A stretch of 63,550 nucleotides of DNA, filler included, from Neolecta irregularis DAH-3 (lineage: Eukaryota), in NCBI GenBank assembly GCA_001929475.1. It is 5 parts of 5 records of this genome, joined end to end, with 100 filler letters (N's around TTAATTAATTAA, not from the genome) between each part and the next. Parts side by side here need not be neighbours in the genome. Positions count along the whole stretch, not along the records: positions 19,796 to 41,338 come from LXFE01000422.1; 4 more parts are not named here. One strand, given 5' to 3'. Within the stretch, counting starts at the first letter, position 1; the number at the start of each line of letters is the position of its first letter. Below, piece after piece: positions 1-63,550 of this stretch. The translations under genes were made by a program, and so were the position numbers. The notes under the pieces are model-generated. The model saw only the letters and a program-made list of their open reading frames with translations. It was not told the origin of the DNA and searched no databases.

Positions 1-145
1 CTCTGTTAATTATGTACTTATTAAATCGATCATAAGAAAATACTCGAGTGCAAGAAATATATTCATACAGAGGGAAAAATGAACGAATGAATGAATGTAT
101 TAAGTACAAGACTTGTAGCCTTGGTACCTGCAAAAAAATGAATTC

Positions 146-1276
146 CTAAAATCTGTAATTGTTGTCAAATTTATCAGAGGGATAGTCCGCCATCGCGTTA
201 TTGTCTTCAATTTTGACATGTCTGGGTTCTGAGGAAGGAAGACCTTGTGTCTGTCCTTCAGAATATGTCGACGCATCTGTCTGAGCATGACTGTGGAAGA
301 GACTTGTCATGAAAGAGGATGGAGCGTTATCGTTATTCATGTGAGATTGAGCTGTTGCCCAGATAGTGGAAAGTGGAAGATTGACTACGACTATCACTCG
401 CGAAGATTGGAGTAATCCGCCAGCAGGAAGCATCATACCGACAATAGTACATAGAACTGCGCATATCAGATCAACCTTGCTAAAGCCTAAAGAGTACCGG
501 GTATAAGCATAGTCTGACATGCCATGATAAATATGATTGAAATGGGACCAAACTGTTTAAAACCAAGTTTTCTTCGAATAACGATTGATTTCCATAATTT
601 GGCCATGAAGATTGAAGAAAAGAAGCAGAGACTGAAAGCGAATGCAATATGATCGGCTCGAGAAATCCAAACATCACGAACTCCGTTCACTCCAAAAGTG
701 ACAACCGTAACCCATATATTAACAGACATAACTCCAAGAGCAACGATGGCCGATACTATAGTCATGATGTTTCTAGTGGATTGATATGGCGCAAATACAG
801 AGCGACATTGTAGTATCAAGGCCATTTCGATTAGAGCCATGAGAATCACGTTCGAACAGGTTGCTGCTTTCAGTAGAATCCAATCGCTTGTTGGGATCAC
901 TGAATAATCCATCACGAATCCCACGTAGATACTACCCCATGCACTGAGCCAGTAAAGGTGCCTTAATGTGCTGTTGATAATTGCAACGATGAGACAGAGT
1001 ACATTCATGATATGTACGGGCTTCTTGAAGCGTTCAAGTTTAGTTGTGATCCCAAGGACAAAAAGAACGATGGCACACATCCCGATTTGCGCACTGTAGC
1101 CACTTGCAGTCTCAAGTCTTGAGAGCTCTAAAATATTAATAATGTTGCTCGAAAGATGAGGATATACGATATCCATCAATGTCGTGCAGACGGATCGTAA
1201 CATTCCGACCGTCGCTCCCAAAAAGAGTAATAGGCTGAAAAAAAGGAGGATAACCGGCCTTCTCAAGAGTAGCCAT
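146..1276 (-). CDS. STE2: Ste2/Mam2-type pheromone receptor (7-TM GPCR), 3 exons
   Basis: Spliced N-terminus MATLEKAGYPPFFQPITLFGSDG..LHDID; hydrophobic TM segments; Ste2 motif RRKLGFKQFGPISIIFIMACQTMLIP; two GT-AG introns restore frame. Confidence 0.92.
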
Positions 1277-2892
1277 ATCGAAAAGCAATGTTATTTGCGC
1301 TTATTCAGGCCGTGTTATATGCCTGCTTTGCGACTGAAATAGTGAATGACTGGAGCTGCCAGAGATCTCAGGGGAAATATATAAAGCAGGGAAAGTTAGA
1401 GAATTAACGATGAAGCCAATTTGGTCTTTCCAGTCTACTACTGGAAGCCGGTGGGGACCAATCAAGCTGTTGAAACCTACTAGGCTGTAACACGGCCAAA
1501 ACACCTATTTAGGCATATGCAAGCTGTAAGAAGTTACATAAAGAAGTTATGCGAAATCAGACATAATATTTGCATCAATGTGCCAACCAGAGCCAAAGAT
1601 TTGGGCCCAAACTCCAGGTTTGAACGACCGCCTTTAAATCCGTTCTGGAGAATCGAGGCGATATAAAAATTGGCTTCGATTATGTGAAGTCTTGAAAAAA
1701 TGATCAACCAGGTCAAAAAGAAATGATTTGACAAATAGATCAAAGATTTCCGGTAATTACGAGTTCAGAAGAAGAAACATTGTAAAAAAGACCGAGGGAG
1801 CTGCTTGTGTGATATCACTCCGATACTCTTGAATCTGTATTCTGCAAGACAATATTTGCCACCAAATCGAAAGAGGCCTTCCGTTAGCTTCACGGCACCA
1901 TTGTGTGACAAGCAAAGGCCCTCGAGCCGACTAGGGGTGGTTTGGTAAGAAGTTTTGTGAATCTCAGGAGAGGACTAAATATTTTAGCAATGGAGTCGAT
2001 TACAGACAAAAGATAGAGAGATAAGACGAGTAAACTCTAGTCCTACGAAACTCATCGTCCTTGGAAAGGAAGGTATCAGCAGTCAGGCCTTTTCGTGATG
2101 TTTGGTGCTCCAGTCACCTGCGAATATTCCAAAGATTTGAGCGCTTATGAAAATCATAGGGGCATAAATTTAACCCGCTCGCTTCCGAAAGTACGTCCGA
2201 TTTGGACTGAAGCGTTAACATCGTTTCACCAGGTTGTCAAGAATAATACGAATACGACAACCTTGTTCAAATCCGGGATTTGGTAAACAACACTATGAGA
2301 AAAAGGGTGTGAAATGACACAACCGGCTGCTAAATCTACCCTGCTCTAGAAATTATACCAGTCTAGTATTCAAAGTCTTTATTGTGCTGGTAGCAAGACG
2401 AGACATGCGACCTTGAGCTCAGGATACTACAGGCGCAATCGCTTTGTATATATTCTGGGAGAATAGACTATGTTCTGGGTTTTTTCATTTTAGCAGCTCT
2501 GTCTTTGTGCTACTCGTTATAATTTCACAACGACGATCTGCCGGTAACAACACCAGTGCTTCACTGGTATCAACTATACTTCATTTCTTCTCAGATTTGC
2601 AAAATCGGGTTTCACTACAAAATGTACACCATTATCGCACGAAGATTGATGTGGGTCTTATTTACCAAGTGTTCATGGCTCTACTATTCGTTGAATCCTC
2701 CCTATGAAATTGTTATTCTCTAATTCGCCGTACTGGTGACCAAAAACTGTGTCTGCAGCCGGTGTGAATGTTTGAAGATACAGAACGTTGATTATGTAGA
2801 TTACTCTTTAATGTGTTATTCGCTTTACTTATAAGTATTAAGAGAGATGTTTCAAATCAGGCCCCACTTCTCCTCCCTTCACCCTTCGCATC

Positions 2893-4720
2893 ATGACTCC
2901 TCCTCGCTACTCAGTTCACGCTGAGCCTTTGTCTATTAAGGATAGCGCTTTTAAGCTCTCGGAATCTACGCTCAAAGACTACGATTGCTTGGTTCTCATT
3001 TATACGAATGCAGAAACTCTGCAACAATTTTCTATCGATGCTGTATCTCAGCTTTCCAAAATAAACCTCTCGTTTTCTTCTGAATGTTCCCTTATTCATT
3101 CAAATATTGCGCCAGGGAACCGCCTCGTTCTCTCCCCTACAGCAGGACTCTCTGGCGACACAGACGACGTGAGACTTTTCGGCGAAGCTGCAGGCGCTGC
3201 AACAAGGAAAGCCATTGCATCTGGAGCGAACAAGATACTAATTCATATCGTTGATCCACCTACTTTGCAGATCGCAAATGGCGCTTATAGAAATTTTGCA
3301 CAAGTTGCTCTTTTGGGGTGTCTCGATGTTGTCAACAGTCGAAGAAACGCGAATACCAAAGTTGGAATAATGTTCAAAGACCAGAAGAAAGGAGAGGAAA
3401 TAATCAAAGTTGTCGTCGCCATCGAGGAAGGAAGGATCCTAGCTCGAAAAATCGGAACGTATGGCAGATTTTGCACTTTGAAACTGGACTGATTGTATCA
3501 GAGGCTGTCCCGAAGAAATGGCCCCTCCAAAATTTGCAGAGGCTATCATGGAAGCATTCAAGAATGAGAAGGCCATAAAAAGCGAATTGATCCAAGATTA
3601 TGATATTATGCTCAAGGAGTACCCGCTCCTTGCAGCTGTCGGCCGTTCTGCTTCCAAAGTTCATCGGCATAACTCGCGAATTGTCAAGCTGGAATACAAA
3701 TCGCCAGATCAATCTAAAGTCAAAGAAAAGTGTTCACCGTCTTTAATTGCAACATAGCTCACATAACAGTCTTTCATTTATTGGAAAAGGAATAACTCTT
3801 GACACCGGTGGTCTTGATATCAAAGCTGGAGGAGGCATGCGAGGAATGTCAAGAGATTGTCTTGGTGCCGGAAGCGTAGCTGCTCTGATGCTTACTATTG
3901 CAAAACTTCAGCCAGAGCATATCAATGTCAGTGCTAAACTTGCTATCGTTCGGAACAATACCGGAAGTGAAGCGTATTCATGCGATGAAGTAATCACTTC
4001 GCGGGCAGGAAAACGGGTTCTTGTCGGAAATACAGATGCTGAAGGTCGAATGGTAATGACTGATTTGCTTTGTGAGGCCAAGGAGGAAGCACTTGAAAGC
4101 ATGAAAAAGCACAGTGTTCCCCATCGAGTATTGATCTTGTTCATTCTATCACTTGCTCACGCGTTAGCTTTTCACTGTTGCAACTTTGACTGGGCATGCT
4201 TGTATTGCTGTAAGGTTCCTTTGACTCTGATGTCTAATCTCAAGTTTGGACCCTACTCAACCTCGTTATCCAATGGTCCAGCTTCTGCAGATATGATATC
4301 TCATCGTCTCGCTAAAGCAGGACATGTTTGGGGTGATCCATTTGAAATATCTACCCTCCGACGTGAAGACTTTTCCATGGTTCGACCTGGAAATCCGGAA
4401 TCAGAGGATGTCGTTCAAGCCAACACCCTCCCTACTGTACGAACTGCGTATTTATTATTGCGTTGAATGTCTTTGATTGGATTAGCCGAGGTCATCAATA
4501 CCCGGCTGCCTTTATGATAATAGCAAGCGGTCTAGAAAACCATCAAGGTAAGATTGGTTATACCCATTGTGATATTGCTGGTGCTGCAGAGGATGAGCCT
4601 ATCAAATTGAGTCTTGGTCGAGTCAACGCAAGACCTGTTCCTGCGTTAGTGGTATTTCCTGTTGGTTTTCTGAAACTCATATTATAGGGCGCTTTTGTAA
4701 TCCCGGAAGGCTGTCAATAG
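2893..4720 (+). CDS. M17 leucyl aminopeptidase family protein, 7 exons
   Basis: Metal-binding motifs GKGITLDTGGLDIK, MSRD, NTDAEGR, then LFTVATLTGHA, RGHQYPAAF, YTHCDIAG; six short introns. Confidence 0.92.
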
Positions 4721-4914
4721 TGATGCATATTCTTACATCTCACTAGTTTAGAAAATAGAAAATCATGTAGAGAAATTTATAAGTAGAACAGGAATCGTTT
4801 GGGCATCTCCTAGGAAATAACAGCAGACCAATACAGAGTCGACTAACAATTTGATACAGTGAACAGTTTCTGCAAATGCATAGAGAGATACACCATACAA
4901 TGGTTATAACCGAA

Positions 4915-6032
4915 TTAACGACGGAACTTAGCTTCTGTAGCTATTCGTTCTTGGACTTCAGGAAAAACCAGGTCTCCAACATCTTCAAGTTCCATTGAAG
5001 CTTCATATGCAGAGATTATCATCGTTTCAGTAATTGGGATCTGCATCTTTGCCAGTGCCTTGATACAGTTCGCTATACGAGCGATGTTGCTTCTGGTAAT
5101 CTCCGGGATATCCTAATTAATAGTCAGCAACCAAAGCAGCAAAAGGACCACTCACTTCGTTAACATTTGAATAGATAGCCTCGGAGGCCTCCTCTTCTAA
5201 TCTAGTGACGCTGATACCTGTTCCAGTTGGCAAGGCTAGATGTTTCATAACATAGACATAACCGTTGACTCCAAGGATAACGTCAACTCCACCGGGCATG
5301 TTGTAGATATGACTCTTTGAACGGACAATATATATAGGCGGAACTTGGAGGAAATAGCCATTCCTAAGTTTACCGTATTTGAGTGACCGAGTATGTATCG
5401 ACACAGAACCGTCATGAAAGTAAGCTTGTACTTCGGCCTAGACTCATCAACATGCAACTGACGAACGGCCATACCACCAAAAGATCTCCTTCTGCAAAGA
5501 AATTCCTCATTTGAAGCTCGTCACTTTCGGATTTCCGTCTCAGAATGCCGCCAGGTAGATTGATTGCAGAAAGTTGCAAAATTGCATCTTGTCGAGCTCC
5601 AACATCGACTTTCCAGCGTTTCTGCGATACTTCTGATATTCGACCGACGACTAAATCCCCAATCTCTGGGGTGTATCTCGTTGTCAGAAAATCAAAGAGG
5701 AAGGTGTTGGAAAACCTTGATTTAACAGGTTTTACGGTAATGAGCTTATTCGTCCGAGTTATGGTCCCCACTACACTTGCAAATGCTTTATCAATCCCTG
5801 TATATGTTCCATGCCCTCTTTCATGGTCAGTGAGTTGATATATTAGATGTAGCTACTTCATAAACTGTGGATCGTCTGTGATTAATTCTCCAGGAGTCAC
5901 GATCTTGTTGAACCTCGACATGGAATCGGGCATCTCTGTATCTCCTTCAGTATCGAGAAGATCCTGGATATCATCCTCGGGCAGATCCTCTGGTAGTATA
6001 TATGGCTGTGGAGCGAGAATAGTGATAGTCAT
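4915..6032 (-). CDS. RRP4: Exosome complex subunit Rrp4, 5 exons
   Basis: [65 protein letters not shown]. Confidence 0.96.
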
Positions 6033-6860
6033 GTTGTGTTTGAAAAAAGTAGGTCCGATGTGGGGTTAGACTCAGGAACTAGTTTGTAGTATAGTATATT
6101 TTTTTCTATATCATGACCTAATATCTCTAACTTACCAGACCAGAGGCATCTAAAAACGTTTCCGTGGCATTGGAAACGTGACCTATCCAGCTGGTAATGA
6201 AGTCAGGATGGAAGTGGAAGTACTTTGCTTTACCCATTTCCAATACAGGACTCATTTCTTTAGACTGATCGTGAGCTCCAGCGACAAACAGTGTTAGCAT
6301 TGGCCGGACAAATTACGAGCGCAATGAAAGATCAATGTCATGTAATATGTAAAAACACCCTTCCGCCACCCGTTATACACAGATTGATGACATTGGTGTT
6401 ATCATGAGTTTACAAGGCTCGTCAAAAAGGTCTCAGAACTAAAGATCTTGGCTCTCGAATGTTGAAAAGTATTCCGCGGACTTAGGAGGAGAATCTCTAG
6501 CTGAGGTCAATAGTGAAAAATAACGCCTCTCAAAAGGACGTTGAATCGCGAGGATGGTGCAATATTTCATTTCTTTACGTCTCATGTCCTTCCTCTTACT
6601 TTTCATTCATTTCTCTTACTTTTCAGTCTCATTTTTCCTGCTGCAGTACAATAAAACATTGTTGTAGGGAACCTCCGTACAACGAATTCCTCGTTAACAT
6701 TCGTTATAGCCAGATTCCACTTCATAGATTTCGTGCTCTGCAGCTCTTAGGACTCCTCTACACCCGCGAGTCACTACAGACCCTTTCCTTACTCCGTAGG
6801 TTTCAGGTAACTAGGGATGCAGATTCAACAGGTCCAAGAAGACTGACTTGCAATATATTA

Positions 6861-7700
6861 CTTCCTCTTCGCCCCAGGATACCTGCCATAAAGTCAGCAA
6901 GTTATTATATTGGAGCACCTCGGTAACAGTTATTGGGGCCTACCTGTTCGGCTACAATCTGGAAAACTACAATTCTCCTTGTGTTTTAACATATAGGGTG
7001 AAATGAACACGTCCGAGCTTATAAACTCGTGCAGATGAAAATTCTAGGCTTCAGCACACTCGTCATTCGGGTAGTCACCCTCCTGAATTTCCATGGATTC
7101 ATCAATGTATGGCTTGATATCAAGGCTCAAGTTCTTCGCTTGATCGCTCTGCTATTACCTGAAACAAATGGGATGAATAATGCATCAGCTGTTTGGCGCG
7201 GCAACTATGATAATTCAAAGCTTTCAACGGATTTCAATAGTGGCATTGCCCTAACGCACACTGTTTTCTGAGTTTTATGCAGAGAAAGGCTTTATGCTTC
7301 TCCTTTTAAGTGTACACCTTTGGTTAGAAACTTCATGATTTTCTCTTTTTGTCAGAATTCAAAATCATATCCTACAGCTCATAACCTTTTTCTTTTGCTT
7401 AACTAAGACCAAGACGGAAACAACCGAATCCTTTTTACCTTTAATGTACGTGGTCACAGATTTCAAAGCCACAAATGAGCTGAAGTCTGATTACGGTGAA
7501 AATAAAGATCAAATTAGATATGTTCACTGGGATAAGAAAATTTGGACAGTTATCTTTTATGTTTCTGTGATGGCGCTTGGTTCATTTCAACTTGAGATTT
7601 GTCTCGTGTCTCTATGCACATGTTATTTATCACTTGTTAGGCAATGGTCGTTAGTCGTAGATATCTGTAAGAAATTTCTGCCAAGAATATCGCTGCACCA
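6861..7700 (+). pseudogene. Decayed, internally deleted inverted duplicate of the MFS transporter pair at 14753-19082
   Basis: Nucleotide similarity to the reverse complement of the 5' and 3' ends of the 17418-19082 gene, part of the intergenic DNA, and 5' parts of the 14753-16493 gene; stops, frameshift and large deletions. Confidence 0.88.
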
Positions 7701-7851
7701 ATGAACCCCCAAAAGATGATGAAAGCAGAATTTGTTTGATGGAATTCGACGATCTCAGGGTCATGGCTGAAACGCGATCATAATCGTAACGTCAACCTGA
7801 ACCCTCGGATTTCCCCATCATCTTCCTGTATCCTGGTAATAAATTTTAAAT

Positions 7852-8943
7852 ATGGCAGCCCGCAACAGAAATCGCCAGTCAATGGCCTCTGATATCAATG
7901 AAGAAAACGCACTGTGGACATCGACAATGCAGGAGCTTCGCCGGTTACCTGAATTATATTCTAGTGCTGGGAAAATAGCCCAGGAAGCAAACGATATTCA
8001 GCATAGCCTTGATCTCAGTATTTGGTCTCTCGATCTATCTCACTTATATAAAGTCATGGATTTGAATACTGTTCGAAAATTGGAAGACGTTTACTTGGAA
8101 GGAATTGACATTGCCAAAACTGAGCAAATGTATATTACACCCATAGTCTTTATCATATGCTGAAACCACAAGGATTTTAAACCAAGCACAAGAAAGTCTG
8201 GATATTCTCATTGCATTACGTCAAGCAACAGAGATGGGTACAGGCGCATTAGGTACATACATATTCTTCGGTTTATATTTAACAAATTTTATCAGAAATG
8301 AAGCGCAAGAAACGCAAAGCCGAGGAGACAGTAATTGATACCCCAGTCACAAAACACAAAAAACAGAGAAGGCATTTTCTTCTAAAGAACATAAATTAAT
8401 GTAGAAAGCTCATCGATTCCGGATACTATTATTGTAGGTTCACAAGTGGCTTACCGTCCAAAACACAAGGCTGCTGAAGGCGATTGGATTCAATGTAGAG
8501 TTTTACGATTATATGGAGAGGGTGTTAAACTAAGGTTTATTTCCATTCCCCAGTTTTTTTTGAGTTTGGTAGGTATGAAATTCAGGATATTGAGCCAGAT
8601 ATTGAGAATCCGGAAAAGTAAATGTCTTTCGAGATTGAAAAAATTAACGAAGGCCTAGAAAGTACAAAGCTACAGCGAATAATTGCATCTTGATTCCTCC
8701 TGAAGGTCAGCATCTTCCACTACTTCGTCCTGGGACTACTGTTCTTGCTCGCTACCCCGAGACTACTACTTTCTATCGGGCAGAGTTCATTGGGATGAAG
8801 GTTGCTTAACATTCTCTGTAAGACCTAACAAAGTTTAGAGAGATGGAGTTTCCTGTCGTTTGCGATTTGAAGGAGAAGAAGAGGCTGGCAAAGAGACTGA
8901 GGTCGAAAGACGTTTAGTAATTGAGGCCCCTACGCGAGGGTAA
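7852..8943 (+). CDS. SGF29: SAGA-associated factor 29 (tandem Tudor), 8 exons
   Basis: GSQVAYRP, DWIQCRV, RYEIQDIEP, VLARYPETTTFYRAE, LRFEGEEE..EVERRLV; includes GC-AG intron 8372-8408. Confidence 0.95.
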
Positions 8944-9277
8944 TTCAGTTGATTGGATATCTTTGGAGTTTGGGATATACTGGTCATTAGGTTTGTCATT
9001 ATGTACATTATATATACAGAGGTATTTCAACTCCCCTGTTCAATGGTAAGAAATGTTGTGAAGTGGAGCAGATTAAATTTGTTTGGTTCCTCTTGGCACT
9101 TTTAATAAGTGAAAGAATGAAAGCATAGTTCGAAATCAACTTTCCAAGGCAGATTGTGCCATTTTCTTTCCTATCATAGTGTATATATGAATTGAATCCA
9201 TGCATGAGTCAATTTTTAGTTTTTCATTTTTAATGGCGATTATATTTCTGTGAGGTCAAATCCAGACCTCAAATGCT

Positions 9278-9642
9278 ATGACTGACGATGGCAATGTCAA
9301 ATCTTCGTTTCCACCTGGAATTTCTTCGATCGAAGAATTGGAGAATGCAAGGGGAAAATTCGCCTTTGTTATTTTTAAACGGTCTGAGCCGCTCGAGGGA
9401 TATTTGTGGAATGTCGATCCCAGTTCGGGGAGCGTCCTTATATATCAAGTGAGGCTTTCCTGGATCATGTCATCTGAATAACGCCATAGAAGAAGGATGA
9501 TGAGGAAGATCGGAAGGCTCGGGTGGTGCTTTGTATGAACGACGCAGTTGCGAAGATCCAGATCGACCACGAAAGAAATACAGTCAGTCTCACAGAGATT
9601 GACAAGGCTTTGAATTGGACACCAGAAGGAAGATCAGGCTGA
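9278..9642 (+). CDS. Small Sm-like protein, probable Gemin6 (SMN complex), 2 exons
   Basis: Intron 9449-9489 joins LEGYLWNVDPSSGSVLIYQ to KARVVLCMNDAVAKIQID, resembling the Gemin6 GWVxTxDPVS...MGHAV pattern. Confidence 0.6.
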
Positions 9643-9759
9643 AGTCAGCCAAGGGCCTTACCATGTTGTCAAACAGTTCACATCCTGCTGGTTTGTGAAG
9701 ATTCCTTTCCTGATAAAGGAGCAAAATAATTCTCAACCTGATAGTTGAAAGATCAAACT

Positions 9760-11277
9760 TTATGTCAAAGAATTGATTTCGTCTTCGTCTAAATCACTTA
9801 AACTCTGTTCGCTCAATGTTTCTTCCTCCATTTCCTTCCAAGTAGCCCAACCCAAGACTCCAAAAGCCGCCAAAATAAAGGAACTTCCAAAAAGAGTGGT
9901 TCCCGTCAAAGGTTTCCCCGTCAGTATCATGTCCGTTATCGCCACCAAAAATATCGACAGCCTATAACCAGTCAGGAAGCATCCTTTGAGAATCTTCATA
10001 CATGCTCGCTACTGAGCTGAAAACAGGAGAAGTCAAAGATATCATGGCAAGAAAGGAACCAGAAAATATGAGATTCGACAACATTGTTAGGAGTAGCCAT
10101 ACGACGGCTTCCCTAGGAGGCCGTTCAAACTTCTCCCAACCTAAGACATGTAGAACCGGTAGGGGAATCCACAGGAAAAAAATTGTGAAAACCCCAATTC
10201 CTGACGTGAATACGTTAGCGAAAAGACAAGATCTCCGAGGAGAAACATCGTTTGGGCAAGCAAGTTTCTTATACAGTACTTCATAGAGACTACTCTTCAG
10301 AATGAGATAAAAGGGGAGAAAATACCCATAGACAATGCTTCCACCCGCAATAATGAAATTTCCGACCAGCTGTCGATGACTATCGCCTTCATCATTTGGG
10401 GCCTTTGGGCCCCCGTAGGAGATTATTAGAACCCCAATGATACTCATGACCACAGCAAATATCTTATCTCTTCGTACACGTTCGTTCAAAAGTAAAACCG
10501 AAAATGCATATGCTGAGAACGTGGAGCTGAAGGTCAGATATACATACGAAGACCTTGGGTACACCTATTGTAAATAGCAGTAACATCACTCGCCGTCGTC
10601 ATACTTGCGATCAGTTCAATTCATGAGGAGTCTAGACATACCTTACCGCAATGTACCAAGTGCAAGCAGCCAAAGTTAAACAGCAAGTACAGAGCGCAAC
10701 GACCCAAATCATATGCTGTACGACTTGTAGATCACTTTGATTCCTCTTTGTCGCAGAAGCAGTAATTATTCTTGCTGTTGATAGGATATTTTGAATATGA
10801 GAACGGAGATATGCTTTAAAGGTGAGTTGCCGGCGGGTGAGCTTAATAGCGAAGAACTGTAGCGGTGCAAGCAACATTGCCGAAGAATGGGTTAAATATC
10901 TTGAGTATATGAGATGAATCTTGTTCATCTGAGATACAGCATGAAATAAGGTTTCGAATATCCAAGAGGTCCCTGTATGTACACTGCTGTTTCCTATAGA
11001 TCTTAGCAGAACCAAAATTTACTTTCGCTTTAATTACAGTCTGAGCTACGATTGCGATCAGCGCAAACACCAGTGCTATCGAGGCCATGGTCCATTTCTG
11101 GTCGGCAACTCCCGGTTGTTTGATTTTTTTCCCTGCTCCAGCATCGTTGATTTCGCTGTAATTAAACCTGCAGATATTCAGTTTAGACCGAAGGATATTG
11201 GTACTCCAAGTTTACCTTCCATGGTGCACTATATCAACATCAAACGGCATATCTGAATGAGATGACCTGTTGACCAT
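9760..11277 (-). CDS. EamA/DMT (SLC35F-like) transporter, 8 exons
   Basis: YSKPYFMLYLTHS, WYIAVSMTTASDVTAIYNSSTF, LTSPVFSSVASMLSIF; multiple TM helices. Confidence 0.9.
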
Positions 11278-11618
11278 GACCTGAGTGTTTTAAAAAGAGA
11301 GGATGGGGATTATCAATAAACAGGAGTGGAGCCAGAGGAGCCAGAGTCATATGGTGCATAACCTCACCACTTATCAAGGGACTTGCCTCGGTCCTCGAGA
11401 ATATACTATTCCTTGAATAACCAGGGAAACTTTTCTACAAAGATGAAAAGTAGAGTCCAAGTCTTCGGACTAGATTAGTCGATGTTTACATGTTGATTTT
11501 CAGGTATGAAATCAAAATTTTGACATCAGGATCCAGGTATACCACGTATATACGAGTCATGCGCTCCACTCAAAGCCAGTAGTCCCTTTTAAAAGCATAA
11601 GTTCTTAGTACTCCAACA

Positions 11619-14525
11619 TCATACACTACTTATCTTCTCAATGGACAAAGTCTCCCTCAACCTCCTCTCAAAGATTTCGCTCATCTTTGGAATCTCAACT
11701 AGCACAGTTTTAATAGGCTCACAGTCTCTCGATCCCAGATTCTCCTTTAATTGTTGTCGACGCTTCCGTTCGAGTTCAATAGGATCAACATCATCCTCTT
11801 CAGATGCCTCTGAGGAGGAATCAGAATGATCAAGAGTGTCCATATCTGCCAAGTCGCTATCACTGATCCCGAAATCATTTCCAGAAAACAAGTTTTTAGG
11901 GATTGACTTTTCAAATGTGGTTTGTCCCAACCCCATCTTTTGACGGAGTCGAGATACTTTCCATTGTTTATAGCGGCCATTCCAGTCAACTATTTCGTTT
12001 ATCTCTTTGATAACTTTATCGTAATCAGCGCCCGAATCGCGAATCAGTCCGAGAATATCAACCTTCGCGGTACCGTTGCGGAGAAAGTGAAGAATAAGTT
12101 CGATCCATTCTACGAGATCCTTGAATAGACCCTAAGAGAATTCAGTACCAAGCCCATATAATAAAAGCACATCATCATGGATATGGACTTTATGAACGAA
12201 TGAATACAGATCCTGCTCATGGCGAGCTGCAAGGTCAATAAAAGATTGGACCAGCGTATTGGGCGACATCGAAGACTCTGCAAAGTCAGAGGCAACACTC
12301 GAAAAGTATAAATGCCTTCAGAATTCGATTTTTCCACAGTCGCAATTATATCGTCAACAAAATTCGCAAAATCGATGACCGAGTTATGCACATTTGCAGT
12401 TTTATAAACTCTCGCGAGGGGTTCGTAAAATATCACAATGATATCTTTCAGTAGTGAACTAAGTACACTCTCCTGTACCAACGAGATCATCTCTTCTTTG
12501 TCACGCTTGCGCATCAAAATACGAAGATACTGTGTGAAATTTGAAAATATGCGAGCTTCAGGTTTAACTTCATTATTCTAAGATATTAACAAAGAGTGCC
12601 AGAAAGAATTATACATTATCAAAAGCTTCCTTGTACGCTTGAGATGCTTCAAAGACCATCTGAATATGTCGAGGCTGTAACGGCGGAGTAATTATATCAG
12701 ATTGAAGGATTCCTACAAGCAAATCCTTATCATCATCCAAAAGTCAGTTTTGTATTGGAAATGGAGACAAAACCAATGGATTCTCGAACCCTTTCCCGGA
12801 ACTCCCGGGTTCCATCCACGTAACATTCGATCCGTTTGCAAAGAACATCATCTGCAATCCGTAATTTGACTTCATCTGCTTTATTCTTCAATGCTTTAAT
12901 ATCATCATTCAACGTCGAGCTGATGATCCTCTGCAAAAGGCTTCGTCCACCGAATGGTTGCGCAGTGAACAAATCAATAATTCCACGAACCATCATCATT
13001 GGATTTGAAAACCTAACGGTGTTCTTCAATATAGTGTATGGGATAAGTGAATGTATGCGTTTCATCTGTGCAAACACTTCTGAAGAATTGTCTGCGGCAA
13101 TAAACATGTGATAAATCACTGCTGCAACTTCAATTCGGGCCCATTCAACGACTTTCTTGTAATGGGAGGGGAGATCTTTGATACTGTCATGCTTTCGTAT
13201 TTCTTGAAACATCGTTACAAGACCGTCTAGAAATTTAGAACCCCATGGAAACCAGGAAGATACGGTCTTGAATTAATTCTGCTTTGAATTGAGTCATATG
13301 TTTATCCAACTCCCGTGCTCTCATCTTTGCAATTTCCAGAAATTTGGCTTGCTCATCGACTCTTCTTTCGTCGAGTGCTTTGCGGAGTTTCTGATCTTTT
13401 AATTCAGAGAGAGTAAGAGTTGCTTCATCGGTGGTAAGGAATTTAAGCAAATGTCGAGATTGAGAGTAGTTTGGGTCGGCTAAGAGACGGCGTAGCCACT
13501 GACGAAGAGTAAGACGATTTTCTGATAACTTAACAGGTTATGTTATGGAAGCTATACCTTCACGGTGCAATGCGATAGCTGCGTTTTCGCTCCCAGTCGG
13601 ATTAGACCCACTGGAATCTAGAATCGAATCAGAAGCCAAAGAGCTTGAAGAGCAATTTCGAGAGAGCATCAATTTGGCAAATCGACCTGTGAATGGAGTT
13701 TTGTCTTTTTTGGGCAAAGAAGGAGGCCGTTTACTAGAAAACTCTTCCCTGATCTATATGCCTATCAGTCTGCAGCAACATAAAATTGCTTACATTTTTA
13801 TCTAGTAGCTTGAATGCTCCATACCGTTTGGCGACAATAATTTCAGTAGCATCAGGCCTCCTGGTTTTGATAAGGAACTCGGCATGATATTTCTTCCGAA
13901 TTTTGTGATTAGATGAGGGTGTTCGACGAACAGAGATGACATTGACATCAAACCCGTTAATGTAATTCCCTTCCGGAATGTTTCGAATAACATCAAGTTC
14001 TCCCACACTTGTATTCGTTTCTGCATCATCGACATGAATTGACATCTCATTCCCGCTTGCAGTCCTAATACCAGCATTCATCATCAATTGGACCAACTGC
14101 TCCATCTTGCGTCCCACTCTTCTGCGCTTTGTTATTTCAGTTCGATCTTCCGAAGCGGAAATAGCTTTTGAGGTAAACGCTTCAATGAACACCTGAACAT
14201 TTTCCTGCCAAAATTCATCCTGCTTCGCATCCCTTAGAAAGGGGAAGGTAATGATAAATTTGTTAAAGATATATCGAGAGATGGGAAAATGTGTGTTCTC
14301 AGGACTGATGTTTTCGCTCGAAGAGAATGGATGACCGAAACGCATCAATCCCTTTGGATCGGCCAAGCGATTGGCGAGTTCTTCATGAATTTGAATGGAG
14401 AGTAGCTCCTTCTTGAGATAGTGTTCTGCAACGCATCTTAGCTTATTTGGTTACGAGTCAAATTTCGCACCTTGAACTGGAGATAGATGGGTCTCACGGT
14501 CGATATCAGCCTGTTGATTGCCCAT
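11619..14525 (-). CDS. PX-associated/PX/DUF3818 protein (Lec1/Ypr097w-like), about 9 exons
   Basis: EHYLKKELL, FPFLRD..FWQ, KRRRVGRK, HSLIPYTILKNTVRFSNPM, AQPFGGRSLLQR, IFYEPLARVYK. Confidence 0.9.
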
Positions 14526-14752
14526 ATTCTGAAAAATAAACTTGGGTATAGACCAATCGTGGGAAATGGCAACGACCAAGTTGAAATACAAGATCGAATA
14601 TAGTCCTGCTGGTCATAAATTCACGTCACGCGCATAACCGTCAAGAATACGAAAAAGCATTCCAGGTTATATACATACACATTCACTGATGTCCTCTATT
14701 TCATCCAAGGTTTGGCATCTAATGCAGAATATCGGAGGATCCAGTAGTCGTG

Positions 14753-16493
14753 TCAGAGTTTACTATTCAAATCCGTAACTGCATTCGAGCCAATAGTACT
14801 AGGCGTTCGATCTCGAATAAGACTGCCTTGAGAAACATTGATAACTGCAGCAGCTTTCAATCGAAGGTTTCCACGATTATCGGTCCAAACTTCTCGAGCG
14901 TTTGTTTTTCTAGACGTTTCAGGAACAAAGAGCATATTGATGCCGCAAGCCTGTGTGAATTAGAACCGGGCAACGGAAGAAAAATTATTTACTACAAAGG
15001 AAATGGAAGCAAAAATAACGAAGACATAGCCTCCCATCGCAGCCTGCAAAGCCGGAAAGGCATATGCCTTGAAACGGTGAGAATCATTCAACAAGTTGGA
15101 GACATACAACAACAAATGTCGCCATCAAGTTGACAGCAATACCGAAACTTGGCGCAATTCTCGATATCTGTTCAGCCCCAGATACCATTTCGACAGCCAT
15201 GGCAAAAGGCATAGGACCAAGACCAAACCCGAATGATGCAACAAAGAGAATAGCCCCAATCGCAGTGAGAAGCTGCATGTTGCGAACGATTCCAATACAC
15301 ATGAAGATAGAGCATGTTCCCATACCAAAGATACTAGTAATCAATGGTTTCTTTCGACCAATCCTATTCACGAAGATTGCAGCAGCCAAGGTTGTAAAAA
15401 AGTTAACAATCTGGATAATCACGCTAAGGTATTTTGCAAATTCACCGAACAATGCAGACAATGTGGTCGTACTGTAAAATATGACAACGTTAATACCACA
15501 GAATTGTTGACTGAGCATAAGGACGAGAATTGCACCGAAGGCCTTTCGCCACTGTGAAAATACCGTCCAGGTGAGCTCGTTTAAACTTTCGACATGATTG
15601 TCATTCTTGTCATTACTGGTATCTTGCCGTCAGCTTTTGTCTCAAAGAAGCGCAGTTGCCTTTCCAAGCTTGAAGAATATTCTCAGCTTCGAGACTAGTC
15701 CGCGTGGTATAGAGAATCGCCTCAGCTGAATCGGCGTCATATGAATTGAACAAAAACTTTGGACTTTCAACTACCCAGAAGAGAAGGATTGTTTGAATAA
15801 TCTGAATATAAGCCCCAAGGCCAAAGAGGACTCTCCAAAGAGGAATAGTTGACATGCATGATGCAAGAATCTGCGTGAATAATATACCGATAACACAGGT
15901 CAATTGAGACATGATACCTATCGAGTGTAAGTACTTATCAGCAACTTGTGCAAGGATTCATACGTACCTAGCGGTCCAGCGATATTCTTGGGAGAAATTT
16001 CTGACAGATATATTGGACCAACGACCATAGCCTAAGCGAGTAAACATCATTCACACGACAAGTCCACACCACACCGCTTTGTAAACCAGATATCAACCTC
16101 CCGGTGATCAACATCGCCTTGTTTGTAGCAAGAGCCATCAATAGCGGGCCAGAAATCCCAGGGATTGTATTCCAAAGCATTGCCGTTCTAGGTCCTCTTC
16201 TAGCGAGAGTACCAGCACCAACGGCGCCAATTAGACCTCCAATCGCATATATACTTGTAGCAAGTGCATAATCATTTCTAGACATATCGATGCACGGTGT
16301 AATGAGTCCGGTAGTCAGTTCATAACTCTTTCCACACGAAACCACAGCTTCTGGAGTATTCATCTCGCCCTTTGGATATAAGATGCGCATAGCCCAGAAG
16401 ACATACGAGATGAATTCCATATTGTAATGAGCCAAGTGTCATCACAGAAACATAAAAGATCACTCTACAAGTTTTCTTATCCCAAGTGAACAT
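14753..16493 (-). CDS. MFS sugar-porter family transporter (Vps73/Ybr241c-like), 7 exons
   Basis: GSLQYGIHLGEMNTP, ESPK, SQQFCGINVVIFYS, GRK, FGFGLGPMPF, VPET; GC-AG intron 15623-15659. Confidence 0.9.
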
Positions 16494-17417
16494 AGTGAAA
16501 CGAGGAAACACTATCACACAAATGGGAGATGACTCTTTATAAGAGAGAATTCGCTCGTGATCGCGGGCTTCCGTATAGTGGACAGTTTGATTGTTTGAGT
16601 CCTCTATGGGAACAAATCAAGAAATGCTGACAATTGTGACGTAACAGTGCTCCTAGTTGATGATATTCAATCTACAGTCAAATCAGACTTTCTATATAGA
16701 TCAGGTCAGTCCGCAATTTCATGCGGTCTGACCGACCAAGCTAGAGGTCACTGTCTGTCCAGATGGTCGGAGTTTTCCTAGGCTCATTGTAGGTTATTGA
16801 GGGGCCTGCCAACAACTGAAAGAGCATCAGCATGAGATCAAGTTTAAAGATGGTAATAACTCAGAAGAGATATTGGAACTAGAGGGATTGCAGTAAGAGA
16901 CGAATAGACCAAGATAAAAAGTCTGCTTAGCAAACAATCCAATATATTCTCTAGAGATCTTCTGTATTTGTGTGACAGATCAATGAGACCTTTGTGAAAG
17001 CCCGAGGCCTTATTTGATCGAGAGCCTTCAACGATCTAGTAAAGTTCATGATGATCAGATTCCGGGTAAGTAGTATCCCCAACAATGGTGAGGGAAACCA
17101 ATTCACACAATGTAGCAAATTCTGCTAGAAATTTGACGGCTTAGTTATAAGTGATTTCAGACTGCATTATTAGAATTTGAATCTTTCGTGGGCTTTGCAG
17201 TGTGACCACGGTCGTAGAGTTGGATGATGAATATAAACCAAGGGGGGGGCTGGATCCTAGGTTTTTGTCTTGCTATCATCTGAATGTTGAGGAGATTAAA
17301 CCTAGATCTTTTATTTCTTTGAAAAAAAGAGAACACCATCAGGTCCAAACCAAAATTGTATACAAAAAGGAGATATGAAAAATCTTCCAACGCATAAAGA
17401 GCGTAATCTTGACTAGA

Positions 17418-19082
17418 TTAATCACCGTGCGAGATAATAATTTCACTATCACCATCTGGTAATAGCATTGGATTATCATATTTGCCACTCCAGACCATTG
17501 ACGCATTATCCATCCCCTTCGTTTCTGGTAGTAGCCAAGCTATCAAGACGAAGAACTTGAAGTTAGTCCGTGTTTTGTTTTTGGAAGCATACGATAGCAG
17601 AGAACAGTACGAATAAAAGGAACACTTTACCACCCATTTTCTCTCGAAGAGCCGGGAAGGCGAAACTCTAAACATTAGAAAGCCAAAAGGAATGAGAACA
17701 AACCACGGCAAATGTACATATCCAATTGATTGCAAAAGCAATACTCTGTGCAAGTTCTACCGCCTCGGGACCGACCAAGTCCGATGCCAAGATAAAAGGT
17801 ACAGGTCCTAACCCGATTCCAAAGCTCATGACAAATAGAGTTGCAGCAATGACTGTCATCTGGGGCATATGAAAGCTGATAGCGATAGCCAAAAGCGCTG
17901 AACATAATCCCATCCCGAAAATACTCCAAAGCAATAATGGTTTTCTACCATATCTTCCGATTGTAAACGTAGAGAACCCCGTTGTAGCAATATTGAGACC
18001 GCCGATCATCAGAGACATGTATTTAGCATTATCGTGATACAGCCCTGTTAGCGTAGTTGTGCTGTAGAAGATGACAGTATTGATCCCGCAAAGCTGTTGA
18101 CTAGCCATGATGATACAAACAATCATCAGTGGGTAACGCCATCGTATAAGCGTATTCAAAACAGGCTCTTTGAATTCCTTCATGCTGTACTTGCTAGTTC
18201 CTGAAATTTTAGTTAATCCTGGTAAATCGGAGATACTAAATCCTTTCTCTCGATACTCTATATCAATAGCCTTGTCAAATTTGCCGGAAGCCCTGAATTT
18301 TGCAAGTAAATATTTTCCCTCGTCGAAGTCTTTAGCGACAGCAGGGCTCTCCGGAATCGTGAAGAAAAGAATTAACTGCAGTACACTTATACCAGATGCA
18401 ATAACAAATATTAAACGCCAATGTGTAATACTGGCCAAGGGAATAGAAAGACCTTGTGAAACAAATATCCCAATCACGACTGCAAACTGGCTTAATGTTC
18501 CTTCGCATAAGTATAGAAAGGTGATGGAAACGCATACCAAACGTTCCCGAAAGGTTTGAAGGCGAGACCTCATTGATATAAAGTGGTACGATAACCATAA
18601 CCTATTACTCAACAACCAATTTCTATCAGACGTGCGCACGATGCCACTACCAGCACCGCTGATAATTCTGCCAAAAGCAAGCCCCGTTTTATTGACAGCA
18701 ACAGCCATGATAAGAGGCCCAAAAATTTGAAAGAACGACGCGACTTTCAGGGCATTCCTCCTGCCTACTTTGAGAATGAATGGAGATACGCTTGCGCCCG
18801 CAAGACCCCCGATTGCAAAGAATCCTGTTATCAAGCCATACATTGATGAATCCATGGGAATGCAGACCGGAAGCCACCCGAAGGAATCGTGTCCTTCAGC
18901 CGAGAATTTCGATCTGCAAGATATTATAAGCTCGGGCGTATTCATTTCACCCTGTATGTTAAAACACGAAGAGCATTACAGTTTACAAGATGGTAGCCGA
19001 ACAGGAAGGCCCCAATGACTACTACCGAGATGCTCCAATATAATAATTTACTAACTTTATAACATGAGTCTTGTAGCGACAT
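17418..19082 (-). CDS. MFS sugar-porter family transporter, tandem paralog, about 7 exons
   Basis: FGYHLGEMNTP, GRR, PESP, SQQLCGINTVIFYS, FGIGLGPVPF, LPETKG; intron positions largely match the neighbour. Confidence 0.9.
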
Positions 19083-19695
19083 TGTTGAAGAGGAAGAAGA
19101 GACCTAAGGCATGTCAGACATCTTGAATGTGTTTGGACGGCTAGTACGCTCATGTTTTTTCAGCTCGCACTGGTTAGTTGGGGGTGCAAAGCCATTAAAA
19201 TCAGGTATTGTCAGGGTAGAATTGATCTCGTGATTAATATGGAGCTACTCGACCTAGGACCAGTCGATTCCGGTAATGCCAGCGTAAAGGTTGATTCAAC
19301 CCTTACCTCCTCCCTATCTGAACAAATATTTACAATCGCAAAAAGATACATTCACCCTATGGAATATTTTTTATCTTGCTTGTCTTCGTAGTAGAAAGCC
19401 TGGAAGAATGTGCGGGATTAACAAGAATCTGGAATTGTAATACTGTGCTGTCACTTCCGGCCTGAGACTTCATCACCAGCAAACTAAGACGTGTTCCCTA
19501 TGGCCCGCGGTGCCTTTTTTAGGATAATATTTTCCTTCTGTCCTTGTCTTTCATTAACTAATTTTCTCGTCCCTCTGCCAGATAGGAGAATATTGGGGCT
19601 TTAAATATGTGCCTTGGATAGCCGAATATGCGGAGAGAAGGCGTAGTTGTTGTTCGATAAACTGCTTTTTCTGATCATAGGCAGATTTGGTGGTC

Positions 19696-19795
19696 NNNNN
19701 NNNNNNNNNNNNNNNNNNNNNNNNNNNNNNNNNNNNNNNTTAATTAATTAANNNNNNNNNNNNNNNNNNNNNNNNNNNNNNNNNNNNNNNNNNNN
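19696..19795. other. Assembly spacer (N run with TTAATTAATTAA six-frame stop linker)
   Basis: Identical 100-nt construct recurs at 41339, 43158 and 61468. Confidence 0.98.
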
Positions 19796-19971
19796 ACAAT
19801 TCCGTGACAAAAGCGAGCGCTGCAAAAGTACTCGCACTGCTCGAGAAGCAGGGAGAAATAGTAGTAAAGACATACGGTTGGTTGCAAATATCTAAAGCTG
19901 ACGCTAGGAAAACAGTCCGTCTATGTCATCAAGCAGGACAGTAATACCAGCGACAAAACTAACTGCAGGAC
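19796..19971 (+). repeat. Second partial HOP2 copy (allele or paralog) between gaps
   Basis: 176 bp matching 20472-20647 with 5 substitutions. Confidence 0.9.
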
Positions 19972-20289
19972 NNNNNNNNNNTTATCTTGCTCCTTTAGAC
20001 TTTTATTAATCGCGTTGGATTTATCTTGCTCCTTTAGACTTTTATTAGACATCTTAGAATACTGATCTAGACATCGATCACGCTCCTTTAGACATCTAGC
20101 GATATTATACTCATCTAGACATCTACTGTTAATCGCGCGTAATAGGATTATACGAATTTGGGCGTTTGCGGTAGGTGATCATGTCGTGACGCGAGTCGTC
20201 CCACGCCAACCTCATAGAGTCGTCACGTGAGACGACGCCGAATTCTTATTATATACTCGATACAAATATCTCGACTTTCCTTGCCAACA

Positions 20290-21227
20290 ATGGGAAAAGT
20301 AAAGACAACTCAAGTCAAGGGAGATGAAGGTATACCCTCCCGATCAAAGTTATTCACGGGAGCCGAGAAAATCGTTCTAGAGTACTTGAGGAAGCAAAAT
20401 CGACCATACAGTGCCAGTACGATATCCCGCTTGGGCAATACAATGACCAGCGGATATATCCTGCAACCTGCACAATTCCGTGACAAAAGCGAGCGCTGCA
20501 AAAGTACTCGCACTGCTCGAGAAGCAGGGAGAAATAGCAGTAAAGACATACGGTTGGTTGCATATATCTCAAGCTGACGAAAGGAAAACAGTCCGTCTAT
20601 GTCATCAAGCAGGACAGTAATACCAGCGACAAAACTAACTGCAGGACCCGCTGGACACTGCGTCGCCCCAGGAACTCGAGGAAATGGACGAAAAGATTCA
20701 GACCTTGAAGACCGAAATCGCTCAGGCGAAAAATAGGATAAAAGCGCTGACGTCATGTGTGCGCTGGAGTGGATGTTTTACTGACAAGAGCACTCGCTGC
20801 GCTGATGGGCACGCAAACGACACAAGAACTCGGCGCAAACATGCCCGTTCTCAAACAAGAGGTATAAATGCACACGGCCTGTCTGACGGCTATGGACGGA
20901 CGAATTGGAGGCGCGATTAAGTTCGCTGCGGTCCGGCAGTGTCCGGCTAATTACCCCTGAAGAACGGACAAGAATTGACAAAGAATATGTATTTATGCGC
21001 AAGACGTGGCGCGCGAGAAAGCGGATGGTGCCGGTAGATGCCGGGGATAATGCTGATACCCAGTTTGCGGATCTGTGGTTTGCGCTGACGGAGAATCTGG
21101 AGCACGATGGCGAGTTGCGGGTATTTATTGTTTATCCGGGTGCTCATGACAGGCGATGCTGGGGATCGAGGACGACGAAGAAGCCATGGGCGACGATTTG
21201 GTGGTGGAATCCAAACCCGGCAAGTAA
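20290..21227 (+). CDS. HOP2: Meiotic homologous-pairing protein Hop2/Meu13, 9 exons, two predicted non-canonical introns
   Basis: LEYLRKQNRPYSATDI, KTYGKQSVY, ITPEE, WRARKRMF, LGIEDDE; introns 20330-20362, 20417-20450, 20553-20583, 20613-20644, 20757-20790, 20862-20895, 21028-21063, 21121-21152. Confidence 0.93.
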
Positions 21228-21525
21228 GACTGCGGCAACGTGACCTTTTCCCCACCCGCCTCCTCGATTCCTCCTGTTTGTTATAGCTGTATCAATTTAT
21301 AGCCGCTTAGCTATCAACCGCTGTTTATGCAAAGCCTGCTGTTTATNNNNNNNNNNCCATTTATAGCTGTATCAATTTATAGCCGCTTAGCTATCAACCG
21401 CTGTTTATGCAAAGCCTGCTGTTTATCCGCCCAAAGTTCTGCCGTCCTAGAGCCGCGATCCTGAAATATCCTGCCCGATCCTGAAATATCCTGCCCGATC
21501 CTATTCACGCTCCACCGTAAACACA

Positions 21526-22947
21526 ATGACCGCCCTGCACAAAACCCAGCCGCAAAACACAGACGGCCACCGTGCGGCGGCAGTCGGCAGCCCGCCGGGA
21601 AACAGCATGTCCTTGCACAAGCGTCCATGCTGACCGGCAGACACAAGCCATGTTCCGTGCAAGTTCTTCCGCCAAGGCGCCTGCACCGCCGGCCGCAGCT
21701 GCCAGTTCTCGCACATCGTCGAGACGGAGCACTTGGTGTGCAAGTACTTTCAAAAGGGAAACTGCAAGTTTGGCACAAAGTGCGCACTGGCCCATATTCT
21801 TGCAGACGGCCGGCGGGTGCCTTCGCGCTCGCCGCATTACACGCCGGGAGGCACGCTGCCTGCCTCGCTGCAGCTGGGCAGCCGCATTGTTCCCGCGGGC
21901 GCAGCGCGATCCGGGCCGTCGGCCCTGCACAACGGCCTTGTCATGTCCCGCAAGTCGCAGTCCCCTCGCGACGAGTTTCCCGCCCTGTCTTCGAATCCCG
22001 CCCAGCGCTCGTTCCCGATGCCGATCCCTAACCAGTTCCCATCGATCTCAAGCCCGTTCCATCCGCCAACCACCGCCGGCTTTGCCGCCAAGACCCTCGG
22101 CCCGCTCGACGCTACCCTGCCGCCGTCCCTCGACTCCAACTCGCTGTCCTATTTTGCGCGCCACGGCCCCGTTGCCGCGTCGGTGCCCTCCAGGTTTGGA
22201 CGCTCGCTCGGCTCCTCCGCGTCGCCCTACACACACACCTCCTTGTTTATCCACAGCGACAAGGCCCGCGATCTTCCCTCCGGCCGCGCCCCAGGCTCGC
22301 CCCGCAACTCCTCGGCGTTTGCCCACGACAGGCACCGTCAGTCGATACTCTCCCGCCCCGCCGCCGTGTCGTCAAGCTTTCCCGCCCGCGGCTGGCCTGC
22401 AAACAACAGCGCCGATGAAGCGGTCGATGACGATATAGAGTTTGCGCTCGAAGAAGAGTTTGTTCCCACTTCGCTGCACGAGGATGTGTTTTCGCCTCAA
22501 GAACGACAGCGCCGTCTGTCTCGTCATGGACAACGAGAAAGCATGGAACGCGAAGCACGAAACGCCCTCTATTCCCCTCCCGTCGAGCTTTCTTCCAGTT
22601 CAGGCTCAATTCCAAGAGGCACGCCCCCCTCTTCATCTCGCTTTGGCGCTCTATTTAGCTCTCGATATTCTAAAGACGATCTCGTCTCGCCAAACTCGGG
22701 ACACGTCGCTTCCCCATTACGCAGGTCGGTAGATCTCGTGTCACTTCACACTAGTCAACGTATACTCGACTTTGATCCTACCCCAGATTCCAGACCCCCA
22801 GACTTTCTCTACGTCCCACCCGTCACTGCAACACACAATCAAAAATCGTCCGTCGCCTCCATTCATCCAGACGACGATACAACCTTCTTCATGGACGACC
22901 CAGATGAAAGTCTGGTTACAGCAGAAATGCACAAAGTGTTGATTTAG
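21526..22947 (+). CDS. Tandem CCCH zinc-finger protein (Cps3/Lee1-like), 2 exons
   Basis: NTSHVPCKFFRQGACTAGRSCQFSH and CKYFQKGNCKFGTKCALAH; EEEFVP motif; GC-AG intron 21605-21640 removes an in-frame stop. Confidence 0.9.
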
Positions 22948-23119
22948 TAACGGAATATATACGGTACATAGAAGGGATTATTTACGATTGGAATTTCAAA
23001 AAGCAAGAATTCACTTGAATAATTGGGGGTTTGATCGAGGTGGTAGGTAACTTAAAATTGACTCGGGGTTTCTAAAAGATGTATACATTCGCTTTGTGTT
23101 GTGTTTCTCCTGTTTCGCG

Positions 23120-23137
23120 TAAGACACGCGTGTCTTA
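23120..23137. promoter_or_regulatory. Perfect 18-bp palindrome with MCB box (ACGCGT) upstream of EXO1
   Basis: TAAGACACGCGTGTCTTA, preceded by TCGCGT, 80 bp before the ATG. Confidence 0.55.
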
Positions 23138-23216
23138 ACCAACCACCATACTCGCCCGACATTCTCGATACTCGCCCGATACTCGTAGCCAGATATTCTC
23201 AATACTCGTACCCGAC

Positions 23217-25185
23217 ATGGGCATTCATGGCCTTCTTCCTGCCCTGAAATCAATTCAACAGAAAACCCATATTCGAGCGTTTGCAGGTCAGACAGTCGGT
23301 GTTGATGCCTATGTTTGGCTGTACAAAGGGGCTTTTGCTTGTGCCTTCAACCTGGCACTTGGAAAAGACACTACAAAGTGCGATTCTCTTTCTCCCCTGT
23401 TGACCGGGAAGATACGTGGACTATGTGATGCATCGAGTGAAAATGCTTCGACATTATAATGTTCGTCCGTATATTGTATTAGACGGCGGTTTCCTGCCCA
23501 GTAAAGCCAAAACGGAAATTGAACGCAAAAAGTACATCTAAACCAACTTGTATTAATCTACTAGACGAAGAGCGGATAGTCGGGCATTAGGATTGAAATT
23601 TTTGGCTCAAGGACAGAAAAAGAAGGCTATGGAGCAGTTTAAAAGGTGCTTGGATATCACCCCTGAAATGGCCCATCGATTCATTATTGCATGCAATAGT
23701 GAATCAACAATTTTCTGATTTTCTAGGAACTCCAGAAAGAACATATCGATTATATCGTTGCGCCTTATGAAGCAGACGCTCAACTGGCATACCTCGAAAA
23801 AAAGGGTCTGATATCAGCCATTATCACTGAAGACTCGGATCTTCTCGTCTACGGCTGTAAAAAAGTCTTGTTCAAAATGGATCAGTGTGGCGAATGCATT
23901 GAAATTGATCGATCGAGATTTGCGGCTACTGCTGATATCAAATTAGCTGGATTCAGCGATGATACTTTTCGACATATGGCTATGCTTTCTGGCTGTGATT
24001 ATCTCTCAAATATACCGAATCTCGGTCTAAAGAAAGCCCATAAATACTTGTACAAGTATAAAACGATCGATAGGGTATAATGCAGCTATTTCATTTCCTT
24101 ATTTTGCATAGTTTTTCCGAGCGATGGCTTTGGATCCTACTATCAAGATTCCAGACGGTTACGAACAAGATTTTTATAAAGCAGATCTTACATTTCGACA
24201 TCAGCGAGTTTTTTGCCCGGTTTCGAATACGTTGGTGATGTTGAATGAGCCTGAAAATCCGGCACTTTTGGAAGGGCAGGATTTTATTGGACCGTACGTC
24301 TGTTTTGTTTCAAAATTGTTCATTTTCAGATTATTGTTATCGCATATTGCCCAAGGGATTGCTCAAGGATACTTGTGTCCCGTCACAAAGAAACCTTTTC
24401 GTCATGTTGGTACCTCCGGTAAGGAGAATATTCCTCCGAAATCTTTGAAGAAAACTGAATCTTGTCCGAAACCTGGTTCTATTGAATCCTTTTTTGGCTC
24501 GGAACCGGTCCTCGCGACTGCTACCAGCTCTTTATCTCTAACACCGTTATTTCATATTGTTCCGCCCAAGAGGTCTCTGGAAGCAATGCCGATATCGGAT
24601 GCATCAGAACGTATCGCAAAACGAATCAAGGTCTTCTCGCAGGAACCAACCTCGGCTAATACCCCAACTATCACCCAAAGTTGCTACTTTACACCTCCTA
24701 ATAGCCAACAGTCTCTTAAATTTCGAGCGATCCATACTGCTGCAAAGGAAGCCATGAAGCCTGATGTTGCTGATTCGCCGATCACGCCACCTGAATCCCA
24801 GGTTTTAGACCTTGGGGAACCCGAACAAATCGCTGCTGCATCTACCACGGCAGTCAACGAATCACTTGAAAAAGCAGAAATTCTGCCACCCTTGGAAGAA
24901 TATTGTACCCCAACTCCTAAACAACGCTCCAGCAACTTTTCAACAACTGGACCATCAAAGTTTGCAGAAAATTGGAAATCTCGATTTTCAAATCAATATT
25001 CTACACCAACGAGACCAGATCCTACAAAAACTCCATTCATGATGACTAGTTCTTTGCCCAGATTGGGAATACGGTCTATTGAAATAGCGAGAACAAAAAT
25101 TAGACTTTCAAAGAACGTGCCTATAGTGGAAAAGGCGGCGGGCACACCATCTTTCTTTGAAAAGTTTCGGTATGCATTGTCTTGA
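23217..25185 (+). CDS. EXO1: Exonuclease 1 (XPG/Rad2 family), 6 exons
   Basis: MGIHGLLPALK, VDAYVWLYKGA, VAPYEADAQLAYL, TEDSDLLVYG, LSGCDYL, FRHQRVF; GC-AG intron 23689-23726. Confidence 0.96.
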
Positions 25186-25494
25186 ATGTTAAACTGACAG
25201 CGGCTAGACATAGCAATCTTCGATAATGATTGTCTTTGTTTCTCTGGATGGGATTTAGCCTAGGTGTGTTCGTGTGCGCTTGTGAATACCTGATTTCTTT
25301 CGATTGTACAATGAAAAGAATTTCGAATTATAGGGGCTAGTCGGTACTTGAACTCTCTAGTTGTGATTGGAATTTCTCCCTTGTTCTTTGTAGAACACGT
25401 ATATTAATACACACCAATTCCTACTTTTTGACGAAATAATATTCCACTTTATTACGACTTTGACCTGAAAGAATTCCAGCCTGCAATTCACGAA

Positions 25495-26432
25495 ATGTTT
25501 TCTCTAAAGTGTAGAGAATGCTCGTCTTGGTTAAATACTGACGCACAGCAACCATTTTCTTTTATAAAATCGCTTTGATAACAGTGTTATCATTCACGGT
25601 AGCGTTTGTTGGTACTTTCTGTCCATGGCTCATGCTGATATCAGGCCTTGCAGCGTTTGGATGTCGATCAAACGCCGTACAGTCATTTTATGTCATCAAG
25701 GCGGCGTATACTGGAACAGCAACAGTGCATCTCAAGAAACGAAGTATTGGTGATATGATGGATAGCATGGAGAAATCCGCAGATAGAGTCGGTGATAAGG
25801 CCGAAAATATAGGTTCTCAAGGTGCACAGAATGCTATTGAAGAGATGCTTGGAAGCACAAAGTTGATCGTATATGTTGGTGCAGGAGGTACTGTTCTTTT
25901 TGACGAATTCTGATAATGTCAAGGATTGTGTTTTGGGGAGAGCGACTTGGTTTGTGCCGCATCAAAGTCGAGTCCAGATGAAAAGGATCCATTGAAACTG
26001 GTCGATATATTCAACCATTATCCAAGGATGATTCTTCCCTTTTGGTTCCTCATTTTCGCATTTGGGATTATTGGATTGTCGTTAATAGGCAGTGTCTTAA
26101 TTTCAATGATCGATACAAGGAAAAGTCTTATCAAGATCACCGACGGGCTACTTGTGCTAGGATGTATCGTGTTGCTAATGGGTGCATTGCAAGCTGAGCT
26201 TGTCATACGGGGGACATTGGACATGATACGGGATGTACCATTCTCAATTTTAACTGCAACGAGAGGGTATATAGCGTCCGCGATGATCTGGGCTGGGTTC
26301 GGGCAAGTGCCTTATCTAGATGAATGCTTACCTAGTAGAGGCAGTTGGGTTGCGATTATTCTTCGCCGGCTTATTAAGAACAAGGGAGAAGGGAGAATGC
26401 TTAATAAGGTAGGGCAGATGAGTAAAGTATGA
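25495..26432 (+). CDS. Fig1/Dni1-like claudin-superfamily mating membrane protein, about 5 exons
   Basis: TM1 followed by GC, spliced YVGAGGLC claudin-like motif, C-terminal GYIASAMIWAGF, 4 TM segments. Confidence 0.7.
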
Positions 26433-27011
26433 TGTATCATTCTAAAGTGAAATAATAATAAAAAGACGACATGAGATATAAAAATGCCTGCGTGTGTATC
26501 AGTGCTGTGGAAAATTCCGAGTGCATGTACGCGAAAAGTACATGTGAAACAAGAGTGATCGATGGGTCTAGTAGAGTTACAGAGTATAGAAAGAATTAAA
26601 AAAAGGAGTTAGTAGAGTGCGTCAAGTAGAACTGGAGGTCCATCCAGTCTAGTAGAATGAGTCTAGAAAAGTCTATCGAGTCTAACAGAATGCTTCTTTG
26701 GTACGCAACACAACACATTTTTATCTGTTTATTTTTTCCTATCACATACGCTATTCCGTTATCCCCTTATAACACCCCCCCAATCCGCAGAAAATGCATT
26801 ACCCAGGACTCCCGCCTTCCTCTTTTTGCCTCTAAACCAAAGTTGACTTCCCCCGCTCAGTCCCGCCAAACGACAGTTTGTGGAAACCTGCAAAAAGAAC
26901 ACGCCCACTGGCAAAATTGACAGTAGCCTATTCCAAATTCAACCTTTTGTCAACGAGATGGTAAGAGATTGTCAGCTTTTATTTTATCCCAATTTTTAGA
27001 AACATCACTTA

Positions 27012-27278
27012 GGGTGCGTTCGCCAGCCACCATTTTGACCCAAATATCATGATATTAGGTAATTTTGACATATTTCAATTGAACGCAATTCCAACGTTTT
27101 CTTGAGATATTCTGACAAATATCTCAAGAAAAGAATACTGATCCAGTCAGTGTTTGCTCAACAGCCACCATTTTCATCCAAATATCCAAATATTTGTTCC
27201 AAAAATCTTAGGGCAAATTCACCAGCCACCATGAAAGAATCTGATGATATCTTTTTATGGTGGCTAGCGAACACACCC
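27012..27278. mobile_element. PIF/Harbinger (Tourist-like) MITE, 267 bp
   Basis: 22-bp TIRs GGGTGCGTTCGCCAGCCACCAT / GGGTGTGTTCGCTAGCCACCAT (2 mismatches), TTA on both flanks, internal CAGCCACCAT repeats. Confidence 0.85.
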
Positions 27279-27489
27279 TTATTCTTTTTCCTAGCTAGCT
27301 CACGTTTATCAGGAAAAGCCTGGCGATGGAAGGCAATTTTTGTCTTTTCTATTTTTCTACAAGTATGGGCGACTTCTCTGTTATTCCACACTCACACCTG
27401 CCCCCGCACCAATCCAACGTTTCCAAATGAAAGTTTACCAAAACAAAGTACTCAAAATCGAACGCCGAAGTTGCAGCCTGTGTGCTACA

Positions 27490-27740
27490 AGTCTAGCAGA
27501 GTCTATAGAGCGAGTCTAGTAGATATATCGACTCGATAGAGTGGGTCTAGTAGAGTTCGACTTGGATGGAGGTTTGTCCATCAATATACACCGGAAAGTC
27601 TACAAAGTCTAGTAAAATGATAGTCTAATGGAGTCTATAGAGTCTAGTAGAGCGAGTCTAGTAGTCGATCGAGTCTGTAGAGTCTAGTGTATATATCGAG
27701 TCTAGTAAGTATCGAGTTTGGATGGAGGTGCAATATATAT
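27490..27740. repeat. Degenerate AGTCTAGTAG-rich tandem repeat; related sequence near 26560-26690
   Basis: Many GTCTAG units; two longer units each ending TTGGATGGAGGT. Confidence 0.6.
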
Positions 27741-27838
27741 GGTAGATCACGTGCACACACAGTCCCAAACCGATCCGACTGTATCCATTGAATTGGCTGC
27801 GGAAAACAAGTGAGGCCAGTTTCTGCACCAGCAACTCG

Positions 27839-28568
27839 ATGCAGCACTCGCCGCTGCTTGCTCTCCCTCAATCGAATCTCCCTGATTCCTCTCCCCTCCC
27901 AAAGAATACCCATTTTGATCCCTCTCCTCTCCAAAAGAATGTACCTCCTTCTCCCTCTCCCCACCCAAAACATGGGCATCCAGATCCCGCTCCCCTTCCT
28001 ACTCCGCCTGCCACTCTCCGCATCCATGTCCCCATAAAAGGCCGCTCCAACGTCGTCGTAAACTTTACCCGTCTCGCAGAGGAGAAATACGGATGGGCCG
28101 CCGTCAATCCAACAGCCGCCGCAAATCTATTGAAAATCACCAAAGATGCAGATTCAGACGACCAGAGTGACACAAATCCAGACGATACCGCCCCAGAAGA
28201 CGGCAGTGCCCAGCCCAGCGAGAATGCAGACCTCCAGTCATCCGCCCCAAAGCGCCAAAAACGGAGAGATAACAAAGACTATGACTACAACGACCCTTTC
28301 ATCGACGACGCAGAAATGTTGATCGATCAGGCCGCCAGTAAAGATGGCTTCTTTGTGTTCTCAGGCCCCCTCGTACAGGCCGGACAGCGTGCAAGAATAG
28401 AAAAGTATTTATTTTTCCAATTTCATCCCTGACTCGACTAGAATAGACGGGACAACAAAACGGAGCAGAGGTAAAGGCTCGCGTGGCGGTGCTCGAGGAG
28501 CTAATAGAGGCGCCGCCCGGGGTCGCAATAAGGGACGCACCTCAAGTCAACCTCAAGTCGAATCTTGA
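27839..28568 (+). CDS. HPC2: HIRA-complex subunit Hpc2/Hip4 (HUN domain), 2 exons
   Basis: NFTRLAEEKYGW, YDYNDPFIDDAEM, ASKDGFFVFSGPL; start codon uncertain. Confidence 0.88.
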
Positions 28569-28816
28569 TCATACTCTACCAGTTACGGACTATTCTCATG
28601 GGTTTTTGTAATGCTTGCCCACAATTTTCACCTCTATTCTTTCGGTTAATGGCATTTGTAAATAGCATGATTGAAGCGGACAATCGAAAAAATAAACCAA
28701 GGCAAAACCGGTTCACCAATATTGCATCCCAACCCAACACCTTATAACCTACATCTCAAAAAGAATACAACATCAAATATTTCCAAAAGTAGAAAATAAC
28801 ACAAGATACTCATCGC

Positions 28817-29892
28817 TCATGGAAGGTAGGATGCGACAACGTTGACATCCTTAGCTTCAGTGATAACTTTCCAAGCATCATCGGAAAGTCGCTCCTCCTC
28901 CGGCAAGATTGACCAGTGTGGACTAGCTTGCTTCTTGAGCCATCCAAAGTCTTCTACCTGGTCCCAAAGGTTGGTAGAATCTTTTGGTAGCTGGACAATT
29001 AGACAATCCAAAAAGCATCTATACAAAGATTGATGGGTATATGCTAAACTTGATGCCGGCACATCCCTCTATGATGGGCTTTGTTCCACAGCAAAGGTAG
29101 ACGACCAGATCGTGACAATCATGTAATCGTAGCTATCATCAGCATTATGGTAGTATCAAAGGTGCCTGATGACAAGAGAGTAGCAAGATAGAGTTTCGGC
29201 AGTTGGCTACAAGTGCAGGTCCAGCAATATTTTTGCAGAAAAGTATACAATCTGAAACATCTTTCAGAGCTAAAGCAGCGATACTCTCTTCGCGCCCTTG
29301 TCCTTGGAGATCGAGAATGCAATTCTTGACATTAGTAATTGTGATATCCTTGCCATATCCGCTTCCAACAAGCGAAAGATCAAGTCTCTCGTTAGACCTC
29401 GAGTTCAAGTTAATAGAAGATGGAGACATGGATACTGTCTCTTCCTTTGCATCGTCCTTCCAATTATCGATCGGAGGTCTCCATAGTACAGAAGCATCCT
29501 TTATACTAAGCGCTGAAGGGTTCTTTTGTCTACTAAATTTGAACTCCGGGCGAGGCGAATGTGTTTCTTTGGCTTTGTCAAGAAGGTCTTTGAGTTCCTT
29601 AACGCTCTGACACTGAGTTACGGCCCTGTAAAAGGGGCGTACCTCTAAACATCTTTTTTGATCATATGACGGGAGATAGGCTGTGGCTTCTGTAACCTCA
29701 TCTGATAAACGGGAAATAGAAGCAAGGATGAAACTGAGAGCGTCAATACGCTCTGCTTGGCACCGATTTCCGAGTTCATCGATCTGTTGTTGAAGGCCTT
29801 GATAAAATATCAACAACGGCGTTCTCGCCTGGTCGCGGACCTTTTTTGGAATTTTGGAAATAGGTATAGAACTGGGCTACCATAGTGTCCAT
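28817..29892 (-). CDS. Tubulin-folding cofactor C, 4 exons
   Basis: LPSYDQK, FKFS, SCHQLRLHDC, PIIEGC, NLWDQVEDFGWLK; GC-AG intron 29133-29165. Confidence 0.92.
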
Positions 29893-29998
29893 ATCTTACG
29901 GGCGACCAGTTTAAGAATGATGAAGTTGGGCGGCGGAAGTGAACTTTTTGAGACATGCAACCCAACCCACGCAAGTAGAAATATACCATAATAAACAT

Positions 29999-30565
29999 CT
30001 ATGTACCTGTTTCTTCTGTCTTTGGCCACCGGTCTTTGACTTCAAACATCTTTTTCTTCATTGCCATTCGTTCTAAAGGATCTTTTGACTGATGTCCAAA
30101 TGTAAATGCATTACCACACCAGTCGACAGTTGCAGTTGCCATGCCCAATCCAAACATCCCGCCGAAAACTCCCCCAATTGATCTTCCTAAGCAGGTGAAT
30201 TTTGCACTATTCTCCAAGAGCGAACGTGTTAGACCGCAAAAGAATCCGGCTACACAGCCACCAAAAAAAGGATTCCACGAGTCATCTTTTTCTCGCAGAT
30301 TCGCAGAGGCAGCTTCCACGAATGAGAAGGCGCCACCCATGATGCCTGGACATGAGCTTGCAATTGTTTTAAAACCACCTAGCAGCAATATGGGTCTTCC
30401 GGTTCTCCGGAAAACACCCCATGGGCCGGCAGAATGTGTCTGCAGCGAAGTGAGGACAGCGGAATATGTGAGACCGACTGCGGAGCCCACCAAAGCGGAC
30501 TGTGTAGCGATTGAAACGGCATCCCTGGGCCTGTAGGGCGGAGGGATAGTGAGCTGGGGAGTCAT
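29999..30565 (-). CDS. Complex I subunit NDUFA11 (Tim17 family), 3 exons
   Basis: YRPRDAV, WGVFRRTG, ASANLREKDDSWN. Confidence 0.9.
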   Translation of the reverse strand: MTPQLTIPPPYRPRDAVSIATQSALVGSAVGLTYSAVLTSLQTHSAGPWGVFRRTGRPILLLGGFKTIASSCPGIMGGAFSFVEAASANLREKDDSWNPFFGGCVAGFFCGLTRSLLENSAKFTCLGRSIGGVFGGMFGLGMATATVDWCGNAFTFGHQSKDPLERMAMKKKMFEVKDRWPKTEETGT

Positions 30566-30617
30566 GGACAAGGAAACAAGGGCAGGCAGTCGGAGTTTGT
30601 TCAGGTTTTGACAGTAC

Positions 30618-33600
30618 ATGATGGCCAGTGCCGACCAGCTGAGCGACATGCCGGATCCACGGCTGGGAAAAAGTCCGCCGCGCCTGTTTCTTGATCTTCT
30701 TTTCCATCCGACTGGCTCTGGATTGCTTCCGTCGTTTAGAAACAACCACCAGTCGGATGCTGTTGCAACCTCCTATCCGCCATTCAACCACATCCACCAT
30801 TTCTTGCTCAAAAGCTCAAGTCAGTCAAAGGAGAACCACGGCGTTGTTGAAGCCATCTGCAAGAAATGCCACACCCATATTGCGATATTTTCCAGGCTGC
30901 AGGATCCGCAGAAGAATATGTGTCCCAGTGACCACTCCCATCTCCACCACCTGCACTATCTGGAAGACGATTACAAGGTAAAGACAAATACCGAGGACTT
31001 TGTGATTTTTGAATCGTTGTCATGGATCTGCTGCGTCTGCTCTTACCGCATTACAATCGAACTCTTCCTGCCGGTTATCCCCGCAAAGCTAGTCAAGGAA
31101 GAGAAGGTATCCAGAAAGAAATGGACACTTGGCAAAAAGTCAAATAATACCGTCTTCGAGTCGTGGTCTCAGATTATTCAACATATAGACGCTGTGCTGG
31201 AAGGCAGGCCTGAAGTCAAAAATGGAATTAAAGAAACCACTCTCGCTAAAAAGTTCTCTGCCGAGACAGCAAAGAGTTTGATGGGATATATGCACCATTT
31301 CTTTAGCGAAGGGAGGTTTTTTCCCCCTGAATTGGACGAAATGGATCCACTGTATGCTACTCTTCGTGATCGACTGGAGATCATTCAATGGGAACTGAAA
31401 GTCGCCGCTATGGAAGGCTATAGTCTGTTGGGTATAGTGCTTATTTTTTCAATGCTAAACTGTAGATGACAAGAATTCCAAACAGCCTCTTCAAGAACTC
31501 CAATCAGCCCATAATGCTATCAAGATAGTACTTGGTGCATACACTTGTATACCTGCCTCTTTATTGTTCCTGTATGCTGATTATTTTAGATAACAAGAGG
31601 CACGCTTCTCTTGATCAGAAACATACACCCGCCTATACATCCCTCGGAATCACTAGTGACGTGGCAGACGATCTTGTAATCGAAGCCTATGATCGGCAAG
31701 AGCAAGAGTGCCCTAATGATCAATATTTTGAATACCTTGTCGAAATAGCTGATCGTCGTCGGACTGAACAGATGAATTTGCATATCGCCAAACTCAAAAG
31801 TCAAGGTCGTTTCACGAGCAAGGACCTCACAGACGCATACGCGGCTTTGCAGGTGCCTGAATATATTGACGATGACTCAATCATTGGAATCTTTGGCGTT
31901 AGAATTGAGGATGATTCAAAGAAAAGTAGAAAGTACATCGATGCGTTGATTCTTATCAGTCAGTCGCGGAAAAGTGCCAGCATTGATGCATTTTTGTCGG
32001 ATCAAGGATTTTCTCGTGCAGGGCCAGCGGCGATGGATTCTACTACGGCCTACAACTTATTTGGCGTATTATCTAATGTTGAAGATTGTTACCTCGTGAC
32101 CCTGTACAAGTCAATTTGTAGCGAGCAGCCATCGAGGAAAGATGAGTTGTTTCAGGCACTTACTGTGATTGCAGAAGAAAGGCGTAGTGCTTATTTGAAA
32201 GAAGAGCTCAAAAAGAACCGGCCGAGTGTGTCTTTCAAGAACAGTCCTACGCAAATGACTTTGGAGCAAGCACATCGAAAGTTTGGGGTTACATCTCAGA
32301 ATTATGTCGAAGACATTCTACGCGAAACAGTTAATCAGACTGTAAGACTTTATATGGTCTGTCTTGATAATCTAGGTCAGCGACTCTACACTTACTCCTT
32401 CTCAACGTGAAGAATACAAAAAGGCTGTTCGTGTGATCTATGATCATACCAACGCAGACTGGCTACGTATGTTACTTGACGAGCATGAAATTACTTCTCC
32501 AATAACCGCATCTAATGATTGCCCTACTGGCCTCAAAAATATAGGTATGTTGTTTCACGACACGAAAACTTACTCTACCAGGAAACACTTGTTATTTCAA
32601 CAGTCTCTTTGTATGTTTTGTCTTTGTTTCATGAACTGAATGCAAGCAAGTTTACTTGACCATCAACCAATTCCGAGATATCATCGTCAATTTTGATCAA
32701 CACGAAGATACCAATCTCCCGGAAAACAAGGTTTTGACTCCTGATCTAGTGCCAAAATACAAGATACTTGCTGTGAAGCCGCGTAAGACCTTCAATATCT
32801 TATAGAAGCTCACTTTAGTCATGAAAGATCTTCAAAAATTAGTTCGTGAACTTATATCTACGGATGCACCGTCTTCTACTCCAACAAGGCAGATGATCAA
32901 TCTTGCCATGAAAGATGAGATAGTTCTCCCACCATCCCCTGTTTTTTCACCTACTCAAGTCCCTTCACGGAAATCAAGTTTTCGCAAAGGCGGTGTTCCA
33001 ATGTCACGCGATGTTCCCTCTCACAAGTTTGAGCCTCTCAAGCTGTCTGTGTCCCCAAAGGATAAAGAACTGGCCTCTGATTGCATGGAAGGTTTGTGGT
33101 CTTTTATCTTTCAAGACTTTTGATCAACAGATGTCATCAATTCTTCTTTGGAGGACAAGATGGACATTGATAATCCGAAGGAAGTTGACCCGCTTCCCTC
33201 CCCAGTAGATCTCGCCAATTTACCAGAATCAGATACAGCCAATCAGTCTTCATCAGCTCCACTCCAGACTCCTTCCACCACTACAGCTGACCTTTTTGAA
33301 GGAAGCGATATCGAAATGAAATCACCCACAGCTAATTTCGAAGGCGACACTTACTCGGAAGTAGTTAATATGAGCCCTAAACGAAAACGTTCGCCTCCTC
33401 CAGTTCCCCCCAGGCCCAAGCAACAGGGTTTCCGACGGAGATCTACCTTCAATGGACAACAGGATGTACATGAACTTTTCGATTTCTTTTTATCGCGTAT
33501 TCAGGGGACGTTAAAACCTTTAGGTCACGATAAGAAAAATGGCCAGATCGATTCGGTTACTCAGTGAGCTTTATCTGTAAGAAGCGTACTAATTCGCAAG

Positions 33601-34624
33601 AACATTTCAAGGATGGACTGCAGAGTATTTACGAGATCTCAAGAAAAACACGCAAAAGCGAAAAGACGAGACACCTTTCAAGTGTCTCCTGCCTCCTATA
33701 TTGCACGGTGAACATGATGTTTACTCCTATCTAAACCTACATTTCGATCCCGAAATAGTGGAACTCGATGGTGCCAAAGATACTCTCAAATGGCAGACCA
33801 TAACTGAACTTCCACCTGTTCTTCAGATCCTTATTCAACGATCTGGATTTGACACAGCTACCCAAAGGTCGATCAAGTCTGATACGAACTTACAGATCAA
33901 CAAAACCATCTATCTTGACCGGTATTTAGATCAGTCTGGGGATGATGCTATCTTTCGGCGTTTCACGACGTTGGAAATTAAAGAGGAGATCGAGAAGGTA
34001 GAAAATATGTTAAAAGAACTTGAAGATGAAGACGTAGTATCTCTATCGTTGTGCTTCATAATGGTATAGATTCGCGGAATTACGCCTACAGAAAATCTTA
34101 ATCTTACAAAAGAATGGGCCGAGTCACTTGATGATCTCGTGGAGGTTGATCCTCAAATTATTGAGACCTTTCGAAAAGCGTCACAATATATTAAAAATGA
34201 AATTGAAAGTCTGAATCCCTTGTATAATATAGTTGACGTTTCAGATCTCAAGAAAAAGATTCAAGATTATCGATCTGAGATTGATAAACTTTTCGTTAAT
34301 ATGAAGGGACATGAATACCGTATCCATTCTGTAGTCATGCATAGAGGTAATTTGTTATGTGTATTCTCCGCTTAGAGAGTAGGAACACCAACGGCGGGGC
34401 ATTATTGGGTCTACATTCACGACTTTCAAACCTCGAATTGGAGAAAGTATAACGATGATGTTGTGACTGAGGTCACAGAAAGTCAAGCTCTTGGGAGTAA
34501 TGATGGGACGCCATATCTGTTGACCTATGTCGAAGCAAATAAAGCAGAGGTAATTACTCGTGCTGTTTATCGAGAGATGGGAAAGCAATGGGATAATTCC
34601 TCTTCGGAAAGTAGCAATGTTTGA
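30618..34624 (+). CDS. UBP2: Ubiquitin C-terminal hydrolase Ubp2, about 12 exons
   Basis: GKSPPRL N-terminus, Cys box GLKNIGNTCYFNSL, QQDVHE, LPPVLQILIQR, His box HRG...GHYWVYI, KYND. Confidence 0.93.
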
Positions 34625-34857
34625 AAAAATAGAGGATGGGAGGTTTGGCGTTTTGTAAATTATCACTTCGTATAATATGATGAGGGGACAGCTCTTGATG
34701 AGTGACATTGACGAAATAAAAAAACCTTTTATTACGCATACCTTGAAAATTGTCACTGGTGACTTGACAAAACATCCAGAAAAAATAGAAACCAACAAAA
34801 CACCGCTAATAAAACAAATGACCAAGATCAACCAGAAGTAAAGTACAGAGCTGTCCC

Positions 34858-35881
34858 TTAAAATTCAACAAATCCCAAATTAAGATACTTTGACCAAAAG
34901 TCTTCTTCCTGGATAGAGCCAGGTTGATTAACATATTCAAATGGATCACAATTAGTATTGGAGATTTGAGTATTTCCAATATCCTGGTAAATTGTGTTGG
35001 CGTTCACGATAAGGCTAATCTGAGACATGTAAATTAAACTATCCACGTCCAATTCTGAATTGGCGAATGAAGAAATGGTAGGAGGTTTATTGAAAGAAGC
35101 AGGAGTTTCCCAAGTCTGAGTTGATGGCGGCGATCCCGATGTTTGTTTGGATATGCACTCGGCAGGGAAAGACACGTCCTTGCGTGTTGGAACAATCATT
35201 GCAGCCGAATTAGACGGGATTCCTGGACCGGACAGGATTTCTGCGAGTTCTTTGTGCATTTTATATTGCTGGTACTGCTGTGATGGAGCGACTGCCATTT
35301 GCTGGATGTGTGTGTCGTACACGGTGGTGAAACTGCCAATATCAAAGTCTGATCGACTAGGTAGTCTTCGACCGGCCCGGCAAATGGATTGGTCAGATGG
35401 GATCCGGACGTGGCTTGTACGACGGCGTTGAGGATCTGAATAAGGATGAAAGCGAGCAAGAGGAGGGAACTGAGCGTCGACTTGTGCTCGAGCAGGTTTA
35501 GTATCTAGGCCCTGGAACAAGACGAGTTCTCTGACTGCATCGCGGCCTATAGTTCTGTCGATGTAATACGCATCAAAAGCGGTGTCAAATTGCGGGTTGT
35601 CGGTTTTGAGATGGCTGAGTGAACTAAGATGGGCTTCAAACCGCGGATCGATTTCCTCGTAGACAAGATCATCTCTGACAGCCTGCTCTGTGATTCTTAG
35701 ACGTTTTCCAGTGTACTGGAAATGCTGTGGCAAGTCAGAAATGGCTGATACTGAGTTTTACCAGCGTACTTGCCTCTTCTGCAGACTTACAGCGGGCCTC
35801 GAGACTGCGATCATGGCGGCGAGAAGCAGCGATAAAAGCGCGCTCTTTGTTTTCCCAGACCTTGCGAGTACTTATGGTCAT
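34858..35881 (-). CDS. Fungal protein of unknown function with conserved N-terminal domain, 2 exons
   Basis: Spliced KERAFIAASRRHDRSLEARCKSAEEASTLHFQYTGKRLRITEQAVRDDLVYEE followed by a low-complexity Q/S/P tail. Confidence 0.8.
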
Positions 35882-36036
35882 GGTGTGTGAAATCAAGAAT
35901 AGGAATCAGATGCGGATCAAGATGGATGGTGGCACTTGACAAAAGGTGGCGCTGCGCCATTCCGTCAGTGGCGGTGATTACTTAAGCACAGGAATTAAAG
36001 CATTGAAAACAAAACAAGACTCGGCAGAAACAGCTA

Positions 36037-37174
36037 TCACAGCAAGCTCTCCAGACGCGTAAACACTGCTGTCAGAATGGCGTGGATACAGCAGTTTACC
36101 CTGCAAAACACCAGCAACAACCTCCAGATGCAGTTCTTTATCCTTGTTGCCTTCTACTTCCTCCTGCACCATCCGCCCCAGATTCTGCCCAACAGCTCCC
36201 CCGCCGATTTTGATCCCAAACGGCCACTGTGAATAGCTGCTCAGCAGTTCATCCACCCGGCTAAACGCCTGTTCTCGAGCATCGTGGCTCAGATGTACAA
36301 GCGCATTCTCCAGGACATTTGCAGCGTAGGACGCACAAACCATCGCAACTGATCTGATTGCCCGGAATGGGAGGTGTTCTGGAAGATATTTGGTGCCCGG
36401 GAGCGACACTTGGCGGGCAGTGCAAATAGTGAGAACACGGCGACGAATCTCGTCTTTGGCAGTACTATCAACGACAGGATGGGTCGCCATGTCAAACAAT
36501 AGAAAGTTCTTCTTCTCTGTTCGAAGAATTCCCTTGTCCACTAGACCTTTTGCTAGCCGTTCTCGTACTTGCTTTAATTGGTATCCGATCTTCATCAGAT
36601 TCCATGTTTCGCCTGCATTGTCAGACCCTTGATATGATTACTATAATTTACCGCTCATCAGATCACACCAGGTGTTAATTGACAACTTTTCGCTTGCTTT
36701 GATCATCTTCAGAGCTTCGTCCAAGAGGACTTCGCCTGTGAGTTTCTCGTCGACAAGTTCGATTAACCGATCCGCGAGCGGGTATCGCTTCCTCGCATGG
36801 TCTTTCTGCATGGAAATTTTCCCCCGAAGGGCGAGCTCGATCAAAATGCATCCTCGAAGAGTGTACGATATGTTGTCGTTCCAAAAACTCAGATATCCCT
36901 ATGTTGTCAAGCTGGGTGCCTGTAGGGGTGGTGCCTGCTTGTCCTTCAATCCAAGTAGCAGGATTTCCTCCATCATAGTGAGTGGAGCCTGCTTGGATCG
37001 TTCTTCTCCTTCTGCAAGGTCCCGGGGATCAAATGCGATATGATGGTCGCAGTCCCTGCGGGAGTCGGTGTTAATTAGCGATGGAGAAGCAGATGCAGAG
37101 AGCGTTTCGTCTGTATCGCCATTGGGATTGCTGCTATTATTTACTCGGCGGCGAGAAAGGCCGCCGGTGGACAT
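36037..37174 (-). CDS. VPS74: Vps74/GOLPH3 Golgi PI4P-binding protein, 4 exons
   Basis: [52 protein letters not shown] intron 36899-36934. Confidence 0.96.
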
Positions 37175-37310
37175 TGCAGGAGGTTGGGGTGATGGTTGGG
37201 ATTAGTTACAGATGTGGAAACGGATTTAGTGGCAAGGCGCACCAAATACTATGCTCAAAAACAAAGACTACAACATGCACATCTTGCAATTTTGTTTACG
37301 AAAAATAGCA

Positions 37311-37842
37311 CTAGAGAGCTACAGGTTCAGTCAGCAGAGGAGACACAGATACCTTCAGCATGTTCCTCAATGTATTTGATAGCATCGCCAACGCTTTGTA
37401 TTGCATCCGCATCCTTGTCCGGGATCTCCAGGCTAAACTCTTCTTCAATTGCCATCACAACTTCGACAGTATCCAGACTGTCCAGCCCAAGGTCTTGGCT
37501 AAAACTTGATGTGGCCGAGAGCTATTGGGTAACTAAAAAGAAAGTGCGCGAGAAGAGAATTATTACCTTTTCAGGATTCTGCACTTTGTCGAATCCTGCA
37601 CTGGGTCAGCAAAGGGCCTTTGGAACATTCTTTCACCTTTCAGAATATCAATTATCCTGTGGGTCAGCCCAGCCTCATGCATAAGCGACATACCTTTTCT
37701 CAATGTCACTCCGTGAGAGACCGCTTTCAGCAGAGTAAAATCGTATCGCACCAGTAGAGAATACAGTCCGAGGTTGTGCCAAAACTATAGGCCTGGAAAT
37801 TCTCAAGAAGGATGATCGACAGGCGGTTCTGAGAAAAGACAT
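37311..37842 (-). CDS. ACP1: Mitochondrial acyl carrier protein (NDUFAB1), 5 exons
   Basis: Presequence; [20 protein letters not shown]. Confidence 0.96.
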
Positions 37843-37956
37843 TTCGAGTTTTGACGAATGAAAATCCCAAGAGGTGGGCACCCGATTGCAAAAACTCCAA
37901 ATCTGAAACTCCGACCTTGCAATCAAATGGGATCCCGCACAATTCAAACAGCCAAA

Positions 37957-38826
<870 letters not shown>

Positions 38827-38890
38827 GTAATAAAACGCTATGTAGGATGCACTTGCCGGGAATGACAGTAATACTATGCTCCAACACTTG

Positions 38891-40436
38891 TCATTCCTTT
38901 TCATAATCCAAGGGTTTTCCAATTCGACCTTCACGAATGTTGTTGTACTTGGATCTGGGATACCCGAGAATATTTCTTTCGGATGACTTCGATGGAATAG
39001 TTTCTTCGAATTCTTGGGACGTAGTTCCAATGATTGAATTTGGGTTATTTACCGGGTGATCACTAACCTTTAGCACTTGAAAATGGGGGTAGAGAAAGAG
39101 TTGTACCCAGAGGTCTCCCAGAACATTACTCCGCCGAGTTGATGGGACTTTACATACTTCTACAAAGTTTGAGCGACTTTACCAGTTGGGAGAAAATACC
39201 GCTTTGTAACGTGTACATTCAGGAGTATCGTAAGAAACCATCATTCGCTTCTTTGGGTCATAGGACCAGCTTGCACAAGACTTTTCATCTATTGAAACTC
39301 AGCCAAAGGCATTCAAGATCACTGTACCGAAATGCTCCTCTGCACCTTCAAGAGGCAATACCTTGTAATCAAACACTCCGTTCTCCCAGCTGCCTTGGCC
39401 GACACCGGAGAAAGGGGTTCCAGGACCGTCGGTCTCCAGAAATGATCTTCCATAAAGGGGAGATCCTGGATGCTTAGTTCCTTGTACTCGAAGGAACCTA
39501 TACCGAGGACTAATTTACTAGCAGGAACACCAGCATTGATGTATGCTTCAACGGCCTATAAATATAAATACTGGACTTTGGTAAATGGAATATACCTGAT
39601 CTGTGTTGATTCCGTCTCCGTAAAGATTCGAAATATGACCTGCCTTTTGATCCCAGCTACCAGAATAATCATATCTAAGAACGATGAGAAATTTCCCTTC
39701 AAGAAGGGTTATACGCCATGAGATTCCAAAATGAGACGTACCGATTCATCTCCAGGATTCGAAGTTTCTCGTAGTCTCGCTTTCCACAGGGAGCAGCAAT
39801 TGTAAGGTACAGCTTTTCTTTTGACAACCCATTGAGACTGGCATAATCATCCAGACGTTCTCTCGTCATCTTGAGCAATGAGACAAAATCCTGAGCTTCC
39901 TGGTCATTCTGAGGGTATTCCCAATCGACTGTCTGTCAAAGAGAAGAGCATAAAGGGATTTATCTTACTATCAAGGCCATCGAAGCCAACATCTTTCATG
40001 ATACTGATAGCAGATTGAGCAAACTTTTCTCGTTTCCCCGGATCACCCACCATTGGAGCAAAGTTTGCGGAATAAGACCATCCTCCAATAGATAAGAGGA
40101 CCTTCATATTTCGATTTTCAGTCTTCAATTTGAATATTTGCTTGACGCATCCGTATGCATTGTCTCCAGTTTCATTCCACGAGTCTTCCGGATAATGCTA
40201 CAATCTTAGAAATCTCGCAATATAAATGAAAAACTTTTTCCAAGTCTGACCAGCAATCAGACAAATAAACTTCTCCGGTTTCTGGTCGTACATTTGCAAA
40301 TGCATACAAAAGGAAATCCAGTTTATCAGCTGGAATCTCTTGCGGCTGGAAGTTTCGGCCGTATATTGCCCTATAATAATAAATTTCAGCTTTAAGAACA
40401 CTGATACCAATTGACAAAATAGGCAAAGATATTCAT
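38891..40436 (-). CDS. GH18 chitinase, no signal peptide, about 10 exons
   Basis: [48 protein letters not shown]. Confidence 0.95.
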
Positions 40437-40619
40437 TTCGCAAGCCCAATAATCTCTGAAAAGAATTTTCTTCGGGGCACACGATATCCCTTTATTACCC
40501 AGGGTAAGCCCGATAGTTATCTTAACATTCGAAACAAATAATTAATTGTGGCGCTTATCCCAGACCTTGGATCCATTAAAATGAACTGCGGCAGTCATCC
40601 CAGATATTCGACACACTAA

Positions 40620-40700
40620 GGGTGCGTTTGGTGCGCGCCAAAATTTCGTAAAATGTGGCTTTTAATTCAGGCACGCGTTTGGTGCGCACCACACTTTGTA
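40620..40700 (+). mobile_element. Possible solo end of a Harbinger-type element
   Basis: TAA then GGGTGCGTTTGGTGCGC, with GCGTTTGGTGCGC repeated about 50 bp inside; starts like the MITE TIR at 27012; no partner TIR found. Confidence 0.5.
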
Positions 40701-41271
40701 AATATACTTTCCAAAAATTCGAATCTCAAGTGCGGAAACTAGAGAGGAGAACTCGCCCTAGACCCAGACCCAGAATACCCGTCTGGAGCAATTGGTACTC
40801 TACAATCTGCTATTACAAAGTCTAGATAGTATTTCAATCCCTAACACTTTGGAATAACAGTCTGAATAGCATCGCCTGGACCAATGGGCCAGCCCAGCCT
40901 CTGAAAATCTCGTGGGCTTTGGCCCACCCCAAGACGGGTTGTCTGATGAAGCAGGTGGCAGTACTGTTTGTGGGGGAATATGAAGTGTAGCAGCTGGTGG
41001 CAGCGAGGACATGCTTATAGCAAGGGTAGCAAGGCATGTAGGGGGAACAGCAGGAGCAGGGTCAGCGGCAACTTCCTACCACGAGATGGAGGGCTGCCCC
41101 ATGTCGCTCAGAATCTGTCCCAAGGGTTAAAGTCGAGAAAAGGATGGAGATGGAGTGAATGTGGCCGGGCCAAACAGGCCAAACTGGTGCGTGAGACGGG
41201 AAAGATGGGTGAGCCAGGCAGGAAAGATGGGTGGGCAAGGCTCGCGAGGTGGGCGGGCAAGACAGGTGTGC

Positions 41272-41338
41272 GGGAGGGATGGGAGAGGCAGGAGGGATGG
41301 GAGAGGCAGGAGGGATGGGAGAGGCAGGAGGGATGGGA
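41272..41338. repeat. 18-bp minisatellite (GGAGGGATGGGAGAGGCA)n running into a gap
   Basis: About 3.5 direct copies. Confidence 0.9.
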
Positions 41339-41438
41339 NNNNNNNNNNNNNNNNNNNNNNNNNNNNNNNNNNNNNNNNNNNNTTAATTAATTAANNNNNN
41401 NNNNNNNNNNNNNNNNNNNNNNNNNNNNNNNNNNNNNN
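41339..41438. other. Assembly spacer
   Basis: N-TTAATTAATTAA-N. Confidence 0.98.
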
Positions 41439-42495
41439 GCCGCCGCCGCCGCCTATAACAACACAGAGCCCGCAGCCCGCCCCGCGCAATGCCTCCCGCC
41501 CTCCTGCGCGCACGCGACTCTGGCGCAGACCCGCCGCCCGCCGACGCCGGCTCCGGCTCGACGCTCTTCGTGGGGCCCTCCACGCAGGTCGGTACGCGCC
41601 CCTGCCGCGTCCACGCTCACCCGCGCCCCCAGCAATGGTCGTGCTCTATGTCATCACCGGCACCGTCACCTGCCTGTTCCTCGTCATCATCGTCACCGGC
41701 GCCGTCAAGGCCGCCCGCCACCCCGACCGCTACGGCCCCCGCGGCTCCTCTGCCCACGGCCCCCCGCGTACTGCTCTGACTGACCGACCCGCCCTGACCG
41801 CCCCGCAGAGACTCGCGCCCGCGGAATCGCCCGCGCCCTGCTCGACACCTTCCCCACCGTCATCTTCCGCAGCGCCACCGCCACCGCCCTCCCCCCCGCA
41901 AAGCCCGGCAAGCTCGGCCTCGAGCTGGACAGAGCCGTCTCGCTCGACAGAGCCGTCTCGCTGGACAGGGCCGTCTCGCTCGACAGGGCCGGCTCCGCCC
42001 CAGACCCCCCGCCGCGCTCCGCCGACGGCCCCAACCCCCAGTGCCCCATCTGCATCGACGCCTTCCAGCCCGGATCGGAGCTGCGCATCCTCCCCTGCAA
42101 GCACCAGGTTTGGCCCTCCGCTGCGTCATTGACCGCTAGTTCCACGCCGCCTGCATCGACCCCTGGCTGCTCAAGGTCTCCGCCCTCTGTCCCCTATGGC
42201 ATCTCCCCGCGCCCGCCTCCTGCTCACATACAGCCGCTCCAACGTCGACCCCTCCGACCAGGGCTCCTCCGCGGAAGCCCCGCACCTGCCCGCCCCAGAC
42301 TCGGCACACTCGCGGCATCTCCATATCTTTGACAAATACATCGCAATCATGAGACCCCACCGCAGGTCCAGCAATCCAGGTGAAGTCGACTCGTCCGCAA
42401 TCGATTCCCTCAGACGCCACTCCCTGTTCAATAGGCACCCTCTCCCGTTGCAGTCCACTAACGAATCTTCCATCCCTCACGTTCCCCCTGCCTAG
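41439..42495 (+). CDS. Transmembrane RING-H2 E3 ligase (PA-TM-RING/RNF13-like), 5' truncated by gap
   Basis: TM VAMVVLYVITG...[57 protein letters not shown]; GC-AG intron 42199-42233. Confidence 0.9.
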
Positions 42496-42539
42496 CCTGA
42501 TTACCGCCGTCGCCTGATACCCGCCGTCTCGTCTCACTC

Positions 42540-43157
42540 GTTTATAATTCTCCGTTATAATTCTCCGTTATAGCTCCCGTTATAGCTCCCATTATAGCTC
42601 CCGTTATAGCTCTCCCGGTCATTTCAAGCCGGTTCATTTCTATTTATCTTTCTTGTTCGGAGCGGTTAATCTGGCGTTCAGTTACTCTTGTCGTCACCCG
42701 GCCGTTGTAGTAATATGATCAAAATATTATAATCTAATCCATAATCAATCCTTAGAATCTAATCTGAATCCTTGGAATCGGTCAATATTTCTTGAATTTT
42801 TCTCATCCATAAAGTCGTCTTGTCTTCATTTTTAATCTCTTTAGACTCCCCTTCAATCTCAGACTCCCCTTTAATCTCCCCTTCAATCTCAGACTCCCCT
42901 TCAATCTCAGACTCCCCTTCAATCGTCTTTTCCATACATTGTGCTATACGCCGAGCTCGACCTGTGATTTTCCGACGAATTCTACAAACTTTGCCAGATT
43001 CATTTTGTTGTAAATGAATAATTAAATCATCTACAAGTGACGAAACTTGTTGTGAATCCTCTAAAACACTCGTAATTCGAGATATATTTCGAGATGTATT
43101 AGATGTATTAGATGTATTAGATGTATTAGATGTATTAGATGTATTAGATGTATTAGA
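42540..43157. repeat. Cluster of short tandem repeats
   Basis: (GTTATAGCTCCC)-like units 42540-42612, (TCTCAGACTCCCCTTCAA)-like units about 42838-42923, (AGATGTATT)n about 43091-43157. Confidence 0.85.
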
Positions 43158-43257
43158 NNNNNNNNNNNNNNNNNNNNNNNNNNNNNNNNNNNNNNNNNNN
43201 NTTAATTAATTAANNNNNNNNNNNNNNNNNNNNNNNNNNNNNNNNNNNNNNNNNNNN
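43158..43257. other. Assembly spacer
   Basis: N-TTAATTAATTAA-N. Confidence 0.98.
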
Positions 43258-43282
43258 GGCGAGGGCGCGCACCGGGCCAGCC

Positions 43283-44023
43283 ATGTCTGCCTCCTCGGAC
43301 ATGGCCGCTGCCCCGCTCGTCGTCTCTGACGCTGCCGCCAAGGACATGGACATCGCACCCGCACCCGCACCCGCTCCCGCTCCCGCTCCCGCTCCCGACA
43401 TGGAGAAGCAGCCCTCGCCGCTCGCCGACTTCCCGCGCGCGACCATGGTCAACCCCACGCCGCTCGGCATCTCCGCGTTCGCCGTCTCGACGTTTGTGCT
43501 CGGCTTCTACCAGGGCCAGTTCGGCGGCCTGACCATCCCAAACGTCTTCGTGCCCGTCGCCTTCTTCTACGGCGGCATCGCGTCCTTCCTCGCCGGCCAG
43601 TTCGAGTTCTACATCGGAAACACCTTTGGCGCCGTCGTCCTCAACGCGTTTGGCGGCTTCTGGTTCTCCCTCGCCTGCGTCTACATCCCCAGCTTCAACA
43701 TCCTCGCCGCCTACGCCGCCGACCTCCAGCAGGGCTACTACGCCATCGCCATCTACCTCACCTCGTGGCTCATCTTCGTCACCATCATCGTCGCCGCCCT
43801 CCTCTCCACCCGCCGCTGGAGCCTCGTCGGCATGTTCAGCTGCATCTGGCTCAACTTTCTGCTCTCCATCATCGCCTTCTACAAGGACCCCCTCACCCAC
43901 CACAACGTCCTCAAGGCCGCCGGCTCCTTCTCCATCCTCGCCGCCATCTTTGGCCTCGCAAACACCGTCGAGGAACTAGTCACCCACGAAAACTCCCTCT
44001 TCACCATCCCCCACCAGCTATAA
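43283..44023 (+). CDS. Gpr1/Fun34/YaaH (Ato/Ady2-like) acetate/ammonia transporter, intronless
   Basis: NPTPLGISAF, FYGG..FLAG, GNTFG, FGGFW; 6 TM segments. Confidence 0.93.
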   Translation: MSASSDMAAAPLVVSDAAAKDMDIAPAPAPAPAPAPAPDMEKQPSPLADFPRATMVNPTPLGISAFAVSTFVLGFYQGQFGGLTIPNVFVPVAFFYGGIASFLAGQFEFYIGNTFGAVVLNAFGGFWFSLACVYIPSFNILAAYAADLQQGYYAIAIYLTSWLIFVTIIVAALLSTRRWSLVGMFSCIWLNFLLSIIAFYKDPLTHHNVLKAAGSFSILAAIFGLANTVEELVTHENSLFTIPHQL

Positions 44024-44065
44024 TAAAAATTATACTCTTATTAATACTAGTCTTGTTAATATTAC

Positions 44066-44560
44066 TTAATGATGTATCACATCTGTCACGCCTGTCACAT
44101 CCTCCGTAGTCTTGTCGCTCGCCCCCAACACCGTCCCTTGATACTTTTCTTCAGCCCCAAGCTCCGTTTGCTTGCACATCAACGCTAGCCGTCAGTTTTG
44201 CTGCCACGCGCACCCACTTGATAACCAGTCCCTCGTATCGCGACTGCCAACCCCAGACACCCGCCGCGCTTCCTGCACTGCTCCCCCTTTACACCACAGT
44301 ATAAACTCTTCAACCCCCTCCTCTTTAAAAAATACCCCTGTATTCTCAAATGCCCCTCGCAAATCCTCCAAATGCACACTGCTCCGTCCAGCCACTTCGG
44401 CAAAAGTCTTGGCCGTGCTCCCAAGTAAATCAATATACCGTATCAGAATATCCGTAAATGTGTCGATTACTGACGGTCGCGATTTATCAAAACCGGACGA
44501 TTGAAGAATTTGGGTCGCGCTGATTCTGCAGAGCGAAAAGAATAAACGGTCGTCTTTCAT
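44066..44560 (-). CDS. TAF3: Taf3-like bromodomain-associated histone-fold protein, 2 exons
   Basis: FFSLCRISATQILQSSGFDKSRPSVIDTFTDILIRYIDLLG..AEVAGR; DWL. Confidence 0.85.
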
Positions 44561-44638
44561 TACATAGACGTAGACGGTGACATGAAATAACGTGACTGTA
44601 ACGTGAAAAAACGTGACAACCATTCAATACCTTTCCTC
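44561..44638. promoter_or_regulatory. 78-bp bidirectional promoter region with three AACGTGA motifs
   Basis: Lies between divergent ATGs of TAF3 and RPB3. Confidence 0.6.
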
Positions 44639-45775
44639 ATGGATGTAAATGATTCCCAAGGTCCACAGGTCACCATTCGCCATATCAACCCCGACAGCGT
44701 GGATTTCATCCTAAGTAATGTAGACCTAGGGTACTCCTTTTTTTGTCCCTCTGACACAAGTTTTGCAAACTCTTTACGAAGGATAATCATCGCTGAAGTT
44801 CCAACCGTCGCGATCGACCTAGTGGAAATCGAAATGAACACCTCGGTTCTCGCAGACGAGTTTATCGCGCATAGACTTGGCATGATTCCTCTTGACTCAA
44901 GGAAAATCGATGGAAATCTGTTATATACGCAAGACTGCGACTGTGACCAACAATGTGATAAATGTTCGGTCATATTAACTTTGGATGCGAAATGTACCGG
45001 GGACGGTACCATGGATGTATCTACCCGTGATCTCGTAGTCCAAGGATTGCCGCCCCTCGGCAGTCCAGTGATCAGCGGTACATCCAATGTTTACAACCCT
45101 AATTTGTAGATTCAGAGGGAAAAGGCGTACTTATTTGTAAACTGCGCAAGGAACAAGAGTTAAAATTAAAATGTATTGCAAAGAGGGCAAGATTCACTGC
45201 AGAACATTCCTCATGTCCAGGGCATCGCCAAAGAACATGCGAAATGGTCCCCGGTAGCGGCAATAGGCTTTGAATACGATCCCTGGAATAAACTCAAACA
45301 TACAGATTACTGGTTTGAAGAAGACGCTGAGGCTGAATGGTACTAGTTTCTCTTGTTTATTAGTAATATTAGGCCAAAGAGCGCTAATGCTGAATGGGAG
45401 GATGCACCAAAGGATGGAGAACCGTTTGATTATAACGCCCAACCACACCGCTTCTACTTTGACGTCGAGGTTTATATTACAAGTTTACATTGATTGACAT
45501 ATAGACTGTTGGACAAATTCCTCCCAATGAAGTTATTTCCCAGGGCATAAAATATCTGCAGGGTAACATATTTTGTAATCCAACTCACTCTAGAAAAACT
45601 TGCTTTTGTGATTCGTGATTTGCAGCAAGGCGATCGAGTTGAGCCTCCATTTCAGCAGGGTGATACATTCAGAGGGACGGGGGAACCTGTTCCTGGTTGG
45701 GCCACGTCAAATGATAATACAGATGGTTGGGGCGCAACAAGTAATAGTACTTCTCGTTCACCTGGATGGGAATAA
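44639..45775 (+). CDS. RPB3: RNA polymerase II subunit Rpb3, 7 exons
   Basis: [47 protein letters not shown]; 30-nt intron 44731-44760; GC-AG intron 45187-45220. Confidence 0.98.
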
Positions 45776-45813
45776 ATATAACGAATGGGTGAACTTTTTC
45801 ACGTGAAAGTCTC

Positions 45814-46590
45814 ATGCTCCCAATCGCTACAAACCGGATATTCATCCGCCGTCGCCCCGTATCAATTAGAAAGAATGGTCACCGTTATATATCTTCATTC
45901 CAATCTCAAGCTCTGAAAACTAAAAGTCGCTCCTTTTTATTATACACGTTATCCGTGTTAATCGTGTGAAAACTCGTCTACACCATCTCATAACTAGGGC
46001 GGCATCGGCGTAACATATGCAGCTGTTCCTCTCTACCGGTTATTTTGCCAAAAGACTGGATTCGCAGGGACGCCAATGACCGATTCATCTAAATTCACGC
46101 CAGATCGTCTTGTTCCCGTTAAAAATAGCAGACGATTGAGAATTACATTCAACGGTAGCGTGTCTGATGCTCTTCAATGGCGTTTTGTTCCTCAGCAGCC
46201 GCAGGTACGTCTGGTCCCTGGAGAAACTTGCCTTGCTTTTTACACTGCCAAAAATAAAAGTAATACCGATATCATTGGTACCACCCATTATTTTCTGTTT
46301 AATTATCATAGGAATCGCAACGTATAATGTCACGCCAAGTAAAGTCGCGCCGTACTTTAATAAAATACAATGTTTTTGCTTTGAAGAGCAGAAACTCGCC
46401 GCTGGAGAATCGGTCGATATGCCTGTATTTTTCTTCATTGATCCTGAATTCGCAACAGATCCATATATGAAAGACGTGGATCTGATTACACTCTCCTACA
46501 CGTTCTTCAGTACACGCTCAAAAGTCTACGAGGCTAATATATTTAGAAGCGAAATACGATGATAATGGGGTTTTGGTCCCCGTTTCTTAA
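45814..46590 (+). CDS. COX11: Cytochrome c oxidase copper chaperone Cox11, 4 exons
   Basis: [37 protein letters not shown]. Confidence 0.97.
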
Positions 46591-47992
<1,402 letters not shown>

Positions 47993-48281
47993 TAAGCTCA
48001 GGCCATACTAACCCCCTCGTCCTTGAAATAAAGATTTTTCTCCACCACCTCTTTAAAATGGAAAATGATTCAATAAGCTATTGAAGATCTCGAATTTGGA
48101 AATATGAAACATCAAGCTTGGCGAATGTCAGCATAGATACAGCAATAGACTTGGGGTTAGGGCTAATTCTGGAATGGCACTCAAGTTCGTACCGTTGAGG
48201 TGACCTAGATCTAGAGGAATTCAAATTATTCTATAATATAGTTTCTCCAAATCCGATATCCAAACCCAAAACATTGTCCAA

Positions 48282-49798
48282 TCACCTACCGTTCAACCAA
48301 ATCTTATCCAGCAGTGGCTTCCGCACAGCGATGCCCCTTCCGCTAGGCGAAGAGACTTGCAGCATAGCCTGATTAAAGGCAGCCCCAAAACTGACAAAGC
48401 CCAGTCCGGTCATGACTATTTCAAATGCAAAACGATTGCTCTCGTTCCATGTACGCCGGATCGTCACCGCTTCTTTCATTTCTGGGCCAGTAGCCACAGT
48501 GGTTACTATAGGAATTTTCTTCATCACATCCGCAAGATCCAAATGGATTAATTCCTCGATCCGCTCTGTTCTGGCGACATGTGCGGGCAGATTAGTCTGC
48601 AATAGGAATGCCAGCGGCTTTGATGCAATGTCTGCCAAGTTGTCGATCTTGACGAGTCCACCAAGTAGTAGAGACTGTCCTAAAGTGTTAGGATTGTGAA
48701 ACCGACATGATTACCCGGCCCCAGCCACTCTGGTGTTTCCCGTCGCTCTTTTCGTATGATCATATCTAAAAGACGATCTTCTTGAATCCATCTAGTCAAA
48801 TCGCCTCCACTAGCCAAAAAGCCCGGCGTGTCAATAACGTGTCCGGTCTGGTTCTCGCCGAGCAATCCTCCAAAAGCAGCTTTATCCAGGGCTGTGAGAT
48901 CGACCGTTGTTCCTGGAACATGGCTCTTTGTTGGGAGACCCTCAGCCAGGCGTGCTCTTCGTGCAAGTGCTCCAATAATACTAGATTTTCCTACATTTGC
49001 CGGTCCCACAAAGTATACATCAGTAGACCCGGATGAATGTAATGTGATGAGATCTGCCAACTCTCTGATTCCCCAGCCTTTCTCAGCACTAACACAGAGC
49101 ACTTTAACCCACCGTCGTCCAAGAAGTATTGGTAACTCTGTTTGAAAGTACCGCAAGAGCTTTTTGTCGTCTCGTCGCTCTTTCTGAATAGCATCGATAC
49201 GGTTTACCACATAAATAACCCTAGTTTTGCTACCTGCTCGCGCTTCAATATCTTTGATTACACTCATCGGAAAGTCCATAACATCAACAATGTGAATTAC
49301 TAGCGGATTGTGGCTCTTTCGAATTTCCGTGAAGAAGGAAGCTTGAGATGAAGCACTTGGCAGCGGCTCTGGAGGAACTACTGCATCGGAGGGTAATCGA
49401 GCATGATGACGAAGAGAGTGACAACGTTCACAAACTGGATAATTTTCAGACCTCTTTTTCTTTCTTGGTTCGTAGTCAAGTTGAGTTTGATCCAACGGAA
49501 GTATTTTCTCTCTTATTTCGGGTGGTAGATTGGCATACGATGCGGAGAAGGCAGATAGCTCGAATCGTTCGTATTTCTTATTCTGAGTGTTTTCGAGCTG
49601 GAGTTTTGGGTGAAAAATTGCTCCACATCCAGAACATTTGACCGGTTTGTTTTGTACCGGCGGTCGTCGTTTAGAGTCACGCAAATCGGCCACGACTCGA
49701 CATATATTGAAATTTCGAAAAAGAATGGGAATAACGAGAGATCGTAGCTTCCAGCTAGATATACATGAGCAAGTCCTGCCGAAACGGCATGCAGACAT
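48282..49798 (-). CDS. Mitoribosome-assembly circularly permuted GTPase (Gep3/Mtg3, YqeH/NOA1 family)
   Basis: CSGCG and CERCH zinc knuckles, DVMDFP, NRID, GPANVGKS, PGTT, DTPG, GQSLLLGGL; termini uncertain. Confidence 0.88.
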
Positions 49799-52270
49799 TC
49801 CTCTTTGGAGTGTACCAAGTGGTGATAAAAACAAGGTTTGAGGCGTCGGAGTTCATTCATGCGTTGTGACGAGGAAAAAGTCATTTCATATCTCTAAATG
49901 ACGATAACAAAGTTGTATTTATTCAGCTTGATATTGTCTCAACTTCTATACTAGGCTATTCCCTGTAGTTTGTTGTACGAGACACATTTTTCACAACCTT
50001 TTCAAGTAGAACCCCATTCCTCCTACTCACTCCACCTTTTTCCTTTCTCACCTACCATTCCTCCCCCGAAGCAGGCCACTCTGGAAGTCACCAGCGATTT
50101 ACTCTCTCTTTTTGCAGCCTAAAACCCCTTCAATCATCCTCCCCCTTTTTCTCGGTTGCCTACTCCGTCATCAAAATCCGCACTCCTAATAAATCACAAC
50201 CCAAACATTTAATTCAACAATCACCTGTGCACTACTGAAGTCAAGGAAATGTCCTAATCTTAGACACGATTGTCATCAAGGATATAATAAGCGCCAGACA
50301 TCAAGGTCACCCTTTCTACTTTTCTCCTTTATATAGTTTTAATATTTTGTTCTTTCTATAGGTAGCTCACGTGGGATGAAAGGTTATCTCTTTTCGATAA
50401 GGGCCAGGAGCCAGTCTTTTGCAGCAGCAAAAATACGATCTTTTATTCTCTCTTTAACTCATCATACTCTATTGCTCAATCTTCGACACACCCTCCCTTC
50501 TCTCCCTCTCCCTCTCCCTCTCCCTCATATCACTCAAACTCTCACCGTTTATCCAAAGCAACAGTTATTCAAATATTCCCCGAACCTCCCCGACTTGCAA
50601 CCTACGTGTTTCAAGTTTCAAAGGATAAGCTAAACATAATTTTCTTTGTCACCTTTTTTCCTCACTCCTTTTCTCATACTACTATTAATTATCCTCGAAT
50701 CTTCTCGCCTTTCACTGCTGGCATTATTAATTCCCTGTTTTATTCGAGTTCTCACCCTAGTGATCACTATCGCCTCAACAATCTTCACACAAGCGCCGAT
50801 GATAATCCATCAAAAACCACGCGTTTTAAATCAGGCTTTATCAGGACTAGAGTCCTAAATTGGACTCGGTCATTCTTAACCCTCGAATTGAAATGTGTGT
50901 GGGAGACTTGTGGGGGTTTACTTCAGACATGCCTCCCTTTTTCTCATTTCATCCTCAGCTTCTCACATGTACTACTATTAAAAATATTATGTCCTTATTT
51001 TTTATAATCGAGAATGCCGAGTCTAACATTTTTGCGAATCCCGAGTTCAAGGAGTTGCTAATTCAAGATAGTGGGTCGCTGACAACGCTCAGAAGAAACT
51101 CGGCAGATCATCTTACACCGGGATATTCGACGTTGTTTCATCTTGGATTAAGCTCGTTGCGGTCCAGGCCATGCTGTGAGAATTCCTCTGGCTCACTGCA
51201 GTTCTTGGTGTCACAGTAATCACCCATGGACGAAACTAGGGGTGGGGCTATAGATAAGTGTAGGGAGTCGATTCTACCCCACCGTCACAAGTCCCACCAG
51301 CTCGCCACTGCCACCGTCAATCGTCGGGAGCAGCAAGGGCCGCAGCCCATCTCATTCTGGCCTATTACAGGCATCGCCACCCAGCAAGCCAAAATGGAAG
51401 CGAACAGGCAGAGGACGGTAGCAAGCATATGTGCCAAGTCTTTATATAAGTAATATCTAGCCTTACTAGCATGACTAGACTTAAACCCGATATCCAATAT
51501 ACGTAGTTACTTTACTTGAGGCACCTACAATACCCAACAAAAGTCCATACCAGCACCCACCCGAAGGTCGCGTGGTGACAATAGGCCAGACAAGACTGAG
51601 TCTTGCCGAGTTTGATCTTTTTAAGCTCTAATTATCTAGAAGCGAATATTACATACAAGCTGCCATAGAACTTTCTCTGCTTCACGAGTTCACTCGAATC
51701 ACTACTCAAATTGAGTTTCGAACTCGGCCTATTCACTTCTTAGTATATGTCGCACAAGTTACAGTAACTAGCTCAATTAGAGTCTCACTTGTGAACCCCA
51801 CGCCTTTTGTTGATAACCTGTTACTTTAGGATGTCGATTGGTGTTTATCTCATCTGCTAAATATGGGAGCATAGAAGTGTAATGTTTTGCCTACTGTTTG
51901 GCATATGTGTGTCGAAGGATATCATTGCATTGTACTGCTCAGTGAACGGTGGATGTGAAGGAAGTATTTCGTTGACAAAGTGCCTAGATACGTGCAAATC
52001 ATATTAGAAAATTATCATCGTCAATAAGAGAAACCGATTCTAGAAATGCAGACCATGCTTAGTATGGTACCAATATTATAGTAGGAATCTAGGGCGATTA
52101 TTTAGCCCTTCCCCGTGAAGGCCGATTTCGTTGTTGGTAAAACACTAGCTGAACTTTATTTGGCTTGAAAGCTCTAGACGCTGCATATCAAGCCAATCCT
52201 AACGTAATTACGGTACTAGGTATATAAAGAAGGTACCAATGTAACCTTTGCGCTTTTGTTATTTTTTGCA

Positions 52271-53174
52271 ATGTCGCTCTCTCGAATATCTCTGTATTTA
52301 TTATCCTCTCTCCACATCGTGGCCATTGGCGGCTCGAATACACTTAAGCGAAGGGGAGAGGTCCCGGCAGATTGGACATTTGCCGGGTGCGCTACGTATG
52401 ATTCCTTATGCTTCTATTTTTGACAGCAGAAATGATAATTTTGATTCTGCGATCGCTGTTCCCATGATTACAGCCCAGTGTTTCGTTGAATGTCGTGAGG
52501 CCCGAACATATTATGCAGGATTTGGAATTCGATGTTTCTGTACTTCGGCGAATATCACCATCTCTAGCTGTGCTAGCGTAGAGGGAACCGTCGGTTGGGT
52601 TTCCGTGTTTGAAAAAACAGGCCAAAGTTTATCTCAATTTTCTATCCTTTCAGATCCCAACCCTACAACACTGAGCCCAAGTAAGGGTATTACTGTGCCG
52701 GAAGCATCGCAGACCCAGGACAACTCGAGCATTACAGTGTCTGAAGTATCGCAAACCCAGGATAAACCGCACGATACAGTAACCCAGGCTGTTCCAGTTT
52801 CGACAACACCAAGCGAACTCGTCGCCGATTCTTCAACGCGAAATTCGACAAGCAGTACAGAGACTTTAGCACATGTCCTAAGGGTAGCAGAGATAGAAGG
52901 CAGGACTGCTCTGGGATGTTATGTAGATACGGCTGTTCCTACGTCTCTCGAATTTATGTCTTCAAGCATTGTTTCAGTTCCGGAATGTTCGAATCTCTGT
53001 TCAGATTTCGATTATATGGGCCTAGAGTACGGAGGTGAATGTTTCTGCGGAAACGATCTTCATTCAGGCACTGTGAAGGCACCTGACAAACGCTGCTTTA
53101 TGACATGCGTCATGACACCTGGAACAAATTGTGGTGGGCCTGCATTTCTCATGTTATACAACAAAACTATATAA
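52271..53174 (+). CDS. Secreted protein with two WSC domains and Ser/Thr linker
   Basis: Signal-like N-terminus then KRR, WTFAGC; intron restores frame; LGCYVD..C..LC..YMGLEYGGECFCGN..C..TC..CGG. Confidence 0.88.
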
Positions 53175-54466
53175 TACCACATTCAATTGATTCTAAATTT
53201 CCGTGTAAATAATGTATTATTGAATTTAGTGGTTATATGAGGGTCTTACCCGCTGCTAATGTCCAAAATTCGATTTCAGGTTGATACTCAAGCTCCTAAA
53301 AGGGTAGAATAGGTATGGGTACTAAGTGTCTCGGACCTGGTACTCGAAGCAGATTTAGTTGGATTGCTGAATGTAGTGTGGTTACTTGTGATACGGGTAA
53401 CTACGCATACTCAATACTCAGATAAACCTTAATCTGCTATCCAAATTTAGGCCTACTTACTAAGTATTCCCTGAGGCGTACTTTCTCGCGCCTACCTGCT
53501 CCAGATTGAGTAACCCAGTCCACGAGTGACTCCATTAGGCCTACAAATTCCTCTTGCGGTCATTCGTCGTGTTTGCATTCGGGTGGTCAGGCTTGATCTG
53601 GGATGGTGGCTCCGACAATACGCGATGGGTTTGCAGAGCAGAAGAGCTCATAATCCAGAGACTGTGGAGGTCAGTCTTGTAGTTCTATCTGTTTAACTGT
53701 TAATAAGCATTCTGGCCGTTGCAGTTTGTGAGATGCTGCAGCTTTAGAATTTGTGTGACGCGCCACTGCATGTGCATAAAACAACGTGGCATCCCCAATT
53801 CTCATAAACGATGAAAGCTCAATAGAGGTAATGTTTCGTTGTTCGGTTTTTGACTCAAAGGCCATGCTGCGGCTAATGAGCTGGATTTTCTGGAGGAATC
53901 TACCGTCTGTGCCCAGCGTTAGCCGAAGGACACAGCAACTTGGTGAAGGAAGGCTAATTAACGGCTATTTCCGGGAATTAGTGGCGTCAAGGGCAAACCC
54001 GAGTATAAAAGAGGACGCTGCCCTCTTCGCGCGCGGCGCCTGCAGGTGATCAAAAAGTCCGCTGCAGCCTCCAACACATCTCTCCACCCTGAACTACCTG
54101 TGTCTCTGCCCTACCACCACTACTACCACCACAACCACTTATCTCTACTTTCTACTTTCTACTCTTCGCTGCCCGTGGTGCATTCCCCGCTGTATTCTAC
54201 GGGTGTTGGCTGCGACATGATGGCGACAGGTCTTAGCACCGATGTCCTTCAAGACCAGAAGCCTGAGCACGCGGTGAATCTCTACGGGTACGAGCATTTT
54301 TGTTTCTTGAAGCCTGCTGTCGGATTCAGTGCTGTCGTACAATGTCAGTTAACCGTTCTGCTCCAGCCACGGCTTCAAAGCTCTCTTATCTTTTTTGAAC
54401 ATATGTTTACGTATTTTTTATAGCAAAGAATCAATTATCGATCATAAGCCAACTTCGATCGATACG

Positions 54467-58416
<3,950 letters not shown>

Positions 58417-58849
58417 GACCATATTTTCGACCTTTGATTCTGTATTATCTTTCACTTTCCCAATCACTCAGTTTATGCTTGAAAATTACATCTGTTGTTT
58501 TATATTTACTCACTATTGTTTAAGCTATATACTCTGTGTTATATGTCCATGGTTCCCAGTGCTTCTCACCTCCGAACTTTGAAAACGATGCGTTGCTGAA
58601 TCCAGAAATTCCAGATTTCGAGCTATAGCTATGAATATCCATAAAGGTGGCGTAAACATATATTTGCAAAGGTAATCAGCATCACCGGGATAGGAAGGAC
58701 GGGTATTCCTTGTTCAAGAAGGACGGGTATTTCTTCAACATAGGTTTTCATATCGTCACCTCTGATGGAAAACCTATATGATAAATCTTGAACTAATAAT
58801 GACTGGTTGTTGACTTGTCACTCGTTTGTAATTTTGCGATTCTAGCATA

Positions 58850-59872
58850 GAGATTTGCATTCAAGCTTTTGATAGATGAAAATTTACTCTCTTCTCTAGC
58901 AAGAGACTTTCAGTCGAGCATAACTTAGTTCGAGTGCTCGACAAAGTAGACTCTAGAGTCTGAATGGTCTTCTCATATTCTAACAAGGAAACGGTTGAAC
59001 ATCTAAAACAAACCTAAGTCAACAGCCTCTGCGATGGAGGTTGACCGTTGAATGCGATTCATAACATATTCAACATCTTCTCTGTCTTGAAGTGGCGAAG
59101 CCATAACACTTTCATGCTGATGTTTAGAAAGATCGGAAAAGAGTTTGGCATGACGATTACCGAGAGTTACATAGTTCTCTTGTAGGTCTAAGAGCTGGTT
59201 TCGTAGTTCAATTTGTCTTTCGCTATTGCGCTCTAAGCGGACGCCATCATTAAAATTTGATCGGCGAGCCACTTTTCGTAAGGCTGCAATTTCCGCTCGA
59301 AACTTTTCGATAACATCTCGGAGATCGCCTTCTTCTACGAGTTCCTGGATTTGTGGCTTTAACTGAATAGCTCGAGCACGTTGCGCATACTGCACATAAT
59401 CAAAATTAAGCCAAATGCATACTTGAATGGCATTTAAAAGAATGATATTCTGCAGGATTGATACAAGCAATCGTGTATGTGATTGCGTTTCCTCCAAGCG
59501 AATCTTGAAGCAGCCTTGTGAGCTTTGAGTCACGATAAGTGATACGAGTCTGATTTCTGGAAGACAACTGAGAGATAAATTTTCCAAGTGCTGCAAGTCC
59601 GGCATTAATCGAGATTCCTTCTTTTGCTCTCTCGCTCATAGCCCCTGTATTTTTCAAACGCTCGCTACCTGCAAGATCGACGAAATGCAACTCGCTGGTC
59701 ACAGTTGATAATATTTCGACATTAGCATCTGTACCACGCCTTTCTCCAACTGAATTCTGGCGAGAAGTCTTGGGACGGCGATGTACAAGGTTAACACTGA
59801 AGACTGCATGTGAACGAGATGCTAAGCGTTGATATTGGTTTGACGAATTTGAGAACCCAGATCCAATGCACT
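58850..59872 (-). pseudogene. Kinesin (kinesin-4-like) pseudogene fragment
   Basis: SRSHAVF, HFVDLAGSERLKNTGA, EGISINAGLAALG, YRDSKLTRLLQDSLGGN, YAQRARAIQ; several frameshifts; no P-loop region upstream. Confidence 0.85.
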
Positions 59873-60143
59873 ATGATGTTAGTAACCCACATGTTCTAGT
59901 ACATTACTTGTACTTTATTTCACATGGAGAACAATTTTGAATTCCTCCATATCTGGAATGTATATCTTAGGGCCACGCATGTCAAACACGTGGACAGGCG
60001 CCGAGGTCGGTGTATATTCAGGTTTTAAGACGATACCGTTTACACGGATTAGATCAAGTACACAAACTGCTAAACAATTGGCTATCTAACAAGACAGCAC
60101 GGGTGCCTGCAATCCTTGTCGGCAAGGCTCCTGTAATATATTC

Positions 60144-61085
60144 TCAAGTATTATTGTTGGCTAGAATGACTGTATCCATGTAATGTGGTCGTAATCGGCT
60201 GTTGCTTATTTGAGATCGAGCTGAACTGGACCTCATGTTCTTCTCATAGTCGTTAAAGACAACGATTGCCATGAGATCGCGAATGAATGGTGTAGCTCTT
60301 GTCGGTTCATGAAATGTACATGTCGTATGGTAAGGTTGATGAGGCCTAAGTAATATTTCTGCCACCTTGAGAACAACTTTTGTTATCACCACTTCCACAT
60401 CCGCATGTTGGAACTGCTCGATTTGATCATTGGCGCCGAAAGGAATCATGAATTTGAAATCTGAAAAGATTTCCTGATACTTCACCCAAATATCCTCAAA
60501 ATCATTGGCACTTTTGTCAAAGATTTCAAATGTCTGTGCTTCAACTACATAGTCAGTTTCATCGTCGTCATTTTTAGCTGGAGGGCCCCATATTATAATG
60601 TACCCTCCGAGGCGAGGGAAACCAACGAGTAGTTGCATATCTTTTTCGACAAAAGTTAAATACCGATGTTCCTCATTAAAATCAATGGGAATTCCTCCAT
60701 GTATATTCCCGCTGAGTATTTGTAGAAAAGTCAACGCCATATCTTGAAAGTCCTGTGGTGAAGAGCAACTTTTCGAAGGAACTGCCCATGAATCTAGGTC
60801 CTTGCTTTGAGTAGGAGTCTTTTCTCCGGCTTCCTGATTCACTCTGCGTTTTTTGCGCGCTGGCCCTTCATTTTCGTTGTGTCCCTTTTCTTGACCATTG
60901 AAAGTTGACAGAATATTATTCGCAAAATATAATGACATTGGATCGGTGGCATGCATCGCAATGTTCCTGCACAAGAGTAAAAGAGGCAGGTAGAATGCTT
61001 CACTGGCCGCCTGAGAGAATACTGAAGATCCCCCATATTTTTTTAACATATCCGTCGCCCACTCTTCTCCTGATTTATTTTTCAT
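60144..61085 (-). CDS. Hypothetical protein, 313-aa ORF, possibly part of a longer or decayed gene
   Basis: Long open frame with protein-like composition and an NLS-like PARKKRRV; no family recognised. Confidence 0.45.
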   Translation of the reverse strand: MKNKSGEEWATDMLKKYGGSSVFSQAASEAFYLPLLLLCRNIAMHATDPMSLYFANNILSTFNGQEKGHNENEGPARKKRRVNQEAGEKTPTQSKDLDSWAVPSKSCSSPQDFQDMALTFLQILSGNIHGGIPIDFNEEHRYLTFVEKDMQLLVGFPRLGGYIIIWGPPAKNDDDETDYVVEAQTFEIFDKSANDFEDIWVKYQEIFSDFKFMIPFGANDQIEQFQHADVEVVITKVVLKVAEILLRPHQPYHTTCTFHEPTRATPFIRDLMAIVVFNDYEKNMRSSSARSQISNSRLRPHYMDTVILANNNT

Positions 61086-61467
61086 ATCGCGAGAAATATC
61101 TTTGAGAGATAATGTTCGTTGTTCACGAATACTTGAATATCAGACTTTCCATTCAATCGCAGGTGATTACTTGTACACTGCTTTCACAACTCTAGAAGTA
61201 GGGGCTAGTTGAGTCTGAATTTCTGATGAATAGGTGCCAAATTTCAGACATTCGACGCGCTTCTCGAGCACTAATATGATGAAGGACTTGCAAATATACC
61301 GATTATTGTAGCATTGCTTTGCACATTTGGATGTTGCAACTTCCACACTCATGCTTTTCCCCCGCAACCATGAGTCTACTGGATTCTCAAAAAATACATC
61401 TTTGCCGAAAACATCATTAGACTTCTCGAAATGATCGTCGAGAAAAGATGCAGTGCAAATAACGTTC

Positions 61468-61567
61468 NNNNNNNNNNNNNNNNNNNNNNNNNNNNNNNNN
61501 NNNNNNNNNNNTTAATTAATTAANNNNNNNNNNNNNNNNNNNNNNNNNNNNNNNNNNNNNNNNNNNN
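61468..61567. other. Assembly spacer
   Basis: N-TTAATTAATTAA-N. Confidence 0.98.
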
Positions 61568-63550
61568 CATATAACTAATACCCCTATTCAGAATCAAATA
61601 TATGAAATATCGACTTGAGCAAGAAATTGAACAGGATTCAGAATACATCTTGACGTTCAATTTTAATCAGACCCTTCTCAATGTATGAAAGAAAAATACT
61701 TTTTGATGCTAACTGAAATTTAGAAACCTTACAATCTTTTCGCAATTGAATATCTCATGAAACAATGTCAATTTCATTTATGTACAGAGTACCGCAAATT
61801 CGTCGCCGTGACTCTTGAACAAGCGGCCAGTTTTCGTGGAGGGGTAATTCCTTGTCCACAACCTCACATACTAACTTTTAAAAAATAGATTTCTTACATT
61901 GATCAAGAGCTTCTCATGAAGGACATTTCAAGAAATCTTTGAAGACGAGGTTTTCTTTTCGACATGCTTATTTATTTATTCGGTGAATTTATAGCATTTT
62001 TTGGAGTTTGCGTGTTTGGATTATATATATCGTACTTGTGATTAATGTAGGTCACTCACTGGCTTACTCAAAAATCTATTCAACGTGGAGGATATTCGAG
62101 ACCTGTTTATAGATCAAACTGAATCCAAGACTGTACATGCGCATTTCTGTTACCTTGTCAATCTATAGCAAACTGTATCATGAACAAAACTTGAACTCAA
62201 ACCATAACAAATATATTTGATAAAAGAAATTTCGTACCGTGAACTCAAGTATTATCTTCCTTGCAGAGGATGAAAACAGGAACCCAAGTTGTCCTCAATT
62301 TCATAAATTTTGACATCTTCGTCTTTAAGATCCAATTCTCTCGAGATAAATAGCGTAAAATTCAGAAAGCAAGTGAATCCTGTGGTTTTCTCGTATCTTG
62401 GAAAACAAGAGCTGCTTAGACTTGATCGGTTCTTGAACAGGTATATTCCATTTAATAGTATAGAACCCGTCGCCAACATTTATCACAGACATCTTTTGTG
62501 ACCGAACATCTAGTCCTACGAGATTGAATTTTGAATCATTTGATTCCTCTTTCTCTTCGTTCTATGAGAGGTAGACCCGACTTTTACTGTTCCACGATGG
62601 ATGCAGATGGAGTTCGCCATCATCATATTGAAATGTTGAAGGAACCGTAGAATTGCTGATGATCCAATCTTCATTTGTAATACTGATGTGATTATCGCGA
62701 GGAAAGTCTGGGCAAAGGAGAGGGAATTTTGGGTATACTCTAAGCTGACATCTTGATGCAAAAATCGTCTACAGGAACAAACTCAGGATGAAGCATGATG
62801 AAGGCAACATTCTGGTATATGGATGTAACAAAAAAGGCGGGGGAGCGTTTTGTAAGGAATATTGCTTGGTATACTATACCCGCAAGGCAGGGATAATGGG
62901 CGATGTACCGCAAGGATTGGACAAGGATATTATGCAGGAACATTGTTCTAGCTAAGATTCTCGTACCTTAAGGTGCTAGATATATATCTTAGTCTTATTC
63001 TTACAGAGGTCTCATACTTACACTCTTTGTTTTCATTAGGTAAATGTCTCATGGTTCTTTGTGAGGTTGCAAAGTCCTCTCTTGATTCAAAACGGGTCGA
63101 AGCCAACAAGTTGAATATTAAACGGATGGCATTTTGAACCTTGTAATATCTGCCCCTCAATTTTCGGTGCAAAATTACTTTTAGCTTGCCAGATAGCTTT
63201 ATTTATGGAAAGAACATTTGGGTACTGTAAGGGTAGGTTTGGACGTATTCTTACCAAGACGGTCATACCTTACCAATGGGGCAAGGAGGCTTGATGTAAA
63301 TAGTATATAAAGACACGAAACGTACACTTGACTAGTTATAGCACTTGGTCTTATCGTACTTCTGAGCGCATAGCACATTATAGACTATGGCTTTTTCACC
63401 TACAGATATTGATCGACCTATAAGTTTTGATAATCCACCTCGAGCACCTAGATCTTTTTATCGTAAAAGACCTGTTGATAGACTTGCGTATGGCAATACA
63501 CCCGTTCCCATCATTTATCTTTCACAGGAAACCATCTTGGACAGGCGATT

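Follow-up and report, generated by a model that had tools for sequence, protein, structure and literature searches.

GT is the near-universal start of introns. Among the minor junction classes of fungi, GA-AG and GT-GG are some of the commonest in Ganoderma lingzhi and Fusarium graminearum, to judge from the available parts of the published accounts: for the former, Table 1 gives 35 GA-AG (0.038%) and 38 GT-GG (0.041%) cases among about 92,000 junctions, in agreement with the remark in an initial annotation of the locus described here that GA-AG introns are very rare in fungi; for the latter, both types belong to an "other" class that makes up 0.31% of 2604 introns, and they have been Sanger-confirmed. 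In two animals, Oikopleura dioica and Eurytemora affinis, GA-AG junctions are frequent, amounting in one of the species to 3.2% of the junctions with support, and a variant U1 may contribute; in human FGFR genes, the use of a GA-AG junction relies on a canonical site that lies 6 nt upstream (PMC7072748, available sections). The meiotic gene HOP2 of budding yeast carries a weak GUUAAG donor whose use in meiosis is Npl3-dependent (PMC7969001, available sections). According to the genome paper on Neolecta, fruiting bodies were the source of the DNA and RNA sequenced; its main text makes no mention of splice, intron, transcriptome, RNA-seq, Hop2, or meiosis, and no literature naming Neolecta and Hop2 together was found.

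The fourth intron of HOP2 in Neolecta irregularis DAH-3 (GCA_001929475.1) is a new case within these rare but already known fungal classes. Like the examples from G. lingzhi and F. graminearum, it belongs to the GA-AG class, lies in a fungal nuclear protein-coding gene, and has transcript support; unlike the cases in the available parts of those accounts, it is one of two such introns (32–34 nt) in a single eight-intron gene, and its position carries GT in 37 related loci. As in Oikopleura, Eurytemora, and the FGFR genes, the GA donor follows an upstream AG and appears to be efficient despite its "dead-end" dinucleotide, whereas the GT found 6 nt upstream in FGFR is missing in Neolecta, the nearest GT lying 4 nt downstream at 20617 (PMC7072748, available sections). 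With budding yeast, Neolecta shares a weak 5′ splice site in the orthologous meiotic gene, whose expression in yeast hinges on splicing efficiency; the yeast site nevertheless retains GU, and as the regulation was demonstrated in yeast, the parallel for Neolecta would be one of analogy (PMC7969001, available sections).

The window (the whole stretch of DNA that was analysed, 63,550 nt including filler) is not one molecule: it is made up of five scaffolds, between which stand spacers of 44 N, TTAATTAATTAA, and 44 N. The HOP2-bearing scaffold, LXFE01000422.1, occupies 19796–41338 and contains 10-N gaps at 19972–19981 and 21347–21356. On the plus strand, the HOP2 (TBPIP/Hop2) gene runs from ATG to TAA over 20290–21227 and, according to the joints in the public sequencing run X2, translation, and orthologue alignment, comprises nine exons with a product of 223 aa. 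Exons 1–5 (20290–20329, 20363–20416, 20451–20552, 20584–20612, and 20645–20756) and exons 6–9 (20791–20861, 20896–21027, 21064–21120, and 21153–21227) are separated by eight introns, each skipped in X2. Six of these have GT..AG ends, namely intron 1 (20330–20362, 33 nt), intron 2 (20417–20450, 34 nt), intron 3 (20553–20583, 31 nt, followed by the 29-nt mini-exon 20584–20612), intron 5 (20757–20790, 34 nt), intron 7 (21028–21063, 36 nt), and intron 8 (21121–21152, 32 nt). The other two are intron 4 (20613–20644, 32 nt, phase 0), read as GA..AG from the placement of its AG and from the fit to frame and orthologues, and intron 6 (20862–20895, 34 nt), which is GT..GG, or GG..TG if placed one base to the left. 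Intron 1 is in frame and without a stop, so that it would be translatable if retained; neither it nor the non-canonical intron 6 appeared in the initial annotation.

The public protein, "Homologous-pairing protein 2 [Neolecta irregularis DAH-3]", is 106 aa long, its model removing introns 1–3, reading through 20613–20644, and closing with a frameshifted tail. This model is truncated and lacks the coiled coil and the C-terminal DNA-binding part of the real, 223-aa product. Its N-terminus matches the Pfam family TBPIP (PF07106; E 1.3e-22, 79.9 bits, profile positions 1–62 of 62), and the mouse Hop2 winged helix (2mh2_A) aligns with residues 14–76 of the public protein (E 4.5e-12), the alignment ending at the intron 4 junction. 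Pfam searches with single HOP2 exons gave chance-level matches only, with no LZ3wCH match among them.

Two public runs, X1 and X2, cover the HOP2 stretch, neither being recorded as RNA. The X2 contig (3280 nt) agrees with every HOP2 exon at each letter (0 differences) and leaves out eight segments: six with GT..AG ends, one of 32 nt whose joint can slide over 7 nt, and one of 34 nt (GT..GG) with a slide of 1 nt. The label of this run, "DNA?", is an automatic guess; eight precise skips in a contig that also spans the 5′ and 3′ flanks point to RNA, and X2 is treated as RNA-derived on that ground. For the mini-exon, the 26-letter piece in X2 was deduced from the record coordinates 2722–2747 together with the entry "side 26", the joint being marked "between: not known". 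Given an RNA origin of X2, two prospects raised by the initial annotation can be addressed: the locus does not look like a never-spliced pseudogene, as the contig is spliced at all eight introns, and the joint at intron 4 does not use the donor at 20601, the segment removed being 32 nt and not 44 nt. Some use of the 20601 donor may occur beside that of the GA donor, contigs being blind to minor isoforms.

The window sequence at 20613–20644 is as quoted in the initial annotation, where a 32-nt GA..AG segment with a good branch point and acceptor had been recognized; it starts with GA, ends with AG, and holds the motif CTAAC at 20635–20639 (plus strand), whose branch A (20638) lies 6 nt from the 3′ end. 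These dimensions are ordinary for the gene: the distance is 6–7 nt in the three other introns where CTGAC or CTGAT matches strictly before an AG, and the seven other introns measure 31–36 nt. What sets intron 4 apart is the 7-nt direct repeat GCAGGAC at its borders (upstream copy 20609–20615, downstream copy 20641–20647, plus strand), an outlier against the 0–4 nt of border repeat in 15 other defined introns. Because this repeat stands at both borders, eight placements of the 32-nt deletion are possible, the ends of which are GC..CT, CA..TG, AG..GC, GG..CA, GA..AG, AC..GG, CA..GA, and AG..AC. None of the eight is GT-AG or GC-AG; an AG acceptor occurs in GA..AG alone, and the placement that starts with GC ends with CT. 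As the joint is ambiguous over these placements, GA..AG is selected by the AG and branch-point rule, rather than read directly, as the presumable exact position of the intron. The spliced contig lacks the 32 nt, no placement gives them a GT or GC start with an AG end, and Hop2 reaches its full length only once they are removed.

Enumeration of all GT or GC donors and AG acceptors near the junction left two in-frame options, 20601–20644 (44 nt) and 20595–20644 (50 nt). The initial annotation had anticipated both difficulties with canonical splicing here, in that the nearby GT (20617) defines a 28-nt segment and shifts the frame, and the nearest in-frame GT (20601–20602, plus strand; not the joint seen in X2) defines one of 44 nt and deletes VIKQ. 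Compared with CAG|GTAAGT, the donor CAG|GACAGT matches at seven of nine positions, with misses at +2 and +3, and is the best of the eight donors of HOP2; the seven GT donors are weak, matching at 5, 5, 5, 5, 5, 3, and 6 of nine. The agreement with the U1 consensus claimed earlier, at −3 to +1 and +4 to +6, is thus real and is the highest in the gene. As a U2-type intron, intron 4 lacks the GT or GC 5′ end and possesses the terminal AG and a CTRAY branch motif. Minor (U12-type) introns have the 5′ end [AG]TATCCTT and a branch site resembling TCCTTAAC; intron 4 starts with GACAGTAAT and has the branch motif CTAAC, and it was rejected as a member of that type.

The protein provides a further measure of the junction. 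Full-length orthologues were gathered (61 sequences), of which 15 were aligned with three candidate products and 53, of 200–245 aa, were used to build a profile. Through both odd junctions, the product of the X2 form aligns with the 15 orthologues without a gap. Against the profile it reaches 228.6 bits, gapless over positions 6–183, with the Neolecta protein colinear with its orthologues through the coiled-coil and C-terminal parts. Lower scores were obtained when intron 6 was taken as a 49-nt GT-AG segment (214.3 bits), and with the 44-nt and 50-nt GT-AG alternatives for intron 4 with donors at 20601 and 20595 (214.1 and 206.6 bits, respectively), the two canonical alternatives combined (199.9 bits), and the public read-through model (114.0 bits). 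Removal of intron 4 restores the frame and matches the orthologue length exactly. Set beside the Hop2/TBPIP family (PF07106; 2mh2), the product shares the winged helix and the colinear remainder, and no difference was found.

The age of the intron can be judged from related loci. Scanning of metagenome contigs with an alignment of 18 Hop2 sequences yielded 47 loci, 13 of which were examined by tblastn. The motif G[KR]Q.[VI]Y...Q, which marks the conserved mini-exon, was located in 41 of the 47 metagenomic fungal HOP2 loci, and GT directly follows the same Gln codon in 37 of the 41, representing 25 distinct peptide-plus-donor combinations in two divergent sequence groups; the remaining four have no intron there, the frame running into homologous D/E-rich sequence. 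All 13 of the tblastn-examined loci regain homology downstream of the mini-exon, and several reproduce the Neolecta arrangement of a 30-nt mini-exon ending in ...VI[RK]Q, an intron of 29–39 nt, and an acidic "E..L..MD" exon. Intron 4 is therefore positionally homologous to spliceosomal introns of orthologous genes, and a position shared by 37 of 41 loci, all with GT, points to an old intron whose GA donor is derived in Neolecta. In all, 20613–20644 is probably a real U2-type spliceosomal intron with a GA 5′ splice site, at an ancient, shared position and with GA having arisen in Neolecta.

Removal of the 32 nt would accordingly be the work of the spliceosome, and the GA donor would presumably be compensated by pairing with U1 and U6. 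The site, a phase 0 position directly after the Gln codon that closes the winged-helix mini-exon, would have carried GT as in the relatives before acquiring the GA seen in Neolecta. The register could be fixed by U1, pairing at −3 to +1 and at +4 to +6, and subsequently by U6, pairing at +4 to +6, and a tiny intron with CTAAC 6 nt from a CAG acceptor would leave little room for another choice. Near-consensus flanks, short length, and a close branch point would together favor cleavage between G20612 and G20613. A search of the window for snRNA genes returned 0 Rfam matches.

The outlying border repeat also lends itself to a different history, in which an intron-less ancestor gained the intron recently, as a 25-nt filler with a 7-nt target duplication, through staggered double-strand-break repair; the donor would then be GA because the first three bases of the intron copy the GAC codon of the next exon. 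Precedents exist in the neo-introns of Daphnia, with repeats of 4–12 bp, and in the new introns of Oikopleura, which are reported to be mostly GA-AG (PMC4202315, available sections), and the four of 41 related loci without an intron at the site agree with such an ancestor. This recent origin is nevertheless unlikely, since an intron occupies the position in 37 of 41 loci from at least two divergent groups, for which simple inheritance is the more parsimonious account, the alternative being that the intron was lost and then regained at an identical site. Moreover, no further copy of the filler was found within the window, and at either border some of the repeat, CAG|G, coincides with the splice-site consensus.

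A direct repeat combined with non-canonical ends is also the known signature of reverse-transcriptase template switching, which is the serious rival to splicing at the GA donor. Switching between the two GCAGGAC copies would create the joint in vitro, the segment being either retained in the cell or spliced via the 20601 donor, and both the length of the repeat (compared with the 15 other introns) and the non-canonical ends are what it would produce. Such artefacts are normally a small minority, whereas here the assembled contig carries the deleted form; an accidental deletion would, moreover, have to restore the frame, reproduce the exact orthologue length, take in a branch motif that is correctly spaced from an acceptor, and coincide with the site of an intron in 37 of 41 relatives. 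The same possibility has been raised for GA-AG junctions elsewhere (PMC7072748, available sections); for HOP2 it is very unlikely.

The base on which the GA reading depends, A at 20614, would lose its meaning if the spliced RNA had come from an allele with a normal GT, 20614 being polymorphic or miscalled and the GA donor never used. That the sample holds more than one haplotype is indicated by several observations. A 176-bp contig at the start of the scaffold (19796–19971, plus strand), between the 44-N spacer and the first 10-N gap, duplicates 20472–20647, from within exon 3 through intron 3, the mini-exon, and the GA..AG intron to 3 nt past its end, with differences at 5 of 176 positions (1 exonic, 4 in intron 3, and 0 in the GA..AG intron); the 10-N gap at 21347–21356 likewise has duplicated sequence at its flanks; and the X2 contig has a 5-nt insertion behind 21280. 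The edge contig is probably a second haplotype and no second gene, so that of the earlier description of a "second HOP2 copy" at 19796–19971 with the same GA, the shared GA stands and the second gene copy does not. To these may be added the single difference from the window, 20359 G>T, in the X1 DNA contig, which spans 19982–21346 at a word depth of 436. A spliced contig, for its part, does not contain the sequence of the intron itself. Against a GT allele, however, the main scaffold, the edge contig, and the X1 contig all read GA, and the exons of X2 show 0 differences from the main haplotype. The T that the initial annotation had proposed to look for at 20614 is A in X1, although X1 may be the source of the assembly itself, in which case its base call is not independent; the GA of the edge contig is partial independent support. 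A GT allele as the origin of the RNA is hence highly improbable.

Non-spliceosomal excision and ligation of the Ire1 (HAC1/XBP1) type, which acts on CNG|CNGN sites in the 7-nt loops of twin stem-loops and removes introns of 20–26 nt, can practically be dismissed, for while the placement 20610–20641 would cut AAG|CAGG and CTG|CAGG, resembling that consensus, and the length is similar to the class, the 5′ site has no C at −3, the fold of 20584–20670 has no twin hairpins presenting the cut sites (z −0.43, 63 of 200 shuffles as stable), and both the spliceosomal features and the conserved spliceosomal intron position speak against it.

The second unusual junction of the gene, intron 6, is defined by the X2 joint 20860>20895, whose 1-nt slide permits GG..TG (20861–20894) or GT..GG (20862–20895). 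With a normal GT donor, the acceptor is a GG located 9 nt after the branch A of a CTGAC motif. The next AG lies 15 nt past this GG and would give the 49-nt intron scored above, at a loss of five coiled-coil residues and a cost of 14 bits. Counted from peptides, the spacing between "EL" and the G in "L[KR][SG]G" is 26 residues in an intron-less related locus (L030), the same as in the X2 form. A strict motif, RL..L[KR].G, matches in 7 of the 47 loci, all of them intron-less in the region of intron 6. In another locus (L015), an intron lies about two codons from the intron 6 position.

How permissive splicing is in Neolecta was gauged from neighboring genes in the window, with introns defined by homology. 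The Rvb1 gene (56837–58413), whose product aligns gaplessly with P0066 over 452 residues at 94.2% identity, has six introns of 32–39 nt, of which five are GT-AG and one is GC-AG (56969–57007). All introns of the BET bromodomain gene, two defined by homology and one ab initio, are GT-AG, as are the two of the M17 aminopeptidase gene, which are less precisely defined. The PX-domain gene has two GT-AG introns and a junction best solved as GC-AG (12278–12315, minus strand); a 23-nt GT-AG solution of this junction is also possible. Altogether, 3 of 18 well-defined introns in the window are not GT-AG (two in HOP2 and the GC-AG intron of Rvb1), with one further GC-AG candidate. Introns that are neither GT-AG nor GC-AG number two of eight in HOP2 compared with 0 of 11 in Rvb1 (6), BET (3), and PX (2), or 0 of 13 once the two of M17 are added, neither difference being significant (Fisher p 0.164 and 0.133, respectively), and the excess in HOP2 over its neighbors is suggestive only. 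Ab initio censuses, based on codon log-odds, GT..AG ends with a branch motif, and junctions between open reading frames, returned 0–23 canonical solutions per junction, at about the level of chance, and left the HOP2 exons undetected as coding.

Two readings of the paired odd introns can be entertained, and jointly they are possible though doubtful. The two weak sites may gate Hop2 to meiotic tissue, a notion drawn from the parallel with budding yeast, where the weak 5′ site of HOP2 is Npl3-dependent. Alternatively, the Neolecta spliceosome, which handles introns of 31–39 nt with almost no donor consensus beyond GT, may be broadly permissive about terminal dinucleotides. Were the permissive reading true, many further models truncated in the manner of HOP2 would lie concealed in the public gene set.

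In practical terms, the annotation of a core meiotic gene is repaired, with 223 aa in place of 106 aa, in an organism that serves as a point of reference for how multicellularity arose in fungi, and gene finders limited to GT/GC-AG will truncate genes of this kind. The locus also constitutes a natural experiment, in which a position that carries GT in 37 relatives carries GA in Neolecta, is accurately spliced, and has the best U1 complementarity in its gene; that GA is tolerated where the match to U1 is best supports the view that non-canonical donors are compensated. Finally, the presence of two odd introns in one meiotic gene of Neolecta raises the prospect of either relaxed splicing of tiny introns in this organism or control of HOP2 at the splicing step.

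Sequence variants were seen in and around HOP2 (20290..21227, plus strand), which contains the GA..AG intron 4 (20613-20644). About 70 nt of near-identical sequence lies on either side of the 10-N gap at 21347-21356 (within 21270-21430), and the spliced contig from public run X2, whose origin is inferred to be RNA, carries a 5-nt insertion behind 21280 that is the same as the copy beyond the gap; the duplication around the gap looks like haplotype redundancy badly collapsed by the scaffolder. At position 20359, 4 nt upstream of the 3' end of intron 1, the DNA contig from public run X1 has T where the window has G, and this position is thus polymorphic within the sample. The scaffold-edge contig at 19796-19971, probably a second haplotype of a HOP2 segment, permits a comparison of two neighboring introns: the two versions of intron 3 (20553-20583 vs. 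19877-19907) differ at four of 31 positions, and those of the GA..AG intron at none of 32. This absence of differences may reflect tighter constraint on the odd intron, or chance.

At the homologous position in L016, one of the metagenomic HOP2 loci used for comparing intron positions, there is a GT..AG intron (1708-1746) that includes the 9-mer GACAGTAAT, with which the Neolecta GA..AG intron also begins; its presence in both introns is probably due to chance or to a branch-site-like motif.

HOP2 lies, together with a CCCH zinc-finger gene (21634-22947) that has open frames on both strands, in the first of two G+C-richer stretches (20001-24000 and 40001-44000; 0.50-0.53, vs. about 0.41-0.44 in the rest of the window). 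Since the window consists of five joined scaffolds, adjacency across its four spacers (19696-19795, 41339-41438, 43158-43257, and 61468-61567, each with 44 N on either side of TTAATTAATTAA) is meaningless. Two mating-related genes, a STE2-type pheromone receptor (149-1290, minus strand; E 8.7e-49) and a Fig1-like membrane-fusion protein (25917-26432, plus strand), are on scaffolds unrelated to HOP2.

Unusual splice junctions were also encountered in other genes. For the PX-domain gene, the best solution is a candidate GC..AG intron of 38 nt (12278-12315, minus strand), which yields the length of the orthologue; the sole GT..AG solution at this junction is 23 nt. In Rvb1 (RuvB-like 1), intron 1 is a 39-nt GC..AG intron (56969-57007), fixed by the alignment of the gene product with protein P0066, which is gapless and 94% identical. 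The U12-type donor consensus is GTATCCTTT, and the 5' end of Rvb1 intron 2 (57228-57259), GTATCCCTTTC, is similar to it; no U12-type branch site matching this donor is visible.

Within 53900-58413, the gene immediately 5' of Rvb1, in the same orientation, is a BET double-bromodomain gene. Two public Pneumocystis models, P0069 (1087 aa) and P0071 (1097 aa), combine bromodomain, BET, and TIP49 domains in a single protein; the BET-Rvb1 gene order is thus common to Neolecta and Pneumocystis, and these models are probably false fusions.

What the first reader, a model, noticed from the sequence alone, without database searches (positions are those of the whole stretch)
20862..20895. HOP2 intron 6 appears to end in TGG rather than YAG (GT-GG intron)
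Seen: CTC AAA CAA GAG|GTATAA...CTGAC GGCTATGG|ACG GAC GAA TTG GAG GCG CGA TTA. There is no AG within the usual distance of the CTGAC branch point. A 34-nt intron ending TGG matches the length of the other HOP2 introns (31-36 nt). It yields LKQETDELEARL, the same spacing as human LKKECAGYRERL (recalled). The next AG (20910) is also in frame but makes a 49-nt intron and removes five residues from the coiled coil. Inference: the acceptor is set by distance from the branch point and tolerates GG.
Basis: partly seen in the sequence, partly recalled or inferred. Interest (0 to 1): 0.8.

Follow-up and report, generated by a model that had tools for sequence, protein, structure and literature searches.

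The report
Fungal HOP2 intron ending in GG
A 34-base intron in the meiosis gene HOP2 of the fungus Neolecta irregularis really is cut out at a TGG instead of the near-universal AG, a rare but known kind of exception that also explains why the public gene model is truncated.

Summary
The window is from Neolecta irregularis DAH-3. A contig of run X1 (depth 436) is colinear with the window and reads G at 20894. A contig of run X2 matches the window without a mismatch over 2,003 listed bases. It lacks all eight HOP2 introns and the neighbour gene's intron. Its joint 20860/20895 removes exactly 34 nt, read as GT..GG or, one base to the left, GG..TG. The AG at 20909-20910 is not used. The joined form gives a complete 223-aa Hop2. 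Its spacing across the junction equals that of 57 of 59 alignable orthologues. X2's library type is not on record; I infer that it is RNA-derived. The GG lies 9 nt after the branch A of CTGAC. The next AG lies 24 nt after it. Intron 4 is also non-canonical: 32 nt, GA..AG register, with 7-nt direct repeats. The deposited 106-aa model reads through intron 4 and stops. GT-GG and GA-AG introns are known at about 0.04% each in another fungus. This is a new member of a known rare class. The distance-ruler mechanism is inferred, not shown.

The parts
20290..21227 (+). HOP2 (homologous-pairing protein 2) gene from ATG to TAA: nine exons, eight introns, 672-nt coding sequence, 223 aa.
   Evidence: Exon joints come from the X2 contig. 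The translation is a complete ORF. Exon 3 hits Pfam PF07106 TBPIP/Hop2 at E 4.5e-6, 26.9 bits against a cut-off of 22.8. P0001 is named Homologous-pairing protein 2 [Neolecta irregularis DAH-3].
20862..20895 (+). Intron 6, 34 nt, GT..GG (GTATAA...CTGACGGCTATGG). The register 20861-20894 (GG..TG) gives the same RNA.
   Evidence: X2 joint 20860->20895, skips 34, both=1. The sequence occurs once in the window.
20883..20887 (+). Presumed branch-site motif CTGAC, branch A at 20886, 9 nt before the 3' end of the intron.
   Evidence: Motif and distance. The branch point is inferred from the motif and was not mapped.
20893..20895 (+). TGG at the 3' end of intron 6. Base 20894 is G where A is expected.
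   Evidence: The window sequence. X1 contig record 1 covers 19982-21280 and differs only at 20359.
20909..20910 (+). Next AG downstream (in TTGGAG), in frame and 24 nt after the branch A. Not used in the X2 contig.
   Evidence: Using it would delete TDELE and leave 24 residues in a span that holds 29 in 57 of 59 orthologues.
20791..20861 (+). Exon 6 (...GANMPVLKQE).
   Evidence: X2 piece 20791-20860, with one ambiguous G.
20896..21027 (+). Exon 7 (TDELEARLSSLRSGSVRLITPEERTRIDKEYVFMRKTWRARKRM).
   Evidence: X2 piece 20895-21026; aligned to orthologues.
20613..20644 (+). Intron 4, 32 nt, second non-canonical intron. The GA..AG register is shown. Any register from 20609-20640 to 20616-20647 gives the same RNA, and none is GT-AG.
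   Evidence: X2 joint 20608->20641, skips 32, both=7. The 28-nt GT-AG alternative 20617-20644 shifts the frame.
20609..20615 (+). First copy of the 7-nt direct repeat GCAGGAC at the intron 4 boundary. The second copy is at 20641-20647.
   Evidence: both=7.
20330..20362 (+). Intron 1, 33 nt, GT..AG, ends GAG.
20417..20450 (+). Intron 2, 34 nt, GT..AG.
20553..20583 (+). Intron 3, 31 nt, GT..AG, ends AAG.
20757..20790 (+). Intron 5, 34 nt, GT..AG, ends GAG.
21028..21063 (+). Intron 7, 36 nt, GT..AG.
21121..21152 (+). Intron 8, 32 nt, GT..AG.
19796..19971 (+). Second, slightly diverged copy (allele or assembly leftover) of HOP2 exon 3 to intron 4, with an identical intron 4.
   Evidence: 5 differences in 176 nt, 4 of them in intron 3. 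The intron 4 pattern matches at 19937-19968.

Best explanation
Intron 6 of the Neolecta irregularis HOP2 gene is a real spliceosomal intron of the major (U2) type, 34 nt long. It starts with GT, carries a CTGAC branch motif and ends in UGG instead of YAG. It is removed exactly at 20862-20895. The resulting mRNA encodes a full-length, normally spaced Hop2. Shown: the junction, the G at position -2, the open frame and the orthologue spacing. Inferred: how the site is chosen. Introns of this fungus are only about 30-45 nt long, and the 3' end lies only a few nucleotides after the branch A (3-9 nt in the RNA-supported set). After branching, only nucleotides at about that distance can reach the catalytic centre. 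The last G can still make its usual contact with the first G of the intron. A G in place of the A at -2 is tolerated. The AG 24 nt from the branch is out of the preferred range. An A-to-G change at -2 therefore left the cut where it was. The same tolerance appears at the 5' end of intron 4, which is cut at GA, 4 nt upstream of an unused GTAATA.
For:: one X2 contig (3,280 nt, depth 132) shows 0 other letters in the 8 listed pieces (2,003 nt). It skips all 8 HOP2 introns and the neighbour gene's intron. Its joint 20860->20895 skips 34 nt. No X2 depth lies inside the intron: the bin 20822-20905 reads 78.8, which equals 132.4 x 50/84; an X1 contig (depth 436) keeps the introns and reads G at 20894. 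X1 differs from the window at 20359 and 22365, so two slightly different sources share the G; the X2 joints give a 672-nt ORF of 223 aa; of 62 Hop2 representatives of 195-245 aa, 59 align over the span TTQEL..LRSG. Of those 59, 57 have 29 residues there, as the model does, and 1 has a gap opposite TDELE; the branch-motif A lies 3-7 nt from the 3' end in seven of the nine supported introns and 9 nt in intron 6; intron 1 has no strict motif; of 103 ORF-joining GT-AG candidates in the window, 21 have a YTRAY motif within 14 nt of the end, and 14 of those 21 have it at 7-10 nt. These are not RNA-validated. (PMC10711555, passages read): yeast lacking Prp18 uses non-YAG sites including UGG, often under 10 nt from the branch point, helped by pairing with the first intron base. 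(PMC11590231): a curated fungal annotation holds 38 GT-GG and 35 GA-AG introns.
Against: X2's library type is not on record and the tool labels it 'DNA?'. That it is RNA-derived is my inference from its missing introns. Logan contigs drop rare variants, so minor use of the AG at 20910 cannot be excluded. X2 cannot show its own intron sequence, so an A at 20894 in the transcribed allele is not strictly excluded. No branch point was mapped. The GG..TG register gives the same RNA. The distance-ruler idea rests on nine introns of two neighbouring genes and on an unvalidated candidate list, in which at least one row (22011-22035) is contradicted by X2. In intron 5 the first AG after the branch motif (AAG, 4 nt) is skipped for GAG at 6 nt. 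Distance alone therefore does not pick the first possible site.
Confidence: 0.78

Rival explanations
1. Allele difference. The RNA behind X2 came from a HOP2 allele with TAG (A at 20894), so the intron is an ordinary GT-AG intron in the expressed allele. The G in the assembly and in X1 belongs to another haplotype.
For: More than one haplotype is present. X1 differs from the window at 2 places in 2.5 kb, and minor variant contigs exist at 21484-21574. A diverged partial copy of HOP2 lies at 19796-19971. X2 cannot show its intron.
Against: X2 shows no mismatch to the window over 2,003 listed bases. At 22365, the one exonic or intergenic place where X1 differs, X2 agrees with the window. Both DNA versions (window and X1) have G at 20894, and no variant contig is listed there.
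Confidence: 0.07
2. Same RNA, other register. The intron is 20861-20894 (GG..TG), so both ends are non-canonical, not only the 3' end.
For: One search reports the joint as GG..TG with one ambiguous base. Sequence alone cannot separate the two registers.
Against: It needs two deviations where GT..GG needs one. Seven of the nine supported introns start with GT and one with GC. GTATAA resembles the donors GTATAC and GTATTT of introns 1 and 8.
Confidence: 0.05
3. No splicing at this site in the cell. The joined form is an artefact (reverse-transcriptase template switching or contig assembly), or X2 is DNA that lacks the introns.
For: X2 is labelled 'DNA?'. Intron 4 is flanked by 7-nt direct repeats, the signature of template switching.
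Against: Intron 6 has only 1 shared base at its ends. Nine of nine introns in two adjacent genes are missing from one contig that keeps the intergenic DNA at full identity. No DNA process is known to do that. Artefacts are minor species, yet X2 shows no depth inside the introns. Both odd junctions restore the frame and the orthologue spacing.
Confidence: 0.04
4. Regulated weak sites. This does not exclude the best explanation. The GG acceptor and the GA donor are kept because they make HOP2 splicing inefficient outside meiosis, so that functional Hop2 is made only in meiotic cells.
For: Two of eight introns in one meiotic gene are non-canonical, against about 0.04% for each type in a curated fungal annotation. 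S. cerevisiae HOP2 intron 1 has a non-consensus 5' site (GUUAAG). Its splicing depends on Npl3 and is rescued by a consensus site (PMC7969001, passages read). Meiosis-specific splicing of S. pombe meu13 is recalled, not checked here.
Against: No RNA from different stages was available. The dominant X2 form is fully spliced. The excess in HOP2 could equally reflect a high genome-wide rate in this fungus, which I could not measure.
Confidence: 0.2
5. Intron 6 is a U12-type (minor spliceosome) intron. In that class GT-GG ends occur, and the 3' site is set by distance from the branch.
For: GT-GG is listed among non-canonical U12-type introns: 5 human and 3 mouse, with ARAF conserved (PMC1557818, tables read). 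Distance-dependent 3' site choice in U12 introns is recalled, not checked.
Against: The 5' end GTATAAATG lacks the U12 consensus RTATCCTT, and the branch region TGTCTGACGG lacks TCCTTRAC (both consensus motifs are recalled). The intron looks like its seven neighbours in length and motifs. Loss of the minor spliceosome in ascomycetes is recalled.
Confidence: 0.01

Closest known systems
Rare non-canonical GT-GG and GA-AG introns of fungi, as catalogued in the manually curated Ganoderma lingzhi annotation (PMC11590231; abstract, passages and Table 1 read)
   Same: Same terminal dinucleotides: GT-GG (38 introns, 0.041%) and GA-AG (35 introns, 0.038%) in a fungal nuclear genome. They were found only after RNA-guided correction of gene models. 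Missed non-canonical sites damage the predicted models there too.
   Different: There they are scattered singletons among about 92,000 introns. Here two occur in one eight-intron gene, in an ascomycete with introns of only 31-36 nt, and the GG site is the dominant form. No mechanism or branch distance is given in the passages I read.
Non-YAG 3' splice sites used by S. cerevisiae spliceosomes lacking Prp18 (PMC10711555; abstract and passages read)
   Same: UGG is used as a 3' splice site (UBC12, confirmed by RT-PCR). 'BG' and GAG sites are favoured. [quoted passage not shown] Use is helped by pairing with the first base of the intron. In HOP2, two introns end in GAG, one in AAG and one in UGG, all 3-9 nt from the branch motif.
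   Different: In yeast this is a mutant phenotype at alternative, mostly minor sites. Here it is the normal, productive site of a conserved gene in a wild organism. Whether Neolecta has Prp18 or Slu7 was not tested, because no whole genome was available.
[quoted passage not shown]
   Same: The orthologous meiotic gene carries a deviant splice signal. That signal makes its splicing depend on an extra factor (Npl3).
   Different: The yeast deviation is inside the 5' hexamer (GUUAAG) and keeps GU and AG. The Neolecta deviations hit the terminal dinucleotides themselves: GA at the 5' end of intron 4 and GG at the 3' end of intron 6. Regulation is not shown here.
U12-type introns with GT-GG ends (Sheth et al. 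2006, PMC1557818; tables read)
   Same: GT-GG termini, with a 3' end thought to be placed by distance from the branch (recalled).
   Different: Intron 6 has no U12-type 5' site or branch consensus and is 34 nt long. It works like such an intron in one respect only and is not a member.

Membership tests
Spliceosomal intron, major (U2) type, non-canonical GT-GG subclass | Precisely absent from the mature RNA, with the reading frame restored. | tested here: met
   X2 joint 20860->20895; 223-aa ORF. Caveat: that X2 is RNA-derived is inferred.
Spliceosomal intron, major (U2) type, non-canonical GT-GG subclass | GT at the 5' end. | tested here: met
   GTATAA at 20862 in the +1 register allowed. The GG..TG register cannot be excluded.
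Spliceosomal intron, major (U2) type, non-canonical GT-GG subclass | Branch-site motif (CTRAY) shortly before the 3' end. | tested here: met
   CTGAC at 20883-20887, with the A 9 nt from the end. This is a motif only; the branch was not mapped.
Spliceosomal intron, major (U2) type, non-canonical GT-GG subclass | 3' end not AG (here GG), confirmed at DNA level. | tested here: met
   G at 20894 in the window and in the X1 contig.
Spliceosomal intron, major (U2) type, non-canonical GT-GG subclass | Lariat formation at the branch A. | not testable with these tools
   Needs lariat sequencing or primer extension.
Canonical GT-AG intron | AG as the last two bases. | tested here: not met
   The last two bases are GG. 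The only in-frame AG alternative (20910) is not the joint in X2.
U12-type (minor spliceosome) intron | 5' consensus RTATCCTT and branch consensus TCCTTRAC (both recalled). | tested here: not met
   The 5' end is GTATAAAT and the branch region is TGTCTGACGG.
U12-type (minor spliceosome) intron | Minor-spliceosome snRNAs present in the organism. | not tested
   No whole genome is held. The Rfam scan of the window found no RNA family.
Structure-defined non-conventional introns (euglenid type) | Intron ends brought together by stable base pairing. | tested here: not met
   Folds of introns 6 and 4, with and without flanks, give z-scores of +0.16 to -0.42 against shuffles.
Repeated 'introner' or transposon-derived introns (considered for intron 4) | Direct repeats at the boundaries. 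| tested here: met
   7-nt repeat GCAGGAC at 20609-20615 and 20641-20647.
Repeated 'introner' or transposon-derived introns (considered for intron 4) | Many similar copies in the genome. | tested here: inconclusive
   Only the HOP2 copy and its duplicate fragment occur in the 63.5-kb window at up to 3 mismatches. The whole genome was not available.
Hop2/TBPIP protein family | N-terminal winged-helix domain PF07106. | tested here: met
   Exon 3 alone scores 26.9 bits against a cut-off of 22.8, E 4.5e-6. P0001 carries PF07106.
Hop2/TBPIP protein family | Full-length colinearity with Hop2 proteins, through the coiled-coil region to the C-terminal W..RKR motif. | tested here: met
   MAFFT alignment with 62 representatives of 195-245 aa.

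The most novel reading that the evidence does not exclude
Neolecta's spliceosome measures its ultra-short introns rather than reading their terminal dinucleotides. The 3' cut is placed by a branch-point ruler, and both GT and AG can be lost without moving the cut. This would be a natural counterpart of the relaxed 3'-site fidelity of Prp18-less yeast. Non-canonical introns would then be far more common genome-wide than the roughly 0.04% per type seen in other fungi. Many deposited gene models would be truncated, as HOP2 is.
Probability: 0.3. Interest if true: 0.7.

Novelty: new member of a known kind. Interest (0 to 1): 0.5.

Why it matters
There are three reasons.

- **Annotation.** The public Hop2 model of this fungus is a 106-aa stump, because the gene predictor could not pass a GA donor. 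The real gene encodes a normal 223-aa Hop2. Absence or truncation calls for meiotic genes in Neolecta should therefore be re-examined with aligners that allow non-canonical ends.

- **Mechanism.** This is a natural, productive UGG 3' splice site that sits exactly where the AG normally sits. A usable in-frame AG lies only 15 nt further on and is not used. That makes it a clean natural test case for the idea that the distance from the branch point and the terminal G, not the AG dinucleotide as such, fix the second-step site in very short introns.

- **Frequency.** Two terminal-dinucleotide exceptions among eight introns of one meiotic gene are far above published fungal rates. Either fidelity is relaxed genome-wide in this lineage, or meiotic expression is controlled by splicing. 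Both can be tested with existing kinds of data.

Tried and rejected
- **Library types:** no RNA holder was listed by the look-up of sequencing runs. Both runs are labelled 'DNA?'.
- **Whole genome:** none is held. Spliceosome genes such as Prp18, Slu7 and U2AF, the snRNAs and a genome-wide intron census could not be examined.
- **Exon 7 alone (44 aa):** it found no relative in the search for homologous proteins (12 candidates, none at E<=0.01) and none in the PDB. Exon 3 against the PDB gave only chance hits to designed repeat proteins. Pfam gave no hit for exon 7 at E<=0.01.
- **Rfam scan of the window:** 0 families.
- **RNA folding:** folds of introns 6 and 4 show no structure beyond shuffles. 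Structure-defined splicing, or masking of the downstream AG by structure, is therefore rejected.
- **Non-canonical introns elsewhere in the window, by ORF joining:**. The approach cannot fix boundaries to the base. Counts for all 256 end pairs were alike (mean 57, GT..GG 43, GA..AG 60). Spurious ORF pairs dominate the lists. I draw no rate from them.
- **Metagenome contigs:** a pattern scan across the acceptor with N at 20894 gave 0 matches.
- **Earlier findings of this scan:** none on this genome. Two unrelated Ostreococcus notes came up.
- **My first gene model:** it used the 28-nt GT-AG version of intron 4 and was frameshifted. I replaced it with the X2 joints.
- **Print searches:** Neolecta + intron + genome gave 31 papers, 10 listed. 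Neolecta + 'splice site' gave 7 papers. None deals with its splice sites, judging by title or by the abstract starts shown. In the genome paper's main text the words intron and splice occur 0 times. Supplements are closed and may hold intron statistics.

Full report
**What the window is.** The 63,550-base window is a string of scaffolds joined by N44-TTAATTAATTAA-N44 linkers at 19696-19795, 41339-41438, 43158-43257 and 61468-61567. The finding lies in the scaffold 19796-41338, which is 21,543 nt long. A search with the in-frame read-through of exon 1, intron 1 and exon 2 returned one protein, P0001. Its source names it 'Homologous-pairing protein 2 [Neolecta irregularis DAH-3]', and it sits on a contig of 21,543 nt. 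The window also holds a fungal STE2 pheromone receptor, a WSC-domain gene, a sugar transporter and other fungal genes. No whole genome is held for it.

**The observation.** The stretch GTATAAATGCACACGGCCTGTCTGACGGCTATGG is 20862-20895. CTGAC is at 20883-20887. No AG follows before 20895, and the next AG is at 20909-20910. Removing 34 nt gives LKQETDELEARL. Removing 49 nt is also in frame and deletes TDELE.

**The decisive test.** Two public runs hold the locus. The library type of neither is on record, and the tool labels both 'DNA?'. I laid both on 19982-22500.
- X1 gives a contig of depth 436 that is colinear with the window, introns included. Over 19982-21280 it differs only at 20359 (G>T, inside intron 1). 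It therefore reads G at 20894.
- X2 gives one contig of 3,280 nt (depth 132) with 0 other letters in the eight listed pieces (2,003 nt).
- The X2 contig skips every HOP2 intron: 33, 34, 31, 32, 34, 34, 36 and 32 nt. It also skips a 36-nt GC-AG intron of the next gene (21605-21640).
- The joint at the finding is 20860->20895. It skips 34 nt and is reported as GG..TG with one ambiguous base, which is GT..GG one place to the right.
- The AG at 20910 is not the joint.
- X2 depth in the bin 20822-20905 is 78.8, exactly 132.4 x 50/84. No X2 contig covers the intron.

**Is X2 RNA?** The contig lacks nine of nine introns in two adjacent genes. It keeps the intergenic DNA at full identity. I take that as RNA-derived sequence from a compact genome whose transcripts overlap. 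This is an inference, because the record does not say so. I did not try to tie X1 or X2 to any study.

**The product.** The X2 joints give a 672-nt coding sequence and a complete 223-aa protein. Exon 3 alone passes the Pfam threshold for the Hop2 winged-helix domain (26.9 bits against 22.8).

**Orthologue spacing.**
- I searched 1.84 billion representatives with P0001. There were 830 hits at E<=0.001, of which 150 were listed.
- I aligned the spliced model, inside the script box, with the 62 listed hits of 195-245 aa. The other 87 listed hits were left out as shorter or longer.
- Over the span TTQEL..LRSG, 59 of the 62 are alignable.
- Of those 59, 57 have 29 residues, as the model does. The other two have 23 and 26.
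- One of the 59 has a gap opposite TDELE.
- The 49-nt alternative would leave 24 residues, which none has.

**A second exception in the same gene.** Intron 4 is removed as 32 nt (joint 20608->20641), with seven ambiguous bases. The heptamer GCAGGAC stands at both boundaries. None of the eight possible registers is GT-AG.
- The most economical register is GA..AG (20613-20644). It ends 6 nt after the branch A of CTAAC.
- A good-looking GTAATA lies 4 nt inside the intron. Using it with the same AG removes 28 nt and shifts the frame.
- The 32-nt removal gives VIKQDPLD, which aligns with orthologues such as P0003, P0008 and P0017 without a private gap.
- The deposited model P0001 reads straight through intron 4 to a stop, giving 106 aa. 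The public annotation therefore lacks exons 5-9 and the GT-GG intron.

**Anatomy of the nine supported introns.**

| Feature | Values |
|---|---|
| Length | 31-36 nt |
| First two bases | GT x7, GC x1, GA x1 |
| Last three bases | CAG x5, GAG x2, AAG x1, TGG x1 |
| Branch-motif A to 3' end | 3-7 nt in seven; 9 nt in intron 6; no strict motif in intron 1 (TTCAC would give 6) |

- Elsewhere in the window I listed 103 ORF-joining GT-AG candidates. Of these, 21 have a YTRAY motif within 14 nt of the end, and 14 of those 21 have it at 7-10 nt.
- That list is not RNA-validated. At least one of its rows (22011-22035) is contradicted by X2.
- The GG therefore sits where this fungus usually has its AG. 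The unused AG is 24 nt from the branch A.
- No RNA structure beyond shuffles is predicted around either odd intron.

**Mechanism.** Shown: the junction, the base and the protein. Inferred: the 3' cut is placed by reach from the branch point, and the terminal G still contacts the first G of the intron. That G-G contact, and the contact of A(-2) with the branch A, come from solved yeast spliceosome structures that I recall and did not read here.
- Published yeast work fits (PMC10711555, passages read). Without Prp18, S. cerevisiae uses non-YAG sites including UGG. GAG and 'BG' sites gain most. [quoted passage not shown] Pairing with the first intron base helps.
- The Neolecta pattern resembles that relaxed regime: GAG, AAG and UGG ends, all branch-proximal.
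- Distance is not the whole rule. In intron 5 an AAG at 4 nt is skipped for a GAG at 6 nt.

**Rivals.**
- **Allele difference** (0.07): an expressed allele with TAG. Haplotype variation exists. But the window and X1 both have G, and X2 sides with the window at the one informative site (22365).
- **GG..TG register** (0.05): it needs two deviations where GT..GG needs one.
- **Artefact or intron-less DNA** (0.04): this does not fit nine of nine introns, zero intron depth and restored frames. Template switching deserves mention only for intron 4, because of its 7-nt repeats.
- **U12-type** (0.01): the consensus motifs are absent.
- **Meiotic regulation through weak sites** (0.2): this is a non-exclusive reading. 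S. cerevisiae HOP2 intron 1 has a non-consensus 5' site that makes it depend on Npl3 (PMC7969001, passages read). Meiotic splicing of S. pombe meu13 is recalled only.

**What is known.**
- GT-GG and GA-AG introns exist at low frequency. A curated Ganoderma lingzhi annotation counts 38 GT-GG (0.041%) and 35 GA-AG (0.038%) introns (PMC11590231, abstract, passages and Table 1).
- GT-GG also occurs among non-canonical U12-type introns of mammals (PMC1557818, tables).
- In the main text of the Neolecta genome paper the words intron and splice occur 0 times. It states that DNA and RNA of wild fruiting bodies were sequenced, and it gives 14.5 Mb, N50 16 kb and 44% GC (PMC5309816, passages).
- A Pneumocystis study counts 4,202 Neolecta introns at homologous sites and estimates that about 26% were gained independently (PMC7940399, passages).
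- Searches for Neolecta with 'intron' and with 'splice site' found no paper on its splice signals.

**Verdict.** The finding is real. It is a new member of a known rare class, not a new kind of system. Three things raise it above routine: a second terminal-dinucleotide exception in the same eight-intron meiotic gene, the extreme shortness of the introns, and the truncated public model. Whether this reflects genome-wide relaxed fidelity or gene-specific regulation is open.

Noticed in passing
window 20609-20647: HOP2 intron 4 is removed as 32 nt with the heptamer GCAGGAC at both boundaries and no GT-AG register (most likely GA..AG). A GTAATA 4 nt inside is not used. The layout is also what an insertion with a 7-bp target duplication would leave.
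   Followed up: partly
window 20290-20700 (protein P0001): The deposited Neolecta Hop2 model (106 aa) reads through intron 4 to a stop. Exons 5-9 are missing from the public annotation.
   Followed up: yes
window 19796-19971: A second copy of HOP2 exon 3 to intron 4 stands at the start of the scaffold, before a 10-N gap. It has 5 differences in 176 nt, 4 of them in the 31-nt intron 3 (which ends CTAG there instead of AAAG) and 1 in the exon (Ala to Val). It is probably the other haplotype, left in by the assembler.
   Followed up: partly
window 21281-21360: The 10-N gap at 21347-21356 is flanked by duplicated sequence. The X1 contig skips 80 nt and the X2 contig 75 nt here, so the duplication is an assembly artefact.
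   Followed up: yes
window 19696-19795, 41339-41438, 43158-43257, 61468-61567: N44-TTAATTAATTAA-N44 linkers. The window is a concatenation of separate scaffolds, so neighbours across a linker are not physically linked.
   Followed up: yes
window 21605-21640: The CCCH zinc-finger gene next to HOP2 (ATG at 21527) has a 36-nt GC-AG intron (GCATGT...CTGACCGGCAG), supported by the X2 contig.
   Followed up: yes
window 20359 and 22365: The X1 contigs differ from the window at two places: G>T in intron 1, four bases before its 3' end, and C>T at 22365. Minor variant contigs exist at 21484-21574. More than one haplotype was sequenced.
   Followed up: no
window 20000-24000 and 40000-44000: GC content is about 50-53% in these stretches against about 41-43% in most of the window. 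The first GC-rich stretch holds HOP2 and the CCCH gene. X1 contigs join it to the AT-richer flank, so it belongs to the same genome.
   Followed up: partly
window 487-1290 (- strand): A 267-aa open frame matches the fungal STE2 alpha-factor pheromone receptor family (PF02116, E 8.7e-49). It is a mating gene in a fungus whose sexual cycle is little studied.
   Followed up: no
window 20757-20790: In intron 5 the first AG after the branch motif (AAG, 4 nt from the A) is skipped in favour of GAG at 6 nt. The 3' site is therefore not simply the first AG. Two of the eight HOP2 introns end in GAG.
   Followed up: partly
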